Shown piece after piece: positions 1 to 64,000 of a stretch of 64,000 bases of DNA. The position numbers and the translations under genes are program-made. A model generated the notes under the pieces. It had not been told where the DNA came from, did not search any database, and saw only the letters and a program-made list of their open reading frames with translations. The stretch spans positions 248,001-312,000 of the forward strand of contig CBFDEM010000017.1 in assembly GCA_965603825.1 (NCBI GenBank), given 5' to 3'. How positions within the stretch are numbered: the stretch's first letter is position 1; each line of letters begins with the position of its first letter. The stretch is from Blepharisma stoltei ATCC 30299 (lineage: Eukaryota > Protista > Ciliophora).

Positions 1-1380
1 TGCTCACTTACCTCAAAACATCTAGGATAAAATGTATCAATATCAACATTGCAAAATCATATTAAATTTTTCAGATTTTTAGATAATCCTGCCTTTGTGG
101 TTATCGTAGTGCTCTCATCAAAATGATTACAAAGCTGATGCTCTTGTAGATTTGGAAAATCAATGTCTTTTCTTCGAACTGTCCAAATAAGATCAAAACA
201 AGGGCTATTTACGTCTGGATTTTCAAATCAGTCTTACTATTTGATGATTACCTCTATCAAGCAATGCTTTTCTTATATCAGGATAAGTCCCATTTATCAC
301 AAAAATTTTATCTTTTTCGCTGAGCTTGTATTTTTTTCTGAAAATTGAGATGTCTGTAATTGTGCACCCAGGCCATCTTTTGGGGACCTGGACAAGTCTT
401 TGGAGGATTTTTTCGTCAGATTTTTTAGGCTTTTTGACTGGAGATTGCTGAGGAGCTGGTAGTTCTTCTTTAGATACCACATTGGTTTTGACTTTATTTA
501 AAACTGATTCTTTTAAAGCTTGCCTCATCCTTAATTCTCTATCTTTTGCTTCTGACTCCTTTTTAGCCTCTATCATTTTTCTTTCTGCTAATTGATTTAG
601 GTGTTCTTGAGCTCTTCTAAATATCTTTTCTGCTGCTTCTCTTGCTAATTTCTGCTTAATTTTATCATCTTCTGCAGGCTTAAAAGGGGTCTGTGGTTTT
701 GGTTTTGGTTTATTTACATTTACAAAGGATGCATATTTTGATGCTTTTAGTTCAGCGATTTCACTTTCTGATAAATTATTTGAATTAATCATACTTGAAA
801 TGGTAGGGTTAAACAATTTTGAGGAGACATTGACAAATCCTAGATCTTCTTTAAGCTTCTTCATATTATTCAATTTCTTTTGCTCTTCTATTTCTTTTAA
901 TTGCTGTTTATATTTATTATTTTCTTGAAGAGTTTCGAGGAGAGTGTGATATCTTGATCTATAATAATTTTGAAAATTATTCGATTTTTGACTGGATTCA
1001 CTAAAATCCTCAGTTTTGAATTTGTCATCATTTTCTTCTTCTTTTGCATTTTCACATACAGTTTTTGGCCTTTCTTCTTTGCTATTATTAACTTCGTTTC
1101 GTTTTAAAATTAAAGAAGCTAGTCTTTGTCTGGTGATTTCAAGTTTTTGTTTTTCTTGCTCGAGGTCTTGAAGCCTCTGGTCCTTTTTTTCTTTCAAAGT
1201 TTTAAGATATTTAATGTTGCGCTCATGGAAGTTAATATTTTTTGAAGATGGAGCATCAGTTGATCTATTGCGAGGTCTCAGCTGAAAATTTGGAGGGGAT
1301 GTGGTGCTTGAGTGAGTCTTGTATTCAATAACTCGAAGCTGAGGTCTACCTTGCCTTTCTGTGATTACTTCTTCAGACAT
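1..1380 (-). CDS. Tubulin glycylase-like protein (TTLL3 family), 5' part; runs off the window start
   Basis: After a coiled-coil N-terminus: KIFVINGTYPDIRKALLDR-[intron 233-251]-DWFENPDVNSPCFDLIWT...LCNHFDESTTITTKAGLSKNLKNLIWFCNVDIDTFYPRCF, typical of the TTLL3 N-terminal region; two Trp are TGA. Confidence 0.8.
233..251 (-). other. Spliceosomal intron, 19 nt (GTAATCATCAAATAGTAAG)
   Basis: Only GT..AG interval that restores the frame into the conserved WFENP...FDLIW block. Confidence 0.7.
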
Positions 1381-1551
1381 TTAAATATGGAATCTTTATA
1401 ATTCATAAGAATATTAAATTTGTGAAAATTAAGGCAAGAAAGATTATGATTTATTCAGTATTTTTATTTGATTATTAAAAATAAATTAACAATATTATAA
1501 GGTTTAATTAGTTAAGATTTGTGTATAATCCAAAAATGGTTAACATTATTA

Positions 1552-2052
1552 TTAGTCTCTAGAGGAAAAAAGTCCCAACCTTTCAAGTTTTTTCCTTAGA
1601 TCTCCAGTTAATGCTGGCTGCAATTTCGTTTTAATCCTGAATTTCATAGGATTTTGAGACGAATTTTTAATATTTTCAGCACTCACATTAAGTTGTGACT
1701 CATACTTATTTTTTGAGTCTAATAAATTTGGCTTCAAGATCTTCTTAGTTAACGATTTATATTTAAGCATAGGTCTTGTATATGGAAATTGTGGAGTCTT
1801 ATCTCTAGTTGGTGGTTTAGGGCTCTGAAGCCTAAGTTTAGTAGGAGTAATTGAAGATCTCGCAAATAAATTTAAATCCGTCGCATTTTTCCCTGACATG
1901 TTAACACTTGAATGCCCATCTGCTGAGCTTGCATTTGTTGAAAGTGATGGTGTAGCCTTTTTTAAATCATTAGTAATGTTCTTCACAACCAATTTTGGGC
2001 TATTTGTGCAGAGAAAATCCCATTGATCATCATCAAGTTCATGCTTTTTCAT
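1552..2052 (-). CDS. Hypothetical basic low-complexity protein
   Basis: ATG-to-TAA ORF of 166 aa flanked by AT-rich intergenic DNA; no motif recognised. Confidence 0.6.
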   Translation of the reverse strand: MKKHELDDDQWDFLCTNSPKLVVKNITNDLKKATPSLSTNASSADGHSSVNMSGKNATDLNLFARSSITPTKLRLQSPKPPTRDKTPQFPYTRPMLKYKSLTKKILKPNLLDSKNKYESQLNVSAENIKNSSQNPMKFRIKTKLQPALTGDLRKKLERLGLFSSRD

Positions 2053-2266
2053 TTTATTATTGTGACGCTATGTTTAAAAGAGCTTATTATATTCTATCCA
2101 TTTTCCTCAATTTTAAGTAAGAAATTGGCTGAAAATTCCCAAAGATTAATTTGCCTTGTATATGACTAAGAACTATTAAATATTCGGCAGAGAAATTTTT
2201 ATATAGCTAATAGGATCCATATTCAAATTTTCTCTACTGAATTTTGCTATTAAAAGTTTAGGACCA

Positions 2267-3259
2267 ATGTGGCTTCTAACAGTTCTCGTTTCTATTGCAA
2301 TAGCAAAACAGACTCCAGCACCTTATTTACAAAACTTGAAACGTCCTCTTAATATCGCTCACAGAGGTGCAAGTGGCTATATCCCTGAACATACTTTGCA
2401 AGCTTATGACGTTGCAGCTTATATGTCAGCCGACTATATAGAGCCTGACTTGAACCCTACAAAAGATTTTCACTTGGTCATTAACCATGACAATCTTTTA
2501 AATGAAACCTCCAATGTGGAGTTACTCCCTCAATTTGCATACCTGCGCACTACAAAAACAATCCAAACCTATGAAGGTAATATTACAGAAACTGGCTGGT
2601 TTATTGAAGACTTTACACTAGAACAAATTAAGCAGCTCAGAGCTAAACAAAGACTGTCATTTAGACCTAAAACTTTTAATTACCTGCTTGAAAAAATCAC
2701 AATTGATGAAGCATTAGAATGGGCAATCAAAGAAAACGAAAACAGAAAAAGAAATAAAAAAAACTTAGTTGGGGCTTATATTGAATTAAAAAATCCTACT
2801 TATTATAATTCTAAAGGTTTTCCAGTCCAACAAATGCTACTTAATACACTAAAGAAGTTTGGAATAGATGATATAAAAGGTGCAAATGAAAAATGTCCAA
2901 TTATTTTACAGTGTTTCGAATTAGAAACTTTAGAATTTTTTTCAAAAGAAACTGATCTTCCATTAGTCTATTTAATTGACTCAGGCTCAGGCCTGCCATA
3001 TAATATGACTGAGTATGCTAGTATAGTCCATGGGGTCGGCCCTGATATAGGGTTTATTTTTAATACAAAGTATGATAGCACTGGTTTTGTGGCTTTGGCA
3101 CATCAGAACAATTTATTTGTTCATCCATGGACTATAAGAGATGATACTTTACCAGCAGGTTTTACAGCTAAGCAGGTTTATTTGAAGCTTTTGTATGAAA
3201 ATATTGATGGTATCTTTACAGAGTTCCCAGATAGTGCAAATACATATTTTAACCTATAA
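2267..3259 (+). CDS. Secreted glycerophosphodiester phosphodiesterase (GDPD/GlpQ-like)
   Basis: Signal peptide MWLLTVLVSIAIA; IAHRGASGYIPEHTL, YIEPDL, INHD, VHPWTIR, DGIFTEFPD motifs. Confidence 0.92.
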   Translation: MWLLTVLVSIAIAKQTPAPYLQNLKRPLNIAHRGASGYIPEHTLQAYDVAAYMSADYIEPDLNPTKDFHLVINHDNLLNETSNVELLPQFAYLRTTKTIQTYEGNITETGWFIEDFTLEQIKQLRAKQRLSFRPKTFNYLLEKITIDEALEWAIKENENRKRNKKNLVGAYIELKNPTYYNSKGFPVQQMLLNTLKKFGIDDIKGANEKCPIILQCFELETLEFFSKETDLPLVYLIDSGSGLPYNMTEYASIVHGVGPDIGFIFNTKYDSTGFVALAHQNNLFVHPWTIRDDTLPAGFTAKQVYLKLLYENIDGIFTEFPDSANTYFNL

Positions 3260-3312
3260 TCTTAATTAAGGTTAATTAGCCATACATTTTATTAGTAAAA
3301 GAATTATAATAC

Positions 3313-4017
3313 ATGAGCTTAAATGTATTGAAATCTAGTCTTGAAACTGCTTTAGAAGCAGCTAGAAGTATAAAAGACGCAGAAAGAATTGGAATTTATA
3401 TCAAAAATTTATACCCTTATTTAGGACTTTGGTCACCTCAAAGGAAATCTTTACAAAAAAGCTTTATAGAAGAGACTAAGAATCTTAATCAGCGTCAAAT
3501 TTTTGAACTAGTAGATTGGCTTTGGGGAAAAGAATACAGGGAATATCAATATATTGCAACTGATATGCTAATTGAAAATTTAGAAAAACTTGAAATAGAA
3601 AACGTTGATTACTTATTAAATGTTGTACACATAAAGCCTTATTGGGATTCTGTAGATTATATGACTTTAGTTATAAATAAAATTATCAAGAAAAGTTTAT
3701 CTTTGGATCCTGATGCTCAGAAAATTATGGATAATTCGATTATTCATTCGAATTTATGGGTTAGAAGAGTTGCAATTACACATCAGCTAGGATGAAAGCA
3801 GCTAACAGATACTAAAAGATTATTTGGCTATATAACTTCTCAAGCTCATGATAAAGATTTTTTTATTAGAAAAGCTATTGGGTGAGCGTTAAGAGATTTT
3901 GCAAAATTTAACCATGAAGAAGTTTATAAATTTGTTGATGAAAATAAGTCTATTTTGTCTGGCCTTTCATATAGAGAAGCTACTAAGCATCGTTTGAAAT
4001 ACTCTAATAAAACTTAA
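3313..4017 (+). CDS. AlkD-family DNA alkylation repair glycosylase, copy 1 (TGA=Trp read-through)
   Basis: REYQYIA, YWDSVD, WVRRVAITHQLG(W), FFIRKAIG(W)ALRD, REATKH; ends at TAA 4015-4017. Confidence 0.9.
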
Positions 4018-4195
4018 ATTCTTTCTTTATTAATAATTATTTTATTGAAATATTTATTTTTTGATCCAATTTTTAAATGCCAATAAAAGAATTTGATAAT
4101 TTTATTAAAGAAAAATGTGAGAAAAGTCAATCTTTGCTATCATCCATTTTAATAATAAACTATTCATTTCTAGCGTTATATAAATAAAATCATCA

Positions 4196-4879
4196 ATGAG
4201 CCTCAACTTAATAAAAACGAACATAGATGCTGCCTTAAAAGCAGCTGCAGATCCTAGATTAGCAAAACCAATGGCATCTTACATGAAAAACCACTTTTCG
4301 TTTTTAGGAATTAAAACTCCTCAAAGGCGCCAAGCTACAAAAGACCTCGTTACTGAAACTAAAAAACTTTCAGTTAAAGACCTTCTAGACTTAGTTAATT
4401 GACTATGGGAAGTAGACCAAAGAGAATACCAATACATAGCAGTCGATATCTTGGCTAAGAATTATTTGAAATTTAGCCTAGCAAACATCAAGCAGCTAAT
4501 AAGACTAGCCCAAGAAAAGTCATGATGGGACTCTGTTGATGGGCTTAGCTCAGTCATAAACAAAATTTTACGCAAATCATTAGCTAGTGATAAAAACGCT
4601 CAAAATATTATGGACGAATCTATTTTACATGAAAATATGTGGGTAAGAAGAATTGCTTTACTTCATCAGCTTGGCTGAAAAGACGATACTGATGAACAAA
4701 GACTCTTTGATTATGCCAAATCCCAAGCCAGTGATGAAAATTTCTTTATTCGGAAAGCAATAGGTTGGGCATTAAGAGACTATGCAAGGCACAATCCTGA
4801 GAGAGTCTATAGCTTTCTTGATGAAAATGAGTCAATCTGGTCAAATTTAACTTATAGAGAAGCCACTAAACATAGATAA
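4196..4879 (+). CDS. AlkD-family DNA alkylation repair glycosylase, copy 2
   Basis: MASYMKNHFSFLGIKTPQRR, REYQYIA, KS(W)WDSVD, WVRRIALLHQLG(W), FFIRKAIGWALRDY, REATKH; three TGA read as Trp; TAA 4877-4879. Confidence 0.92.
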
Positions 4880-5266
4880 TGCTAGTATTATAATAATTCT
4901 TATCTTTATCTATAATGAGTTTCATAATCTTTTTTTAAATATGAAAATCAATAACTTTGTATGGTTGAAGGTTTGAAAGGAAAATAGTTGAGAAATGTTG
5001 AGATAGAATTGAGAATGATGCGAAAATTTATGGAGAGGTTTGAAAAAATAAAAGATCAGGTTATAGTAGGCCAATGCCCGTTTTAATAAAAAATGGAAAT
5101 CAAACATTTGGCTGATTTAAAAATTCCATTTCATCTTCTTCATCTTCTTCCTCTCCTAATCTCTCTTTAAATCTCATCCCCCTTCCTATCCCCATTCCCT
5201 TCCTCTATTTCTTAATTTTCATATTCTCTTCTGACTAGTTCTATTGGAGTAGTTATAATTTTCAAC

Positions 5267-5875
5267 ATGGCTCGCAGCTCAACTCAATACGACTACCTCA
5301 TTAAGCTCCTCATCATTGGCGACTCAGGTGTAGGAAAAACCTGTTTTCTCCTTCGTTTTTCAGACGACAACTTCACAGCTTCCCATCTCACAACAATTGG
5401 GATCGACTTCAAGCTGAAAACAATAGACATCGAAGGCAAAACCATCAAGCTCCAAATATGGGACACGGCAGGCCAAGAACGCTTCAGAACCATCACGCAA
5501 ACGTACTATAAAGGCGCCATGGGAATCATTCTTGCATATGACTGCACTGATGAGAAATCCTTCAACAACATCAGAAACTGGGTCCAGCAAATCAAAATGC
5601 ATGCCAACGAAAACGTCGCCAAAGTGCTTATAGGAAACAAATGTGATAGGCCTGATAAAAAAATCTCGACAGAACAAGGCCAAGCTTTGGCAAATGAGTT
5701 AGGCATACAGTTTTTCGAGACCAGCGCAAAAACTAATATCAATGTCAATGAGACTTTTCTGCATATTGCGAAAGAAATTAAAGATAAAAAGCTAGGAGAA
5801 GCGCTGGGGGCAACGAACACGGGAGTGAGAGTTCAGAAAGCACAGGGTGGAGCCAAGAAGAAGGGCTGTTGCTAA
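5267..5875 (+). CDS. RAB8: Rab8/RabE-type small GTPase
   Basis: [40 protein letters not shown]-terminal GCC prenylation site. Confidence 0.93.
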
Positions 5876-5928
5876 TAGGTAAAAAAATTATATATAACTG
5901 AAAAGAATATTAAGCTTATTAAATTAGA

Positions 5929-6309
5929 TTAAATTGCGGAGTACCCCTTCCAAGCTTTCCACACAAATTCATCTTCTTTTAGTCCTTTAACAGTCATCAC
6001 TTCTCTCCACTCTCTCACCATTGTGCAGCAAGGTAAAAAAAAAGCAAGAATGCAGTCAATTAAATAAGACCCTCCTATCCCCAAAGTTTTTCTAATTCTT
6101 TGGCGATTATAAGCTACTCCAAAACAGCACCCCAAACATGCGAATAAAAAAGCAAATGTAGGCGCATTTTCTTCTTGGTCTATTATAAGTTTAGTTGTGG
6201 TAGCTTGTTGACAGCAGATTCCACATGGTACGCAGCAAGCCCATATGCAATTTAATGGAGCTGCAAAGCAATCGAAAAGCTGGAAATGCCAATCCCCACC
6301 TTCAGACAT
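5929..6309 (-). CDS. PLAC8 (Cys-rich) family protein
   Basis: W..QLFDCF...CIWACCVPC...NRQRIR..LGIGGSYLIDC....LPCCTMVREWRE pattern. Confidence 0.85.
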   Translation of the reverse strand: MSEGGDWHFQLFDCFAAPLNCIWACCVPCGICCQQATTTKLIIDQEENAPTFAFLFACLGCCFGVAYNRQRIRKTLGIGGSYLIDCILAFFLPCCTMVREWREVMTVKGLKEDEFVWKAWKGYSAI

Positions 6310-6498
6310 GGTTTTATAACCATTTATGCGTTATGATGATTATTTATGAACATGAAGAATCTTCTCCGATTCTTTTTTACCTAGCATATTTTGGAAATTC
6401 ATTATCAAAGCTTTTTCTTATGCTAATAGGGATATTTTATAGGTTAAATGGCTAAATAATTCAATTTAAATGACTCCTGTACTCGATGGTATAGTAGT

Positions 6499-7071
6499 TT
6501 ATATGCCGAGATTAGAAAAGCTATTACGGATTTCTCGCTCCACAGATACTGGCCGTGACTTACTTCGTATCAGAATATGGATAGGGGTTTGCTCTCTTGA
6601 AAATCTTGTTCTTTTGACTTCGACAAGAGCAGGGTTGAGGATTATAGAACTTAGAGGAACTCTACGGTCTTCTTTTAGAATTTCTCACACTTTTTTTACG
6701 TCTTTTGAGCCAGTTAGTGAATTGTTTTCTTTGTTATGCTGCGGAATTTCTATTAATTCTTTTTCAGTTTTCAGCTTATTGATGGATTTTTCTTTTAAAC
6801 TTATAGGGCGAAGTTTTTGAGGCTGGGCTTTAACTGTGGGCTTGCTGAGTGGTTTTACGCCTGCCTTAACTTGGGGATGCATGAATTTCTTTTCTATAGA
6901 CTGAATTTTGAAATCATTTTTTAAATTCCAGCTTGCAATATCCTCATCTGTATCAATTACTTCTTTTCTAAGAATAGGGCTTTTGCTTAAATCGATAAGC
7001 TGTTTTGTAGCTTTTTTTTCTTTTTGTGTATTAGGAGTATCCAATACTTCTTTTATCTTCTCTACTTTCAT
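6499..7071 (-). CDS. Hypothetical basic protein (ORF extended through TGA at 6685)
   Basis: Frame stays open after TGA to TAA at 6499-6501; no motif recognised. Confidence 0.6.
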
Positions 7072-7172
7072 ATGTTTTAAAATCGTCTGTTAAAAATGAA
7101 TATATTTTTAGGCAGTTATAACATTATTTTCCAAAATTTTCATTTTATATTTCTCTAATAAGCTAATTTGCA

Positions 7173-8804
7173 ATGTTTGATGAAGACTCCCAAAGCGAAA
7201 TTTCCCCTAAAGAGCAACAACTCCGTATGTTCAAAAACACAGCCCTAGGCAAAATGTTTTCTCGATCTTACCTAACTGATTCAAATGAAATTGTAAAACT
7301 CCTCAAACAAAAGCGTCAGCAAGCAAATGAAATTGATATCCAAGCCTTATCAATGCGATCACAAATGCCTCACCAAATCCCAGAAGCCTCACAAATAGAC
7401 CGACAACGTACCTATAGAATGCCTACAATTAGAAAATCTCCTTTCAGGCAGCTTGAATCTCCAATAAAGCCTCAGGATTTTGAAGAAGCTCCCTCAGTCC
7501 ATGAAGTAATTAACCATTATGACGAAATTCCTGACGAATCCGATGTCTATTGAAGTAAAATTGACTCAATAGGCTGAAGGCCTGAAACCCGTCAAGAAGC
7601 CACATTGACATCAATTGGAGCAAAACTGTATTTAATTGGTGGAGTAAGCCGAAGCATTAATAGTGATATTAATGTATATAATACAGTAAATAAAAGGTGG
7701 GAAAAACTATATCCAGGTGGCTGCGAACCTGACCCAAGATTTGGACATAACGCTTTAGAATATAACGGAGCCATCGTAGTGTTCGGAGGAGGTACCAATT
7801 TTAATACGGTCCACAAACTGAGAGAATGCTTAAATGGCGTCAAAGTGTATTCACCTCAGAAAAATGATTGGACGTATATAAAAACCCAAGGCACTTATAT
7901 AGCGACCAGAAAATACCATTGCGCGTCTATTGCGGGGAAACATATGTTTATTCATGGAGGACTGAACCAAAAAAACAATTTATTAGCTGATGCTGCTGTA
8001 CTAAATTTAGTCAACAATAATTGGAAAACAATCGAAATTAAAGGAAATGGGCCAAAGGAAAACGCATTTCATACAGCTGCCACTATACTTAATAGTGACC
8101 AATTTGGGAGTTATAGCATTTATAGTATTCCGATCTCTATACAATCAAAAATTAAAATGCCAGGAATTTATGTATTTGGAGGGATAGGCCCTGACAAAAA
8201 AGCCCATAGCAATTTATGAGTGTTAAATGTAGGAGCGAGGCCGCTTTTTTGGTCAACACCTTCAACACAAGGAATTCCACCATCCCCTAGATTCCTCCAC
8301 AGTATGGTTTATAATGACAGATTGAATTCTCTAGTTATTTTTGGTGGAAGAATTGATGTAGCCAATACAACGAGCTATACTTGCTTTAACGACGTCTATT
8401 TATTAAAACTTGACAATTTATTATGAATTAGAGTCAATGTCCTAGGAAGCATCCCAACCCCAAGATCAGGGCATTGCATGGCAAGTTCTGGGTCAAGAAT
8501 TTATATATTTGGAGGGGTCAGTAATACATGCTACTGCAGCAGCGATATTTATATGCTTGAAATTCATCCGAAAATTGTTAAACATTTGTATGATGATGAG
8601 GAAAAGAAAAGGGTGCATGAAAAAAATGTGGAGATTTTTAGAGCTAATCGAGTTTTGGGGAAAACACATGAAGAAGGATGAATGCAGAAGCATAGGTCAC
8701 AGTCAAGTGATGTGGTGAGAAGAAATCATATGCTACATAAAAATGATGCAAACCAGGTTTTCAAAAAAGCGGGGACTGCGATTTTGAATGAGTCACTGCT
8801 TTAA
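7173..8804 (+). CDS. Kelch-repeat (Rab9-effector/HCF-like) beta-propeller protein
   Basis: Four track ORFs are one frame joined by TGA; repeated GG..(L)..W and PRFGH/PRFLH/PRSGH Kelch motifs; several repeat Trp are TGA; TAA 8802-8804. Confidence 0.88.
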
Positions 8805-9062
8805 ATAATTTTTGCAATTTGAATTAGTAATAAATAAAGGAATTAAATGAAAATGAGTTTATATTATAGTAAAATAGATAATTATTTATGCTATAGAATG
8901 CAGGACTAAGCTCGATACTTTTATATATTTATTTCTTGAAAACTAAAAATAGTGATTCAAAATTCACAAATAAAATAATTGTTATTTTAATTTCGAGAAA
9001 TTAAAATTTGAATCTCTATTATCTAATGTGCATCAATAATGACAATAATTATAAAATCATAG

Positions 9063-9317
9063 ATGATCAGTGGGGTCATATCTCAATCCGCAATGAAAAA
9101 TCCTTCAAAAAGGAGTGCAACTATTATCTTAGAGAATAAATCATCACTCAAGAATAAGCCAACTTGTGACGAATCCGAAGGACTTATTTTAGACAAGTAC
9201 CATGAAGTTCGAGTCGCTGAATTCACGCCTGATGAAGTTCCACATTCATGAGAAAATCAAGCAAAGCTGCGTAGGAAAAGCAGTCATCAAGGTAGCTGTG
9301 CTTGCATTCTTATGTAA
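9063..9317 (+). CDS. Small (84 aa) protein ending in a CaaX motif (CILM)
   Basis: Read-through of TGA 9249-9251 gives ...HSWENQAKLRRKSSHQGSCACILM-TAA. Confidence 0.55.
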
Positions 9318-9909
9318 TATTTGGTATTTTCAACTGAACAGCGGAGGATACCAGCTGTGTGGGAAAATAATAATAAATAACTATAATCATAATTAGCATT
9401 TAGAGCATTCTAGTTTAAACTCTAGCTTTCTATTATTCAGAACTTTTAATATGAGGATTACAGTATTAAATCCTTTTTTATACTTAAAAAAAGCTCATTT
9501 TACAGTTAACTCTGAATAAAGCATTTCAAGCTTATGACATCTTATAATCTTCAGGTTTCAAGCATTTTTTACCAAAGTGTATATTATATATCTCTCAATT
9601 ATTCTATATTTTCTATTTTAAGAAATTAAAGCTTATAATTACAGTAAGCTTTGTTATGCTTAAATATTCATCATTATATTAAATTCAGTCATAAATGCAA
9701 AGCCCATAGTTTAATATAGATTCTTTACACTTTATAATCCTATTTTATTGCAATCTGAGCTTAGCTCATAACATTCCAAACCAGCTTCTTTAATGAATAG
9801 TTGATACTCAAAAATAAAAGCATTTCATTTTTGATATCTCCTATTAAATACTAATTTAACTGATAAGTTACCTTTTCACAATAAGTTTTTTATTTTTTAT
9901 TAGATTCCT

Positions 9910-10206
9910 TTATTGTGATGCCATAAGTTCTAAGACTTGTCGAATAAGGACTTTAAATTCATCTAAACTGATTCTTCCATCTCTGTTGGTATCAAGCTCT
10001 CTAAGCACATCTCTAACATCGCTATCTGAAGGTGTATCCATTCCAATGTCATTTGCAACACTGCACATTACTGTTCTAAGCTCAGGCTCATCAATAAATC
10101 CAGAACGATCAGCATCCACAGCATCAAATGCAGCCTTTGCGATGTCGTGTAGCTTTCTATCGTCCCTTAATATTGCGCGGATTTCTTCTGGTGACGCTGA
10201 TGCCAT
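9910..10206 (-). CDS. Small two-EF-hand calcium-binding protein
   Basis: DADRSGFIDEPE and DTNRDGRISLDE canonical EF loops. Confidence 0.92.
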   Translation of the reverse strand: MASASPEEIRAILRDDRKLHDIAKAAFDAVDADRSGFIDEPELRTVMCSVANDIGMDTPSDSDVRDVLRELDTNRDGRISLDEFKVLIRQVLELMASQ

Positions 10207-10269
10207 TTATTATGTTTCAAATACATGAAGTAAGGAAATAAATTACATAGAGCACACTTATTTAACAAA

Positions 10270-11043
10270 CTAATTGATATAGCTGCGCCCGGTACTCCCT
10301 GGAATGATACTTCCCATGGATAGCGTGTATTTATGTCTTAAGTCTCTAAGAGGAGTCTGATGAGGTATCTTTATGGGAAAATTGTAAGGGTTGTCTGGGA
10401 GTTTTTTCATTCCATAAATTTTGTTTTTCAGCAATTGGATTGATTTTTCAGGCGAAAGTTCTCTATGTACAGAGTATATGGGGGTTTTGGTTCTTATTGC
10501 ATCGCTTCGGGTTCTGCTATGAGAAATATTTGTGTTTTGCTTTGGGTTTGGCATATATTTTAGCTTCAGCGGCGATTTTGATGGCTTTTTGGTTTCAGTA
10601 ATTTCTTGCTTCTTTTTTCTGTATGAAATTTACAATTTTTGAAGGCTAATGCTATGAATAGTTGACCTGTTCGTGGAAACCTCGCTAGATAGGTTTGTCT
10701 TTGACATGGACTTCAAAGGTTTTTCCACTGTTAATCTGCTCATAGATCTCAAAACACTTTTTGGCCTTGTCGAAGGTTTAAAAAGATGCTTCTTTAAATC
10801 CTTTTTTGATGATGCCAAGCTGGTATCTCTTGGGAATACATAATTTGTATTTGTAGTCGATTTCCTAAACTTCGCCTCTATTTCTGCACGTATTTCCATA
10901 TCAATGTCGCTGTTAAAACTTGTTTCTTCTAAAAAACTGTTTTCTACTTCTGTACATAATGAGCTTTCTACAGTCTCATCAAATCTTTGTGTCTTTATTG
11001 TAGGGATAAGTTTAAGAGAGGTCTTTAAGCCAAACTTAGACAT
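10270..11043 (-). CDS. Hypothetical Ser/Lys-rich protein, two exons
   Basis: Track ORFs 10630-11043 and 10270-10554 join in frame after removing intron 10619-10633. Confidence 0.7.
10619..10633 (-). other. 15-nt intron GTAAATTTCATACAG
   Basis: GT..AG, A at position 10, removes an in-frame TAA. Confidence 0.8.
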
Positions 11044-11158
11044 ATTATTTTCATAAAGTAATTTCCCAATTGATTTCCTTTCGTGAAATACGTTAAATTA
11101 TCTCAAAATTTTTGAATTAATAATGATTGCTATATAAAGAAGTTAGTTAAAGAATTTG

Positions 11159-14100
11159 TTAGGCCATTATTTTGGTTAGTTTTGATCTTTGTATATCTGT
11201 TAAAGTGGCCCAGATTTGTGGAAGTGTAGGGATACCGGCAGCTTGGATCATTTGTATGATTTGTTTAACTTTTGGTACAGTTTCAGTATTAATTAGCTTA
11301 GTTTCGAGGATTTCTGCAAAGATTTTTACAACATGTTCAAGTCTTTCATTATTTTCGCCAATAGTTAAAGCCATATTGCTAATAGTAATATCAGCTAATA
11401 AGTCATGCATGAGTTTAGCTTCTTCTTTATCACGTCTAAGTGGCAATAAATTAACCCAAGCTGGGACTATTGTAGCTGAGTTAATGCTTCCTGACTGATA
11501 TTTAATAATTTTTCCTAATGCAGCCACTGCATTATCCTTAGCATGCCCATGTGACTTTTTATTTGTTCCCATAGGGAAGTTAATTGATTTATCTAAAGCA
11601 ACCAATATCTGATCAGTCCACGGTGCAAAGGCAGCAGCATTACTAAAAATAGCTAAAATTCCAATTCCATATGAAGCTGCTTGTCTAACTGCATCATTTG
11701 AATCAGCAGTAAACCTAACCAAGGCTTCTGCCAAAGAGCTCCATTTATCACCAGCTAAATCTTGTCCAACAAATTCCACCACATCATCAATCACAAATAT
11801 CGCGAATTTATGGTCTTCATCAGTCGTGTCAGGTGCTAAGAACTTGCTCAATACATGTGAATATAAGAAATTCACAATTTCCAATGAAAATTCTCTATGA
11901 GTTTTAAACAAAGATCCTAAAACTTCAGAAATTTGTGTGTGTAAAGAGTCTTCTTCGTTTTTATTGATTTCTTTAATAAGCTCATCTTCGCTGTCTTCTT
12001 CTCCAAGATCTAAAGCTTTGTTTCTGGCTCTTCTGTCTAATGATGTTTCAAGCATTTTAATTAATTTTTCACCAGAAGCAGTCACTTCTTCAGGTGTCAT
12101 GAACTTATTTTTAGGTCCTTCTATAATGACTTTTATAGCTGCTAATTGAGCGACAATAGTTTCTGTGTCATGCTCAACTGCAGTCGCTTGCCAAAGGGCT
12201 CCTAAATAAAGCCGGGCCATATTGATAACAGCTTGGTCTGACTCAGGAGTGTTTAAAGCTTTGACTGAATTAATAAGAGACCCACACAACGTGGCAGCTG
12301 CTTGCCTTATGTGTTCGTTAGGTGTGTAATTTATTAATGGCAGCACAATAGTGTTAGTTTGTTCTGCATAAGGCGCATATAGTTCTTTAAGAACGTCAAT
12401 AATTGTAATTAAAGCATGCAGAGCTAGGTCTTTGTCTTCTAAATCTGAAGTGCTTATAGACACTTTTTTATTTGCGTCAGAAACTAATGAGGCTAAATCT
12501 ACTAGTGCGTCAGGCTCTGACTCAACTGAGACTATTGCAGACGCTCCTGCAGCACTTAAAAGTCCTGGCAGAATTCCATGAAGATATGGGGCGAAATCAG
12601 CTTGTAGAGTTGCCACAATTCTTTGCCAAGCTCCTAACAAGTAAGCTTTAAGTGGGTCTGAGTCAGTTACTGAGTCCTGGATTTCTTTGAGAAGCATTAT
12701 TGTTTCAGTCACATAAGGGCTGAACATTTCTTTGCCGACAGATGTGCAGATCATGGTCATGCTTTCTATAGCTTTTCCTCTGATTCTTTGGTACTCTTTT
12801 GATGTATAAGCTTTGATAATTCTTAATAAAACGACCATCAGAGGCTGATAATAAGGGTTAAAGCACTCTTTTCCTGAGTCTGCAATGTTAGAAATTACGG
12901 TTAAAATTTGTTCAATTACAATAGAGCAGTTTTGCTGGCTGAATTTTTCTATAATGACTGGCATAATGCCAGCGATATATTCAGAGACGAGGGTTGGGCC
13001 ACAGTTTTCTATGAATTTGCCTAAAGCGTCTGCAGCACTTGCAGCAACCCTTGGGATTGAGTCAGCAATTCCAGCTACTAATAGAGGGACTACAGCTTGG
13101 TGGTGGGCAGATTGGAATTCTTCTTCATAATCTTCACTTAGCTGACCTATACAATGGTAGGCTGCATATCTGATTTTAGGATGCAGATTTGGACTTGTAT
13201 GGGCTTGGAGAACTGGGACGATTTCAGCGATTTTTTCAGCTTCTTCAATGAATTGGCCTAGTTCTGAAATAGTCATAAGGGCTGCATATTTTACTCTCCA
13301 GTCTTCTGAAGGAGTAGTAAGTGCAGATTGAATTAGTCCTAGGACTGTAGGGAGCAAAAATGACTCTCCTACACCTTCTAGCATTTTTGTTAATTGTTTT
13401 CTTCCAAGTTTTGCATAATCAATTTCGACTCCTTCTTCATCTTCGTCATCAGGCTCTTCAAACCCTTCAGGAGGACAAGCCCAGGCAGGGTCAACATCTT
13501 CATCAATACTAAGCATCATCTGGAAAATCTTTGTACATAGGTTAGTTGCAATGTCTTTTTTCTCTTGGAACTCAAGGTTCAATCTTCCAGCCAAAGCGAC
13601 AATGAACTCGAGGGCTAAATGTTTGATTCCTAAGTTCTCAGTTTGCAAGTTACAAACCCTGTCGACGAATTCATACGCAATTTGGATGCGGTTTTTGAAG
13701 TACTTTGGCTCAGTTTCTGCAAGGTCTCTGAGGTGGTTTAAGGCTTCTTCTGCGTGGATTTGGTGGTTTTCGATGATCCAGAAAGCTGAAAGAAGCATAT
13801 TTGGGATGATATCCCAGAAGAATTTCATATCGTCTTTTTCAGCAATTCCTAATAGATTGCCGAGAAAATTGAGGACTGAAAGCCTTAATTCTAATTCATT
13901 GCTGGCTAAATGGGCTATAAACACTTGTTTAAGGCTGTCTTTTTCTTTTACTAGCTCATCATTAAAGAATGTGCACAGACCCGCTAAAATGTGGCAGGCT
14001 GCTGCTGCTTGTTTTCCTTGTCCTGTAAAAGACCGGGTCAGGAACGGCAGAAGCTCAGTCCATTTGTTAGTTTCTTCATCAGCAAATAGTAAAACTGCAA

Positions 14101-14461
14101 GTTCTGCAATAACCTCGCCGATTTTTTTGAGAATTGGCCATGAGGTTTCTTGCTCAAGAGACTCAAGAAGATGGGTTTTGACGATATTTTGGACTTGGGA
14201 GCTTAATTTGTCCCAAACTTTGGTGGAGGAGTGGAGAGAAGTGAAAAGCTGACGGAGAATGACTGAGGATAAAGTGCGGATTGATGAGTCAGGAGAGTGT
14301 CTAAGGATATGCAAAAGGCAAAGGACGAGTTCATTTGGATGTTCATTTCTAAGCTGCATAAGCAAGACTTCCTGCTGCTTTCTGACTTCGTTATTGGGGC
14401 TTAGAACTGCTGTAAGCATGGTAAGAACGCTTTGGATTTGAGCCTCAGACACACCTTCCAT
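11159..14461 (-). CDS. IPO5: Importin-5 / karyopherin beta-3 (Kap121-like)
   Basis: 1100-aa HEAT-repeat ORF; SPNNEVRK, WRVKYAALMTISELG, HPKIRYAA..CIGQLS, RGKAIESMT, VRQAASYGIG, DNAVAALGKI, WVNLLPLRRD.EEA. Confidence 0.88.
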   Translation of the reverse strand: MEGVSEAQIQSVLTMLTAVLSPNNEVRKQQEVLLMQLRNEHPNELVLCLLHILRHSPDSSIRTLSSVILRQLFTSLHSSTKVWDKLSSQVQNIVKTHLLESLEQETSWPILKKIGEVIAELAVLLFADEETNKWTELLPFLTRSFTGQGKQAAAACHILAGLCTFFNDELVKEKDSLKQVFIAHLASNELELRLSVLNFLGNLLGIAEKDDMKFFWDIIPNMLLSAFWIIENHQIHAEEALNHLRDLAETEPKYFKNRIQIAYEFVDRVCNLQTENLGIKHLALEFIVALAGRLNLEFQEKKDIATNLCTKIFQMMLSIDEDVDPAWACPPEGFEEPDDEDEEGVEIDYAKLGRKQLTKMLEGVGESFLLPTVLGLIQSALTTPSEDWRVKYAALMTISELGQFIEEAEKIAEIVPVLQAHTSPNLHPKIRYAAYHCIGQLSEDYEEEFQSAHHQAVVPLLVAGIADSIPRVAASAADALGKFIENCGPTLVSEYIAGIMPVIIEKFSQQNCSIVIEQILTVISNIADSGKECFNPYYQPLMVVLLRIIKAYTSKEYQRIRGKAIESMTMICTSVGKEMFSPYVTETIMLLKEIQDSVTDSDPLKAYLLGAWQRIVATLQADFAPYLHGILPGLLSAAGASAIVSVESEPDALVDLASLVSDANKKVSISTSDLEDKDLALHALITIIDVLKELYAPYAEQTNTIVLPLINYTPNEHIRQAAATLCGSLINSVKALNTPESDQAVINMARLYLGALWQATAVEHDTETIVAQLAAIKVIIEGPKNKFMTPEEVTASGEKLIKMLETSLDRRARNKALDLGEEDSEDELIKEINKNEEDSLHTQISEVLGSLFKTHREFSLEIVNFLYSHVLSKFLAPDTTDEDHKFAIFVIDDVVEFVGQDLAGDKWSSLAEALVRFTADSNDAVRQAASYGIGILAIFSNAAAFAPWTDQILVALDKSINFPMGTNKKSHGHAKDNAVAALGKIIKYQSGSINSATIVPAWVNLLPLRRDKEEAKLMHDLLADITISNMALTIGENNERLEHVVKIFAEILETKLINTETVPKVKQIIQMIQAAGIPTLPQIWATLTDIQRSKLTKIMA

Positions 14462-14870
14462 TTCACACCGCTAAATAATAAATAGGGACTATGGGGTAAA
14501 GAATGCTAAGTAAAATGTATATGGCAATAGAAAATTTAGAAATAGGATAATTATTTTTTGGAAATAAAATTATTTAATATTGATGAAATTGTTATTTGTG
14601 CTAATTAATTTTTGATTTAATACCATATAATAAATATAATTTGTTCATATGAAAATGCTTTCAATAGGTGGCATCAGTTTGATTCAATTAGCCTTATTAA
14701 TTATTTGATGTAATTCAGGAAATATTATAATTTTATATTCCAATATAATTTAGGATTGATAATTAGATTATTATATAAATATATAATTGAAAAATAAGAC
14801 TTAATTGTAGCAATCTCTCTATTTTTTATTTAACCATTAGAAAAGATTTTTTTAGGTATGCGTCATAAAA

Positions 14871-16298
14871 ATGACCGATTCAGAAAATAATAAAACCATT
14901 ATGAAATTATCAATTTTTCGACAAATCGACGAAGATGCAAATAAGTCATGTGCTTTTTGGCACAAGCCAGATGAGAAGTCTATAATCGATATTAACACAA
15001 ATAAACTTCATCAAGGAAATCTGCTTATAACAAATGGAAAAGGATCATTTCAGAACAATTTTTATGTGCTGACAACTAGTTCATTATATAAATATAAAGA
15101 AAACAACAAAGATCTAGAATCAGTATCAAATATCAGATGGAAAATTTTAGAGCCTTTTCTAGAAGTAAATTCCCATATAGCAAGACAAGGCTTTAAGCTC
15201 CACCAAAACGAAAATTCTCAAGACTTTTACACAGATAATACCGAAGATCTAGATATCTGGGTTAGCATGCTCTCAAAAGTCTCAATTCTAACAGACGTAG
15301 AAGATGACTATGCAATTATCAAAACTCTAGGAAAAGGAAGCTACGCTACAGTATATTTAGTTGACGATTTAGATTCATATGACAACTATGCTTTAAAATC
15401 CATAGATAAATCATACATTACTAATCAAAGGGCTGTATCGACCGTAGTAAGCGAAATTGAGATTTTAAGAATGATTGACCACCCAAATGTCACGAAATTA
15501 TATAGAGTTTATGAAAGTGAGGGTCATGTACATTTGATTATGGATTATGTCCCGGGGATTAATATGCTGCAAAAAATAATGAAAGTTGAAAAATTTTCTG
15601 AAAAAAAAGCTGTGATATTTCTTTATGATATGCTGGATATTCTTTGTTACCTCCATTCTAAAAATATTGTACATAGAGATATAAAATTAGAAAATATTAT
15701 TGTCTGTTCAGAAAATCCTTTAAAATTCAAACTTCTCGACTTCGGACTGTCTGGGATTAGCAGCAGCAACGACCAAACTATAAGGTGTGGATCCCCAGGC
15801 TATATCGCCCCTGAAATTTTAAAAAAACAAAGATATGGGGTAAAAATTGACATGTTTGGGCTAGGAGTATGTTTATTTATGATTTTATCAGGGAGATCTC
15901 CTTTCCCTGGTAAAGATCTCAAAGAAATTTTGAAAGCAAATAAAAAGGGGATTATTTATTTTGCTCCAATCCATTGGAAATTAATTTCAAAAGATGCAGC
16001 TGACCTCATATTGAAATTGTGCCAACCTGAGCCTGAGCTAAGACTTTCAGCCAAAGAAGCATTAAACCATGCATGGTTGAAAAAGGTAAATAAAGAAGGA
16101 AAAGGAAGACTATCATTTTTGAAAAATGTCACAGAAATTCCGAAAAATAATCATATTTTTCCTGTCTCTTCTGTTGAAGATATCCGTGATATTTCTGTGG
16201 TTATTAATCACCCTGTTGATGGGGTTGCTAATAAGTTAATTAGAAGATCGTCAATTGGAGGAGAGGCAACTGTTGCTCATAGAAAAGTTATTAGATAG
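14871..16298 (+). CDS. Ser/Thr protein kinase (CAMK group) with N-terminal PH-like region
   Basis: LGKGSYATV, ALK, HRDIKLEN, DFG, CGSPGYIAPE motifs. Confidence 0.9.
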   Translation: MTDSENNKTIMKLSIFRQIDEDANKSCAFWHKPDEKSIIDINTNKLHQGNLLITNGKGSFQNNFYVLTTSSLYKYKENNKDLESVSNIRWKILEPFLEVNSHIARQGFKLHQNENSQDFYTDNTEDLDIWVSMLSKVSILTDVEDDYAIIKTLGKGSYATVYLVDDLDSYDNYALKSIDKSYITNQRAVSTVVSEIEILRMIDHPNVTKLYRVYESEGHVHLIMDYVPGINMLQKIMKVEKFSEKKAVIFLYDMLDILCYLHSKNIVHRDIKLENIIVCSENPLKFKLLDFGLSGISSSNDQTIRCGSPGYIAPEILKKQRYGVKIDMFGLGVCLFMILSGRSPFPGKDLKEILKANKKGIIYFAPIHWKLISKDAADLILKLCQPEPELRLSAKEALNHAWLKKVNKEGKGRLSFLKNVTEIPKNNHIFPVSSVEDIRDISVVINHPVDGVANKLIRRSSIGGEATVAHRKVIR

Positions 16299-16379
16299 AC
16301 TTATATATAGCTAAATTTTTTTGTATATAATTATTTCATATTTTAAAATCCAAATAAATATATAAAATAGAATTTAGGC

Positions 16380-16700
16380 ATCAAATTCTTGATATTTCAT
16401 GCCATAAACAGCAGATTTATGAGTTTGATGTTAGAAAAATGGCTTGAAATTCAAAAGAAGTTAAATTTTAAATAGAATATAAGTTGAATATAAAATTCTT
16501 TGTCAAAATTTCTGGTGAGGATGTATTATGCTATGAATATGATAGTTCTTTTTACAAAGGAAGACGTTTAATATCAATAAAAATGGGAAATAGGGATGCT
16601 TGGTTTAGCTAGAAAAAACTATTCACAGTGTCCCAAATCTTGAACATTATTATAAAACACTTAAAGGGATAAGTGCCAAAATTATATTAATATATTGTCA
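16380..16700 (+). pseudogene. Decayed third copy (N-terminal part) of the propeller-like/UNG-like family
   Basis: QILDISCHKQQIYEFDVRKMA(W)NSK...YKILCQ..ISGEDVLCYEYDSSFYKGR..NINKNGK matches the N-termini at 16913 and 18571 but contains TAA/TAG and frameshifts. Confidence 0.75.
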
Positions 16701-16912
16701 ATTGCGTTATATATGAATGTAATCATGCATCTGCCATCTTTCAGTGAATCCAAGCCTTAAAAATAAAGCAAGCTGAGATTATTACGAGCTAAGAATAGAA
16801 GGTACCCTGAAAAACAGCTTGCTGCTTTCTTACGGTTGAAAATGAAGAGGCTCACAATATATTTGATATCACGAAAATTTCTCTATTAGAAAGTAATAAT
16901 TAAAATAGCTAA

Positions 16913-18328
16913 ATGGATAACACTATACATACAGTACTAGATGTTGCACCCAAAAGCCGCCAGCTTCACAGAGTAGATTTAAGAACAAAGACTTATAGTT
17001 GCACTAAAATTCAAAAATTAAAAAATAGGCAAATTGACTATAAAGTTGTCTGTCAACTTTCAGATGACCAACTATTATGCTATTACTATGACAATTCCTT
17101 TAAAAAAGGACGGATATTTTATATCAACAGTAGTGGAAATATTTCTTATGGAGGTTTCTTTGATTTTCTAAAAACAGTTGCAGCACTCTGAGCACATATC
17201 TGTCAATACCTCTATAATAATGTAAAGGGAATAAAATATAAAAATTACGTTTACCTTATGGGACAACACTGTGGTATACTCAGGTATAATTTACTCAAAA
17301 ATACTTGTTCAACTGTTTTACAAATTAATTTTGGTGCCTATTCATTAGCAATAATTGATGATAAAATTTTAATAGTTGGAAGCCAAGGAAGAGCTTTAAT
17401 ATATGATTGTAGCATCAACTCAGTTTCATCTGCATTCACTTTCCAATCATTATGATCCATAAGCATAGGGACTATTAATAAGACGTTTTTTCTAATAGAT
17501 TATCAAGGGGTTGTAGTAAAATCAGGAGAATTGAATCCATACGAATGAACACTTTTAGGCAAAATTTTTTTACATCGTATAAATCTTATTGAATCTAATA
17601 TGTTGAATTATGACAATTTGACTTACTTCTTCAGCAAAGGCAATCTTTATAAGTTTGATTTAGAATATCTTAATTTCTCTAAAATTCACTTTGCTTTTGG
17701 AAAAAAAGAACCTTATTTTGAGTATACAATGCAGTCACTAAAATTTATAGATATTACAATTAATGCAGAATTAAACAGTTGGGCTGATGCATTTAAACCT
17801 ATTGAACATTATTTTATTAACCAAACAAATTATATTGAACAAATTCTGCAGATAGCCTTTAATCCTAGCGATTTCCCAATTAAATTTTTAGTGGAATATC
17901 CTGTATTTGAAAATCGAAAAGTAATAATAATTGATGGCCAAGATAGTTATGGATTAATGAACTGATTGAATTATGATCGTGAGCTATTTGGTTGTAAGAA
18001 TAAATGCCTGAGTATGCAAGATTATTGGAATAACAATATACGCAGTCTAAAAAATTGATCAAAACAAGGAGTTATTGTTCCAAATCTTTCATGAATGGTT
18101 TATAGAGGCGCGCCAATTAAAGAAATTATAGAAATATTTAAAAATGGAAAAAAAGGATTGATATGGTTATTAATTGGCAGGAATTCAAGAGTTTATTATG
18201 AATTTATCTATCAAAACGAGGATAAAGTGATTTATAGTTATGATCCTGAAGATAAACCTTTTCAGTTGGTTAATCAATTTTTAAAAGAAGCTGGAGAAGA
18301 AGAAATTGATTGGAGAATATGGATATAA
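16913..18328 (+). CDS. 471-aa protein: beta-rich (propeller-like) N-terminus plus degenerate uracil-DNA-glycosylase (UNG family 1)-like C-terminal domain, copy 1
   Basis: Four track ORFs are one frame via six TGA. C-terminus SWADAF..KVIIIDGQDSY..SLKN(W)SKQGVIVPN..KKGLIWLLIG..KVIYSYDP..KPFQLVNQFLKEAGEEEIDW parallels UNG motifs in order. Confidence 0.8.
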
Positions 18329-18570
18329 TTCTTAATAAATTACAGAAAAAATCTACGTATTTCATTAAGATATTATTTTAGCTTCCTTTTGATGGGTAAG
18401 ATTTCAATTTTAATAGTTACTTCAATATATATTATTTAATTATCTAAACTTTTCAATAAATATTTTGAAGCCTATATTAATTATCAAAAAAACTTCAATC
18501 TTTCTTAATTTCGGTAAATTTTTCTTAATTAGAAAACTCGGACTAAGCTTAACAAAAATATAATAAATTA

Positions 18571-19992
18571 ATGGAAAGCTCCATGAACACAATTCTTGAT
18601 GCTTCATCTAGCAGCTGCGAACTGTATGAGGTTGACTTAAGAACAATGGCTTATAAGTCAAATAAAATCAAAATTCCAAAGGATAGAAGAAAATTTATAT
18701 ATAAAACTCTCTGCCAAATTTCTGATGAACAACTATTATGTTTTCGTTATGATAGCCAAGTGAATATAGGAAGAATTTTTTATATTGATAATAATGGAAA
18801 GATAGCCCATGGGTCTTGGGTTAATTTACCTAATAATATATCAATACGCCTTCGAGCTTATAAAAATTATTGCAAAAACATAAAAGGAATAAAATACCAA
18901 AACAATGTTTATATTATATTCGATTATTTTTATATTTTAAGGTACAATTTATTGAAAAATATTTGCTTGAGCGGAATTTGCATGGAATTATATAAATGCT
19001 ATTCATGTGCAATAATTGAAGACAAAATTTTAATATCCAATGTAGGTAGCAAAACTTTTATATATGATTGCAGCATCAATTCTATTTCATTTATTTCTGA
19101 AAAGGTTCTATGATATGAAAATTTTGTAGGAGCAATTGATAGAAGTTTCTTTATGATAACTTATTCTGGTGTTATTATGATATCAGAAGAATTAAATCCA
19201 TACAAATGAAATATCATTGGTAAAACCACCTTAAATCCAAATCATTATTTCCCATCATCCAGCTTTAACTATGGTAATTTTGCATTTATTTTATGCAAAA
19301 ACAATTTATATAAATTTGATTTGAAAAACGTTGAATTTAAAAAATTTAATTTTCCTATTAATGGAAAAGGAACAGTTTCTGTGCAAAATATATTATCTTT
19401 AAAATTTATGTCTTTCACAAATGAGAATAACCTACATAGTTGGGTTCATGCCTTTAGACCAATTAAACATTATTTTAAAGACTCTGAAAAAAACTATATT
19501 GAGTCAATTCTTTGTATGATTTTCCAGATTGAGGGCTTTCCCCCTAAATTTGCTTTTGAGTATCCTGCATTAGAGGAAAGAAGAGTCATAATAATTAATA
19601 ATGATTATTGATTTGATATGAGAAGCTATTTAAAGAACGATCCTAAATTATTTAATTACCAAAAAGAGTACAGCGATTCTATGAAATATATATTTGATTT
19701 CTGCATTTTTAGTCTTAAAAATTGATCAAAGCAAGGGGTAATTATACCAGACATTAGTTTTATGAAAAGAAATCATGTGACATATGAAGAAATAATTGAA
19801 ACTTTCAAAAATGGAAAAAAAGGGTTGATATGAGTTCTTATTGGAAAATTATCAATGCCTTATCTTAAATTTATTAATCAGAATGAGGATAAAGCTATTG
19901 TAAGTTATTCTCCTTTTGATCACCCTTTTCGCCAAGTCAATGAATACTTAAGGGAAACTGGAGAAAACGAAATTGACTGGAAGATATGGTAG
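18571..19992 (+). CDS. 473-aa paralog of the propeller-like/UNG-like fusion, copy 2
   Basis: Continuous frame via TGA to TAG 19990-19992; collinear with copy 1 (SWVHAF, RVIIINNDY, SLKN(W)SKQGVIIPD, KKGLI(W)VLIG, HPFRQVNEYLRETGENEIDW). Confidence 0.8.
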
Positions 19993-20106
19993 AAAGCATA
20001 TTAGCTGCATTTAAAATAAAACAAATTATTTATTGAGCTGACTATTGAATAATACTAAAATTAATGTCATTTAAATATGAATACATACTATTAATTTTCA
20101 AATAAA

Positions 20107-20583
20107 ATGATTCAATATAATACAATCCTCAAGCTTATAGCTGATATTGACAAAACTCAAAAGTCAATTTTGAATATGGAAAAGCCTGACTTTTCACATT
20201 ACGAAGTCCAAATCTCTCAAATTTCTGAAGAAATCCAAGCATTAAATAACACAGACAGCTTAAGACGTTTGGAAAGCGAAATTAAAACTTTAGAAGGCCA
20301 AATTGAGCATGAAGATATATCTTTAGAACTTCTAAAAGAAAGCAACCTTGAAACTCAAGAGAAAATAAAAAATATTGGAAAAGATATAGCTGACTATGAA
20401 TACCGCCTTCGAGAATGTAAAAAAAATTACGAAAATGAATCCAAAAAAATAGACACGCTTCTTCATGAACAATTGCTACAGAATATCGAAAGAAGAAATA
20501 ATCTTCAAAGATTGCAGCTTCAGTGCATTGATAATAAAAGAAATAGCAGATCTTCTGTAATTCCTCCAAGTCTCATTAAATAG
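20107..20583 (+). CDS. Hypothetical coiled-coil protein
   Basis: 158-aa heptad-rich ORF ending TAG. Confidence 0.65.
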   Translation: MIQYNTILKLIADIDKTQKSILNMEKPDFSHYEVQISQISEEIQALNNTDSLRRLESEIKTLEGQIEHEDISLELLKESNLETQEKIKNIGKDIADYEYRLRECKKNYENESKKIDTLLHEQLLQNIERRNNLQRLQLQCIDNKRNSRSSVIPPSLIK

Positions 20584-20681
20584 TGTAAAATAATCTTATT
20601 CATAGTCATTTAATTTCTGTTCATTTCGATACAAGCTAATATAAAAATACGCGCGAAAAAGATGCTATTAGCATTATAAAA

Positions 20682-23600
20682 ATGTCTAGTAAGCCCAAAA
20701 AGACCAGCAGTCCAAAAGATGCCACAATTGAAGAAATTTATCAAAAGAAAACTCCATTAGAACACATATTGCTTCGCCCAGACACTTATGTAGGCTCTAT
20801 AGAGCTCCAAGACAGCAAACTGTGGGTATGGGATTCCATTACTAACAAAATGGTATATCGGCAAATTCAGTATGTCCCAGGCTTATACAAAATATTTGAC
20901 GAAATCTTAGTAAATGCACAAGATAACTTTCAGAGAGACAAGAAAATGAATTCCATACAAATCACCATTGACCGCGAAAATGGGATGATAAGTATCTGAA
21001 ATAATGGCAAAGGAATCCCTGTAGTCATTCACCAAGAACACCAAGTTTATGTCCCTGAGCTTATTTTTGGTCAACTTCTGACTTCTAGTAACTATGATGA
21101 CAGTCAGAAAAAAGTTACAGGTGGCAGAAATGGATATGGGGCCAAACTGACTAATGTTTTTTCTAAAACTTTTATAGTTGAAACTGCAGACCCTGAAAAT
21201 AAGCAGATTTTTACTATGGAATGGACTCAAAACATGACTAAAAAGTCCAAGCCGAAGATCACGAAATATAATGGAAAAGGAAGCTATACTCGCGTTACGT
21301 TTTATCCTGACCTACAGAGGTTTGGTATGAATTGCCTAGATAAAGATATAATTGATTTAATGACAAAAAGAGCTTATGATATGGCAGGATGCATAGGGAA
21401 AAAAGTAAAAATATTTATTAATGATTTTGAAATTCCTATTAAATCGTTCGAAGATTATGTTGGGTTATATTTGCAAAATGAAGGAACCCCAAAAATATAT
21501 AGCCAATATGGAAATAGATGGGAAATCGCTGCAACTATAAGTGATGGCACATTTCAGCAGGTTTCTTTTGTTAATGGAATTTGTACATCAAAAGGGGGAA
21601 CTCACGTAAACCATATAACTGATCAATTAATTGATGCAATTTCAGCAGCAATTTCAAAAAAGCATAAAAAAATTGAAGTCAAAAATAACCAAATAAAACA
21701 GCATTTGTGGGTATTTATTAATTGCTTGATCGAAAACCCTTGTTTTGATTCTCAAACTAAAGAAAATATGACACTTAAGCCTTCTAATTTTGGCTCGAAA
21801 TGCGAAATTGATGAGCAATTTTTGAAAAATTTAATAAAATGCGGGATTATTGAAAGCATTGTTGCATCTTCCAATGCAAAAGCTGAAGTCCAGCTTGGGA
21901 AAATAGTAAAATCAAAGAAAAATGAAAAATTATTTATTAATAAATTGGAGGATGCAAATTTAGCTGGAACTAGCCAAGGAAATAAATGCTCATTAATTTT
22001 AACTGAAGGAGATAGTGCTAAAGCCTTAGCTATGGCTGGAATTGAAGTGCTTGGAAGAGACAAATATGGAGTTTTCCCATTAAAAGGGAAATTATTAAAC
22101 GTAAGAGAAGCTTCACACAAGCAGCTTATGGGGAATGAAGAAATACAAAATATTATGAAAATTGTGGGGCTACAGCCTAATAAAGAATATACAGATGTCA
22201 ATGGGCTTCGATATGGGTCAATTATGATAATGGCTGACCAAGATCTAGACGGTTCACACATAAAAGGCTTAATCATCAATTTCATCCATTTCTTCTGGCC
22301 AAGCTTGCTTAAAAAAGACGGCTTTTTAAAAGAATTCATCACTCCTATAGTAAAAGCCACAAATGGGTCTCTAACGGTCTCATTTTTCACAATAAACGAA
22401 TTTTCAGAGTGGCTTAAAGAAGCCAATCATGACGAATGGACCACAAAATACTACAAAGGTCTTGGTACCTCTACAAGTAAAGAAGCCAAAGAATATTTCA
22501 GTAACCTTGGGAAGCACCAAATTGATTTTTCCTGGGAAAATGATACAAGAGAAAGTGACGCCATTGATATGGCTTTTAGTAAAGCTCGAGCAGATGATCG
22601 CAAAAAATGGCTGGCCAATTTAAGCCCAGAAACTTATTTAGATATGAATGTTGAAAAAGTGTCTTATTATGATTTTATACATAAAGAATTGGTACTTTTT
22701 TCTAATTATGATAATATTAGGTCAATTCCAAGCTTAATTGATGGACTTAAACCAGGACAAAGAAAAATCATTTTTGCTTGCTTTAAAAGAAAATTGTCAT
22801 CAGAAATAAAAGTGGCTCAGCTTGCTGGGTATGTGGCTGAACATTCTGCTTACCATCACGGAGAACAGTCATTAGCAGCCACTATTGTAGGACTTTCCCA
22901 AAATTTTGTAGGGTCAAATAATTTGAATTTATTGGTACCAATTGGACAGTTTGGTACAAGAGCAATGGGTGGAAAAGATAATGCGAGCCCGAGATATATT
23001 TTTACAAATTTGTCAGATATAACGAGAAAATTATTTATACAAGATGATGATAATGTAGTGAGTTATCAGAATGAAGAAGGACAAAGAATTGAGCCTTATT
23101 ATTATGTGCCTGTAATTCCTACTGTGTTGGTGAATGGAGCAGAAGGGATTGGAACTGGGTGGAGTACGTTTATAGCTCCACATAATCCTATTGAGATTAT
23201 AAACTCGTATAGAAAAAGAATTGAAGGGTGCAGATTTGAAGAAAATAAGATTTCCCCGTGGTTTAGAGGGTTCACTGGGACTATTGAGAATGTAGGAAAC
23301 TCTTTTGAAATCAGAGGGAAATTCGAAACAATAAATGAAGACTGAATAAGAATTGCTGAGCTGCCGATTGGAAAATGGACAAGCGACTATAAAAGCTTTT
23401 TAGAAAGCTTAATGCAAGAAGAAGATGCTTTTATCACTGAATTTAAAGAATACCATACAGACGACAGAGTAGAGTTTCATGTCTGCATTCCAACATTGAC
23501 TGAGCTTCCTGCTGACCAATTAATGAAAAAACTAAAACTTATCTCCACCCTTAACTTATCAAATTTAGTTTTATTCGACAGAGACAGAAAAATCCACAAA

Positions 23601-24656
23601 TACTCAAACGTCTATGAAATAATGGAAGAGCATTTTAATGTAAGAGCAGACTTTTACCAAAAAAGAAAAGACTATTTAGTAGCAAAATTAACAAAAGAAG
23701 TCAAAATTCTATCAAATAAAGTCAGATTTATTAACGCACTCTCAGATGGAGAAATTTCTGTATATAATAGGATGAAAACTTTAATTGTAGGAGATTTAAA
23801 AAGAAAAGACTTTATGTCAGCAAGCGAGCTGGATAATATTTTTAAAGAATCAAATAACTCTGATTTAGATGAAGATGAAAGAAGTGGGATAAGGAAAAAA
23901 ATACCTTTAGATGAGTATGATTATTTATTAAATCTACCTCTATGATCATTCACGTTTGAAAAGGTACGCCAGCTGAAAGCTGAAGAAGAAGAAAAATCAG
24001 CACTGCTTGAAAAATTAATAAATACCACAATTTTTGAAATGTGAATAAAAGATTTAGATGATCTGCAGCAAACTATTGAAAGTCTATGGAATAAAGAAGA
24101 AAATTCAAGAGAAAACCAAATTGTTAGTAATATAAATAAGAGAAAAAGAGGGAAAAAAGATTCTCCAGAGGCCATTAAGCCGGCTAAAAAACTAGAATTA
24201 AACAGTAATGAAGGAAAAAAAGCTGTGAATAAAGAAAAAATAGTTCAGAAAAAATTGGCAGCATTTATTGAAGATAAGGCAGATATGGATATAGAAGAAA
24301 ACAAAGAAGAAAAATTAGAAAATGCGAAAAATACATTGAAAATTAGTGATAAACTCGAGAAATTTCAGAAAGATGAACCACAACAAAATTCTATTGCTCC
24401 GATAAAAGAAGACTTCACAGGAAATTTTAATGCCCTGAAAGAGCTTCTAAAAAGTGTACCTTTATCGGAGTCTGGAGAAAGCAGTGAAGGTTCCGAATTT
24501 AGTAATCCATTTGGAGGCTCATTAAAAAAGAAAAGACCAAGAGATGAAGAATCAAATTCTAGCAGTTCATTAGGTGATCCAACAAAAACTGCTAAGTTGA
24601 GTAAAAATCGTTCCTCTAAGCCCCAGTCTTCAGCTATTTCCAACGATGAAGACTAA
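20682..24656 (+). CDS. TOP2: DNA topoisomerase II
   Basis: EHILLRPDTYVGS, FDEILVNA, GGRNGYGAK, TEGDSA, PLKGKLLN, ADQDLDGSHIKG, YYKGLGTS, ASPRYIFT (catalytic Tyr); four track ORFs joined by TGA=Trp (e.g. ISI-W-NNGKGIP). Confidence 0.97.
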
Positions 24657-24764
24657 TTGAATTTGCCTAATTTATTTATTTATTTAAGAAAAGCTTTCAA
24701 TAATTTAATAAAAATAAGACATCAAAAAAGTAATTAATTAATATAGATTTAACATATATATAGT

Positions 24765-25925
24765 CTATATTTTTTCAAAATTTAATAGCGATGGAACTAT
24801 TGCGACAATAACAGTTATATCATCTGATATATCTTTTTCATTTTCTATCCATTTCTCATAAGAAAGTGTTGCTAAGGCTTCCACGGCCATTTCAACATTT
24901 CTCCCATAAGAAGCAACTATATCAAGTGCTTCTTGGTCGCTTAAGAATTCTCAAACTCCATCGCTACACAGAATTAAATACTCTGTATTTACATTAATTT
25001 CCATTTCTGCAGTTTGAGGATTTGGAATTACCCCAACTTGTTGAGCTATGACGTCTCCAAGAGCTCTAGATGTAGATAATCCAGGATAGTTTTGGTCTTT
25101 GACAAATACCCTATAAGGGATGTCATTATCCAGCCTTCTTACTTGTCCCTTTTTCGCTTCAATTCTTTTTTTCTCTTCAGGAAGCATCGGTTTATGGTCA
25201 ATTGTTAATCGCAGCGCTTCATATCCATTTTCTCCTTTTATTCCCAAAATTGCACGAGAATCCCCTACATGACCTATATAAAGGCGATTTTTTCGTATAA
25301 TAATGCTGGTTGCGGTAGTCCCAGAAATTAAAGTGTCAAATTCTCCATTTTTGGCTGTCCCAATTTTTTCTAAATTTTGGTTAATTTTTAAATAGCTCTC
25401 GGTAATTGTCCTTAATAGATCAATTTCAAATAATTCATGCTCCATTATCTGTGTAGGTAATTTATGCTTAACATAGCTGGAAACTTCATGACCATCTTGC
25501 CCGTGTCCATCAAAAACCCCGAAATAATAAAAATCCTCATCGATTATAATAGCAAAATCATCTTGATTAGGGTAATTTGGCTTAAGACCTTTTTTGCAGG
25601 CCACTGCAATTCCAGCTTTTTGCATAATTTGGAGGCCAGAATTTCCAATTATGCTCATTTTTTTACCTTCAAAGCCTTTTTGATGTCGAGAACCTATTTT
25701 TCCTTCAACTTTTACAAGTGACTGTGAGGGCTGGTAGCGGCTCTGAGAATTAATCTCTCGTGGAGAAATACCAGCATAATTAGATAAAGGCTCTTCTATG
25801 CTAGAATAATTGTTCATAGGGACAACGGATAGTCTTCGGGGTAAATAGTCATCAATAGAAGCTGAATTTATGCTTTTAGTACTTGGGCTCTTTTCATCCT
25901 TAGATCGAGCGAAACATAATCCCAT
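24765..25925 (-). CDS. Protein phosphatase 2C with lipidation-like N-terminus (MGLCF)
   Basis: NQDD, GVFDGHG, HVGDSRA, SRALGD, LCSDGV(W)EFL, DDITV; TAG at 24765-24767. Confidence 0.92.
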
Positions 25926-26281
25926 TTATATTATTAGCTTAGCAATGAGAAAAATAATTCATGAATTTTTATAAAAATGAAAATGTATTTCTAAATCAGT
26001 TTAGCATTTGGTTAAATATTTTATTTTTTTGCAAAAATTATTAGTTTACTTGCTGAACAATCCAGCTGTCAGCATATACATATTACAATGATATTTATTG
26101 TTTTTTACTGATTTATAGCCCTTAGAACTCATTTTCGCTTAAAATATTTTTTAAGTTAGCAATAAATAATAGGGCATTGTTAAGAAATACTTAAATCAAT
26201 ATCTTGTCTAATTTAATTCTGAGCTAAAATTTATTTCGCAACCGAATCCGACATTAATTCTCAATATAAAACTGCTATAAC

Positions 26282-27610
26282 ATGAATGGACATAACCAAG
26301 CTGTGGAAATTATCCCAAATAAACTATATTGGATTAGTGATAGAGCTCCTCCCAAAAACCAAGCCAAATCTTATTATTTCTGTATTGATAACGATTTAGT
26401 CTACCAGCCTTTCTGCACAGATTTTGGTCCTTTGAATATCGCAATGACATACAAATTTTGTACAGAACTTGAAAGATTAGCCAAAAATCCATCCTATGCT
26501 AACTATAAAATTTATCATTATACTTCTCTAATACCCGGAAAGCGGGCAAATGCAGCTTATTTAATCGGTGCTTTCCAGATTTTAATCCTAGGTAAAACAG
26601 CTGAAGAAGCATGGCAGCCTTTTATATCTCTTCCACCATTTGCAGATTTTCGAGACGCTGGATATGGTGGCTGCACTTATAAATGCACAATTCTGCATTG
26701 CCTTCAAGGCTTAGAGCACGGCGTAAAGCTGGGGTGGTTTAATGTCCGAACATTTAACGTTCACGATTACGAATTCTACGAGAAAGTTGAAAATGGGGAC
26801 TGGAACTGAATAATTCCAGGGAAAATGCTCGCTTTGGCTTGCCCAAATCCTAATCCTACTGATTCAGAAGGGTTTAGAGTATGAACTCCTGAAGACTATG
26901 CGCCATTATTCCGAAGACTAGGAATAACAGCAGTGGTAAGACTTAACAATAAAACTTATGAATCAGACAGATTTACAAGGCTTGGGATAAGGCATTATGA
27001 TTTATATTTCGCTGATGGCTCAGTGCCTAATGATGAACTAATTGATGAATTTTTAAGAATTGCGGAAAGAGAGCCAGGAGGGGTTGCTGTACATTGTAAA
27101 GCTGGACTAGGGAGAACAGGGACTTTGATTGGGATTTATGCTATGAAGCATTATAAATTCCCTGCTGCTCCGTTTATTGGATGGATTAGGCTGTGCAGAC
27201 CTGGAAGCGTTTTGGGCCCACAACAGCAGTTTTTGTGTGATAAAGAAAAAGAATATTTTACTATGGGGGATGAATATAGGGCACAGAACCAGATTGCAGA
27301 TGGGATTTCTAATCTGGAAATAAACGAGCAGCTTCAGATGTCTCCTGAAGAAAGATATATTTCAGAATACGGTGACCATGGGCAGGGGGATAGACTAGTT
27401 AACGCTAAAAAATCAAATCAAAGCACCCCAAATAGCCCTGTTCAAGTAAAAGAAAGTGCCATACAAAGATCTCCAAACCGGACAACATCCTTAGACCCCA
27501 AGTTCCCAGGCAAAAAGACCAAATTCGTGACAAGCCAAGCTGAAAAGGTGATTCCACGCTCTAATACTCCAACGCAAGTAAGAAGTCCAGTTAAAAACCC
27601 TAAACAATAA
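26282..27610 (+). CDS. CDC14: CDC14 dual-specificity phosphatase
   Basis: DFGPLNI, FRDAGYG, ENGDWN(W)IIPGK, VRLNN, VHCKAGLGRTG, RPGSVLGPQQ; TGA at 26807 and 26882 read as Trp. Confidence 0.95.
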
Positions 27611-27626
27611 TATTTTATTTTTTGAT

Positions 27627-28013
27627 TTATTTTCCAGGTTTCTTAAATGCAAAATCCACATTAAGGATATTTCCTAAAAAATTTCTTCCATTCATATCAC
27701 TTATTGCTGCTTGAGCATGGTCTAAGTTTTCATAAGATACAAGAGCGTATGTGCTTGATCCTCCAGTCCTTCTATTAAAATTCAATTGCAAGTCTTTAAT
27801 AGGGCCAAAGTCAGCAAAAGCTTCATAGATATCGTCTTCTTGTGCTTCTGGATGGATCCCAGAGACAAATAAAATCCACCCCTCGACAGCTAAATAAAAA
27901 ATACATTTCAATGGACCTCCTTCTGTATTATCTGATGGCAAAGATACAAAATTTCCTGCCTCACCTGCATATCTTCCATCTTCTTCCATAGGGATTTGTT
28001 TTCTTGTGCTCAT
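27627..28013 (-). CDS. RBM8A: Exon-junction-complex RRM protein Y14
   Basis: GPLKSVEGWILFVSGIH.EAQEDD...FG.IK.L.LN.NRRTG..YALVSY...VDFAF after removing intron 27890-27904. Confidence 0.9.
   Translation of the reverse strand: MSTRKQIPMEEDGRYAGEAGNFVSLPSDNTEGGPLKCIFYLAVEGWILFVSGIHPEAQEDDIYEAFADFGPIKDLQLNFNRRTGGSSTYALVSYENLDHAQAAISDMNGRNFLGNILNVDFAFKKPGK
27890..27904 (-). other. 15-nt in-frame, stop-free intron GTATTTTTTATTTAG
   Basis: Removal converts KCIFYLAVEGW to the conserved Y14 KSVEGW. Confidence 0.85.
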
Positions 28014-28043
28014 TATATTTTTATTAAGATTAATTTGATTAGC

Positions 28044-28559
28044 TTAGTGCAATAGTCCTTTATGCGGAATATAACGAGAGGTAATTGCTGCACCTATAAA
28101 TAAGCCTAAGAACAGCACTGAGCCAAGAGAACTTTTAGGCAAAAATGAGCCTGCCATAAGATACCCGATCATCAGAGTAATAAGGATCCCAGGAGTAAGC
28201 AGCCCCCAAACAGGCCAAAATGCAATGTGAGCACAGATAAAGCAAAGAACACCTATTGCAGTTGCAACTGGGATCAGTCTAGGAGCAGTGACCTCTACTG
28301 GTTCATATGTAGGTAAGAAGAATGAGGCATAAATAATCATTGATGAATAAATTCCAAAGGTTATCAAGGTCAAGGCAAAGAAAAAGCGATTGACCATTTC
28401 ATTTTCCCAGGCTACATAGAAAAAGTTGGTATAGTAAAGAACAGCAACTGCACCAGCAACCCAAGCGAGGGCTTGCAATCTTCCATTTAGATAAGTCAGT
28501 CTCTCAACCCAGAGCTTCTTGCGTGCATCTCTTGCTTCCTTGCAATCTTGAGATTTCAT
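28044..28559 (-). CDS. TMEM128-like multi-pass membrane protein
   Basis: Several TM helices; PRLIPVATAIG and FWPVWGLLTP motifs; first ATG at 28559. Confidence 0.65.
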   Translation of the reverse strand: MKSQDCKEARDARKKLWVERLTYLNGRLQALAWVAGAVAVLYYTNFFYVAWENEMVNRFFFALTLITFGIYSSMIIYASFFLPTYEPVEVTAPRLIPVATAIGVLCFICAHIAFWPVWGLLTPGILITLMIGYLMAGSFLPKSSLGSVLFLGLFIGAAITSRYIPHKGLLH

Positions 28560-28639
28560 TTTATACAACCATTTTAAAACTTGAACTTAGAAATGGTTAG
28601 GCAATTAAGAATATTGTAAAAGATTAGAAAGCTAGTTAT

Positions 28640-29050
28640 TTACTTTGTTTCATTTTTTTTCTGAAAGTCTTTAATCGCAGCCTTAACTGCGTCTTCCGCA
28701 AGCATAGAGCAGTGCAATTTGATAGGTGGTAAATGGAGATATGACGCAATATCAGAATTTTTTAACTGCACGGCTTCATCCAAGCTAAGACCTTTAATAT
28801 ACTCAGTTGCATAGGACGAGCTAGCAATAGCAGAAGCACACCCAAATGTCTTAAAAACTGCCTCAGAGATTTTTCCATCCTCAACTTTTATTTGTAACTT
28901 CATGACGTCTCCACATGCAGGCGCCCCAACAACTCCAGTGCCAACTTCCTTGCTGTTTTTATCTAGAGATCCTGCATTTTTTGGGTTTTCGTAATATTCA
29001 AGGACTTTAGGGTGGTATGCTCTCTTAATTATATTGATAAATTTAATCAT
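28640..29050 (-). CDS. ISCU: Mitochondrial Fe-S cluster scaffold
   Basis: YHPKVLEYYENPKNAG, GAPACGDVMKLQI, FKTFGCASAIASS, LPPIKLHCSMLAEDA. Confidence 0.96.
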   Translation of the reverse strand: MIKFINIIKRAYHPKVLEYYENPKNAGSLDKNSKEVGTGVVGAPACGDVMKLQIKVEDGKISEAVFKTFGCASAIASSSYATEYIKGLSLDEAVQLKNSDIASYLHLPPIKLHCSMLAEDAVKAAIKDFQKKNETK

Positions 29051-29470
29051 TTTTATTACAGCAAATTAGCTTGCAGAAATTTATTGGGTATAAGAAATAA
29101 AAACAATTTTAAAAATAAATAATTAAAATTAATCAAAAATAAAAACTAAAAGAATAAAGCAATATAAAACTTTTTTTTAAGACTCAAAAGGCTATTTCTT
29201 CTATTAAAAATCAAGAAACCTTTTAATTTGGCAGCTTATTTATATTATTTATAGCCACTACAGTCATTACTGAAAATAATTAAGTCATATTTAATTTCTT
29301 AAAACATTATTTCGATTATCTTTTGAGCCAATAACTTAATTAAAATTATTTCATTTTTATTTTTTGCACTTCTAAAATTATGAGTATGAAACAATCGCAT
29401 TTTAAAATAGTTGAGTTAAATACTGATCATAAAGTTTATAATATATTAGTGGCTAATATAAGAATTAAGC

Positions 29471-30337
29471 ATGTCTGACTACTGTAGAATATGCCTTGAA
29501 GAGGATGCACTTGATAACCTTCTAATTCCATGTAATTGTAAAGGAACCCAAAAATTCACTCATAAATCATGTTTGCATCGGTGGCAAGAGACTACATTGA
29601 ACAATTACTTATGCTGCCCGGAGCGTTATGATTTAGAACAAGTTTTAACGTGCCGATTATGCAAAACGAAGTACAACTCAACTTCAGCCAATTTTTCTTG
29701 ACGGCTTTTATATACTTCGTCTCCTTTACTAGCCTTAGCGAGAAAGCACACATGCGTTCTCACTTTCGGAATCAGTTCTTTTATGTGTTTTTCATTTTGA
29801 CTATTTTTCCCAATCCTCTTCAATGTTGCAATTTTTTCTTACGTTGTATTTTGGAAAAAAGGGTATCGATTTAAGTTTATCGGGACAAATGAAGGCATAA
29901 GACTTCGGATTTACAAGATTGGGCTGAAAGTAAATGAGCTTAAATCAGGGACAATTTTAAAGGCCACTAATATGATTCGAGATGGAATGTTTAAAAATTC
30001 GAAAATCCTGATTGTAAAAAATAAAGAAGAAGGAGCTGTAGGATTTATTTTTAACAAATTCATAGGTAATTTATATTCAGATGAGACCGAAAATATAAGG
30101 TGTGGAGGACCTGTAAATCAAAGCTCAGTCCATGTATTGCATGATAACCCAGACGTAGAAGGATGTGAAAAGATCACTGATGGTATTTATATTGGAGGAA
30201 AATTGATCCCAAGACCAGAAAATACAATATGTGCTATTATTAAAGGGTATTCAGCTTGGGATTCACTCCAGCTTGACGGAGAAGTCAGGTCAGGGTTATG
30301 ACAAATTGACAATACTGAATGTGCCTGTTTATGATAA
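29471..30337 (+). CDS. RING-CH (MARCH-type) domain + hydrophobic segment + YqgE/AlgH (UPF0301)-like domain fusion
   Basis: CRIC..PCNCKGT..H..CL.RW..CRLC; hydrophobic LTFGISSFMCFSF(W)LFFPILFNVAIFSYVVFW; then GAVGFIFN, GGPV, GIYIGG, GYSAWDSLQLDGEV..GL(W). One frame via TGA; ends TGA-TAA 30332-30337. Confidence 0.82.
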
Positions 30338-30459
30338 TTTGAGAAGAATTGAGCTTAAATAGTGTAATTCTTTATTTATTTATGATATATAATTAAATAT
30401 TATAGCAGAGAATTTAAGCATTTCTTATATTAGCACAATTTTAATAATCATTATTGAAG

Positions 30460-30910
30460 GCAGAAATTATAGCGAATGTGAAGAAGTTGATTTGAAGATT
30501 GATATTAAAAATAAAGGCTTAAGTTCTGCAGGTGTTGGTGGCGCCACAGGCAAGAATGTAGATGTGGAAAAGCGTGAAATTGAAGAAAATGAGTATAAGA
30601 AATATAATTGGGGTGAATAATGAGTGAAATGTCCTAATATACGTAAAGTGGGAGACTTAGAAGGCTAGATTATGAAGTTATGAGTAAGATGCAAGATCCA
30701 ACTCGAATTTATTGCAGATATTGTGAACTGAAGACTTCTACCTTGGTTTCACTTGAAATGCCAATTTTTGCCATTTTGAAAAGTAGTTTGCTGTGTTGGG
30801 GATTTATAATTGCTGCAGTGAATTAAGTTCATGAGAAAAATATCAGGAAATGCATCATAGATATAAAGGTGCAAAAGAATCATCGGAAAATATGACCCAG
30901 ATCAAATTTA
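30460..30910 (+). pseudogene. Decayed LITAF-domain gene
   Basis: PTRIYCRYC..KTST.VS..MP / LPF(W)KVVCCVGD / CCSELSS(W)EKYQEMHH / RCKRIIGKY lie in different frames with intervening TAA. Confidence 0.6.
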
Positions 30911-30967
30911 ATTTCAGGGTATCTGAAATTTTAAAATTAATTTAATTAGTAAGCATTTTTTATAAAT

Positions 30968-31180
30968 ATGAATAAAAGGATTGCTTCGAAAAATAAACAC
31001 GCCAGAAATCTGCAAAATAATTTACCACAAAGCAAGCTACCGAAAGCAGAGCCGTTAATTTGCCTAGAAAACCCAGGATATTTCAAGGAGGTTCGTGAAG
31101 AAATACAGTCGATATTTTTGCGAGATCCAGTTTTGACACTCCAGGATCTTTTACCATGCAAATTTAAACCAGAATTTTAA
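30968..31180 (+). CDS. Hypothetical small protein
   Basis: 70-aa ATG-TAA ORF with coding-like composition, convergent on the next gene. Confidence 0.4.
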   Translation: MNKRIASKNKHARNLQNNLPQSKLPKAEPLICLENPGYFKEVREEIQSIFLRDPVLTLQDLLPCKFKPEF

Positions 31181-31198
31181 CAGTTTTTGATTAATTAT

Positions 31199-32275
31199 CT
31201 ATTTTAAGTGTTGATTATCATCAGAAATCAAACTTAACCAGCGAGATATTTTTTCCTTTTTATTCGTTATTGATACATTTCCATCATTGCCAATTAAATG
31301 ACAATAAAGGGCTTCTCTAATTTCTTCTCGTCCAGTTTCTCCATCAGACTGAATTGTATCTTCATCAACTCATTCTGCTTGAGGCTTGCTCCTCCATGCG
31401 CTTAAGTTCTTGATAGAAATTCCAGTAAGATTTGACAGTTGGCTCTCAGCCACTCCAGCTTTTATTTTGTCTATTAAAATTTTTTTCACATGGTTATTTC
31501 TCGACAAAGAGTTTATAGGGATTTCTCCTAAATAATCTCTGACAATATTTTGCCAAATATTAAGAGTTTTGGCTATTTCTTTTACGCCCTGTCCTTCTGA
31601 ATGAAGCTTCATAATTTGGTCTCTCATCTTAATTTTGCTGTTTGAGGATGCTGCTCTGCAATTTTTTCAGTTTCCAATTGCCTCTACACAAATTGGACTG
31701 ATATTGTACAATTTTGCAATTACTTTTGAAGAAACTCCTGCTTTGATTAATTCTGCTACTTTTCTTTTAATAGGAGCAATATATTTAACTTCAAATTCCT
31801 CAAGTATTGAATTATCCCGTTTGCGTTTAATAGGGACATTCTCTGTACTAACCTTTGCACCAGTTTTTTTAGCGAAGTATTTTTTAGATTGCGGGGTTTT
31901 GGTTAAGCACTCATAAATTTTTTGGGAAACCGGCGGCTCGTTTTCATCAATAGCTTCTTCTGGGGAATCTGTATCATCAATTTTAATTGTAGGAGGCTCT
32001 TGCTTGTGTTGCTTTTGTTTTCGCTTCAGCTTTTTTGCTTCCTCTTTACGTTTCGGCTGGCATGTTTCAGGTGTTTTAGCTGGGGATTTATCAGCTTGTT
32101 GAGAATTAATAGGCTTTTTATCAATAGCTTTTAGGACATTTTGGTTGAAAATAGCAAGGGCTTCTTGTCTAATTTGAGAAAATAAAGCAGTCACGCGGGT
32201 TTGAGCGTCCTCATGAACGGCCGATATATGCTGAAAGAAATTTTGAAACATATCAATATTTTCTTCGTTAGACAT
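31199..32275 (-). CDS. Protein with three tandem helix-turn-helix units
   Basis: Joined via TGA at 31667 and 31370 to TAG 31199-31201; KVAELIKAGVSSKVIAKLYNIS, IMKLHSEGQGVKEIAKTLNI..NIVRDYL, IDKIKAGVAESQLSNLTGISIKNLSAW. Confidence 0.7.
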
Positions 32276-32312
32276 TTACTTTATAATACCCCCAAAAATC
32301 ATATTTTATTTA

Positions 32313-32729
32313 ATGAACCCTTTGAAAATTCCGGCGCCTAACTCGATTCTTCTTATGGATGAAAGGCTGCAAAAGCTCAAAGAAGAAGTCGCTTTAATTG
32401 AAAAAGAAATCGAGCCCATCACAAAGATCTTACCTCCCCAAGGCACCAAGATTTTTCCAATCCAAAAGCCTCAAATGGAGACTCGATACCAAGGTTTGCC
32501 TACTATAGAGCCTGAACCTCCAAAAAAGATTCAGCTAAGACCACAGATAAACGAAGAATATAAAAGGACTCTTCAATATTGTCCAAATATAATGAGTGGC
32601 TATGATATCAATGTGCAGGAAGCTCAGTTTTTAAGTGAAGTTCAGTCTCTTCCTATTCCTCCTAAGCTCACAATTGAAAGTACTCTATTATTCTCGTTTT
32701 TGGAATCTCAAGCGAAAAAAATTGTCTAG
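32313..32729 (+). CDS. Hypothetical Pro-rich protein
   Basis: 138-aa ATG-TAG ORF. Confidence 0.6.
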   Translation: MNPLKIPAPNSILLMDERLQKLKEEVALIEKEIEPITKILPPQGTKIFPIQKPQMETRYQGLPTIEPEPPKKIQLRPQINEEYKRTLQYCPNIMSGYDINVQEAQFLSEVQSLPIPPKLTIESTLLFSFLESQAKKIV

Positions 32730-32773
32730 TTACAACATAAAATTAATTTCTTTTAAATTCAATTAGCTTAAAT

Positions 32774-33778
32774 TTATCCTAATTTCCCAGCATCTCTTTT
32801 TCTTAATATTCTGGAAATCGAAGTATGCAGCAAGTTATCAATGAGTCCAGCCACTGTAAATACACCTCCTACAATAGCGCAAACCTGAACCACAAAGTGG
32901 AAAAAGCTTTCTTGGTTTTGTGTGAATTTCACAGTCACAGGGCTTAAGTCATATCTGAAAAACACAGCCGGCATCCCTTGAGCTGAAAATTCATTAGTAT
33001 TTGCAGTAAATTGGTGCACAAAGTACTCAGCTCCAGCCAAAGTTTGATAAGTAGTCGGTACAACCTTAATATAGTATTCATATGATAATGGATCTCTTAC
33101 TGAATCTGGCCTAATTCTTTTGAGATCGTCAAGAGGGCTTAAAACTCCTTCAGCGAAATGATTCTTAATGAACTCAATATCTTTATTATCCCCAAACGAT
33201 AAGTGATGGACTATATGGGAAAAATCTAATTTTGAGTTATCATTCCCAATAATCATATGCAGCTGGTTATGAAATGCATGGCTTGACACGTGGAAATTCC
33301 CAGGCACTTTATTTACCAAAATATGCCCTAATAGCTGGCACCCTTCTCTGCTTTCAATTTGTTTCTTAACCTCTTGTACATTTCCTTCATTATGGTCTCC
33401 TTTAAACATGTCTTCTTCTTGTATGTTTTTTCCTTCTGGGCTTAGCCTGATTTTTTTCATGGCTCCGCCTACATCTACAACGTGAGAACCCATAATGTCT
33501 TGAGCGTCCAATGAAAGAAGCCCACACGGGTATTTGGGGAAGGTAAGGTTGATATTAATGACAAGTTTTTCGCCTCCTCGGTTTATATCGACAAACATTT
33601 CTGTGTTAGTGTTGACTTTTAGATATTCAGCGAGCTCAGTTAAGAAGAGGAGTGTCATAAAGGCACATGCAATTATTGAAACGAAGGCACCTGATAAAGT
33701 AGGCTCTGTCAGGTCGTGGGGGAGCTTCCTGTAAACGTCAAACCTCTTTAGCTTTGACTTGACTGTCTCACTAAACAT
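32774..33778 (-). CDS. ERGIC3/Erv46-like COPII cargo protein
   Basis: LKRFDVYRK, LSLDAQDIMG, EGCQL.G...NKVPGNFH, YYIKVVPT, PAVFFRYDLSPV, CAIVGGVFTV, C-terminal GKLG. Confidence 0.9.
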   Translation of the reverse strand: MFSETVKSKLKRFDVYRKLPHDLTEPTLSGAFVSIIACAFMTLLFLTELAEYLKVNTNTEMFVDINRGGEKLVININLTFPKYPCGLLSLDAQDIMGSHVVDVGGAMKKIRLSPEGKNIQEEDMFKGDHNEGNVQEVKKQIESREGCQLLGHILVNKVPGNFHVSSHAFHNQLHMIIGNDNSKLDFSHIVHHLSFGDNKDIEFIKNHFAEGVLSPLDDLKRIRPDSVRDPLSYEYYIKVVPTTYQTLAGAEYFVHQFTANTNEFSAQGMPAVFFRYDLSPVTVKFTQNQESFFHFVVQVCAIVGGVFTVAGLIDNLLHTSISRILRKRDAGKLG

Positions 33779-34160
33779 TATAAATGGTGAAAGAGTTTCA
33801 GAATTAATCGAAGCAGAAAATCAAGAGATGTATCAATATTTAGCAGGGAAGAAAATATAGCATATTAAGTTTTTTTCATAATCTGTTGTGGAACTATAGA
33901 TTTAGATCTGCTCAATTTAAAATTATGTCTAATACAGAGAATATGTAAATAGCTAATCCAAGAGACTATAAGAAAGAATAGCTAAATTTTTAAAAAATTC
34001 ATATAAATTATTGATAAAAATCTGAATAATCAATAGTGACTTTACTGTTGTAGCCTATTGAGAATAATAAATGATTTATATTATAATCATAATCAATCAG
34101 AATTAATTTCAAATTAATTGACTTAAATGTCATAGCTTTTAATAATAAAATCACATCAAT

Positions 34161-36371
34161 ATGCTTGGCCGGCAAGTATGGAAACTCTATCGTTTAAAGA
34201 CTCAGCCTCTAACTAGATTCTTTTCTGATGACAAACCTCCTAAAGGCTTTGAAAAATACTATAAAAAGCGTGATCAAAAGAAATCTTCCCAAACCCAAGA
34301 AAAACCAAAAGAAGAAGAATCTAAAGAAGAGCACAAAGAGCCTCCCCATGAAGAAAAGAAAACAGAGAACCGCTGGCAGAATTTTTTCAATGATTTCGAC
34401 TTTCAACACCACTGAAAAAGGTTCAAAAACATTGACCCTAAAGACTATCGAAGCACCATTCTTCTATTTTCATGTCTTGGAATCGGGTACACAACATATA
34501 AAATTGCAAGTTATGAGCCAATTCCTACAATCCCATATCAAGAATTTGTCCAAAAATATCTCCTTACTGACTCAATTAAAAAAATATCTCTAGAAGTCCA
34601 TAAAGTCACAAAAGAACACGAAAATCCTTTACATAGAGCTTGGATTATAGACAAAGATGACAAAACAGTCGCATTAATCAAGGTCCCAGACCTCGCTGCG
34701 TTCAAATTTGCTTTAGAAGAAGCTCAATTTAATAATGGAAAGCCTAAAAAAGATTTTATTCCAGTAGAATATAAAGACATTGAGTCTCATGCCCCAAAAC
34801 TCCTGCTTTTACTTGATCTATTTTTTGCTGTCTCTATGATTGCAATGCTTTTTTCATTGAATTCAGTATCAAAAATCAATAAAAAAGGCGGATTTAAGGA
34901 TGGAGGCTTTATGGACATGTTTAGCCCTTCTAAAGGAAACTTTAAAGTATATGGCGTTGATAGTAAAAAAATTGACGTAAGATTTAAAGACGTAGCTGGT
35001 CTTCATGAGGCTAAAAAAGAAATCATGGAATTTGTCGAATTTTTAAAAAATCCACAAAAATTCAAAAAATTGGGAGCAAGAATACCAAGAGGCGCTCTGC
35101 TATGTGGCCCACCTGGGACTGGGAAAACATTATTAGCCAAAGCTGCAGCAGGAGAAGCAGGGGTGCCATTTTTCTCAATTTCAGGCTCAGATTTTGTCGA
35201 AATGTTTGTAGGAGTCGGTGCATCTAGAGTTCGCCAGCTCTTTAAAGCTGCCCGAGACAAAGCTCCAGCGATTATTTTTATTGATGAAATCGATGCAGTT
35301 GGCAGAAAACGCCACACAAGTATAGGTAGAAATGACGAAAAAGACAACACTCTCAACCAGTTACTAGTAGAAATGGACGGTTTTACCACAGATACACATG
35401 TAGTTGTGATGGCAGGGACAAACAGAAAAGATATATTAGACAATGCTTTATTAAGACCAGGTAGATTTGATAGGACAATTGATCTTACATTGCCAGATAT
35501 TGAAGAAAGAGAACAAATTTTAAAGGTCCATCTTGCCCCACTTACACTTAACCCAGAAATGCCGCTAGAAGCCTACGCTAAAAGAGTAGCTGCTTTATCT
35601 CCTGGGTTCAGTGGAGCAGATTTAGCGAATTTGTGCAATGAAGCTGCTATTCTTGCAGCAAGAAAAGATAAAGAGTCAGTTGACAAAGCTGACTTTGAGA
35701 ATGCGTCTGAAAGAATTTTGGGAGGTTTAGAAGTAACCACAAAATTGTCAAAAAATGAAAAAAATATTGTGGCGCATCATGAAGCTGGACATGCTGTTGC
35801 TGGGTGGTTTTTAGAAGGTGCTGATCCTGTGTTGAAGGTTAGTATTTTGCCGAGGTCAAAAGGAGCTTTAGGATTTGCGCAGCTATTGCCTGGTGAGAAT
35901 AGCCTTTATAAAAAGAAAGAACTGCTGGATAAGATGGCTACAATATTAGGAGGGAGGGTAGCTGAAGAAATGTTTTTTGGGAAAGTTACGACTGGAGCGC
36001 AGAATGATTTGCAAATGGCTACACGTATAGCGCAGGAAATTGTGAGTGAATATGGGATGAATGAGAGATTGGGGGTAATTGGATATAACACAGAAAAAGA
36101 AGAATTTCTTAAGCCTTATAGTGAAGACACCAATGCTATCATTGATGAAGAAGTAAGAAAACTTGTAGAGAGCTGCTTAGTAAAGGCTAGAGAGTTATTA
36201 TCAGACAAAAGGGATTTAATAGAAAAATTAGCACAAGCATTGCTCAGCAAAGAAAGAGTTGTCCATAAAGACTTAATTGAAATTTTAGGCCCAAGGCCAT
36301 TTGATGTATCAGGAGAATATAAAAGATACTTAGAAGAAGAAGTTACAGAAAAAGAACCAGCTAGCGCATAA
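34161..36371 (+). CDS. Mitochondrial m-AAA protease (AFG3L2/paraplegin, FtsH family)
   Basis: Mito-like presequence; frame continues through TGA 34413; GPPGTGKT, IFIDEIDAVG, LLRPGRFDR, HEAGH Zn motif, TTGAQNDL. Confidence 0.94.
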
Positions 36372-36402
36372 TGATACAAATTAATTTCTATTTATTTTAA
36401 TT

Positions 36403-38025
36403 TTAGCTAAATTCAAATATCGTTGGCGTTTCTTCAATTTTTGTCTCTACAATATCACATAATTGCCCAAAGAACTCTTCATGAATTTGTTGTGCAGTAA
36501 CAAAATTATCACCTATCGGTATATTTCCTATTAAATTTTCAAGCTCATCAAGGCAGCCTGTCTCTTCAAATAAAATTGTGACTTGGTTAGATACATCATG
36601 GACTCGATCTTGCTCAGCCTTTCCAGCTTCAAGTAGACCAGAGCAAATAATCAAAACTACAGATAAAAAATCAGGCTCAAATTCTGAATTTAAAGCGCCT
36701 TTTAAATAATCAAATATTTTAAGGTCAATAAGTTTAAGTATAGAGGTGTGGCTTGATAGAATAATAAAGTTTGATATCATTAATGAGCACTCATATTTAA
36801 CTTGAGCATCAATATCGTGTAGTCCTCTCATTGAAAGGGCAGCAATTTCGTGATTTAAATATTGATTTCTTTCAGATTTTGACCCACATACGATATTGTC
36901 TAAAGCGAGGTAAACTGTTTTTCTCATTTCTGCATTTGGGTGCTCAATTAATAACAGTAATTTATCAAGAACTCCACAATCTAACAGCTGCTGAGTTGTT
37001 TTTTTATCAAGTGCTAAAAAATTCGCGACTATTTTTACTGCGTTTTTCACTAAATTTTCTTCTGATAATGTTAGACTTTGTACACAAAATCCTCCCAAAT
37101 TATTTTCTAAAACCAGTTCAATTTTGCTACTATCTTCACATCTTGAAATGTGTCTCAATGCTTCTAAGCAGTCCTCTTTCATTACAGGATCCTGAAAAAA
37201 TATCATTTTTCCGATCCACTGAAGAATGATATCAATCTGTTCGATTGGAATTTCATCTGCGTAATGAGTAATGTTTCTTACAAGTTGTGAAAGGACGCCT
37301 AATAAGTCAAAATTATCTTCTCTAGTGCTTTCAAGCAGCTGGGAAATCTGAGCAATTACTGGTGAACTAATTATTGCCTTTGCGTACTCATAGCAGTCTC
37401 CACAAAGGTTAGCTATTCCTCTAATCGCCACAGAGGAAGTTTGGATATTTCTTGGTGAAATTATTTTAAGGAAGCTTTGGAGCCCTTCTGCCTGAAAAAC
37501 GTCAGATGTGTATTCGTGTGGTCCTGTACATAAATTGGCCAGACAGACTGCCGCATTATACACAATTGTGCTGGGGTATTTGTAATCCATTAGTCTTTGA
37601 AGGATTGGGATAAAGTTAAGAGAGACAATGGTGTTAAATGGGATGTCTTCATCAATAGCTAAAGCTGCTACTAAAACTCCTAAGCCTTGATCTAATACAT
37701 TGGTATCGGTATCTTCAGTCATAATTTCATGGATGATTTTTAGCTTATCGACTGGCTTCACATTCAAGGAAGCAAGCTCTGGGTTCATTTTTATCAGATG
37801 GAAAGGCAGATTACTAACTAAAACATTTTCCTTTTCACTATAGTGAATTAGGAATGAATACCCACTCGCCACCGCCCTTCGTTTTGTAGTGTTTTGTGAC
37901 CTGATTTTCTTCCTTAATTCAACAGCATAGTTTTCTTGTTTTTTCTTTAGCAAATCAGTACCAGCCACTTGCTGGAATCCATATATCCTGTCTTCAAATC
38001 TTGACTGCACAGAAGTTATGTCCAT
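36403..38025 (-). CDS. Divergent importin-alpha-like ARM-repeat protein
   Basis: IBB-like AVELRK..R...KRR; ARM motifs CLANLCTG, GIANLCGD, ALDNIVCG; GCLDELENL; acidic FEFS tail. Confidence 0.75.
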   Translation of the reverse strand: MDITSVQSRFEDRIYGFQQVAGTDLLKKKQENYAVELRKKIRSQNTTKRRAVASGYSFLIHYSEKENVLVSNLPFHLIKMNPELASLNVKPVDKLKIIHEIMTEDTDTNVLDQGLGVLVAALAIDEDIPFNTIVSLNFIPILQRLMDYKYPSTIVYNAAVCLANLCTGPHEYTSDVFQAEGLQSFLKIISPRNIQTSSVAIRGIANLCGDCYEYAKAIISSPVIAQISQLLESTREDNFDLLGVLSQLVRNITHYADEIPIEQIDIILQWIGKMIFFQDPVMKEDCLEALRHISRCEDSSKIELVLENNLGGFCVQSLTLSEENLVKNAVKIVANFLALDKKTTQQLLDCGVLDKLLLLIEHPNAEMRKTVYLALDNIVCGSKSERNQYLNHEIAALSMRGLHDIDAQVKYECSLMISNFIILSSHTSILKLIDLKIFDYLKGALNSEFEPDFLSVVLIICSGLLEAGKAEQDRVHDVSNQVTILFEETGCLDELENLIGNIPIGDNFVTAQQIHEEFFGQLCDIVETKIEETPTIFEFS

Positions 38026-38347
38026 TTCCCGCTTTATTAAATATGAACTGATTTTAATTTTCTTAATTTATCAATAAATTGATATTTTCAGCGTTTATAT
38101 CTCTCCTTTCATAAGTGGATATTGATATTTAAAAATTAAAGCTAAATTAAGGCATTATTATTTTAACTAATTATTGAAATATTTATTGAATTATTGAATA
38201 ATTTCAATTTAAAATTCTATTTTTATATAGAGTATGCATATTTGAACATTTGCATAATACAGAGCCCCTTTATGATTTACTAAAAATATTCCAAAGATAT
38301 TTTTCTATTACTAAACAGAAGCCTTCTAATAAATTAATAAATCGTAA

Positions 38348-39604
38348 TTAATTATCAATATATTTATCTTTAATTTTGTCTAATAATGATTTCAAGAGTT
38401 CAGGATTTGTCCCTCCACCTATATGATCTATATGTGAGCCTGACCCATACTCACAATTTGTCAAGGTCCCATCTATTATAACTTTAACAATATCAGCAAG
38501 CTTTGAATATGTCAGTTTTGGCTTTTCATCCTCGATTTTCAAATTAATCATTTTATCAATTGTCTTTTTCATTAAATTATGCACAGAATTTTCCTTATTC
38601 GGATCCAAAAATGAATTAATAGAAGAGACTTCTTTTACTTCTTCCTTTTTCCCAGAAATGCTATTTTTATGCTTTTTTTTAACAATTTCTGTCTCAAGCA
38701 GCTTAATCACAACTTCTCTTTGGGCTTTCTTGTAATCTTCTAAATCTTCAGGTTTCGCCATCAAAAATCCTCTTCCATACATTTTTTGTAGCTTTCTCAT
38801 ACTTTCAAAGCCTGGTGTATGGGCACACTGTAGCTGGTCGACTAAATCTGACACAATTCTGTCGATTTCTTTTTTTTCGGATTTGATATCATTATATTCA
38901 ATCTGTCGTTGTGTAATAATTGAGGATAAAACTTCGTCACAGTTGCATTCGTCAATTATATTTTGTATCACATTATCAATCTGCAAAGGCGGGATAGAAA
39001 AAGTTCCGACTGGGGTAGATAGAGATCTTTCATATGTAGGTAAACTTTCAGAGAATGGGTCAGATATAGATCGTTTTATTGAAGGCATCCCATCGCAGAG
39101 ACTGCAAGTTCAAATTTCTGATTTTAATCCGCCACAATTTTTATGAACTGTATTGAGACCACAATCTTGACACACAACTTGACGGCCGGTAGATTTATTG
39201 CATACTTGGCATTTAGAGCATTTAGGCTTTTTGCGTTTTTGAGGTAGTGTGAGGTATTTAGTATAGATTTGGTTATAAAATTCAATGCCTTCTTTTCAGT
39301 TTAATTCATTCACTGCATCATTTAGCAAATTTCCACCCTTATCGTATTTGCAATAATATTGCTCAGCACATTCAAAAAATTTTTCTTTAAATCTCCAAGT
39401 TTTGGTGATAGAAACATGATGACTGAATAAAAATTACTAATCTTGAGGTTCATGCAAAAAGCATAGGAAAATTGCATTTGCTCTTTTAGTTCGTTTTATA
39501 GCAATTGGGAGATTAATAAACTTAGGATCACAAACTCTGGCAAGGATTCCTTGAGAGTTTCGGCACTTTGTTCAAACTAGATCACCATGACGGTAAGATT
39601 CCAT
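38348..39604 (-). CDS. PWWP-like + PHD-finger chromatin protein, two exons
   Basis: MESYRHGDLV(W)TKC...ARV (PWWP-like); CQVC..CQDC...HKNC...(W)TCSLC (C4HC3 PHD); intron 39423-39437; continues in frame into track ORF 38348-39088. Confidence 0.75.
39423..39437 (-). other. 15-nt intron GTAATTTTTATTCAG
   Basis: Removes in-frame TAG/TAA; A at position 10. Confidence 0.85.
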
Positions 39605-39766
39605 CTTAATAAATATCTTTTTAAGCTTAATGAGCTTAATACATTTCATAAACTATTGTATTATGCTATTTTTCGGAAGTCAATTATAAGTTAGACGAAA
39701 TTATCCAAAATGTATACTTATGCGTTAAATAAAAATGCAGTGAAAAACGATTATTGGCAATAAAAT

Positions 39767-40570
39767 ATGGGTTGCTGTGGTTCCAGTCAAGTAGTTGCAC
39801 CTCCTCCTGCTCCAATTCCAATTAAAATTGACCCAACTTTACCTCCAGCAGAGCAAGAAGCCATTAAAGAACAAGTCAACGTCAGAGCCAACAAAATTGC
39901 TGCAGCCCAAAAGCTTGAACTCGACCCAGAAGAGAAAGTAATCAGATCTGAAGAAAAGAAGATTCCTTTTGCCCAAAAGAAGGCAAGAGATCTTGATCAA
40001 GCCCTCAAAGCAAATTCGCTTGAAGGAAAACTCAGTGTTCCTCAGCTGAAAAGAGCAACCGCGCACCTAGAAATAAACCCAGAAATTTTCACTGACCCAG
40101 ATCTTGCTGTCTACAAGTTTTTGAAAAAATTCTCTGAAGGAAAATTATATGAAGTAAAATCTCTAGCACTATGTGGAATCCTAATAGGTCAAGGTAGCAA
40201 TAAAGATAAAGCAGAAGTTTTATTTGACCATTTCGATATTGACGCCAGTGGCAAGCTTGAAAAAGAAGAACTTAGAAAAATGCTTGATGAAATGGTCGTT
40301 TTGTCAGCAGAAAAAGCTCCAATTGCAGCTATTGGTGAAGGACTTTTAACTGAAGAGCAAGCAATCGCCTACTCAAAGAAATTAATTGGTGCTAAAGAAG
40401 GGTTTATTAGAACAATTATTGAAGTACTGGTGGAAGCTGGAGAAGATGGAGTTTCAAAGGTAGAGTTTGAGAAAAAGGTGAGCGGACACCCAACACTTCA
40501 AAGACTTTTGTGGAGTTATGGAATTAGACAGTCCCTATTTGAAGAAGCTAATGATGTCTTCGCACTTTAA
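39767..40570 (+). CDS. Dually acylated (MGCCGS) EF-hand protein
   Basis: N-myristoylation/palmitoylation-type start; EF loop DIDASGKLEKEE. Confidence 0.8.
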   Translation: MGCCGSSQVVAPPPAPIPIKIDPTLPPAEQEAIKEQVNVRANKIAAAQKLELDPEEKVIRSEEKKIPFAQKKARDLDQALKANSLEGKLSVPQLKRATAHLEINPEIFTDPDLAVYKFLKKFSEGKLYEVKSLALCGILIGQGSNKDKAEVLFDHFDIDASGKLEKEELRKMLDEMVVLSAEKAPIAAIGEGLLTEEQAIAYSKKLIGAKEGFIRTIIEVLVEAGEDGVSKVEFEKKVSGHPTLQRLLWSYGIRQSLFEEANDVFAL

Positions 40571-40639
40571 ATTAAATGGCTTTAAACAATAATTACTAAT
40601 TATTTATAGGGAATATGTGAGATAAGGTTGTCGGATAGT

Positions 40640-42166
40640 TTAAATTAAAATTGATGTTCTTTGGAAGTTTAAGTAAACTAAAGTGCCTAATATAAAAATA
40701 AATGCACAGAGAAGAAGCTGGGTCGTGTTTCATGATGATTCTTCGAATGATTGCTGATTTAATTTTATTTTGGGCTTTATTTCATTTCTGCCATTTAAAT
40801 AGCTAGGTTTTCTCCTATAAATTGTACTTTGACGGTCATGAGGACTTGGCGATCTTTCTGATCCATTTATTGACATATTTTCAGATCTCGGATGCCTTGT
40901 ATAGCCCTCTGAATTTCAGTCATCATATATATCATAAAATGATGATTGGCTTATATTTCTAGGCGTATAATTCCTTGACATAACCGATCTTATTCCCCTT
41001 TCTGACAAATTTCTTCCATTTTGATCATATTTTCGATATTTTTTTCCTTCAGAGTTTCAAGATTTTGCTGAATTGCTCCTCGACCTATTTGAATTTTTAT
41101 CAGAATCAGCCTCCATTCCATACTGTGAATTTACTTCAGAATGGCTTAAAGAATCCATAGGGGTCTTTTGAGGGGTTTTCATAATAGAGCGCGGAGGTGT
41201 CGCAATTGAATACTTTGATATAGAAATTTCTTCCATTTTCGAAGATGCATCATAATTTGAATTTTCAGCCTGAATTTCTGTAGAATTTTCAATTGAAAAG
41301 TCTGCATCATTAGTCTCTTCCATGTGAAAGCTGACTCTTTTGCTATGGCTTGGATTATGAAATTCTTCTGATAACTTTCTGCTTTGTGGAGAGCTTTGGT
41401 TAATATTTTTACTGTTAATCCGCCTATATATTTGAATTTTTTCTTTTGTTAGGTCTATTTTTGCATCAATTTCATGGGCTTTGTTTTTGATTACAGAAAG
41501 ATAGTCATTTAGATTGTTGATATTTTTATCTCTTGATGCCAAATGTTGTTCTAAATGAATTTTCATGCTTTTAATCATTGAATCAATATACAATATCTTT
41601 TCCTTTTGCGTTTGTTTTAAAACTTCTAAATCTTTTATAGGAGAATTTGCATTAAGTAATAATTGTTCTTTGCTTCTCAGCTTTTCCTTTATTATAACGA
41701 CATGCTTTGATATATTATTTTTCTGTTTGAGGACTCTTTCAAGATTTTCTACTTTGGCTTTATTACCATCAAATGACTGGAGCTCTTCAGCTTCACGTTC
41801 GATTTCTTCCAATTGTGAAGGAGAGGCTCTATCTTCAGACTCTCTTGACAATTTTTCCTCAATTATATCAATTTCGACTTCTCCATCAATGTAAGGGTCC
41901 TCTAAATTGCTTATATGCCTTATTTTTGATCTAGAAATTTTATTTTCATCTGAGTCTTCTTCCTCTGATTGTCCTGTTTCAATACATTGAATTGAACTTA
42001 CAATTGAATTTTCTGTGTCCATCACTGGAAAAAGTGCAGTGTTAACTGAGGATAATGACGCCATAGATTCATTTGTTTCTAAATTGATAGGATAACTCTG
42101 AGAATTGCTAAAACTCAGTTCATATGGTGATTGCATTTTATCTTGATTTGAAAAACTTCCCTCCAT
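40640..42166 (-). CDS. Coiled-coil/disordered protein with C-terminal transmembrane anchor
   Basis: Read-through of TGA at 41057 and two more gives ...TTQLLLCAFIFILGTLVYLNFQRTSILI-TAA (40640). Confidence 0.7.
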
Positions 42167-42342
42167 TATAACACCAATATTTATTATTGTACTTTGTAAG
42201 AACTACTTTATAGTTCAATTAGAAAACCTGCTATCTTTAATTATGCAAATTTTAATATTTTCTTGGAATAGAGACATGAGAGCAATTTATTTGAGGGAAA
42301 ATAAAAGCTTTTTTATAAAATCTGTTTAATTAAATTTCTACT

Positions 42343-43608
42343 TTATAAAATTCCTTCTAGTCTAAGTTGAATATTCTTTGCATAATCTATCAATTCTCCT
42401 GGAGATTTTAACTTAAATATCTCGCAAAGTTTATTCAAAATACTTAAATCAGTGCTTTTCTTCAGGGTCATGAATTCTTCTAATAGCCTTGTTAATAGTT
42501 TCCATGCAGATTTACATGAAATATCTTTCGATAATGCAGTTTCTGAGCATCTCTGGATGAGTTCAATAATTCTTTTATAGAATTTGCAGTATTTTTTATT
42601 TTTTTGATGATGGCTTTCTAAATACAAAACTCGTTTAATTGCTGATTTTTCATTCGAAGCACCTAAAATTCTAAATAGCTCTGAAGCTCCATTTACATCA
42701 GTTTTTGGGGTGGACTGAAGAGAACGGCTGACTTTTTCCTCAAGAAGCCTTATTTGGCTTTGAAGTTCCTTTATTTCTGAGCTTGGACTTGCTAAGTATT
42801 CTATATCACTATTTCTGAATTCAATATTCCCTGTATCAATTTTTAAGCTACTTTTCTTTGAATGCGTTTGTGATTTAATTGAGAGCTCAACAAGCTTAGA
42901 ATTTGCATGATCCAACTCCTCCTGCAATTTAAAACTTTTTTCTTGATAAAAATTAAAATTCTTTCTCAGCTCTTCATAATCTTGCTTAATTTCCCAATTT
43001 TCTTTTTCATAATTTTGTACCACTTCTTCATTTTCTTGCAGCTTTTCCAGTGTTTTTTGTATTTCCTGTTCCTTTAGCCCACATTTTTCACATTTTTCTT
43101 CTATCAGCTCCCCAATTTTGTACTCAATTATTTTATTGAGTTTTGCGATTTGATTATTTCGAATTTTTACTGTTTCTTTGAATTTAAATGACTCAATTTC
43201 TGCAGCTTCAAATTTTAACTTGAATTTTTCAACTTCTTTTAATAGTTTGGCTTCTTTAGATTGAAGGTCTTCTATAGTTGAATAAAGATCATTTTGAAGT
43301 GCAGATAAATCTTCTAATAGTTTATCTTTGTGTGCGAGTCGCTGCTCGAGATTTGCATTTTTTTCTCGCTCAGACTCAAGAAGAATGTTTAATTCTCATT
43401 GCTCGCTGGTTTGTTGCAAATCAGGGAGTTTTGAGCTAAAATTTGATGGGATTTTATTAATCTCGATTTCGATGCCTTCTTGAGGTTGAGAGTCTGCTAA
43501 TGAGTCTGCCATTGAGGCTGAGCAATTGTGGGGGTTTATTTCTTTTAACGCTATTCTAATTTGTTCAATTTCCCTTTCAATTCTGCTGTTGGTTAGATCT
43601 TCCTCCAT
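42343..43608 (-). CDS. Hypothetical coiled-coil protein
   Basis: ATG 43608, read-through of TGA 43396 joins in frame to track ORF 42343-43023. Confidence 0.7.
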
Positions 43609-43796
43609 ATATAAGTTATATAATTTACTTAACTTTAAATTTATAATACCAAATATGCTGATGCGAAAAAATATTTCAAAAATACGCCTTTTTAATAAAT
43701 CTTTCACTAATCTTAATTTGTCTTTTTAGCGTAATATTTAAAACATATATTTTCCATAATGCACTATTTAAAATAGCTCATCTTAAAACTTTAATA

Positions 43797-44450
43797 ATGG
43801 GAAAAATTGATGACCTTTTCAATTCGGTAAAGATGAATTCTTATTAGCTGAGCAATCAGAACGCTATGAAATATGATAATTTTTATGAGTGAATTCGTAA
43901 AAAAAGAAAGACCAGCACTATCTATAAGAACGAAATTTATTAGTAACGGCCTATAAAAATGTTGTCGGGAGTCAAAAAGCAACTTGATGAATTTTCAGTT
44001 CAACAGAAGAAAAGAAGGCAGAAGAAATAATGAAAAAGCAACCAAAGAAATTCTGAATATAAGTTAAAAATTGAAAATGAGCTAAGAAACTTTCTTAGAA
44101 ATTCTGAGATTAACAGACTCAGAGTTCCTCGATTAGGAAATGGTGAGCCTAGGGTATTTTATTTGAAAATAAAAGAAGATTGCTATAGATATATTTGTGA
44201 ATTTTCCATAGGGTAGACTAGAGATGAAGTTGAAAAAATGGGAGCTGAGCTATGAAATGCATTAAGCTTCTGAAGAAGATTTGCCTCCAAATAATTCTTC
44301 AAAGTTTCGATTCATTTTGAGCTTTTTCGTTTTTAGCTATGAAATAGATGATATATCAACGGCATTAAAGCATTTTATGAAGTAATTCGGGATCTTGATA
44401 ACTTAGCTAATGAATCTTCCTCAATCTGAAAATTAAGATTAAAGTGATTT
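43797..44450 (+). pseudogene. 14-3-3 pseudogene
   Basis: LAEQSERYE / ERNLLVTAYKNVVGSQKAT(W) / EYKLKIENEL / RVFYLKIKEDCYRYICEF / LPPNNSSKFRFILSFFVFSYEI / AFYEVIRDLDNLANES in collinear order, interrupted by frameshifts and TAG. Confidence 0.85.
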
Positions 44451-44542
44451 TATATAATTTTTAAATTTCTAAACTAGATTGATTTTATATTTATGAAAGA
44501 ATTTTCTCATAATCTTGATATTTATTTTACAAGATTAGTAAC

Positions 44543-46828
44543 TTATTGGACTAAAATAGCCCATATAAAGGATAAGCCTAATACTACAGCATTAGAATGG
44601 CAATTTTCTGACCAATCTATTAACTTCTGATATGCTTTATATTCCAAAGAGTCTTCAAAACAATCATTTATCGTTTGAAGTGTCGGATAATTAATCAATT
44701 CACTAAGCGCGACTTGGCTGGCAGCAATATCTCCATCATTTGCTAATGCAATATATCTTTTACTAAGCTCGTCAGATTCATAAAGCTTGCAATATGCATT
44801 TCCATCCTTATTGGCTGAGCACGCGCATTTTCCAGGGGTTCCATTTGTGGAAACACAGTCGGTGTCATATACACACCCAATTGGAAGCTCCTTAGGCGAC
44901 TTTGAAGGTACTTGGCAAATTCCATCTTTTACTATAGCAGAATCACATGCTAATTTAGAGTCAGCTTGCGAGCCATCAGGAAGAGAAAAATACTCAATGC
45001 ATTTGCCTTTATTGCAGATTGATCCTTCAGTGCATTCATATAAAGTGCTGCAAGATTTTCCTTTAGACGTTTTCTTTGAGCACGATCCTGTATCTTGTTT
45101 ACAATAGTAGCCTTTGCCACAGAGTGCTGTAGAGCTGCAGGATTCTCCTTCTTTAGCATATGAAGGGCATGACTTTTCTGATTCAGAGCTTGAGTTTTCA
45201 TCAGATGAATAGCAGTCCGTTGAGGCTGGAGATGATAGGCTATAATCTCCACAAGTTTTGTCTCCTTCACACTTATAATGTTTAACAAATTCACCATCTG
45301 TGGAAATACAGTAAGGTTTTTTGGTGCTGCTACATGTGAATTTTGGACAAATAAGAGGAGTAGGAGCTATCGGAGTTGGATTGACTTCTTCATCATCAGA
45401 AGTTTCTTCAGTTTCTTTTTCAGGCTCTTCTGATGAACCAGAAGTTTCTTCTTCGGATGACCCATCAGTTTGCTCTTCACTTGACTCTTCAGTTTGCTCT
45501 TCGCTTGAACCTTCTGTTTGCTCTTCACTTGCTTCTTCTGTTGTCTCTTCGCTGGTCCCTTCACTAGTGTCTTCTGCAGGCTGTTCACTAGACTCTTCTG
45601 TAGGTTGTTCACTAGACTCTTCTGTAGGCTGTTCACTAGACTCTTCTGTAGGCTGTTCACTAGACTCTTCTGTAGGCTGTTCACTTGAACTTTCAGCCGT
45701 CTCTTCTTCAGAGCTTCCTTGATCTGGCTGGGTTTCGCTTGTAGCTTCTTCAGAGCTTCCAGTCTCTTCAGATGATGTTTCTTCAGCCGGTTGAGTAGTT
45801 TCCTCTGCAGGAGTATCAGGATTTGTTGTTTCTTCACTTGTTGATGTATTAGTTTCTTGCTCTGAGGCTTCATCAGCATTAGTTGGTGTTTCTGTAGTGC
45901 TTTCTTCTTGGGTGCTTGAGTCACTTGTTGCTTCTTCACTTGTTGATTCTTCGCTTGGTTGGGCTTCAGTTGGCTCTTCTGAGCTAGTTTCTTCTTGAGT
46001 AGTTCCTTCACTAGACTCTGCTGGTGTTTCTGAAGTGGCTTCTTCTTGGGTGGTAGAATCATTGCTAGTTTCTTCACTCGAGCTTTCCTCACTTGTAGCC
46101 TCTTCAGTTGACTGATCTGTCTCAGAAGTGGTAGGATCAGAACTTGTCTGAGAGCTATCAGATGAAGTTTCCTCAGCAGCTGCAGAGTCTACAGGTTCTT
46201 GAGAGGATTCTTCAGAAGTCGTCGTTTCTGGACTGCTTTCAGAGCTTTCACTTGCTGCATTATCAGTGCTCTCTGTATTTGTAGCTTCTTCAGTTCCCTC
46301 TGCTGCATTTCCATTTGATGATGGATCACTTTCTGTTGTTGAGCTGTCTCCTGAAGCTGAAGTTTCAGCTGGCTGCTCACTTGTAGAAGTATCTGAAGAG
46401 AAAGGCTCAGTTGAAGCTTCCTCGCTTGCAGCTTCTTCAGTTGTAGCTTCCTCGCTTGCAGCTTCTTCAGTTGTAGCTTCCTCGCTTGCAGCTTCTTCAG
46501 TTGTAGCTCCTTCTGTTGCGGCTTCTTCACTTGCAGCTTCTACACTCTGCTCACTTGCAGAATTCTCAGTTGTAGCCTCTTCAGCTGCAGCTTCTTCGGT
46601 TGTTGCTTCTTCACTTGTTGCAGCCTGATCTGTATTGTCAGAAGCCGCTTCCTCTGAAGTTGCAGGATCTGAACTTGAAGTGTCAGTAGCTTGAAGATCA
46701 CTAGTTGTTGATCCTGGCTTAACTTGCATTTTATTCGAAGCAGATTCTGAGAAATCAGCAGTATTTTTGGCAAAGACGCCAATAATTGCAGTGGAAATAA
46801 TCAAAAGCAACAGAACTAGCCTTGCCAT
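44543..46828 (-). CDS. Surface protein: signal peptide, Glu/Ser/Thr-rich repetitive stalk, Cys-rich domain, GPI-like C-terminus
   Basis: MARLVLLLLIISTAIIGVFA; ~450 aa E/S/T stalk; Cys-rich C-terminal third; tail SNAVVLGLSFIWAILVQ. Confidence 0.85.
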   Translation of the reverse strand: MARLVLLLLIISTAIIGVFAKNTADFSESASNKMQVKPGSTTSDLQATDTSSSDPATSEEAASDNTDQAATSEEATTEEAAAEEATTENSASEQSVEAASEEAATEGATTEEAASEEATTEEAASEEATTEEAASEEASTEPFSSDTSTSEQPAETSASGDSSTTESDPSSNGNAAEGTEEATNTESTDNAASESSESSPETTTSEESSQEPVDSAAAEETSSDSSQTSSDPTTSETDQSTEEATSEESSSEETSNDSTTQEEATSETPAESSEGTTQEETSSEEPTEAQPSEESTSEEATSDSSTQEESTTETPTNADEASEQETNTSTSEETTNPDTPAEETTQPAEETSSEETGSSEEATSETQPDQGSSEEETAESSSEQPTEESSEQPTEESSEQPTEESSEQPTEESSEQPAEDTSEGTSEETTEEASEEQTEGSSEEQTEESSEEQTDGSSEEETSGSSEEPEKETEETSDDEEVNPTPIAPTPLICPKFTCSSTKKPYCISTDGEFVKHYKCEGDKTCGDYSLSSPASTDCYSSDENSSSESEKSCPSYAKEGESCSSTALCGKGYYCKQDTGSCSKKTSKGKSCSTLYECTEGSICNKGKCIEYFSLPDGSQADSKLACDSAIVKDGICQVPSKSPKELPIGCVYDTDCVSTNGTPGKCACSANKDGNAYCKLYESDELSKRYIALANDGDIAASQVALSELINYPTLQTINDCFEDSLEYKAYQKLIDWSENCHSNAVVLGLSFIWAILVQ
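45579..45685. repeat. Coding tandem repeat, 24-nt unit x ~4.5 (EQPTEESS)
   Basis: ggctgttcactagactcttctgta repeated nearly perfectly. Confidence 0.9.
46407..46508. repeat. Coding tandem repeat, 30-nt unit x ~3.3 (EEATTEEAAS)
   Basis: ttgtagcttcctcgcttgcagcttcttcag repeated. Confidence 0.9.
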
Positions 46829-46885
46829 TTATATTATTACCTGATATATACTATTTTTGAATTATCTATCTAATAAATTAATCAA

Positions 46886-47836
46886 CTATTGATTTCCGAA
46901 TTGTTTTTCCATATCAATAAAATCTATTTCATTCTCTTCCTCCTCTTTCCCTTTATCTGTTCCTTTTGTTTGATCTGGCGTCATCAAAAAATCCACATCA
47001 GATATTACCCACTTATTTGTAAGGAAATTCTTTGAAACTACACGATCTTCTTTATCCAGTTTTAGCCTTTCTAAATACAATACATGAGTATAAGGTGTTT
47101 CTTCTCCATCTTCAGCCTCTCCATTTCTATTTTCAATAGTCACTAAGCTTCCTCCTTTTATTGCAACTACAGCAACTTGAATAATAGGTCGAATTGAAGT
47201 CAGATAAATGTGAAATGATAATAAGTCAACCGCATCCTTTTCTTCTAAAGGTAATAATGAACTCACTTTGTTAGCTAGCTTATTAAAATCGATTTTTGAG
47301 GCAAGTCCATCCCAAGTTGATTGATCTCTTCCTGCAAACCTATGCTTAAACACTGATGCATAAGGCTCAGCATTAGTTGCAAGTTTAAAATGTCCATAGC
47401 GCATCTGTAGTAAATAATCCATATGAGGATTTAGTTCTTTACGCAAGACAAAAGGCCCAGACCACGAAGAAAAATCAATTAAATTATAATCGAAATTGGG
47501 ATAGTCTGTACATCTGATTTTCATCCCAGATTTATTTAAGTTAGATATGGATGATTGTATTGCGCTAAATAAAGTAGCATCAATAAAATCAGGTCTTTGA
47601 TAAGTCTGTTTTGCTGAAAGAAACTTACAAAAATCACCATATAAAGATTTAATGTCTTCCTTACTACAGACTTCTAATTTTGTTATTTTTTCTTCTATTT
47701 TGTATAGCATTGAGCTTGGAATCTCAGAGTTACCAAAAATAAGGGGGAAATTCTTAAATTGTTGCATTTCACGAGTGGTTTTTAGAAGTGGTCTTAGGTG
47801 TTTGGCTGTCTTAAAATTCATAATATTTTTTGCCAT
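46886..47836 (-). CDS. Hypothetical protein, possibly mitochondrial
   Basis: 316-aa ORF; basic N-terminus; C-terminal HVLYLER...WVISDVDF loosely recalls Tim44-like domains (weak). Confidence 0.6.
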   Translation of the reverse strand: MAKNIMNFKTAKHLRPLLKTTREMQQFKNFPLIFGNSEIPSSMLYKIEEKITKLEVCSKEDIKSLYGDFCKFLSAKQTYQRPDFIDATLFSAIQSSISNLNKSGMKIRCTDYPNFDYNLIDFSSWSGPFVLRKELNPHMDYLLQMRYGHFKLATNAEPYASVFKHRFAGRDQSTWDGLASKIDFNKLANKVSSLLPLEEKDAVDLLSFHIYLTSIRPIIQVAVVAIKGGSLVTIENRNGEAEDGEETPYTHVLYLERLKLDKEDRVVSKNFLTNKWVISDVDFLMTPDQTKGTDKGKEEEENEIDFIDMEKQFGNQ

Positions 47837-48122
47837 TTCTAGATTCTTTGAAGGCTACAATAAACTTAAATACCAATGACTTCTAGGTTAAATATCATTA
47901 TGCAAATATTTGTTGGGTTAATAATAAAATCTGCAATTTTAATTGTAAATTGTAGAGAATATAAAACCATATATTTGTAGTATTTTATTAATGTACTGGG
48001 TATATGAAAATAAAAATTATTTGCATATTTTGTGTATAGAAATTTAACATCAATGCTTTAGATAAAATAGTAAATATGTTGGGACTGCAAATGAACTTAT
48101 AGTAATACATAAAATTAAGTAT

Positions 48123-49088
48123 TTACTCTAGCAAATAATTAGATACATCTCTCTTTGTCCTAGTTTCGATACAGTCATAAAGTCATTGAAGACGAACTAT
48201 AAATCCTCCATTTCTCCTCACTTGAAGTATTAAATTTTCATCAGAACCATCTGAAATGAGATACTGTACATCATCTGTATAACTCTCAATATAGCAAGCT
48301 CCAGAAACCTCACATAATTCTTGAGCTATTAGCTTAGCGACTTCATCTTCCAACTGGCAAATAATAACACATCCATTCAGTAGATCTTTGTAGCTATTTG
48401 TAGGGTTTTTTACTTTTGGAGGCGAATTAACAGCAATTAAAGATCTAAGTCTGTCTTGTTGACTTTGCTGATCAAATGTTAAATGAGTTTGGCGATATAT
48501 AGTTGATTTTGGCGTTGCTTGAGAAATGGAGCTGAAAAATGGTTCATGCTTCACTAGTTTTGGACATGGAATAGGACTTTCATTGTGCTTTTTTATGGGT
48601 ATACTCTCTTTAAGCCTCTTTATTGGTGGGCTGAATTCTTTGGGGTTGTCCATTAAGGATTGGGAATTATTTGTGTATTCTGGCACCATACCTAGATAAT
48701 TTACTCTAAGTTCTGTTGAGCTGCTGAGATTTCTAACTATAAGCCTAATCGAAGTGTATAATTTATTTAATGAACTTGGAAATTCTTTTTCCGCAGTATA
48801 AATTTCTTTTTTAATAAAGCTTCCCTGTGTATCTATATGAGAGAATATTAAACGATCCTGTGTAGCAGGATCATTATCATTTGAAGCTAAAATTGTAATT
48901 TGAGTATTACCCATTGCCCAATAGTGGATTTCATTGATTTTTGTTTCGCTGAATTTCAAATCAAATGTCACTTCTTTAGCGTCAGTTCTAAAAAATGTGT
49001 GCTCATTTGGGTTTTGTAAGCTTTCTTCAGAGCTAAAAGTGTCTTGACAAAAAATTCCAGCTATCATATAAGGAATTCTTGACTCCAT
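48123..49088 (-). CDS. XRCC1-like protein (N-terminal beta-domain + C-terminal BRCT)
   Basis: BRCT: LLNGCVII...SGACY......VQYLIS...GGFIVRLQ(W)LYDCI with the signature Trp as TGA; N-terminal FSSE...FDLKF..INEIH resembles XRCC1_N (less certain); TAA 48123. Confidence 0.65.
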
Positions 49089-49272
49089 AGTCTATCTGAA
49101 AATCTATTTATTGAATATTTTGTTGAGAATTATATAATTTTAATAGAATTGTTGGATATTTATTGAAAAATCTAAAGAGATAGCTTCTTTTAATAGTTAT
49201 TCAATGATAATAATTAAATTAAGCTGAATAAATAACATACTTTTATCCAGTTTTAAATAGGCATAAACTAAA

Positions 49273-50001
49273 ATGAATAGGAAAGTATTACTTAAAAAAC
49301 ACTTCTTATTTTCTCATGACCAGCCGTAAATATAATTTAGCTATCAAAGCTTTATTTCTCAATCAAAAGATAAGGAAATTCAACATTCATCAAAAACTGC
49401 TGATGCTTCTCCTAAAGCAGAAGTATCAATCCAAGTTAATATGTTTGATATTGATATGGATAAAACTTTAATCGAAATTGATAATAGCGATGCTTTGGAA
49501 AGCACTTTCCAGACTACGCTGAACCAAACTCAAGATTTCTCAAAGCAAATAAGCAAGTTTGATTGGACTCCTAAACAAAATTTTTCGAAAACCCAAAAGC
49601 CTGAGTCTCGCAGGTTTTTGAGACCTACAACAACCCCAATTACATTTGAAAGCTCAATTGTTTACACAGGGAGCTCTAGCCCTCGAACTAAGCCCAAAAC
49701 GCATCATTTAAGATCAACTTCTGTGAATAAAAATAAAGTTATTAAGCCAATACCGGCAAAATTAAACGCAACTATGAGGCAAAACGAGAAAACAATATTT
49801 AACCAAGAATCGGAAAAAATTAAAAAGGCATTATTTAAAAAAGTCCCGATTTTAAGGCTCTCAAGTGCTCCTCATGGTGTTTACACAAAAATGAAGCCGT
49901 GAAATACAATATATAATAATTCTCACTTTTTATCTAATAGTCACAGAGGAGGTGTTCATAGAAGGAATAAGACAGAGTTAATTAATCCACCATGAAACTA
50001 A
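49273..50001 (+). CDS. Hypothetical basic protein, two exons
   Basis: ATG 49273, intron 49326-49340, TGA read-through to TAA 49999-50001. Confidence 0.65.
49326..49340 (+). other. 15-nt intron GTAAATATAATTTAG
   Basis: Removes in-frame TAA; A at position 10. Confidence 0.75.
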
Positions 50002-50043
50002 ATTCAAATCATAAATTATTACAAAAAATAAATTAACCAAAAC

Positions 50044-51501
50044 TTAGCATAAAAACAGCTGGATCAATTGTTCTCTGAGAGTTTTAGATAAAGTATTCCC
50101 ATTTTCCAGTTTAATTTCTTTTAAAATTCTTGCTAAGTGTCTCTTTCCTTTGCTAGCAGCATTTTTTAATTCTCTATAAAGTTTATAAGGAGTTTTGTAA
50201 TTTTTTAAGATTGCCAAGGTTCCTTGTTCTCCACAATTATCAAGCGCTCTTAGTTGCTTTCCAAATAAATTATAAACAGTAAGTTTCCCATTAGGATTTG
50301 TTGAATCAAAATAATTTTCAAAGGTTTCTAATTTTTCAAACTTATCAAGACTCCAACCACTTACTTCTACCTGTAATGCTGCTGTCATTCTTGCTAGCCA
50401 ATTTAATGTATCCTGCGAATCTTTTGTAATTTTAACTTGAAACCCATAGTTAAATTGTGTGCTTGCCAAGGCATTCAAAAGGGTATCTTGAGATATTCTT
50501 GAGCCTGGTGATGGCTTGGTGCCTTCCAATAAATAAATGCATTTTATTCCAGCCTGTTTTAGCCTGATTTTCTGAGCTTCATATCTTCCATCTACTAGAG
50601 AGCTTGCAAGATCATCAGCAGTTTTTCTTTCTACTACAATTCCAAGCGAAAAATCAATAAAAACCCCTGGTTCTTGTTCTAGCTTGCATAGCCACATATA
50701 ATCTCCAATTCATAATTTTGATTTTTCAACAATGACATTTCTATTTATAAGTCTTTCACTAATCGCTTGAAAATCCATGTATAGTCTTTCAGCTGTGTCT
50801 ACTAGTAATACAATGCTAAAATTAGAAAAGTTTTGACTAGAATTGCTTGCTTCTGTGCTTGCATCGTTGGAATCTTCAATTCAGGAATCAGGGTCAAATT
50901 CTTTTCTTTCTTCTTGGCTTGCTAAATATTTTTTAAAATTTCTGGGACATTGGCTGATTAGTTTAGGTGTCAAAATTTCGCCTATGGATGTTAAAGAATA
51001 AACTTCGCAGTCTTCTTCAACGAGCCCATTTTCTATAAGAGTTTGAAAAGCTTGAGTTGGGCTTTTAGGCTTTTCAATATCATAATAGCCTGATAAGACT
51101 TGGTCACATATATAGCCAATATCATAAGTAGAAATTTTCTTTTCTTCTGAATAATAGATAGAGAGAAGACAAATCCATTCATCAGATCCAGGTTCTGGGA
51201 TGTATTTTTTTACTTTTTCTACTTGTGTTGAAGGGATTTCTTCCGATTTACGCTTGATTGGCTTTTCTTTAATCCATTCTTCGAATTTTGCTTCAAACCA
51301 TGGCCCTACTCCTTGAAGCAAGGAAGATGCAATTTTTGCTGATAATATTGGCAAAGGGAATTTAATTAGTGCGGATAATATTCTTTTAGCATTCATAGCT
51401 TTGCGCTCTTCTCCTCGCTTTATAAGATATGTCCGGAGATCATCTAGTTTTTCGTAAAGGTATAAGTTTTCATTGCATTTCAAATTTTTTGATCTTGACA
51501 T
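50044..51501 (-). CDS. MUS81: Structure-specific endonuclease MUS81
   Basis: N-terminal HhH (LIKFPLPI...LQGVG), winged-helix-like region, ERCC4 domain VLLVDTAE...GDYMW...VVERKTADDLASSLVDGRYEAQKIRL...YLLEG; joined via two TGA. Confidence 0.9.
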
Positions 51502-51579
51502 CTTATATGATTTTTATTAAAGTAATTATTTTCTAAAATAAATATACAGGACTAAATAATTTTATAGAAAATATAAAAA

Positions 51580-51993
51580 TTACAGTGCTGTAGTAATCTG
51601 GCTTGTTGCAGCTGTTTTTGGTAGAGGTGGGATTGCTCTCATTGAATCCATATAATCTAATTTTTGTTCAGAAAAAGGAGTTGTTCTAGATGATCTGGAT
51701 GATCTTCGTTTAAAAGATTCGAAATAAGGCGAATGGGAAAGAGCTCTTGCTATGTGAAATGATTTATTTTGTGGCTTTATTGATTCTTTAATTTCTGAAT
51801 ATAACGAAGATTTTTCGTGGGAGCTCTTTAGTATAGGAAGAAATGGGGCTCTAGAAGTTTTGTGGGGTAAATAAAAATTAGGAGATATGGACTTTTTCCT
51901 TACAATACTTTGCTTTTCTATACACTTGATTGAATATGGACTTTTTCTGAAAGTTGGGAGCTCTTTGTTTTTATTGCCAATAATGTAATCCAT
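51580..51993 (-). CDS. Hypothetical basic Ser-rich protein
   Basis: ATG at 51993; the track's upstream extension is AT-rich intergenic sequence. Confidence 0.55.
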   Translation of the reverse strand: MDYIIGNKNKELPTFRKSPYSIKCIEKQSIVRKKSISPNFYLPHKTSRAPFLPILKSSHEKSSLYSEIKESIKPQNKSFHIARALSHSPYFESFKRRSSRSSRTTPFSEQKLDYMDSMRAIPPLPKTAATSQITTAL

Positions 51994-52220
51994 TATTTCA
52001 ATAAACTTAATTATACTGATAAAAAAGCCAATTAAGGCTAGATAAATCAATATATTTATATAAATACAGGATATAAGTATAATATTTATCAATTAAATTA
52101 TGACTCCAGGTTTCAGCAGAACAATAAGCAGAAAAAGATTTTTGCCTGTATATGTTTTTAAAAACACTCTAACTATTATTTTCTACAGCTGACATTACTC
52201 TGCAAAATTTAAACTTAATT

Positions 52221-53117
52221 ATGTCAATTTATTACGTAAAAGAAAGAGTTCCCAGATCTAGCTTCAGCTCGAACAAGCACATTAATTCAGATTTCACCTA
52301 CGCTGACCTTAAAAGCCGTTCATCTATAAATAACATTCTTCGCCAAATGAACTTGCAAGGGGAAAAAGTCCTTGAGCTTGAAGATATGGTAAAAACTAAT
52401 TAGAAGTCCATCCTTATGAGAATCCCTATAAGTTATCGAGATGAAATTCAAGCGATTTTCCACAATTTTATTTTTCAAACGCAGTCATTTAAGCTACCAA
52501 TAGAAACTTTTCTGCATCTGTATTGCCAGCAGAAAGCCCATATTCTTAGCTCAAAATCAAATGATCAGAGAAAGCCATCTGCTAATGAAAGCTTTTATAG
52601 TAAAAATAACTTACAGCATGTACATTCCCGCTCAGAAATTTCTCCAGAACTACGGAGAAGAGTTCGTAATTTATCTTCTGAAAGAAAATTCATAAAATAT
52701 GATGATGGCCTAAAGAAAATAACTCCTACAAGAGAGAGGACTGCAAGCTATACTCGAGCAAAGGCGAAAGTTAGCATTAAGCCAGAGCCAAGCACTCCTA
52801 GTGAGCCTGCAAATTTAGCAAATAATCGTTCATATTCTGTTATTCACATAGAAAGAGAAAATATCAGGAGGCAGCTAGATATGAAGGAAATCCAGGTCGC
52901 ACAAATCATAGAAAATAGGAAATTTATAGCGAAATCAAAATCCCCAGCTAGGGAAAGCCTGTCACCTGACTTGAGTTTTAGAAGCAATGTCACACCAAAA
53001 AAGACTATGGCTGACCTAGTTTTTGAGCAGGAAAACTTTAGTGGTTATGGAAGTCATAAAGAACCATCAAAAATCAGATATAGTTATAGAGACTCTGTAG
53101 ATTTTATAAATGAATAA
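52221..53117 (+). CDS. Hypothetical protein, two exons
   Basis: Track ORFs 52221-52403 and 52416-53117 join after removing intron 52389-52403. Confidence 0.7.
52389..52403 (+). other. 15-nt intron GTAAAAACTAATTAG
   Basis: Terminal TAG is the in-frame stop seen in the track; A at position 10. Confidence 0.8.
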
Positions 53118-53155
53118 TTTTTGCTAAATTTAATACTTTAAACACAAAATTGAGT

Positions 53156-54787
53156 CTAAGCGTTGATAGGTGGAACTGGTTTGACTGGAGATCTGCCGGT
53201 TAGCTGTTTTATATCTAAATTATGCTTTCTAGCTCAAACTTCCACAGGATTAGGTGACAAAGGTCTTCCTTTTCTTATTTTCTTCCCAAAGCTTTCATTT
53301 TGTTCATCTCTTACTTCAACAAAGCTTATCACTGGGTCAACTCTTGCTGAAACCACATGTTGGGGCTTTTCTATTCTATTAAACTTTTTTTCAGGAAAAG
53401 TTGGGACTAATGACCTTCCAAGTGTAGCCGCTGAATGAAGCCTCACTTTAGGCTTCCTTATATGCCCTAAATTAGACACTGCTAACTGCTGGCTAGAAAA
53501 AACATTACTTTGAGCTCCAGGCTTGATGTTTTGATAAGACACTCTTCTAGTCGTTAAGTCTGAAGACTGAGATCTTGCTTTTCCTTGGTTTGGATAAGAC
53601 TTTTCAAATGAAGCCCTTTTAGGCGACAAATTTTTCGCCTCTGGCTCGGGGCTTGGAGTTCGTGCATAAACTTTATTCGAATAAGAACTATTAAGAAGAG
53701 GGTGTAGCCCACCATCAGATTTTGCTGCTTCTCTTCGCTGGATGCTTGTAAGAGCCATTTTTGACGCTGTTGGATAATTTTTTTCAATTTGTTCTTGGGC
53801 ATTTATAGTTTCGGTGAAATTATCTATAAATAAGGTACTATAAATTGTCTGAGAAATATCACTTTTCCTATGTTCTCGCCATTCAAGCTTCTTTATAAGA
53901 TTTTCTTTTAATGCATGCTGCGTATCTCTAGTGAGCCCTTCAAGGAATTTTTCTTTTGAAATTTTCAATGCTTTTACAACAGTCGCAGCTATAACTGATA
54001 AGTCCATTGGTTTATTCAGTAGAACTGAATCTTCACCTATTCATTGACCAGGCATAACGAGCCCGAAATTATAAGTACTTGTAGTTTTGGATATCAGCCC
54101 TCTTGCTCTACTTGTTGAAGGTCTGCTTGAATTGCCAGCTGACACTTGTCTGCATTGACCTTCTTCTATTATAAATGCATGAGTAGCATGAACTCCTTCT
54201 TGCAGAATTGTATCACCGTTTTTAAATGTGCATATTTCAAATAACTTTAATATTCTCTCTTTGCTAGCATGACCAAGCTGCCTGAGGCCAGGAACTGTTT
54301 TGACAAGAAAATCAAGGACTTTGATGCTTTCTTGGAATTTATTAATTTTTTCCATTTCGGCTTTCACTATTTGTCTAGGGATTGAAATTACATATGAGTG
54401 CTCTTTTGATATAACTCTACCTGGTATATAGGATATTCCGTTAAGCGGCTTAGTATATCCAAAAAGGCCAAAAGGCTCATGGATGATTTCTTGACGGTCT
54501 TTATTTTTAGACGATAATTTTCCAGAAACTGCAATAAAAAAATCAGGTTTTTTATCTTTTTCTGATATACAAGTATCAAGAATGTGATATTCATGGAGGG
54601 TCATATTTGCGCATAGCTATTTATATCATACTTCATGCCGCTGATTAGGAGGAATTGCTCGGAGGATTTGGTTTTCTTTGAATATTCTTTTAAGTTTCTG
54701 TATATAAAATACATTGACATCTGTATCAGATTTATCTTGATTCAAAAAAGCATCTTTTATGTCATCAATAAGTTTTCTATTCGTCAT
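53156..54787 (-). CDS. Cyclic-nucleotide-binding-domain protein
   Basis: FKNGDTILQEG..ATHAFIIEEGQC...GQ(W)IGEDSVL...SVIA...ALKISKEKF; ATG 54787, introns 54698-54712 and 54617-54631, TAG 53156. Confidence 0.78.
54617..54631 (-). other. 15-nt intron GTATGATATAAATAG
   Basis: Removes in-frame TAG; A at position 10. Confidence 0.8.
54698..54712 (-). other. Probable 15-nt stop-free intron GTATTTTATATACAG
   Basis: Matches the consensus but frame is open with or without it. Confidence 0.6.
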
Positions 54788-55292
54788 TTTTATGTTTTTT
54801 AAATTAAATTAACTCTAATAAAAAGAGTGCAGTGTGCAGTATTTTAACTACCATTTCAATTAAATTAAGAAACTTATGAGAAAAGTATTAAAAATTGTTA
54901 TGAATTAACAAAATTAGATAATTTTTAATAAATTCTAGTTTTTTACAATTGCATAACTATGAAGAAGTGTCATAAAATAAGAGTTATTTTCAACTGGCTA
55001 CTGATTTTTAGAATTTAAAATAATAATCAACTTATAAAAATATACTGAGACACTCTATGTATTTCATACATGTATATTATTGATTGCTTTATAAATCCAG
55101 TTAGCTCGAGAAAGTTATAAGCATATTAAATATAATTATCCAATTTGCATAAGCAAATAGACAATCAAGATGCCTCTTTTTTATATCAAATACCCTTTCA
55201 TCACACAATCTAAATTTTAATTAATTTTTGAAATCAAATTTATCAATACAGCATTCAACCCCTTAGTGTATCAATTGCATCAAATTATTTGT

Positions 55293-56000
55293 TTAATCAA
55301 TAACAACTCTGGGCTCTTCTTCTAGCTCTTTCTTTAGATCGCTCAGAATATTTTCAAATCTGTTGTTATCTCTTGCAGAAGTAGGAATATTATTTCTTTT
55401 AAACCTCCAAGGTGTAGCTGGGGTTAAATGAGGGAGTGGCCCGATTGGTTTATTTTTAAAGTTTTGGGTATCAAAAAGATTGGGAACACTGCTGTGGCTG
55501 AATGGGCGAGAAGGAATTTGTGGAAGATTCATGAACTGAATCCCGCTTATGTCATGAAAAGGGGGAGTTGCCTGTTTTCTTGCATCGAATAAAAATTTTC
55601 GAGTGCTTTCTTGAGAATCTGGCCTCGGCTCATTAGGAGCTAAAGGGAGTTTTTGATTTGTAGGAAGAGTTTGCCCTCTGTGGAAAGAACCATTCCCATG
55701 TGATTTTGAAAGATTTGAGACTATAGTCGATTTATAGTATGCTTGGTACCCAGGAAGTGAGTCATTTTCATTTAGCATTGGCTTTTGTGGCTGATAAAAA
55801 TTGGTATCTGTTTTTGCTCTACGCTCTGTAGGCGGGTCTATCGATTTGTGGGCTGCATTTTGAATTTGATGGGAATCAACTTGTACTTCATTTGAAGATG
55901 TATTTCTGTTTAAATCATACCTCTTGGCCTCGTTTTTCTTTTTTGATTTAAAAAGGACCCCGAAACAGCCACAGCTGCTGGATTTCTTTGATTTTTGCAT
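55293..56000 (-). CDS. Hypothetical disordered protein with Cys/basic N-terminus
   Basis: 235-aa ORF; KKSSSCGCFGVLFKSKKK suggests palmitoylation. Confidence 0.65.
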   Translation of the reverse strand: MQKSKKSSSCGCFGVLFKSKKKNEAKRYDLNRNTSSNEVQVDSHQIQNAAHKSIDPPTERRAKTDTNFYQPQKPMLNENDSLPGYQAYYKSTIVSNLSKSHGNGSFHRGQTLPTNQKLPLAPNEPRPDSQESTRKFLFDARKQATPPFHDISGIQFMNLPQIPSRPFSHSSVPNLFDTQNFKNKPIGPLPHLTPATPWRFKRNNIPTSARDNNRFENILSDLKKELEEEPRVVID

Positions 56001-56170
56001 TATTAATGTGGAGCTTTATGGATTGAGTAATAAAATTTTAAGCTCTTTAATGTAAAATATGGAGAATAAAGGAGATTTAAATGAGTTGCTTTTAAAAATA
56101 ATACAAATATCTTCAATTTCATATATAAGAATGAACAATTATTGATTTTGAAATTAATAGTTATCAAGAA

Positions 56171-57037
56171 TTACTCTATTATTTGTAACTTATAAACAGA
56201 AATTTCTTCAATATAAGTCGTCCAGCGCGCATTCCCTTTTAGCCTCTTATCAAAATTGCAAACACTTCTCTCCAGATAATCGAAATTCATATAAAGGTCA
56301 CTTTCCGATGAAAATCTGATCCCTTCAGGCTCATTAATGATAACTTGGTCAGCAAAACTGCAAAAATCAAAGGAATTGTTCTGGATAATCGCCCCACCCA
56401 TCTGCACATCACTATTCTGAGTGCAGCCTTTTCTGATCCCTTTTCATGACCAAGCAGCAATTTCATAGCCTAATGATAGAGTAATAATCATGATAATTCC
56501 TCCTTTACTGTCATCACATTTTCTGTGAAAAGCAACTGAAGAGCGCCCATCATTTCTAGAATCATATAGACAAGTCAGCTCATTGAAGTTGTGGGCGATA
56601 TATTTTTGTAAAAAACGATGGGCTTTGAAATGCTCTGCTGACAAATTGCTGTCAGCTCTTCTATGGATTAGCTTATCCAAAGACTTGCCTACATTATCGA
56701 TAAACCCTGGCGTGCCTCTCGGCGTACTTTTTGGAGCATCCTCTATATTTGTCACAGTTCGGGCTGTACTTCGGTCACCCCCAAATGTAGACCCAGGACC
56801 TCCCATGCGAGTGCTTCCAGTTTCAAATTTTTCTGAACGGATACTTCCAGCTGGAGATTTCATCTGGCTTTTTCGATTCATTTTGCATTCTACACAGCAA
56901 GGTTGTCCATCAACAAGACATTCAGCTTCCATCTCATATTGGCAATAGACACACATATATTCTTCAGTTTTTTCTTCATGGGCATAGAGTGGTAAATTCC
57001 CTTTATCACATTCTTTGCAGATCAATAAATCACCCAT
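56171..57037 (-). CDS. TLDc-domain protein with N-terminal CxxC cluster
   Basis: CLYDSRNDGRSSVAFHRKCD...IEEISVYK; CKEC, CVYC, CCVEC; joined through TGA 56444. Confidence 0.75.
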
Positions 57038-57306
57038 TTATATATAAACAAATATTTTATTGGAAATATACAATATTGCTATCTGCAGGTTCAGCCGATA
57101 AAATAATTGTATAATTATTCATTTTTATATAATTCTTTAGACCAAAAAGTAAAAAATAAAAAATAGCTGGTTTGTATCAGAAGATATAGAAGACAAAAGA
57201 TAAATTTAAGCTGAAATATATTTAATTGTATACTCATCATAAAAAGAATAATTTTTGATTATTTCAGACATTTCATTACTGTTAATAAAAAGTCACCTTT
57301 CTAACT

Positions 57307-58305
57307 ATGACTCTTGAATTGGAGATAACCAAATTAGAGCAAGGGCTGCATGATTTATTCAAATATGCTTTCATAACTAATTGTGAGCTTGATGATGAAG
57401 CTATAACATCAGAAGAAGAAAAGACACTTGAAGAGCTAGACCCACTCGAAGTCCTTGAGAACTTAAAAGATGTTGTATTGAGTCTTCTAAAATTCAAGAA
57501 GACCCACAAAAATTCAGAATCTTCTGAATTGATGAGCCGCAGTGAACAGTTTGAGAAAATGTTACAAAAGTTAGAAGGGGATATAAGAAATCATATAAAA
57601 ATCGAGCACCAGCTCAAACTTCATATAGAAGCTACTCAAGCCAAGATCGAAGAACTTGAAGCAAATATAGAAAAATCGAATTCCGTCATCAAAAAGCTTG
57701 AAAAAAAGCAAGAAAAAAACATGCATGATGTGTACAATAAAAGCATAGACAAGTCCTTTAAAACCGATACAAGAAAAAAGGATAACGATACCAGGCTGAG
57801 CATAGATAAAGACGAAAACTGAGAAGAAATGTTCCATAAACTGGAAAAAGAATTTGCTAAAATGAAAGGAATGCTGGAGGAAAAACAAAAAGAATGTGAT
57901 ATATATAAGAAAGAAAGTGCAAAAAGCCAAGAAAAAAGTCAAGGGAGAGTGAAAAGAAATGAAGATATTCATGATATTGAAGTTCTAAGGAAAAGGCTAA
58001 TTGAGAAAGGAAGTGAATTGACGAAGCTGCAGCAGAAATTAAAGGATAAATCGTATAGCAAACTGCTATTTATGAGAGAAAGAGCAAGCAGAAATGCGAG
58101 AAGGTCTTTGGGAGAAGTGGACATGATTAAAAGCTACTCTCCAAATTTGATCAGAAAAGAAACAGTAACGGTAGACCCATCCTATAAAAGAGATGACATT
58201 AAAATGAACGTTTTGAAGAAAGCAAGAAGCTCTTCTAGAGGCCACAGTCGAAGTTTTTCCGAGCAAAATAGACCTAAGCCAATTAAAAGAGCGCCATCAC
58301 GTTAA
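57307..58305 (+). CDS. Coiled-coil protein
   Basis: Track ORFs join via TGA 57820; FEKMLQKLEGDIRNHIKIEHQLKLHIE heptads. Confidence 0.75.
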
Positions 58306-58343
58306 ATTTTCAATTTTTATTTGAGTTATTAATTATTTAACCC

Positions 58344-59120
58344 TTAATCGAACTTGCCTTTAATAGGTGAAACACTATTGAGCAGTCTCCCTCCATCTCT
58401 GACATTCAGCCTCAAAAACGACCCTGTTTTGAAATTTCTTGTCGTTTTATAAACATCAAGTTTCTTTAGTGGAGGTTTACACGTGAGAGCTTTTGATTGC
58501 AATATTTTACAATCTTTTCTCAAACGCTGATTTTCTTCTGTAAGAACTTCAACTTTTTTTCTTAATTTTTCATACCCATCATGCGCGTCAAAGGTCGTTT
58601 CAGCACTGATGTTTTTTCTGTTTTTTACTGTCCTTATATGTTTTAGGTAACGCTTGAATCGGATTCTTTGTATAACTGAACGGATCCAGGCTTGAATTTT
58701 GATAATATTTGAAAGAGATATTGAATTTCGAAATGTACTTAAAGGTCTAGTGCGGTATGGCGAAGTTGTCAGCGAAGTGGCTGAACTAGACTTGCATGTG
58801 CTTTTGTTACTATTCGGTGCTTTTAATTCTGGTTTTTCTTTGAGTTTTGAATTTATCTGTAATGTCGGCGCTGTGATGTCTGCATAATTGTATAGAGTTT
58901 TTTCATAAAGCGTTGTAGGTTTTGAAGTATCAACTTGGTAAAGTCCATCAATTTTGAATCGGTAGTAAATCCTTCCTGGCTGAACCATAGAGTTTAGGAA
59001 TTTATCATTATCACCTGTCAGCATGTCAAGGTGAAAATCATTAAATGTGCCTGAAACAAAAGCACGCTTGCATGGCTTAGTTCAGGAAAACCTGAAAGAA
59101 GTCTTCATTTGTCCTTCCAT
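58344..59120 (-). CDS. AMPK-beta-type glycogen-binding (CBM48) domain + IQ motif protein
   Basis: FRFS(W)TKPCKRAFVSGTFNDF...PGRIYYRFKIDG.YQVD..KP...YNY; IIKIQAWIRSVIQRIRFKR; ATG 59120. Confidence 0.78.
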
Positions 59121-59347
59121 ATTTTACAATTATTATTGTTAATGATTAATTATCTTTTTAACAAAGAAAATCCATTGAGGATTTTTTTTCTTATGATTTC
59201 TTTAAGAAATTTTTAATGCTCATTAAAATCAGTTTTTCAGGTCTTTTTTTATTTTTATAGTATAAATTATAATATTTTCAGTTCAAAATGCAATAATTTC
59301 TGAGTATTTATAAGAAATTGGTTACATGGCATAATAATAAATTAGGA

Positions 59348-59707
59348 ATGATATCTCCTTACCCTGACCCAATGGAAGATTTAAGGTCAAACTTGCTCTC
59401 TGATTCTCAAGAAGATCTGCATCGTGCATTTGCTGATTGCAGTGTAAGAAGCACTCCTTCGCATTCTCGGTTTCCTCATTATATTTATGGAACCTCTGAT
59501 ATTGTTCGATGTCCCCACTGCTCACAAGAAAACATTCCAAATAAATTTTTTCAGCCTAATTCTCTATCATGAAATATCTGTGGAAGTATCTGCTTGGTTG
59601 GCTGCTGGTTTGGACTTTGTTTACTCCCTATATGTGATTCTAACTTCCAAGAGGCCACAATTTATTGTTCACTATGCAATAAAATCGTAGCAAGAAGAGT
59701 TCAGTAA
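59348..59707 (+). CDS. LITAF-domain protein
   Basis: CPHC...S(W)NICGSICLVGCWFGLCLLPIC...YCSLCNKIV after TGA read-through; TAA 59705-59707. Confidence 0.85.
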
Positions 59708-60106
59708 TTTATTAAAATCTTTATAATGCAATGATAAGAGTTTTGAGTAATTATCTGCTTATAATGGACTTTACCAATTTTTAGAGGTTAGAAAACAAAA
59801 CCACCATATTACTTTTCGCTTATAATGCACTTTCTAAAGCTTCATAGTCTGATTTTTTATCTTTTTAAGTGATAGTTGAATCATCATTGAGATTAAAACT
59901 TTCATTAATCGCGTTTTTTTTGTTAGTTTTTCATATACAGTTTGGCATGCTAATTATACTAGCACAATATATTTGAATTTCATAAGCTTTTATCAGCTCT
60001 TGTCTTATAGGAAGTCATTAATCTAACTATAGGTTTTATGAAATCATAAGTATTTTATAATCAAATAATTTTCTATTATCTTAAATTTTTAAAGCTTCTA
60101 AATAAA

Positions 60107-60698
60107 ATGGTCATTCTTAGATGCCGAGTCTTAATTGTTGGCGACGCCACTGTAGGCAAAACTTCTATGGTCCAAACCTTTATTAATGGCCCATCAGGAT
60201 TCCCTAAAAACTACGCAATGACTCCAGGCTGCGAAATTTTTCAAAAACAAGTCAAGCTTGAAAACTCAGACAAAGTGGTGGAGTTTCAGATCATCGATAC
60301 TGGCGGCCAAAGCATTTTTAAAGATATTGCGCTTGATATGGTGATTTTTATTTTAGTTCCCAAGATCCAATGCTGTTATATTTGTATACGATGTAACAAG
60401 CCAAGAAAGTTTCAGATCCTTGCAATACTGGATCAGGGCCGCCAGAGATACTTTAAAAGAATCATATTTCACAGGGATTATTGTAGCAAATAAGACTGAT
60501 TTAAATGACAGAATTCGTGTAGAAATGCAAGAAGGGGCGAGCTTTGCGAATCAAAATAGATTTGAGTTTATTGAAGTATCAGCAGTAAACTTTATTTAGC
60601 TTAAAACGCAAGATGTAGAAGTGCCATTTAATAGACTGGCTGCTATCTTTGCTAGAAACTATGAGGATAGGGTGCAAGAAGTGCTAAGATTTAGTTAA
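60107..60698 (+). CDS. IFT27: IFT27 (RABL4) small GTPase, three exons
   Basis: LRCRVLIVGDATVGKTS, FPKNYAMT, DTGGQ, VYDVT..ESF, VANKTDL, FIEVSA after removing two introns. Confidence 0.9.
60341..60356 (+). other. 16-nt intron GTGATTTTTATTTTAG
   Basis: Restores GTPase frame (…DM|FPRSNAVIFVYDVT). Confidence 0.9.
60585..60599 (+). other. 15-nt intron GTAAACTTTATTTAG
   Basis: Removes in-frame TAG right after EVSA. Confidence 0.9.
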
Positions 60699-60846
60699 AT
60701 ATTTTAAAATGATTATGGATAAAAATAGTTATCTTATCTTTCCTTATATTTACATTCATAAGTATTAATGCTCAGCTTGCTTGATAAGTCAATTTAGACT
60801 GTAATTTACATATGCTTCATCCATTAAAAATCTCATTTTATAAATA

Positions 60847-61332
60847 ATGACAGAAATAATTCCTCAAGAAATCGCAGTCAAATTTAACCCTCCAAAAATT
60901 GCTATAATTTACAAGCGTAATAAAAACTCCTACATAAGAGAATTCTTACTAGACCCAAATGATTTACAAGAAAGCACCACAGCTTTAATTGAGGCGTTAA
61001 TAAATACTCATCCCGGGTATTTTGGAAGAATAGAGCCTAATCAGATTGGCAGATTATTGGATATGATGAAAAGCAAGCAAACCAAGGTAAATCAGCTTAG
61101 ATTTGGAAAAATGGAAGGATTTAAGCCTAAATCGAAAGACGACTTGCAGCATTATAATAAATTTATTGATGATATGGATCTTTATAGCCCAAAGAATGGA
61201 GAGGAAGAAGAAGAAGAAGAGGAAGATGAAGACTTAGAAGAGGGATACTATGAAGGGAATCGCAAATACAATTACGATGAGCTTGATAGAAACATGGAAA
61301 ATACTTCTTCTGATGAAGAAGAGCTATTTTAA
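60847..61332 (+). CDS. CEP19-like protein with acidic tail
   Basis: IAVKFNPPKIAIIY...L...HPGYF..IEPNQIGRLL resembles the CEP19 N-terminal domain. Confidence 0.6.
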   Translation: MTEIIPQEIAVKFNPPKIAIIYKRNKNSYIREFLLDPNDLQESTTALIEALINTHPGYFGRIEPNQIGRLLDMMKSKQTKVNQLRFGKMEGFKPKSKDDLQHYNKFIDDMDLYSPKNGEEEEEEEEDEDLEEGYYEGNRKYNYDELDRNMENTSSDEEELF

Positions 61333-61866
61333 TATAAATTTTAAGTCATATTAAAAACTTAATGATATGAATTTTTTTGAAACTACTTTATAGTTAAAGA
61401 AGCAAAAGTTATAAAGAATTTTATGTAAGAAATTCTGTTAAAATTAAAGACATCATTCAAGATAATTGTTTTTTATATTACTAATAAATAAAATCAATTG
61501 CTGAAAAATATTATCTGTTACAAACTTCCATATTGTTTAAACATCGGTTATCAATTCTTTCCAAAATTTTGTCCATATCGTTAGCTTTGGACTTTGCACA
61601 AATATTCAGGACAATTTATCTACACAAATCATTGAATTTTTGACAAATTGTCTAATGAAAAATAAATTTTGGTCAGGATCTAGTAATATTTCTAAAATCA
61701 AAAAGTGCATAAAAAACTCATACACTTAAAAAATTTATTCTCTCATTTAACTCGCTTTTGAAAGCCATTTTTGCTATATCAACTTTGTATTTAATAAAAA
61801 ATGTTCTTCAGCACAGCTTCAGCTTGCTAAATAAAATATGATAAAAATATAAAAAGCGCTTATCAA

Positions 61867-63255
61867 ATGTCTCAAATAGTTATCAAAAAACAGTGGCTTG
61901 TGTCTTCACGAACAGTTGACATTATGACATGCTATTCCTTCGAAAAAGAAATAGGAAGTGGGGCATATGGAAAAGTGTTCCAAGCGAAAGATATAAATAG
62001 CGGGATCTTGCGAGCTGTAAAAGTGATTCAAAAAAATCGTGTAAAAGATTATGGAACATTTTGTAATGAAATAAATATATTGAAAACATTGGATCATCCA
62101 AATGTTGTCAATGTAATTGAAACCTTCGAAACAGGCAGACTATGCTTTCTAGTTCTTGAGCTCTGCCAAGGTGGAGAACTTTTCACAAGAATCACAGCAT
62201 TACGAATTTTAAGTGAGCGCCAAGCAGCCTTAATAATGAAAAATTTGTTTTCTGCTATTATGTATTGTCATGATAACAGTATTTGCCATAGAGATATAAA
62301 ACCTGAAAACTGTTTATTTGTTGACACAAACACCGAAAGTGAGCTAAAATTAATTGATTTTGGAATTTCCAAAATGCTCACTGAAGTGGAAGTTATGCAT
62401 GCAATTGACGGGACGCCCTACTATATGGCTCCTGAAATATTGACTGGATCTTATACAAAGCAAGTAGATTGCTGATCACTTGGCGTGATTTTATATATTA
62501 TGCTTGGAGGCTCACCACCTTTTAATGGGAAAGATAATCAAGAAATAATGATGAACGTATATAATGGATATTGATCTTTCAGACCAAAAGCGTTTGCGAC
62601 TGTTTCTGATCATGCTAAAGATTTAATAGCAAGATTACTTGTAAAAGACCCAGATATAAGGTGGACAGCTAAGCAAGCTTATCACCATCCCTGAATACAA
62701 GGTCTAGCGCCAACACCTCAATATCCATTAGTCCCAGAAGTATTTGATGGGATTCAGTCATTTTCCCATGCCCAAAAACTGAAAAGAGTTACTCTAACGT
62801 TTATTGCCTCAAAACTTTCTGAAAAAGATATAGAAAACCTCAAAAAAATTTTTAAATCGCTTAATATCAGTGGCGATGGAACTATTACAAGAGCTGAGCT
62901 ACATCAAGGTATGAGAATGAGTGGCGTTGATATTGATAGTAATACCTTAGAAACTACTTTTTCGATTTTGGATTCGAATCGAAATGGGAAAATTGACTAT
63001 ACAGAATTTCTAGCTGCTTGCTTGTATAATCAGTCAACTTTAGACCAAGGGCTGCTTAAAACAGCGTTTCAGCATTTTGATCATGATAGAAGTGGGTTTA
63101 TTACAAATGATGAGCTTAAAGAAGTGCTTACAGGAGGAGATGTGTCTGTACTAATTAGTGATAATGATATTCAAGAGATTATGAGAGAAACAGACAGGAA
63201 TGGAGATGGGAGGATTGATTATATGGAGTTTCTAGCAATGATGAACCGAGTTTAA
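61867..63255 (+). CDS. Calcium-dependent protein kinase (kinase + 4 EF-hands)
   Basis: IGSGAYG, HRDIKPEN, DFG, GTPYYMAPE, DC(W)SLGV, HP(W)I, then EF loops NISGDGTITRAE, DSNRNGKIDYTE, DHDRSGFITNDE, DRNGDGRIDYME. Confidence 0.94.
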
Positions 63256-63795
63256 ATTAACCGATACAAAATATTGTTTTTCTTATTAATTGACTTTATT
63301 TTAGATATTTAAAATCATATCAATAATTAGCTAAGCAAATTATTATATTTATTTGTCCATTTTGCATTCCACTTTATACCTGAAATGCTTCAGAGATCAA
63401 AAACTAAGGGCTAGTAGACTAGGATGCAAAATCCTTAATGATTAAGATTTATACGCATATATAAAATGTAACCGAATTCGCGTGTTTTCTGACGAAATAA
63501 ATATATTAAAAATATAATGTAAATTGGCAAACCTCAATCAATTATAATTTTAAGACAATAATAAAAGACTCCACAGATTGATCTATAGATATTATCTAAT
63601 TATAAAAAATTCTTAATAATATCATCCATTGACCCAAAAAATTCTCTTAATATTCCCTCTAAAATCCTAACAGACTAAATTAGCCATTAATTGTGTTAAA
63701 TATTGCATTTAAAATTGAATTTTATTTTCTCGAACGAACATTTAACCAATCCCTATAAACTCCACTTAAAATTAAAATTATTTAAACTTAATTAC

Positions 63796-64000
63796 TTAAG
63801 AGGACACTTCTTGATATCCTTTCCATGCTTTCCACACTGGCTCATCTTCTTTAAATCCTTTATTAGCCATCACTTCTCTCCATTCACGGACCATCGAGCA
63901 GCAGCAGCAAAAAGTGGCCAAAATGCAGTCGTTAAGATATGATCCTTTTATGCTTAAGACTTCTCTTATTTTAGTGCGATTATACGCCACACCAAAACAG
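63796..64000 (-). CDS. PLAC8 family protein, 3' part (paralog of 5929-6309)
   Basis: CFGVAYNR.KIR..L.I.GSYL.DCILA...CC.MVREWREVM..KG.KEDE.VWKAWKGY shared with the 5929-6309 gene. Confidence 0.85.
   Translation of the reverse strand, partial: CFGVAYNRTKIREVLSIKGSYLNDCILATFCCCCSMVREWREVMANKGFKEDEPVWKAWKGYQEVSS

Follow-up and report, generated by a model that had tools for sequence, protein, structure and literature searches.

A tandem gene pair in Blepharisma stoltei joins a propeller-like domain to a degenerate uracil-DNA glycosylase fold that is predicted to be non-catalytic

We analyzed a 64,000-nt stretch of a Blepharisma stoltei contig (the window), which carries two tandem genes on the + strand and the relic of a third. 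When TGA was translated as Trp, the region yielded two uninterrupted, collinear ORFs of 471 and 473 aa that are 45% identical (blastp, E 2e-132), in agreement with a preliminary description of this DNA, in which shorter fragments had been joined into two paralogs of about 470 aa. A public protein library lists the proteins of both copies under P0001 and P0002. The features of the locus are:

16379..16671, + strand: relic, N-terminus of a third tandem copy (pseudogene fragment; tblastn, own-genome search and three-frame translation)
16913..18328, + strand: copy 1 gene, 471 aa (P0001), six in-frame TGA codons read as Trp, TAA stop
16913..17737, + strand: N-terminal all-beta domain of copy 1, aa 1-275, probably a Kelch-like beta-propeller
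17747..18322, + strand: UNG-derived domain of copy 1, aa 279-470 (profile, hhalign and structure models)
18571..19992, + strand: copy 2 gene, 473 aa (P0002), five in-frame TGA codons read as Trp, TAG stop
18571..19395, + strand: N-terminal propeller-like domain of copy 2, aa 1-275, 41% identical to its copy 1 counterpart
19408..19989, + strand: UNG-derived domain of copy 2, aa 280-473 (profile, HMM and alignment)

At the local base composition, 471 consecutive codons would escape TAA and TAG with a probability of ~5e-15, and the stop rate in such AT-rich DNA is ~6.7% per codon; the GC content of both genes (26-29%) is the lowest in the window. Three TGA positions are common to both copies. One of these (W382 of copy 1 and W385 of copy 2, within the motif KNWSKQG) falls at a position occupied by Trp in all 50 aligned UNG-type sequences, and the reading of TGA as Trp is therefore independently supported. 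The neighboring genes, read by eye, are presumably one kinase-like gene, one candidate coiled-coil gene and one candidate topoisomerase II gene, and neither an inhibitor-like gene nor viral context was evident around the tandem pair.

The C-terminal ~195 aa of both copies show homology to family-1 uracil-DNA glycosylase (UNG) over its entire catalytic domain, of which they are a bona fide but degenerate version. A phmmer comparison of copy 1 aa 275-471 with PDB sequences gave seven matches, all seven to UNG (best E 6.4e-4), and with a profile built from the two sequences, 29 of 29 matches were family-1 UNGs, with the best being Bacillus weidmannii Ung (8ail, E 2.2e-8). Alignment to a 68-sequence UNG alignment by hhalign covered UNG columns 1-226 with a probability of 98.3% and E 8.6e-14. 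Identity to UNGs is 17-25%. The two copies scored 19.8 and 19.6 bits with an UNG HMM, versus at most 8.3 bits in 2000 shuffles; shuffled controls peaked at 5.8-8.3 bits and real domains at 15.6-19.8 bits. The fold predictions pointed in the same direction. For a single-sequence ESM Atlas model of the C-terminal domain, all nearest structures belonged to PF03167, the UDG family (TM 0.64, 166 residues), and UDG clusters were also nearest in the Atlas feature space. AF2 modeled the domain with pLDDT 79 and pTM 0.79 from an alignment that included UNGs, sequences on which this model leans, and the top 50 Foldseek matches to it were all UNG (E down to 5.5e-8, TM 0.5-0.6); from the two paralogs alone, the full-length AF2 model reached pLDDT 38 and was unusable. 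Pfam searches of the full proteins, both halves and the stop-free pieces returned only noise, with no PF03167 match even at E 10, and the sole PF03167 match in a genome-wide scan was a canonical UNG on contig C36. Thus, the UDG fold assigned to this region in the preliminary description was borne out by the PDB profile, hhalign and the Atlas neighbors, and only in Pfam did the expected profile match fail to appear.

The hydrophobic core and the order of secondary structure elements of UNG have been kept, from helix 1 (SW...) through beta-1 (KVIII), beta-2 (WxxQGVIxP), beta-3 (GLIWLLIG) and beta-4 to a C-terminal helix ending in EIDW. All of the UNG motifs that had been quoted for copy 1 were found in the order given, between 17777 and 18313, and three positions of interest were located in copy 2:

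17777-17794, + strand: SWADAF of copy 1, UNG-like motif
17936-17950, + strand: GQDSY of copy 1, UNG-like motif
18050-18085, + strand: KNWSKQGVIVPN of copy 1, which contains GVIVPN, UNG-like motif
18149-18178, + strand: KKGLIWLLIG of copy 1, UNG-like motif
18236-18253, + strand: SYDPED of copy 1, UNG-like motif
18299-18313, + strand: EEIDW of copy 1, UNG-like motif
19597-19611, + strand: NNDYW of copy 2, at the GQDPY position
19717-19752, + strand: GVIIPD of copy 2, specificity Asn replaced by Asp
19903-19920, + strand: SYSPFD of copy 2, catalytic His replaced by Ser

Compared with family-1 UNGs (human UNG, E. coli Ung, Bacillus Ung and the UNG on C36 of this genome), both copies cover the full catalytic domain with its elements in unchanged order, and the shared elements are the SW helix, beta-1 with the GQD position, L..W..QGV, (G)LxxLL(W/I)G, beta-4 and the G...IDW end. 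The differences lie in the catalytic apparatus. In both copies, the alignment shows that a deletion of ~11 residues removes HGxxQAxGLxFS, i.e., the GLxFS segment with the uracil-stacking Phe; a remnant in copy 1, GLMNW, has no Phe in register. The water-activating loop GQDPYH, which carries the catalytic Asp of UNG, is represented in copy 1 by GQDSY, which keeps the Gln, Asp and Tyr without the following His, and in copy 2 by NNDYW. The specificity Asn, which in UNG closes beta-2 (GVLLLN), is kept in copy 1 (GVIVPN) and replaced by Asp in copy 2 (GVIIPD). At the catalytic His of HPSPLSxxRGFFG, copy 1 has Asp and copy 2 has Ser, and both have lost 10-11 residues of the Leu-intercalation loop by deletion; the residue calls of the preliminary description were correct. 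Of the two DNA-pinching loops, the 4-Pro loop PPSL reads DREL or DPKL in the two copies, and the Gly-Ser loop WGS/WGA reads IGR or IGK, with Arg or Lys in place of the Ser; an 11-residue stretch, SHxxxGWExFT, is missing as well. Furthermore, the UNG-derived domain is acidic (pI 5.0 and 6.5) rather than basic like the catalytic domain of the true UNG of this genome (pI 9.3), is fused behind a propeller and falls below the Pfam threshold. The stretch of the C-terminal domain that is least conserved between the paralogs, aa 347-376 (27% identity), corresponds to the former GLxFS/4-Pro region. Judging from these residues and deleted loops, the UNG-derived domain would be inactive as a glycosylase. 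A canonical UNG with all motifs is encoded elsewhere in the genome (C36:632040-632708), and repair should therefore be independent of the tandem genes.

The N-terminal ~275 aa probably form a Kelch-like beta-propeller, a prediction that draws mainly on structure models. The ESM Atlas model of the copy 1 half, which is of moderate confidence (pLDDT 0.62), had PQQ, NHL, YncE and BamB propellers as neighbors (TM 0.60-0.68 over 203-250 residues), consistent with the propeller-like half that had been described previously, and strands were grouped in fours in the low-confidence AF2 model (pLDDT 38). A PDB profile search with this half gave no match, self-hhalign detected no internal blade repeats, and neither Kelch nor any other Pfam family passed its threshold in copies 1 and 2, where the weak matches were PorZ_N_b_propeller (E 0.017) and DUF1668 (E 0.08). 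A distant propeller paralog (L094) has sub-threshold matches to Kelch_6 (22.7 bits, versus a cut-off of 25.3) and Kelch_1. Within the same genome, the propeller half is homologous to stand-alone propeller genes clustered on C29 and to propellers that lie C-terminal to B-box-like Cys/His-rich, apparently coiled-coil regions on C35, C15 and C33; in copies 1 and 2 it stands at the N-terminus instead.

The decayed third copy that had been suspected upstream of the pair is a stop-bearing relic. By tblastn, positions 16379-16564 correspond to aa 6-67 in both copies, at E 8e-8 and 2e-7, and are interrupted by an in-frame TAA; an own-genome search gave E 3.6e-5 at this place with one TGA and one TAA inside the match. 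Weak similarity continues, frame-shifted, as far as about 16671. In addition, a third intact member, divergent in sequence, was found on another contig, at C31:16775-18274. This 499-aa protein has the same two-domain architecture; its N-terminus matches copy 1 (E 5e-10) and its C-terminus matches UNG (hhalign probability 96.4%, E 1.1e-9). The erosion of its catalytic motifs is different in detail, with ~21 residues deleted at the GLxFS segment, ISMP at the GQDPYH position, Ser in place of the specificity Asn (IIVLSP), and deletion of the catalytic His-Pro, which leaves an SLLS remnant. With two intact copies and a relic at this locus and a divergent copy on C31, our results support evolution of the family through local duplication and decay, as the earlier proposal of birth and death held. 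The description of a tandem family stands for the two copies and the relic and is too narrow otherwise, as one member lies on C31 and relatives of the propeller are spread more widely in this genome.

Comparison of copies 1 and 2 gave dN 0.455, dS 1.26 and dN/dS ~0.36, a rough value, given a nearly saturated dS and an extreme base composition (26-29% GC). The ratios of the two domains were similar (0.385 and 0.33), and pN/pS was <1 in nearly every 30-codon window. Core strands of the UNG-derived domain are near-identical between the paralogs, e.g. SLKNWSKQGVI and FKNGKKGLIW. From the dN/dS ratio, both genes therefore look selected. Copies 1 and 2 combine the features that define a pseudoenzyme: a retained enzyme fold, as predicted, the loss of catalytic residues and a sequence under purifying selection.

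Homologs outside this genome were sought in several collections. Among 1.84 billion representatives, a 139-position profile of the middle region retrieved only the two proteins themselves and a spurious repeat protein, and a library of 5.8 billion clusters, queried with the full protein and a C-terminal profile, contained no further homolog. There was also none in the IMG/VR viral collection or in JGI metagenomes, and phage records held no family member; the only matches there were weak (E at least 0.004) and fell in ordinary UNG-like genes. The number of members outside this genome, for which a count in heterotrich genomes had been proposed, is thus zero in the collections searched. Searches of sequence collections and of the literature likewise found no described protein or publication with a propeller joined to an UNG fold, in line with the novelty that had been claimed for the architecture. 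In a maximum-likelihood tree, the copies lie on a branch of ~6 substitutions per site that adjoins no particular lineage. When profiles were scored against the host UNG and 67 bacterial UNGs, the values spanned 1 to 27 bits and followed no taxonomic pattern, and for the C31 member, the host UNG ranked 14th of 67. We rejected both a clearly host-derived and a clearly horizontally acquired UNG domain on these three grounds: the tree placement, the patternless scores and the C31 ranking.

Altogether, we consider it probable that the two copies are lineage-specific, selectively maintained genes for propeller-UNG pseudoenzymes. In such proteins, the UNG-derived domain would no longer flip or excise uracil and would be a module with a structural or binding role instead of a catalytic one. 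The propeller might supply a second recognition surface. With a binding module and a second recognition surface in one chain, we therefore propose, from the anatomy of the protein, that the whole may act as an adaptor or scaffold and not as a repair enzyme. A more ambitious version of this model, which we put forward only tentatively and expect less to hold, is that these genes represent the first natural pseudoenzyme lineage of family-1 UNG, a ciliate-specific family of adaptors in which a Kelch-like propeller is joined to an UNG-fold 'reader'. Catalysis and DNA pinching would have been given up, and the remodeled pocket or surface would accept a new ligand, such as a free base or nucleotide, a modified nucleic-acid feature or a protein; a repair enzyme would thereby have been recycled into recognition or signaling, diversifying by birth and death.

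The strongest competitor of the pseudoenzyme model, which we nevertheless regard as improbable, is that these are young lineage-specific ORFs drifting to pseudogenes, with an UNG-like domain that decays after duplication and fusion and has no maintained function. The decayed sibling directly upstream, the progressive erosion of catalytic motifs from copy 1 to copy 2, the lowest GC content of the window and the absence of homologs from the representative, cluster, viral and metagenome searches are all in keeping with such decay. However, three ORFs of 471-499 codons have stayed intact in AT-rich DNA, dN/dS is ~0.36 in both domains after a dS of at least 1.26, the UNG core strands are nearly identical between the paralogs, and the same architecture persists in the much older C31 paralog.

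It appears even less likely that copy 1, at least, has remained an enzyme of altered specificity, either a DNA glycosylase or one that binds bases or nucleotides, acting through its retained Gln-Asp-x-Tyr and Asn. A residual or altered pocket is conceivable in a protein that retains GQDSY and the Asn of GVIVPN. Single substitutions of the UNG pocket Tyr or Asn alter base specificity, and enzymes of the UDG superfamily tolerate varied catalytic motifs. Nevertheless, copy 1 lacks the uracil-stacking Phe segment as well as the catalytic His and both the Leu-intercalation and 4-Pro loops, and its domain is acidic (pI 5.0). Moreover, copy 2 and the C31 member, whose ORFs are equally conserved, lack both the Asp motif and the Asn; the selected feature is therefore not the catalytic pocket.

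A role as a decoy for proteinaceous UNG inhibitors of viral or symbiont origin (Ugi, p56 or SAUGI type), one of the functions suggested previously, is very unlikely. Ugi, p56 and SAUGI mimic DNA and grip the conserved DNA-binding face of UNG, to which the Leu protruding from the HPSPLS loop belongs. A decoy has to resemble UNG, as these domains do, but does not have to be active, and the best sequence matches are UNGs crystallized with such inhibitors, which reflects what got crystallized. Since the face that the inhibitors grip is missing here, with the Leu loop deleted, the other DNA-contact loops rewritten and the surface charge reversed, and with no inhibitor-like gene or viral context evident nearby, we set this function aside. 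Finally, a chance or compositional resemblance between UNG and an unrelated C-terminal fold has a negligible probability: the missing Pfam match, the low identity and the Foldseek TM of 0.5-0.6 would fit it, but every significant PDB sequence match is to UNG, the alignment is collinear across the whole domain, shuffles score far below the observed values, an independent language-model structure retrieves only UDG neighbors, and the very different C31 paralog matches UNG independently.

Non-catalytic uses of the UNG fold have precedents in viruses. For vaccinia D4, a component of the polymerase processivity complex, and for gamma-herpesvirus UNGs, which act in the replisome, replication roles that are independent of catalytic residues have been reported (PMC4450493, PMC5934625, 10.1101/2023.05.19.541466). 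As in the pseudoenzyme model, the fold serves there as a protein-binding or structural element; in contrast to the fused domains of a cellular eukaryote described here, the viral UNGs remain active, have intact DNA-binding loops and stand alone. A-family DNA polymerases of phages (SPO1-like, T5-like and T-modified-DNA phages) carry UDG or UDG-like domains, for some of which a processivity role has been proposed (PMC3201878, PMC13697223). These fusions, too, recruit a UDG-fold domain as a module of a larger protein, but the partner is a polymerase rather than a propeller, and some of the phage domains are active; none of them was among the matches of our homolog searches.

The practical weight of the family is limited for now, as it is seen in one genome only. 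To our knowledge, UNG is among the most conserved enzymes, and family-1 UNGs are held to be dedicated to uracil excision and to vary hardly at all. It would be new to find a derivative under selective maintenance that has kept the fold without any of the DNA-flipping elements and is joined to a propeller, and such a case would show that a cellular organism can reuse even the UNG fold as a module without catalysis. These domains may also offer a natural 'minimal UNG core' for separating the structural from the catalytic parts of the fold, and through them the expanded set of Blepharisma propellers gains an UNG-derived partner.

The somatic genome of B. stoltei ATCC 30299 is AT-rich and comprises 41 Mbp in 64 telomere-to-telomere sequences, with UGA reassigned to Trp and introns of 15-16 nt (PMC9942806). 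TGA was therefore read as Trp, and translation of the forward strand at 16300-20100 of the window (G000, contig C17, 248001-312000) gave two long ORFs, preceded by a fragment of a third.

16913-18328, forward strand: copy 1 gene, 471 aa (protein P0001), TGA at aa 93, 181, 212, 351, 382 and 394, TAA stop
18571-19992, forward strand: copy 2 gene, 473 aa (protein P0002), TGA at aa 181, 213, 347, 385 and 421, TAG stop
16379-16564: relic of a third tandem copy, matching copies 1 and 2 at aa 6-67 (E 8e-8 and 2e-7) and containing TAA

These results agree with the preliminary description, which had proposed two collinear paralogs of ~470 aa under TGA=Trp and a decayed third copy upstream. The two intact proteins align collinearly with 45% identity (E 2e-132), and the chance of 471 codons without a stop at the local composition is ~5e-15. 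In both copies, the TGA codon of KNWSKQG aligns with a Trp that is invariant in 50 of 50 aligned sequences, which confirms TGA=Trp internally. The relic continues weakly and out of frame beyond 16564, and the segment from 16379 to ~16671 is, judged by its sequence, what is left of a third tandem copy that has become a pseudogene.

A degenerate family-1 uracil-DNA glycosylase (UNG) fold had been proposed for the C-terminal region. The Pfam UDG profile (PF03167) did not match copy 1 or 2 even at E 10, its sole match genome-wide being the true UNG on contig C36, whereas the more sensitive PDB, UNG HMM and hhalign comparisons were all positive. A phmmer search of aa 275-471 against 177,635 distinct PDB sequences returned seven matches at E <=10, all seven uracil-DNA glycosylases (best E 6.4e-4), and with a two-paralogue profile 29 of 29 PDB matches were family-1 UNG, the best being Bacillus weidmannii Ung (8ail, E 2.2e-8). 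We then used a UNG alignment of the host UNG with 67 bacterial UNGs, the latter drawn from 69 bacterial loci fetched with the host UNG as bait. Its HMM gave 19.8 bits for copy 1 and 19.6 bits for copy 2 (maximum of 2000 shuffles, 8.3 bits), and hhalign placed residues 5-196 of the paralogue profile on UNG columns 1-226, i.e., the whole catalytic domain, with a probability of 98.3% and E 8.6e-14. Structure comparison also pointed to the UDG fold. In the alignment-independent, single-sequence ESM Atlas model of P0001 (pTM 0.51), the nearest structures to residues 278-471 were all PF03167 UDGs (TM 0.64 over 166 residues), and UDGs were the nearest feature-space clusters. An AF2 model of the domain (pLDDT 79, pTM 0.79) had UNGs as all of its top 50 Foldseek matches (E down to 5.5e-8, TM 0.5-0.6); it serves as a consistency check only, because its alignment included UNGs. 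By these profile and model comparisons, the C-terminal domain of copies 1 and 2 is homologous to UNG.

The UNG motifs quoted in the preliminary description were all found at the expected places. Kept elements are helix 1 (SW...), the FP of the IYPP turn, beta-1 (KVIII), L..W..QGV with beta-2, beta-3 (GLIWLLIG), beta-4, the C-terminal helix and G...EIDW. The functional roles of the altered residues are established for family-1 UNG. Copy 1 reads GQDSY at the water-activating loop, keeping Gln, Asp and Tyr, where copy 2 reads NNDYW; copy 1 also retains the specificity Asn (GVIVPN), which copy 2 replaces with Asp (GVIIPD). Deletions have removed ~11 residues bearing HGxxQAxGLxFS with the uracil-stacking Phe, 11 residues C-terminal to beta-2 (SHxxxGWExFT), and the Leu-intercalation loop, made up of the 10-11 residues that follow the His position. 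The 4-Pro loop has changed from PPSL to DREL or DPKL, the Ser of the Gly-Ser loop to Arg or Lys, and the catalytic His of HPSPLS to Asp in copy 1 and Ser in copy 2. The reported absence of GLxFS and the Leu loop and the His replacements were all seen in the alignment. At pI 5.0 and 6.5, the domain is acidic, against pI 9.3 for the true UNG catalytic domain. Core strands are nearly identical between the copies, and their least conserved C-terminal stretch (aa 347-376, 27% identity) is the former GLxFS/4-Pro region, a pattern that is the signature of a fold retained for a non-catalytic purpose.

Comparison of copies 1 and 2 gave dN 0.455, dS 1.26 and dN/dS ~0.36 (0.385 for the propeller half, 0.33 for the UNG-like half), figures that are rough because dS is near saturation and composition is extreme. 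pN/pS was <1 in nearly all 30-codon windows, and the values clearly point to purifying selection in each of the two domains.

Piece-wise and two-sequence-profile genome searches found copies 1 and 2 only; a profile combining them with UNGs gave an extra match on contig C31. The canonical UNG lies elsewhere.

C31:16775-18274 (L086:1495-2994), reverse strand: third member, intact 499-codon ORF with seven in-frame TGA
C36:632040-632708 (L001:1171-2016), forward strand: canonical UNG, 281 aa from an MDKFVV start, no in-frame TGA; GQDPY, GLSFS, GVFMLN, HPSPLS and EIDW intact

The N-terminus of the C31 member is 24% identical to copy 1 (E 5e-10), and hhalign aligned its C-terminus with the UNG alignment along almost the entire domain (96.4%, E 1.1e-9). 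Around beta-3/beta-4, its stretch AVFMLWGKEARKFSALIDQSKHLVIKNC is closer to real UNG than the window copies are. GQD is replaced by ISMP and the specificity Asn by Ser, His-Pro and the terminal IDW are missing, and the UNG-like domain, with a pI of 9.9, is strongly basic. The genome searches turned up no other UNG-like copy; the count of three is a lower bound. A single ancient propeller-UNG fusion is weakly favoured, since the three UNG-fused members cluster in a FastTree phylogeny of 14 propeller domains (support 0.80). Beside the C31 gene, C31:~15300-16200 (L086:28-919) has long open frames on both strands encoding Cys/Gly/Thr/Ser-rich low-complexity peptides; it looks compositionally odd or repetitive and lies ~15 kb from a contig end.

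The proposed propeller-like nature of the N-terminal half was borne out by structural neighbours but not by Pfam, where matches were at noise level (PorZ_N_b_propeller, E 0.017; DUF1668, E 0.08), by a PDB profile search, which gave no match, or by self-comparison, which detected no sequence repeats. Residues 3-275 of the Atlas model resembled PQQ, NHL, YncE and BamB-type beta-propellers (TM 0.60-0.68 over 203-250 residues), and a low-confidence AF2 model grouped the strands in fours. Related propellers are encoded elsewhere in the genome.

C29:308786-317437 (L079/L080) and C29:301565-304876 (L095): cluster of stand-alone propeller ORFs, at least seven of ~266-289 aa, plus broken fragments
C35:76830-80126 (L092), C15:82034-85351 (L093) and C33:459209-462526 (L094): propeller at the C-terminus of longer proteins, 395-498 aa

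The C29 ORFs matched the full-length profile (E 2e-14 to 7e-10) only at N-terminal positions 13-264, without the UNG-like part. The C35 protein begins with a B-box-like, cysteine/histidine-rich region, and the region preceding the propeller in all three longer proteins looks coiled-coil by eye, a TRIM-like layout. The C33 protein approached Kelch_6 (E 9.4e-5, 22.7 bits; cut-off 25.3). Given the Atlas neighbours, the four-strand groups and these homologues, one of them just under the Kelch_6 cut-off, the N-terminal domain is probably a Kelch-like propeller, a moderately supported assignment.

Three intact, constrained genes, two in the window and one on C31, coexist with a canonical UNG. Sequence comparison showed a complete UNG-derived domain without the DNA-flipping and most of the catalytic elements. 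Such a domain would be incapable of the pinch-push-pull uracil excision of UNG and is probably kept for a structural or binding role; the propeller would form a second interaction surface, making the protein a probable adaptor or scaffold. The earlier proposal of an inactive or repurposed glycosylase fold is supported by these losses together with the constrained ORFs. Copy 1 may have residual or altered activity, but such activity is not the property that selection maintains in the family as a whole. A decoy for UNG inhibitors, also suggested earlier, is improbable, since the face that such inhibitors bind is missing. The proposed non-catalytic use of the fold has precedents in the UNGs of viral replisomes (PMC4450493, PMC5934625, 10.1101/2023.05.19.541466) and the UDG domains of phage polymerases (PMC3201878). 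What is new is the fusion with a propeller: a literature search found no paper joining it to a UDG domain, consistent with the initial remark that no such architecture had been described. Taken on sequence and model comparisons, the finding is real, and it is best read as a probable pseudoenzyme with a UNG fold and a new fusion partner.

The family so far appears confined to one ciliate genome. Exactly two sequences, P0001 and P0002, matched among 1.84 billion representative proteins, and no homologue was found in a 5.8-billion-cluster library (full protein or C-terminal profile), IMG/VR, JGI metagenomes or phage records, where weak matches were to ordinary UNGs only. Maximum-likelihood analysis placed the copies on a branch ~6 substitutions per site long, beside no meaningful neighbour, and their scores against bacterial UNGs and the host UNG lack a taxonomic pattern. 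Neighbouring ORFs in the window were assigned by eye from translation.

12002-14470, reverse strand: importin/karyopherin-like ORF
14856-16295, forward strand: protein-kinase-like ORF ending at 16295
20107-20580, forward strand: short coiled-coil-looking ORF
20640-24500+, forward strand: large ORF, N-terminus DNA topoisomerase II-like

GC content is lower at 16001-20000 (29.2% and 26.4%) than anywhere else in the window (30-40%), and this stretch coincides with the tandem family.
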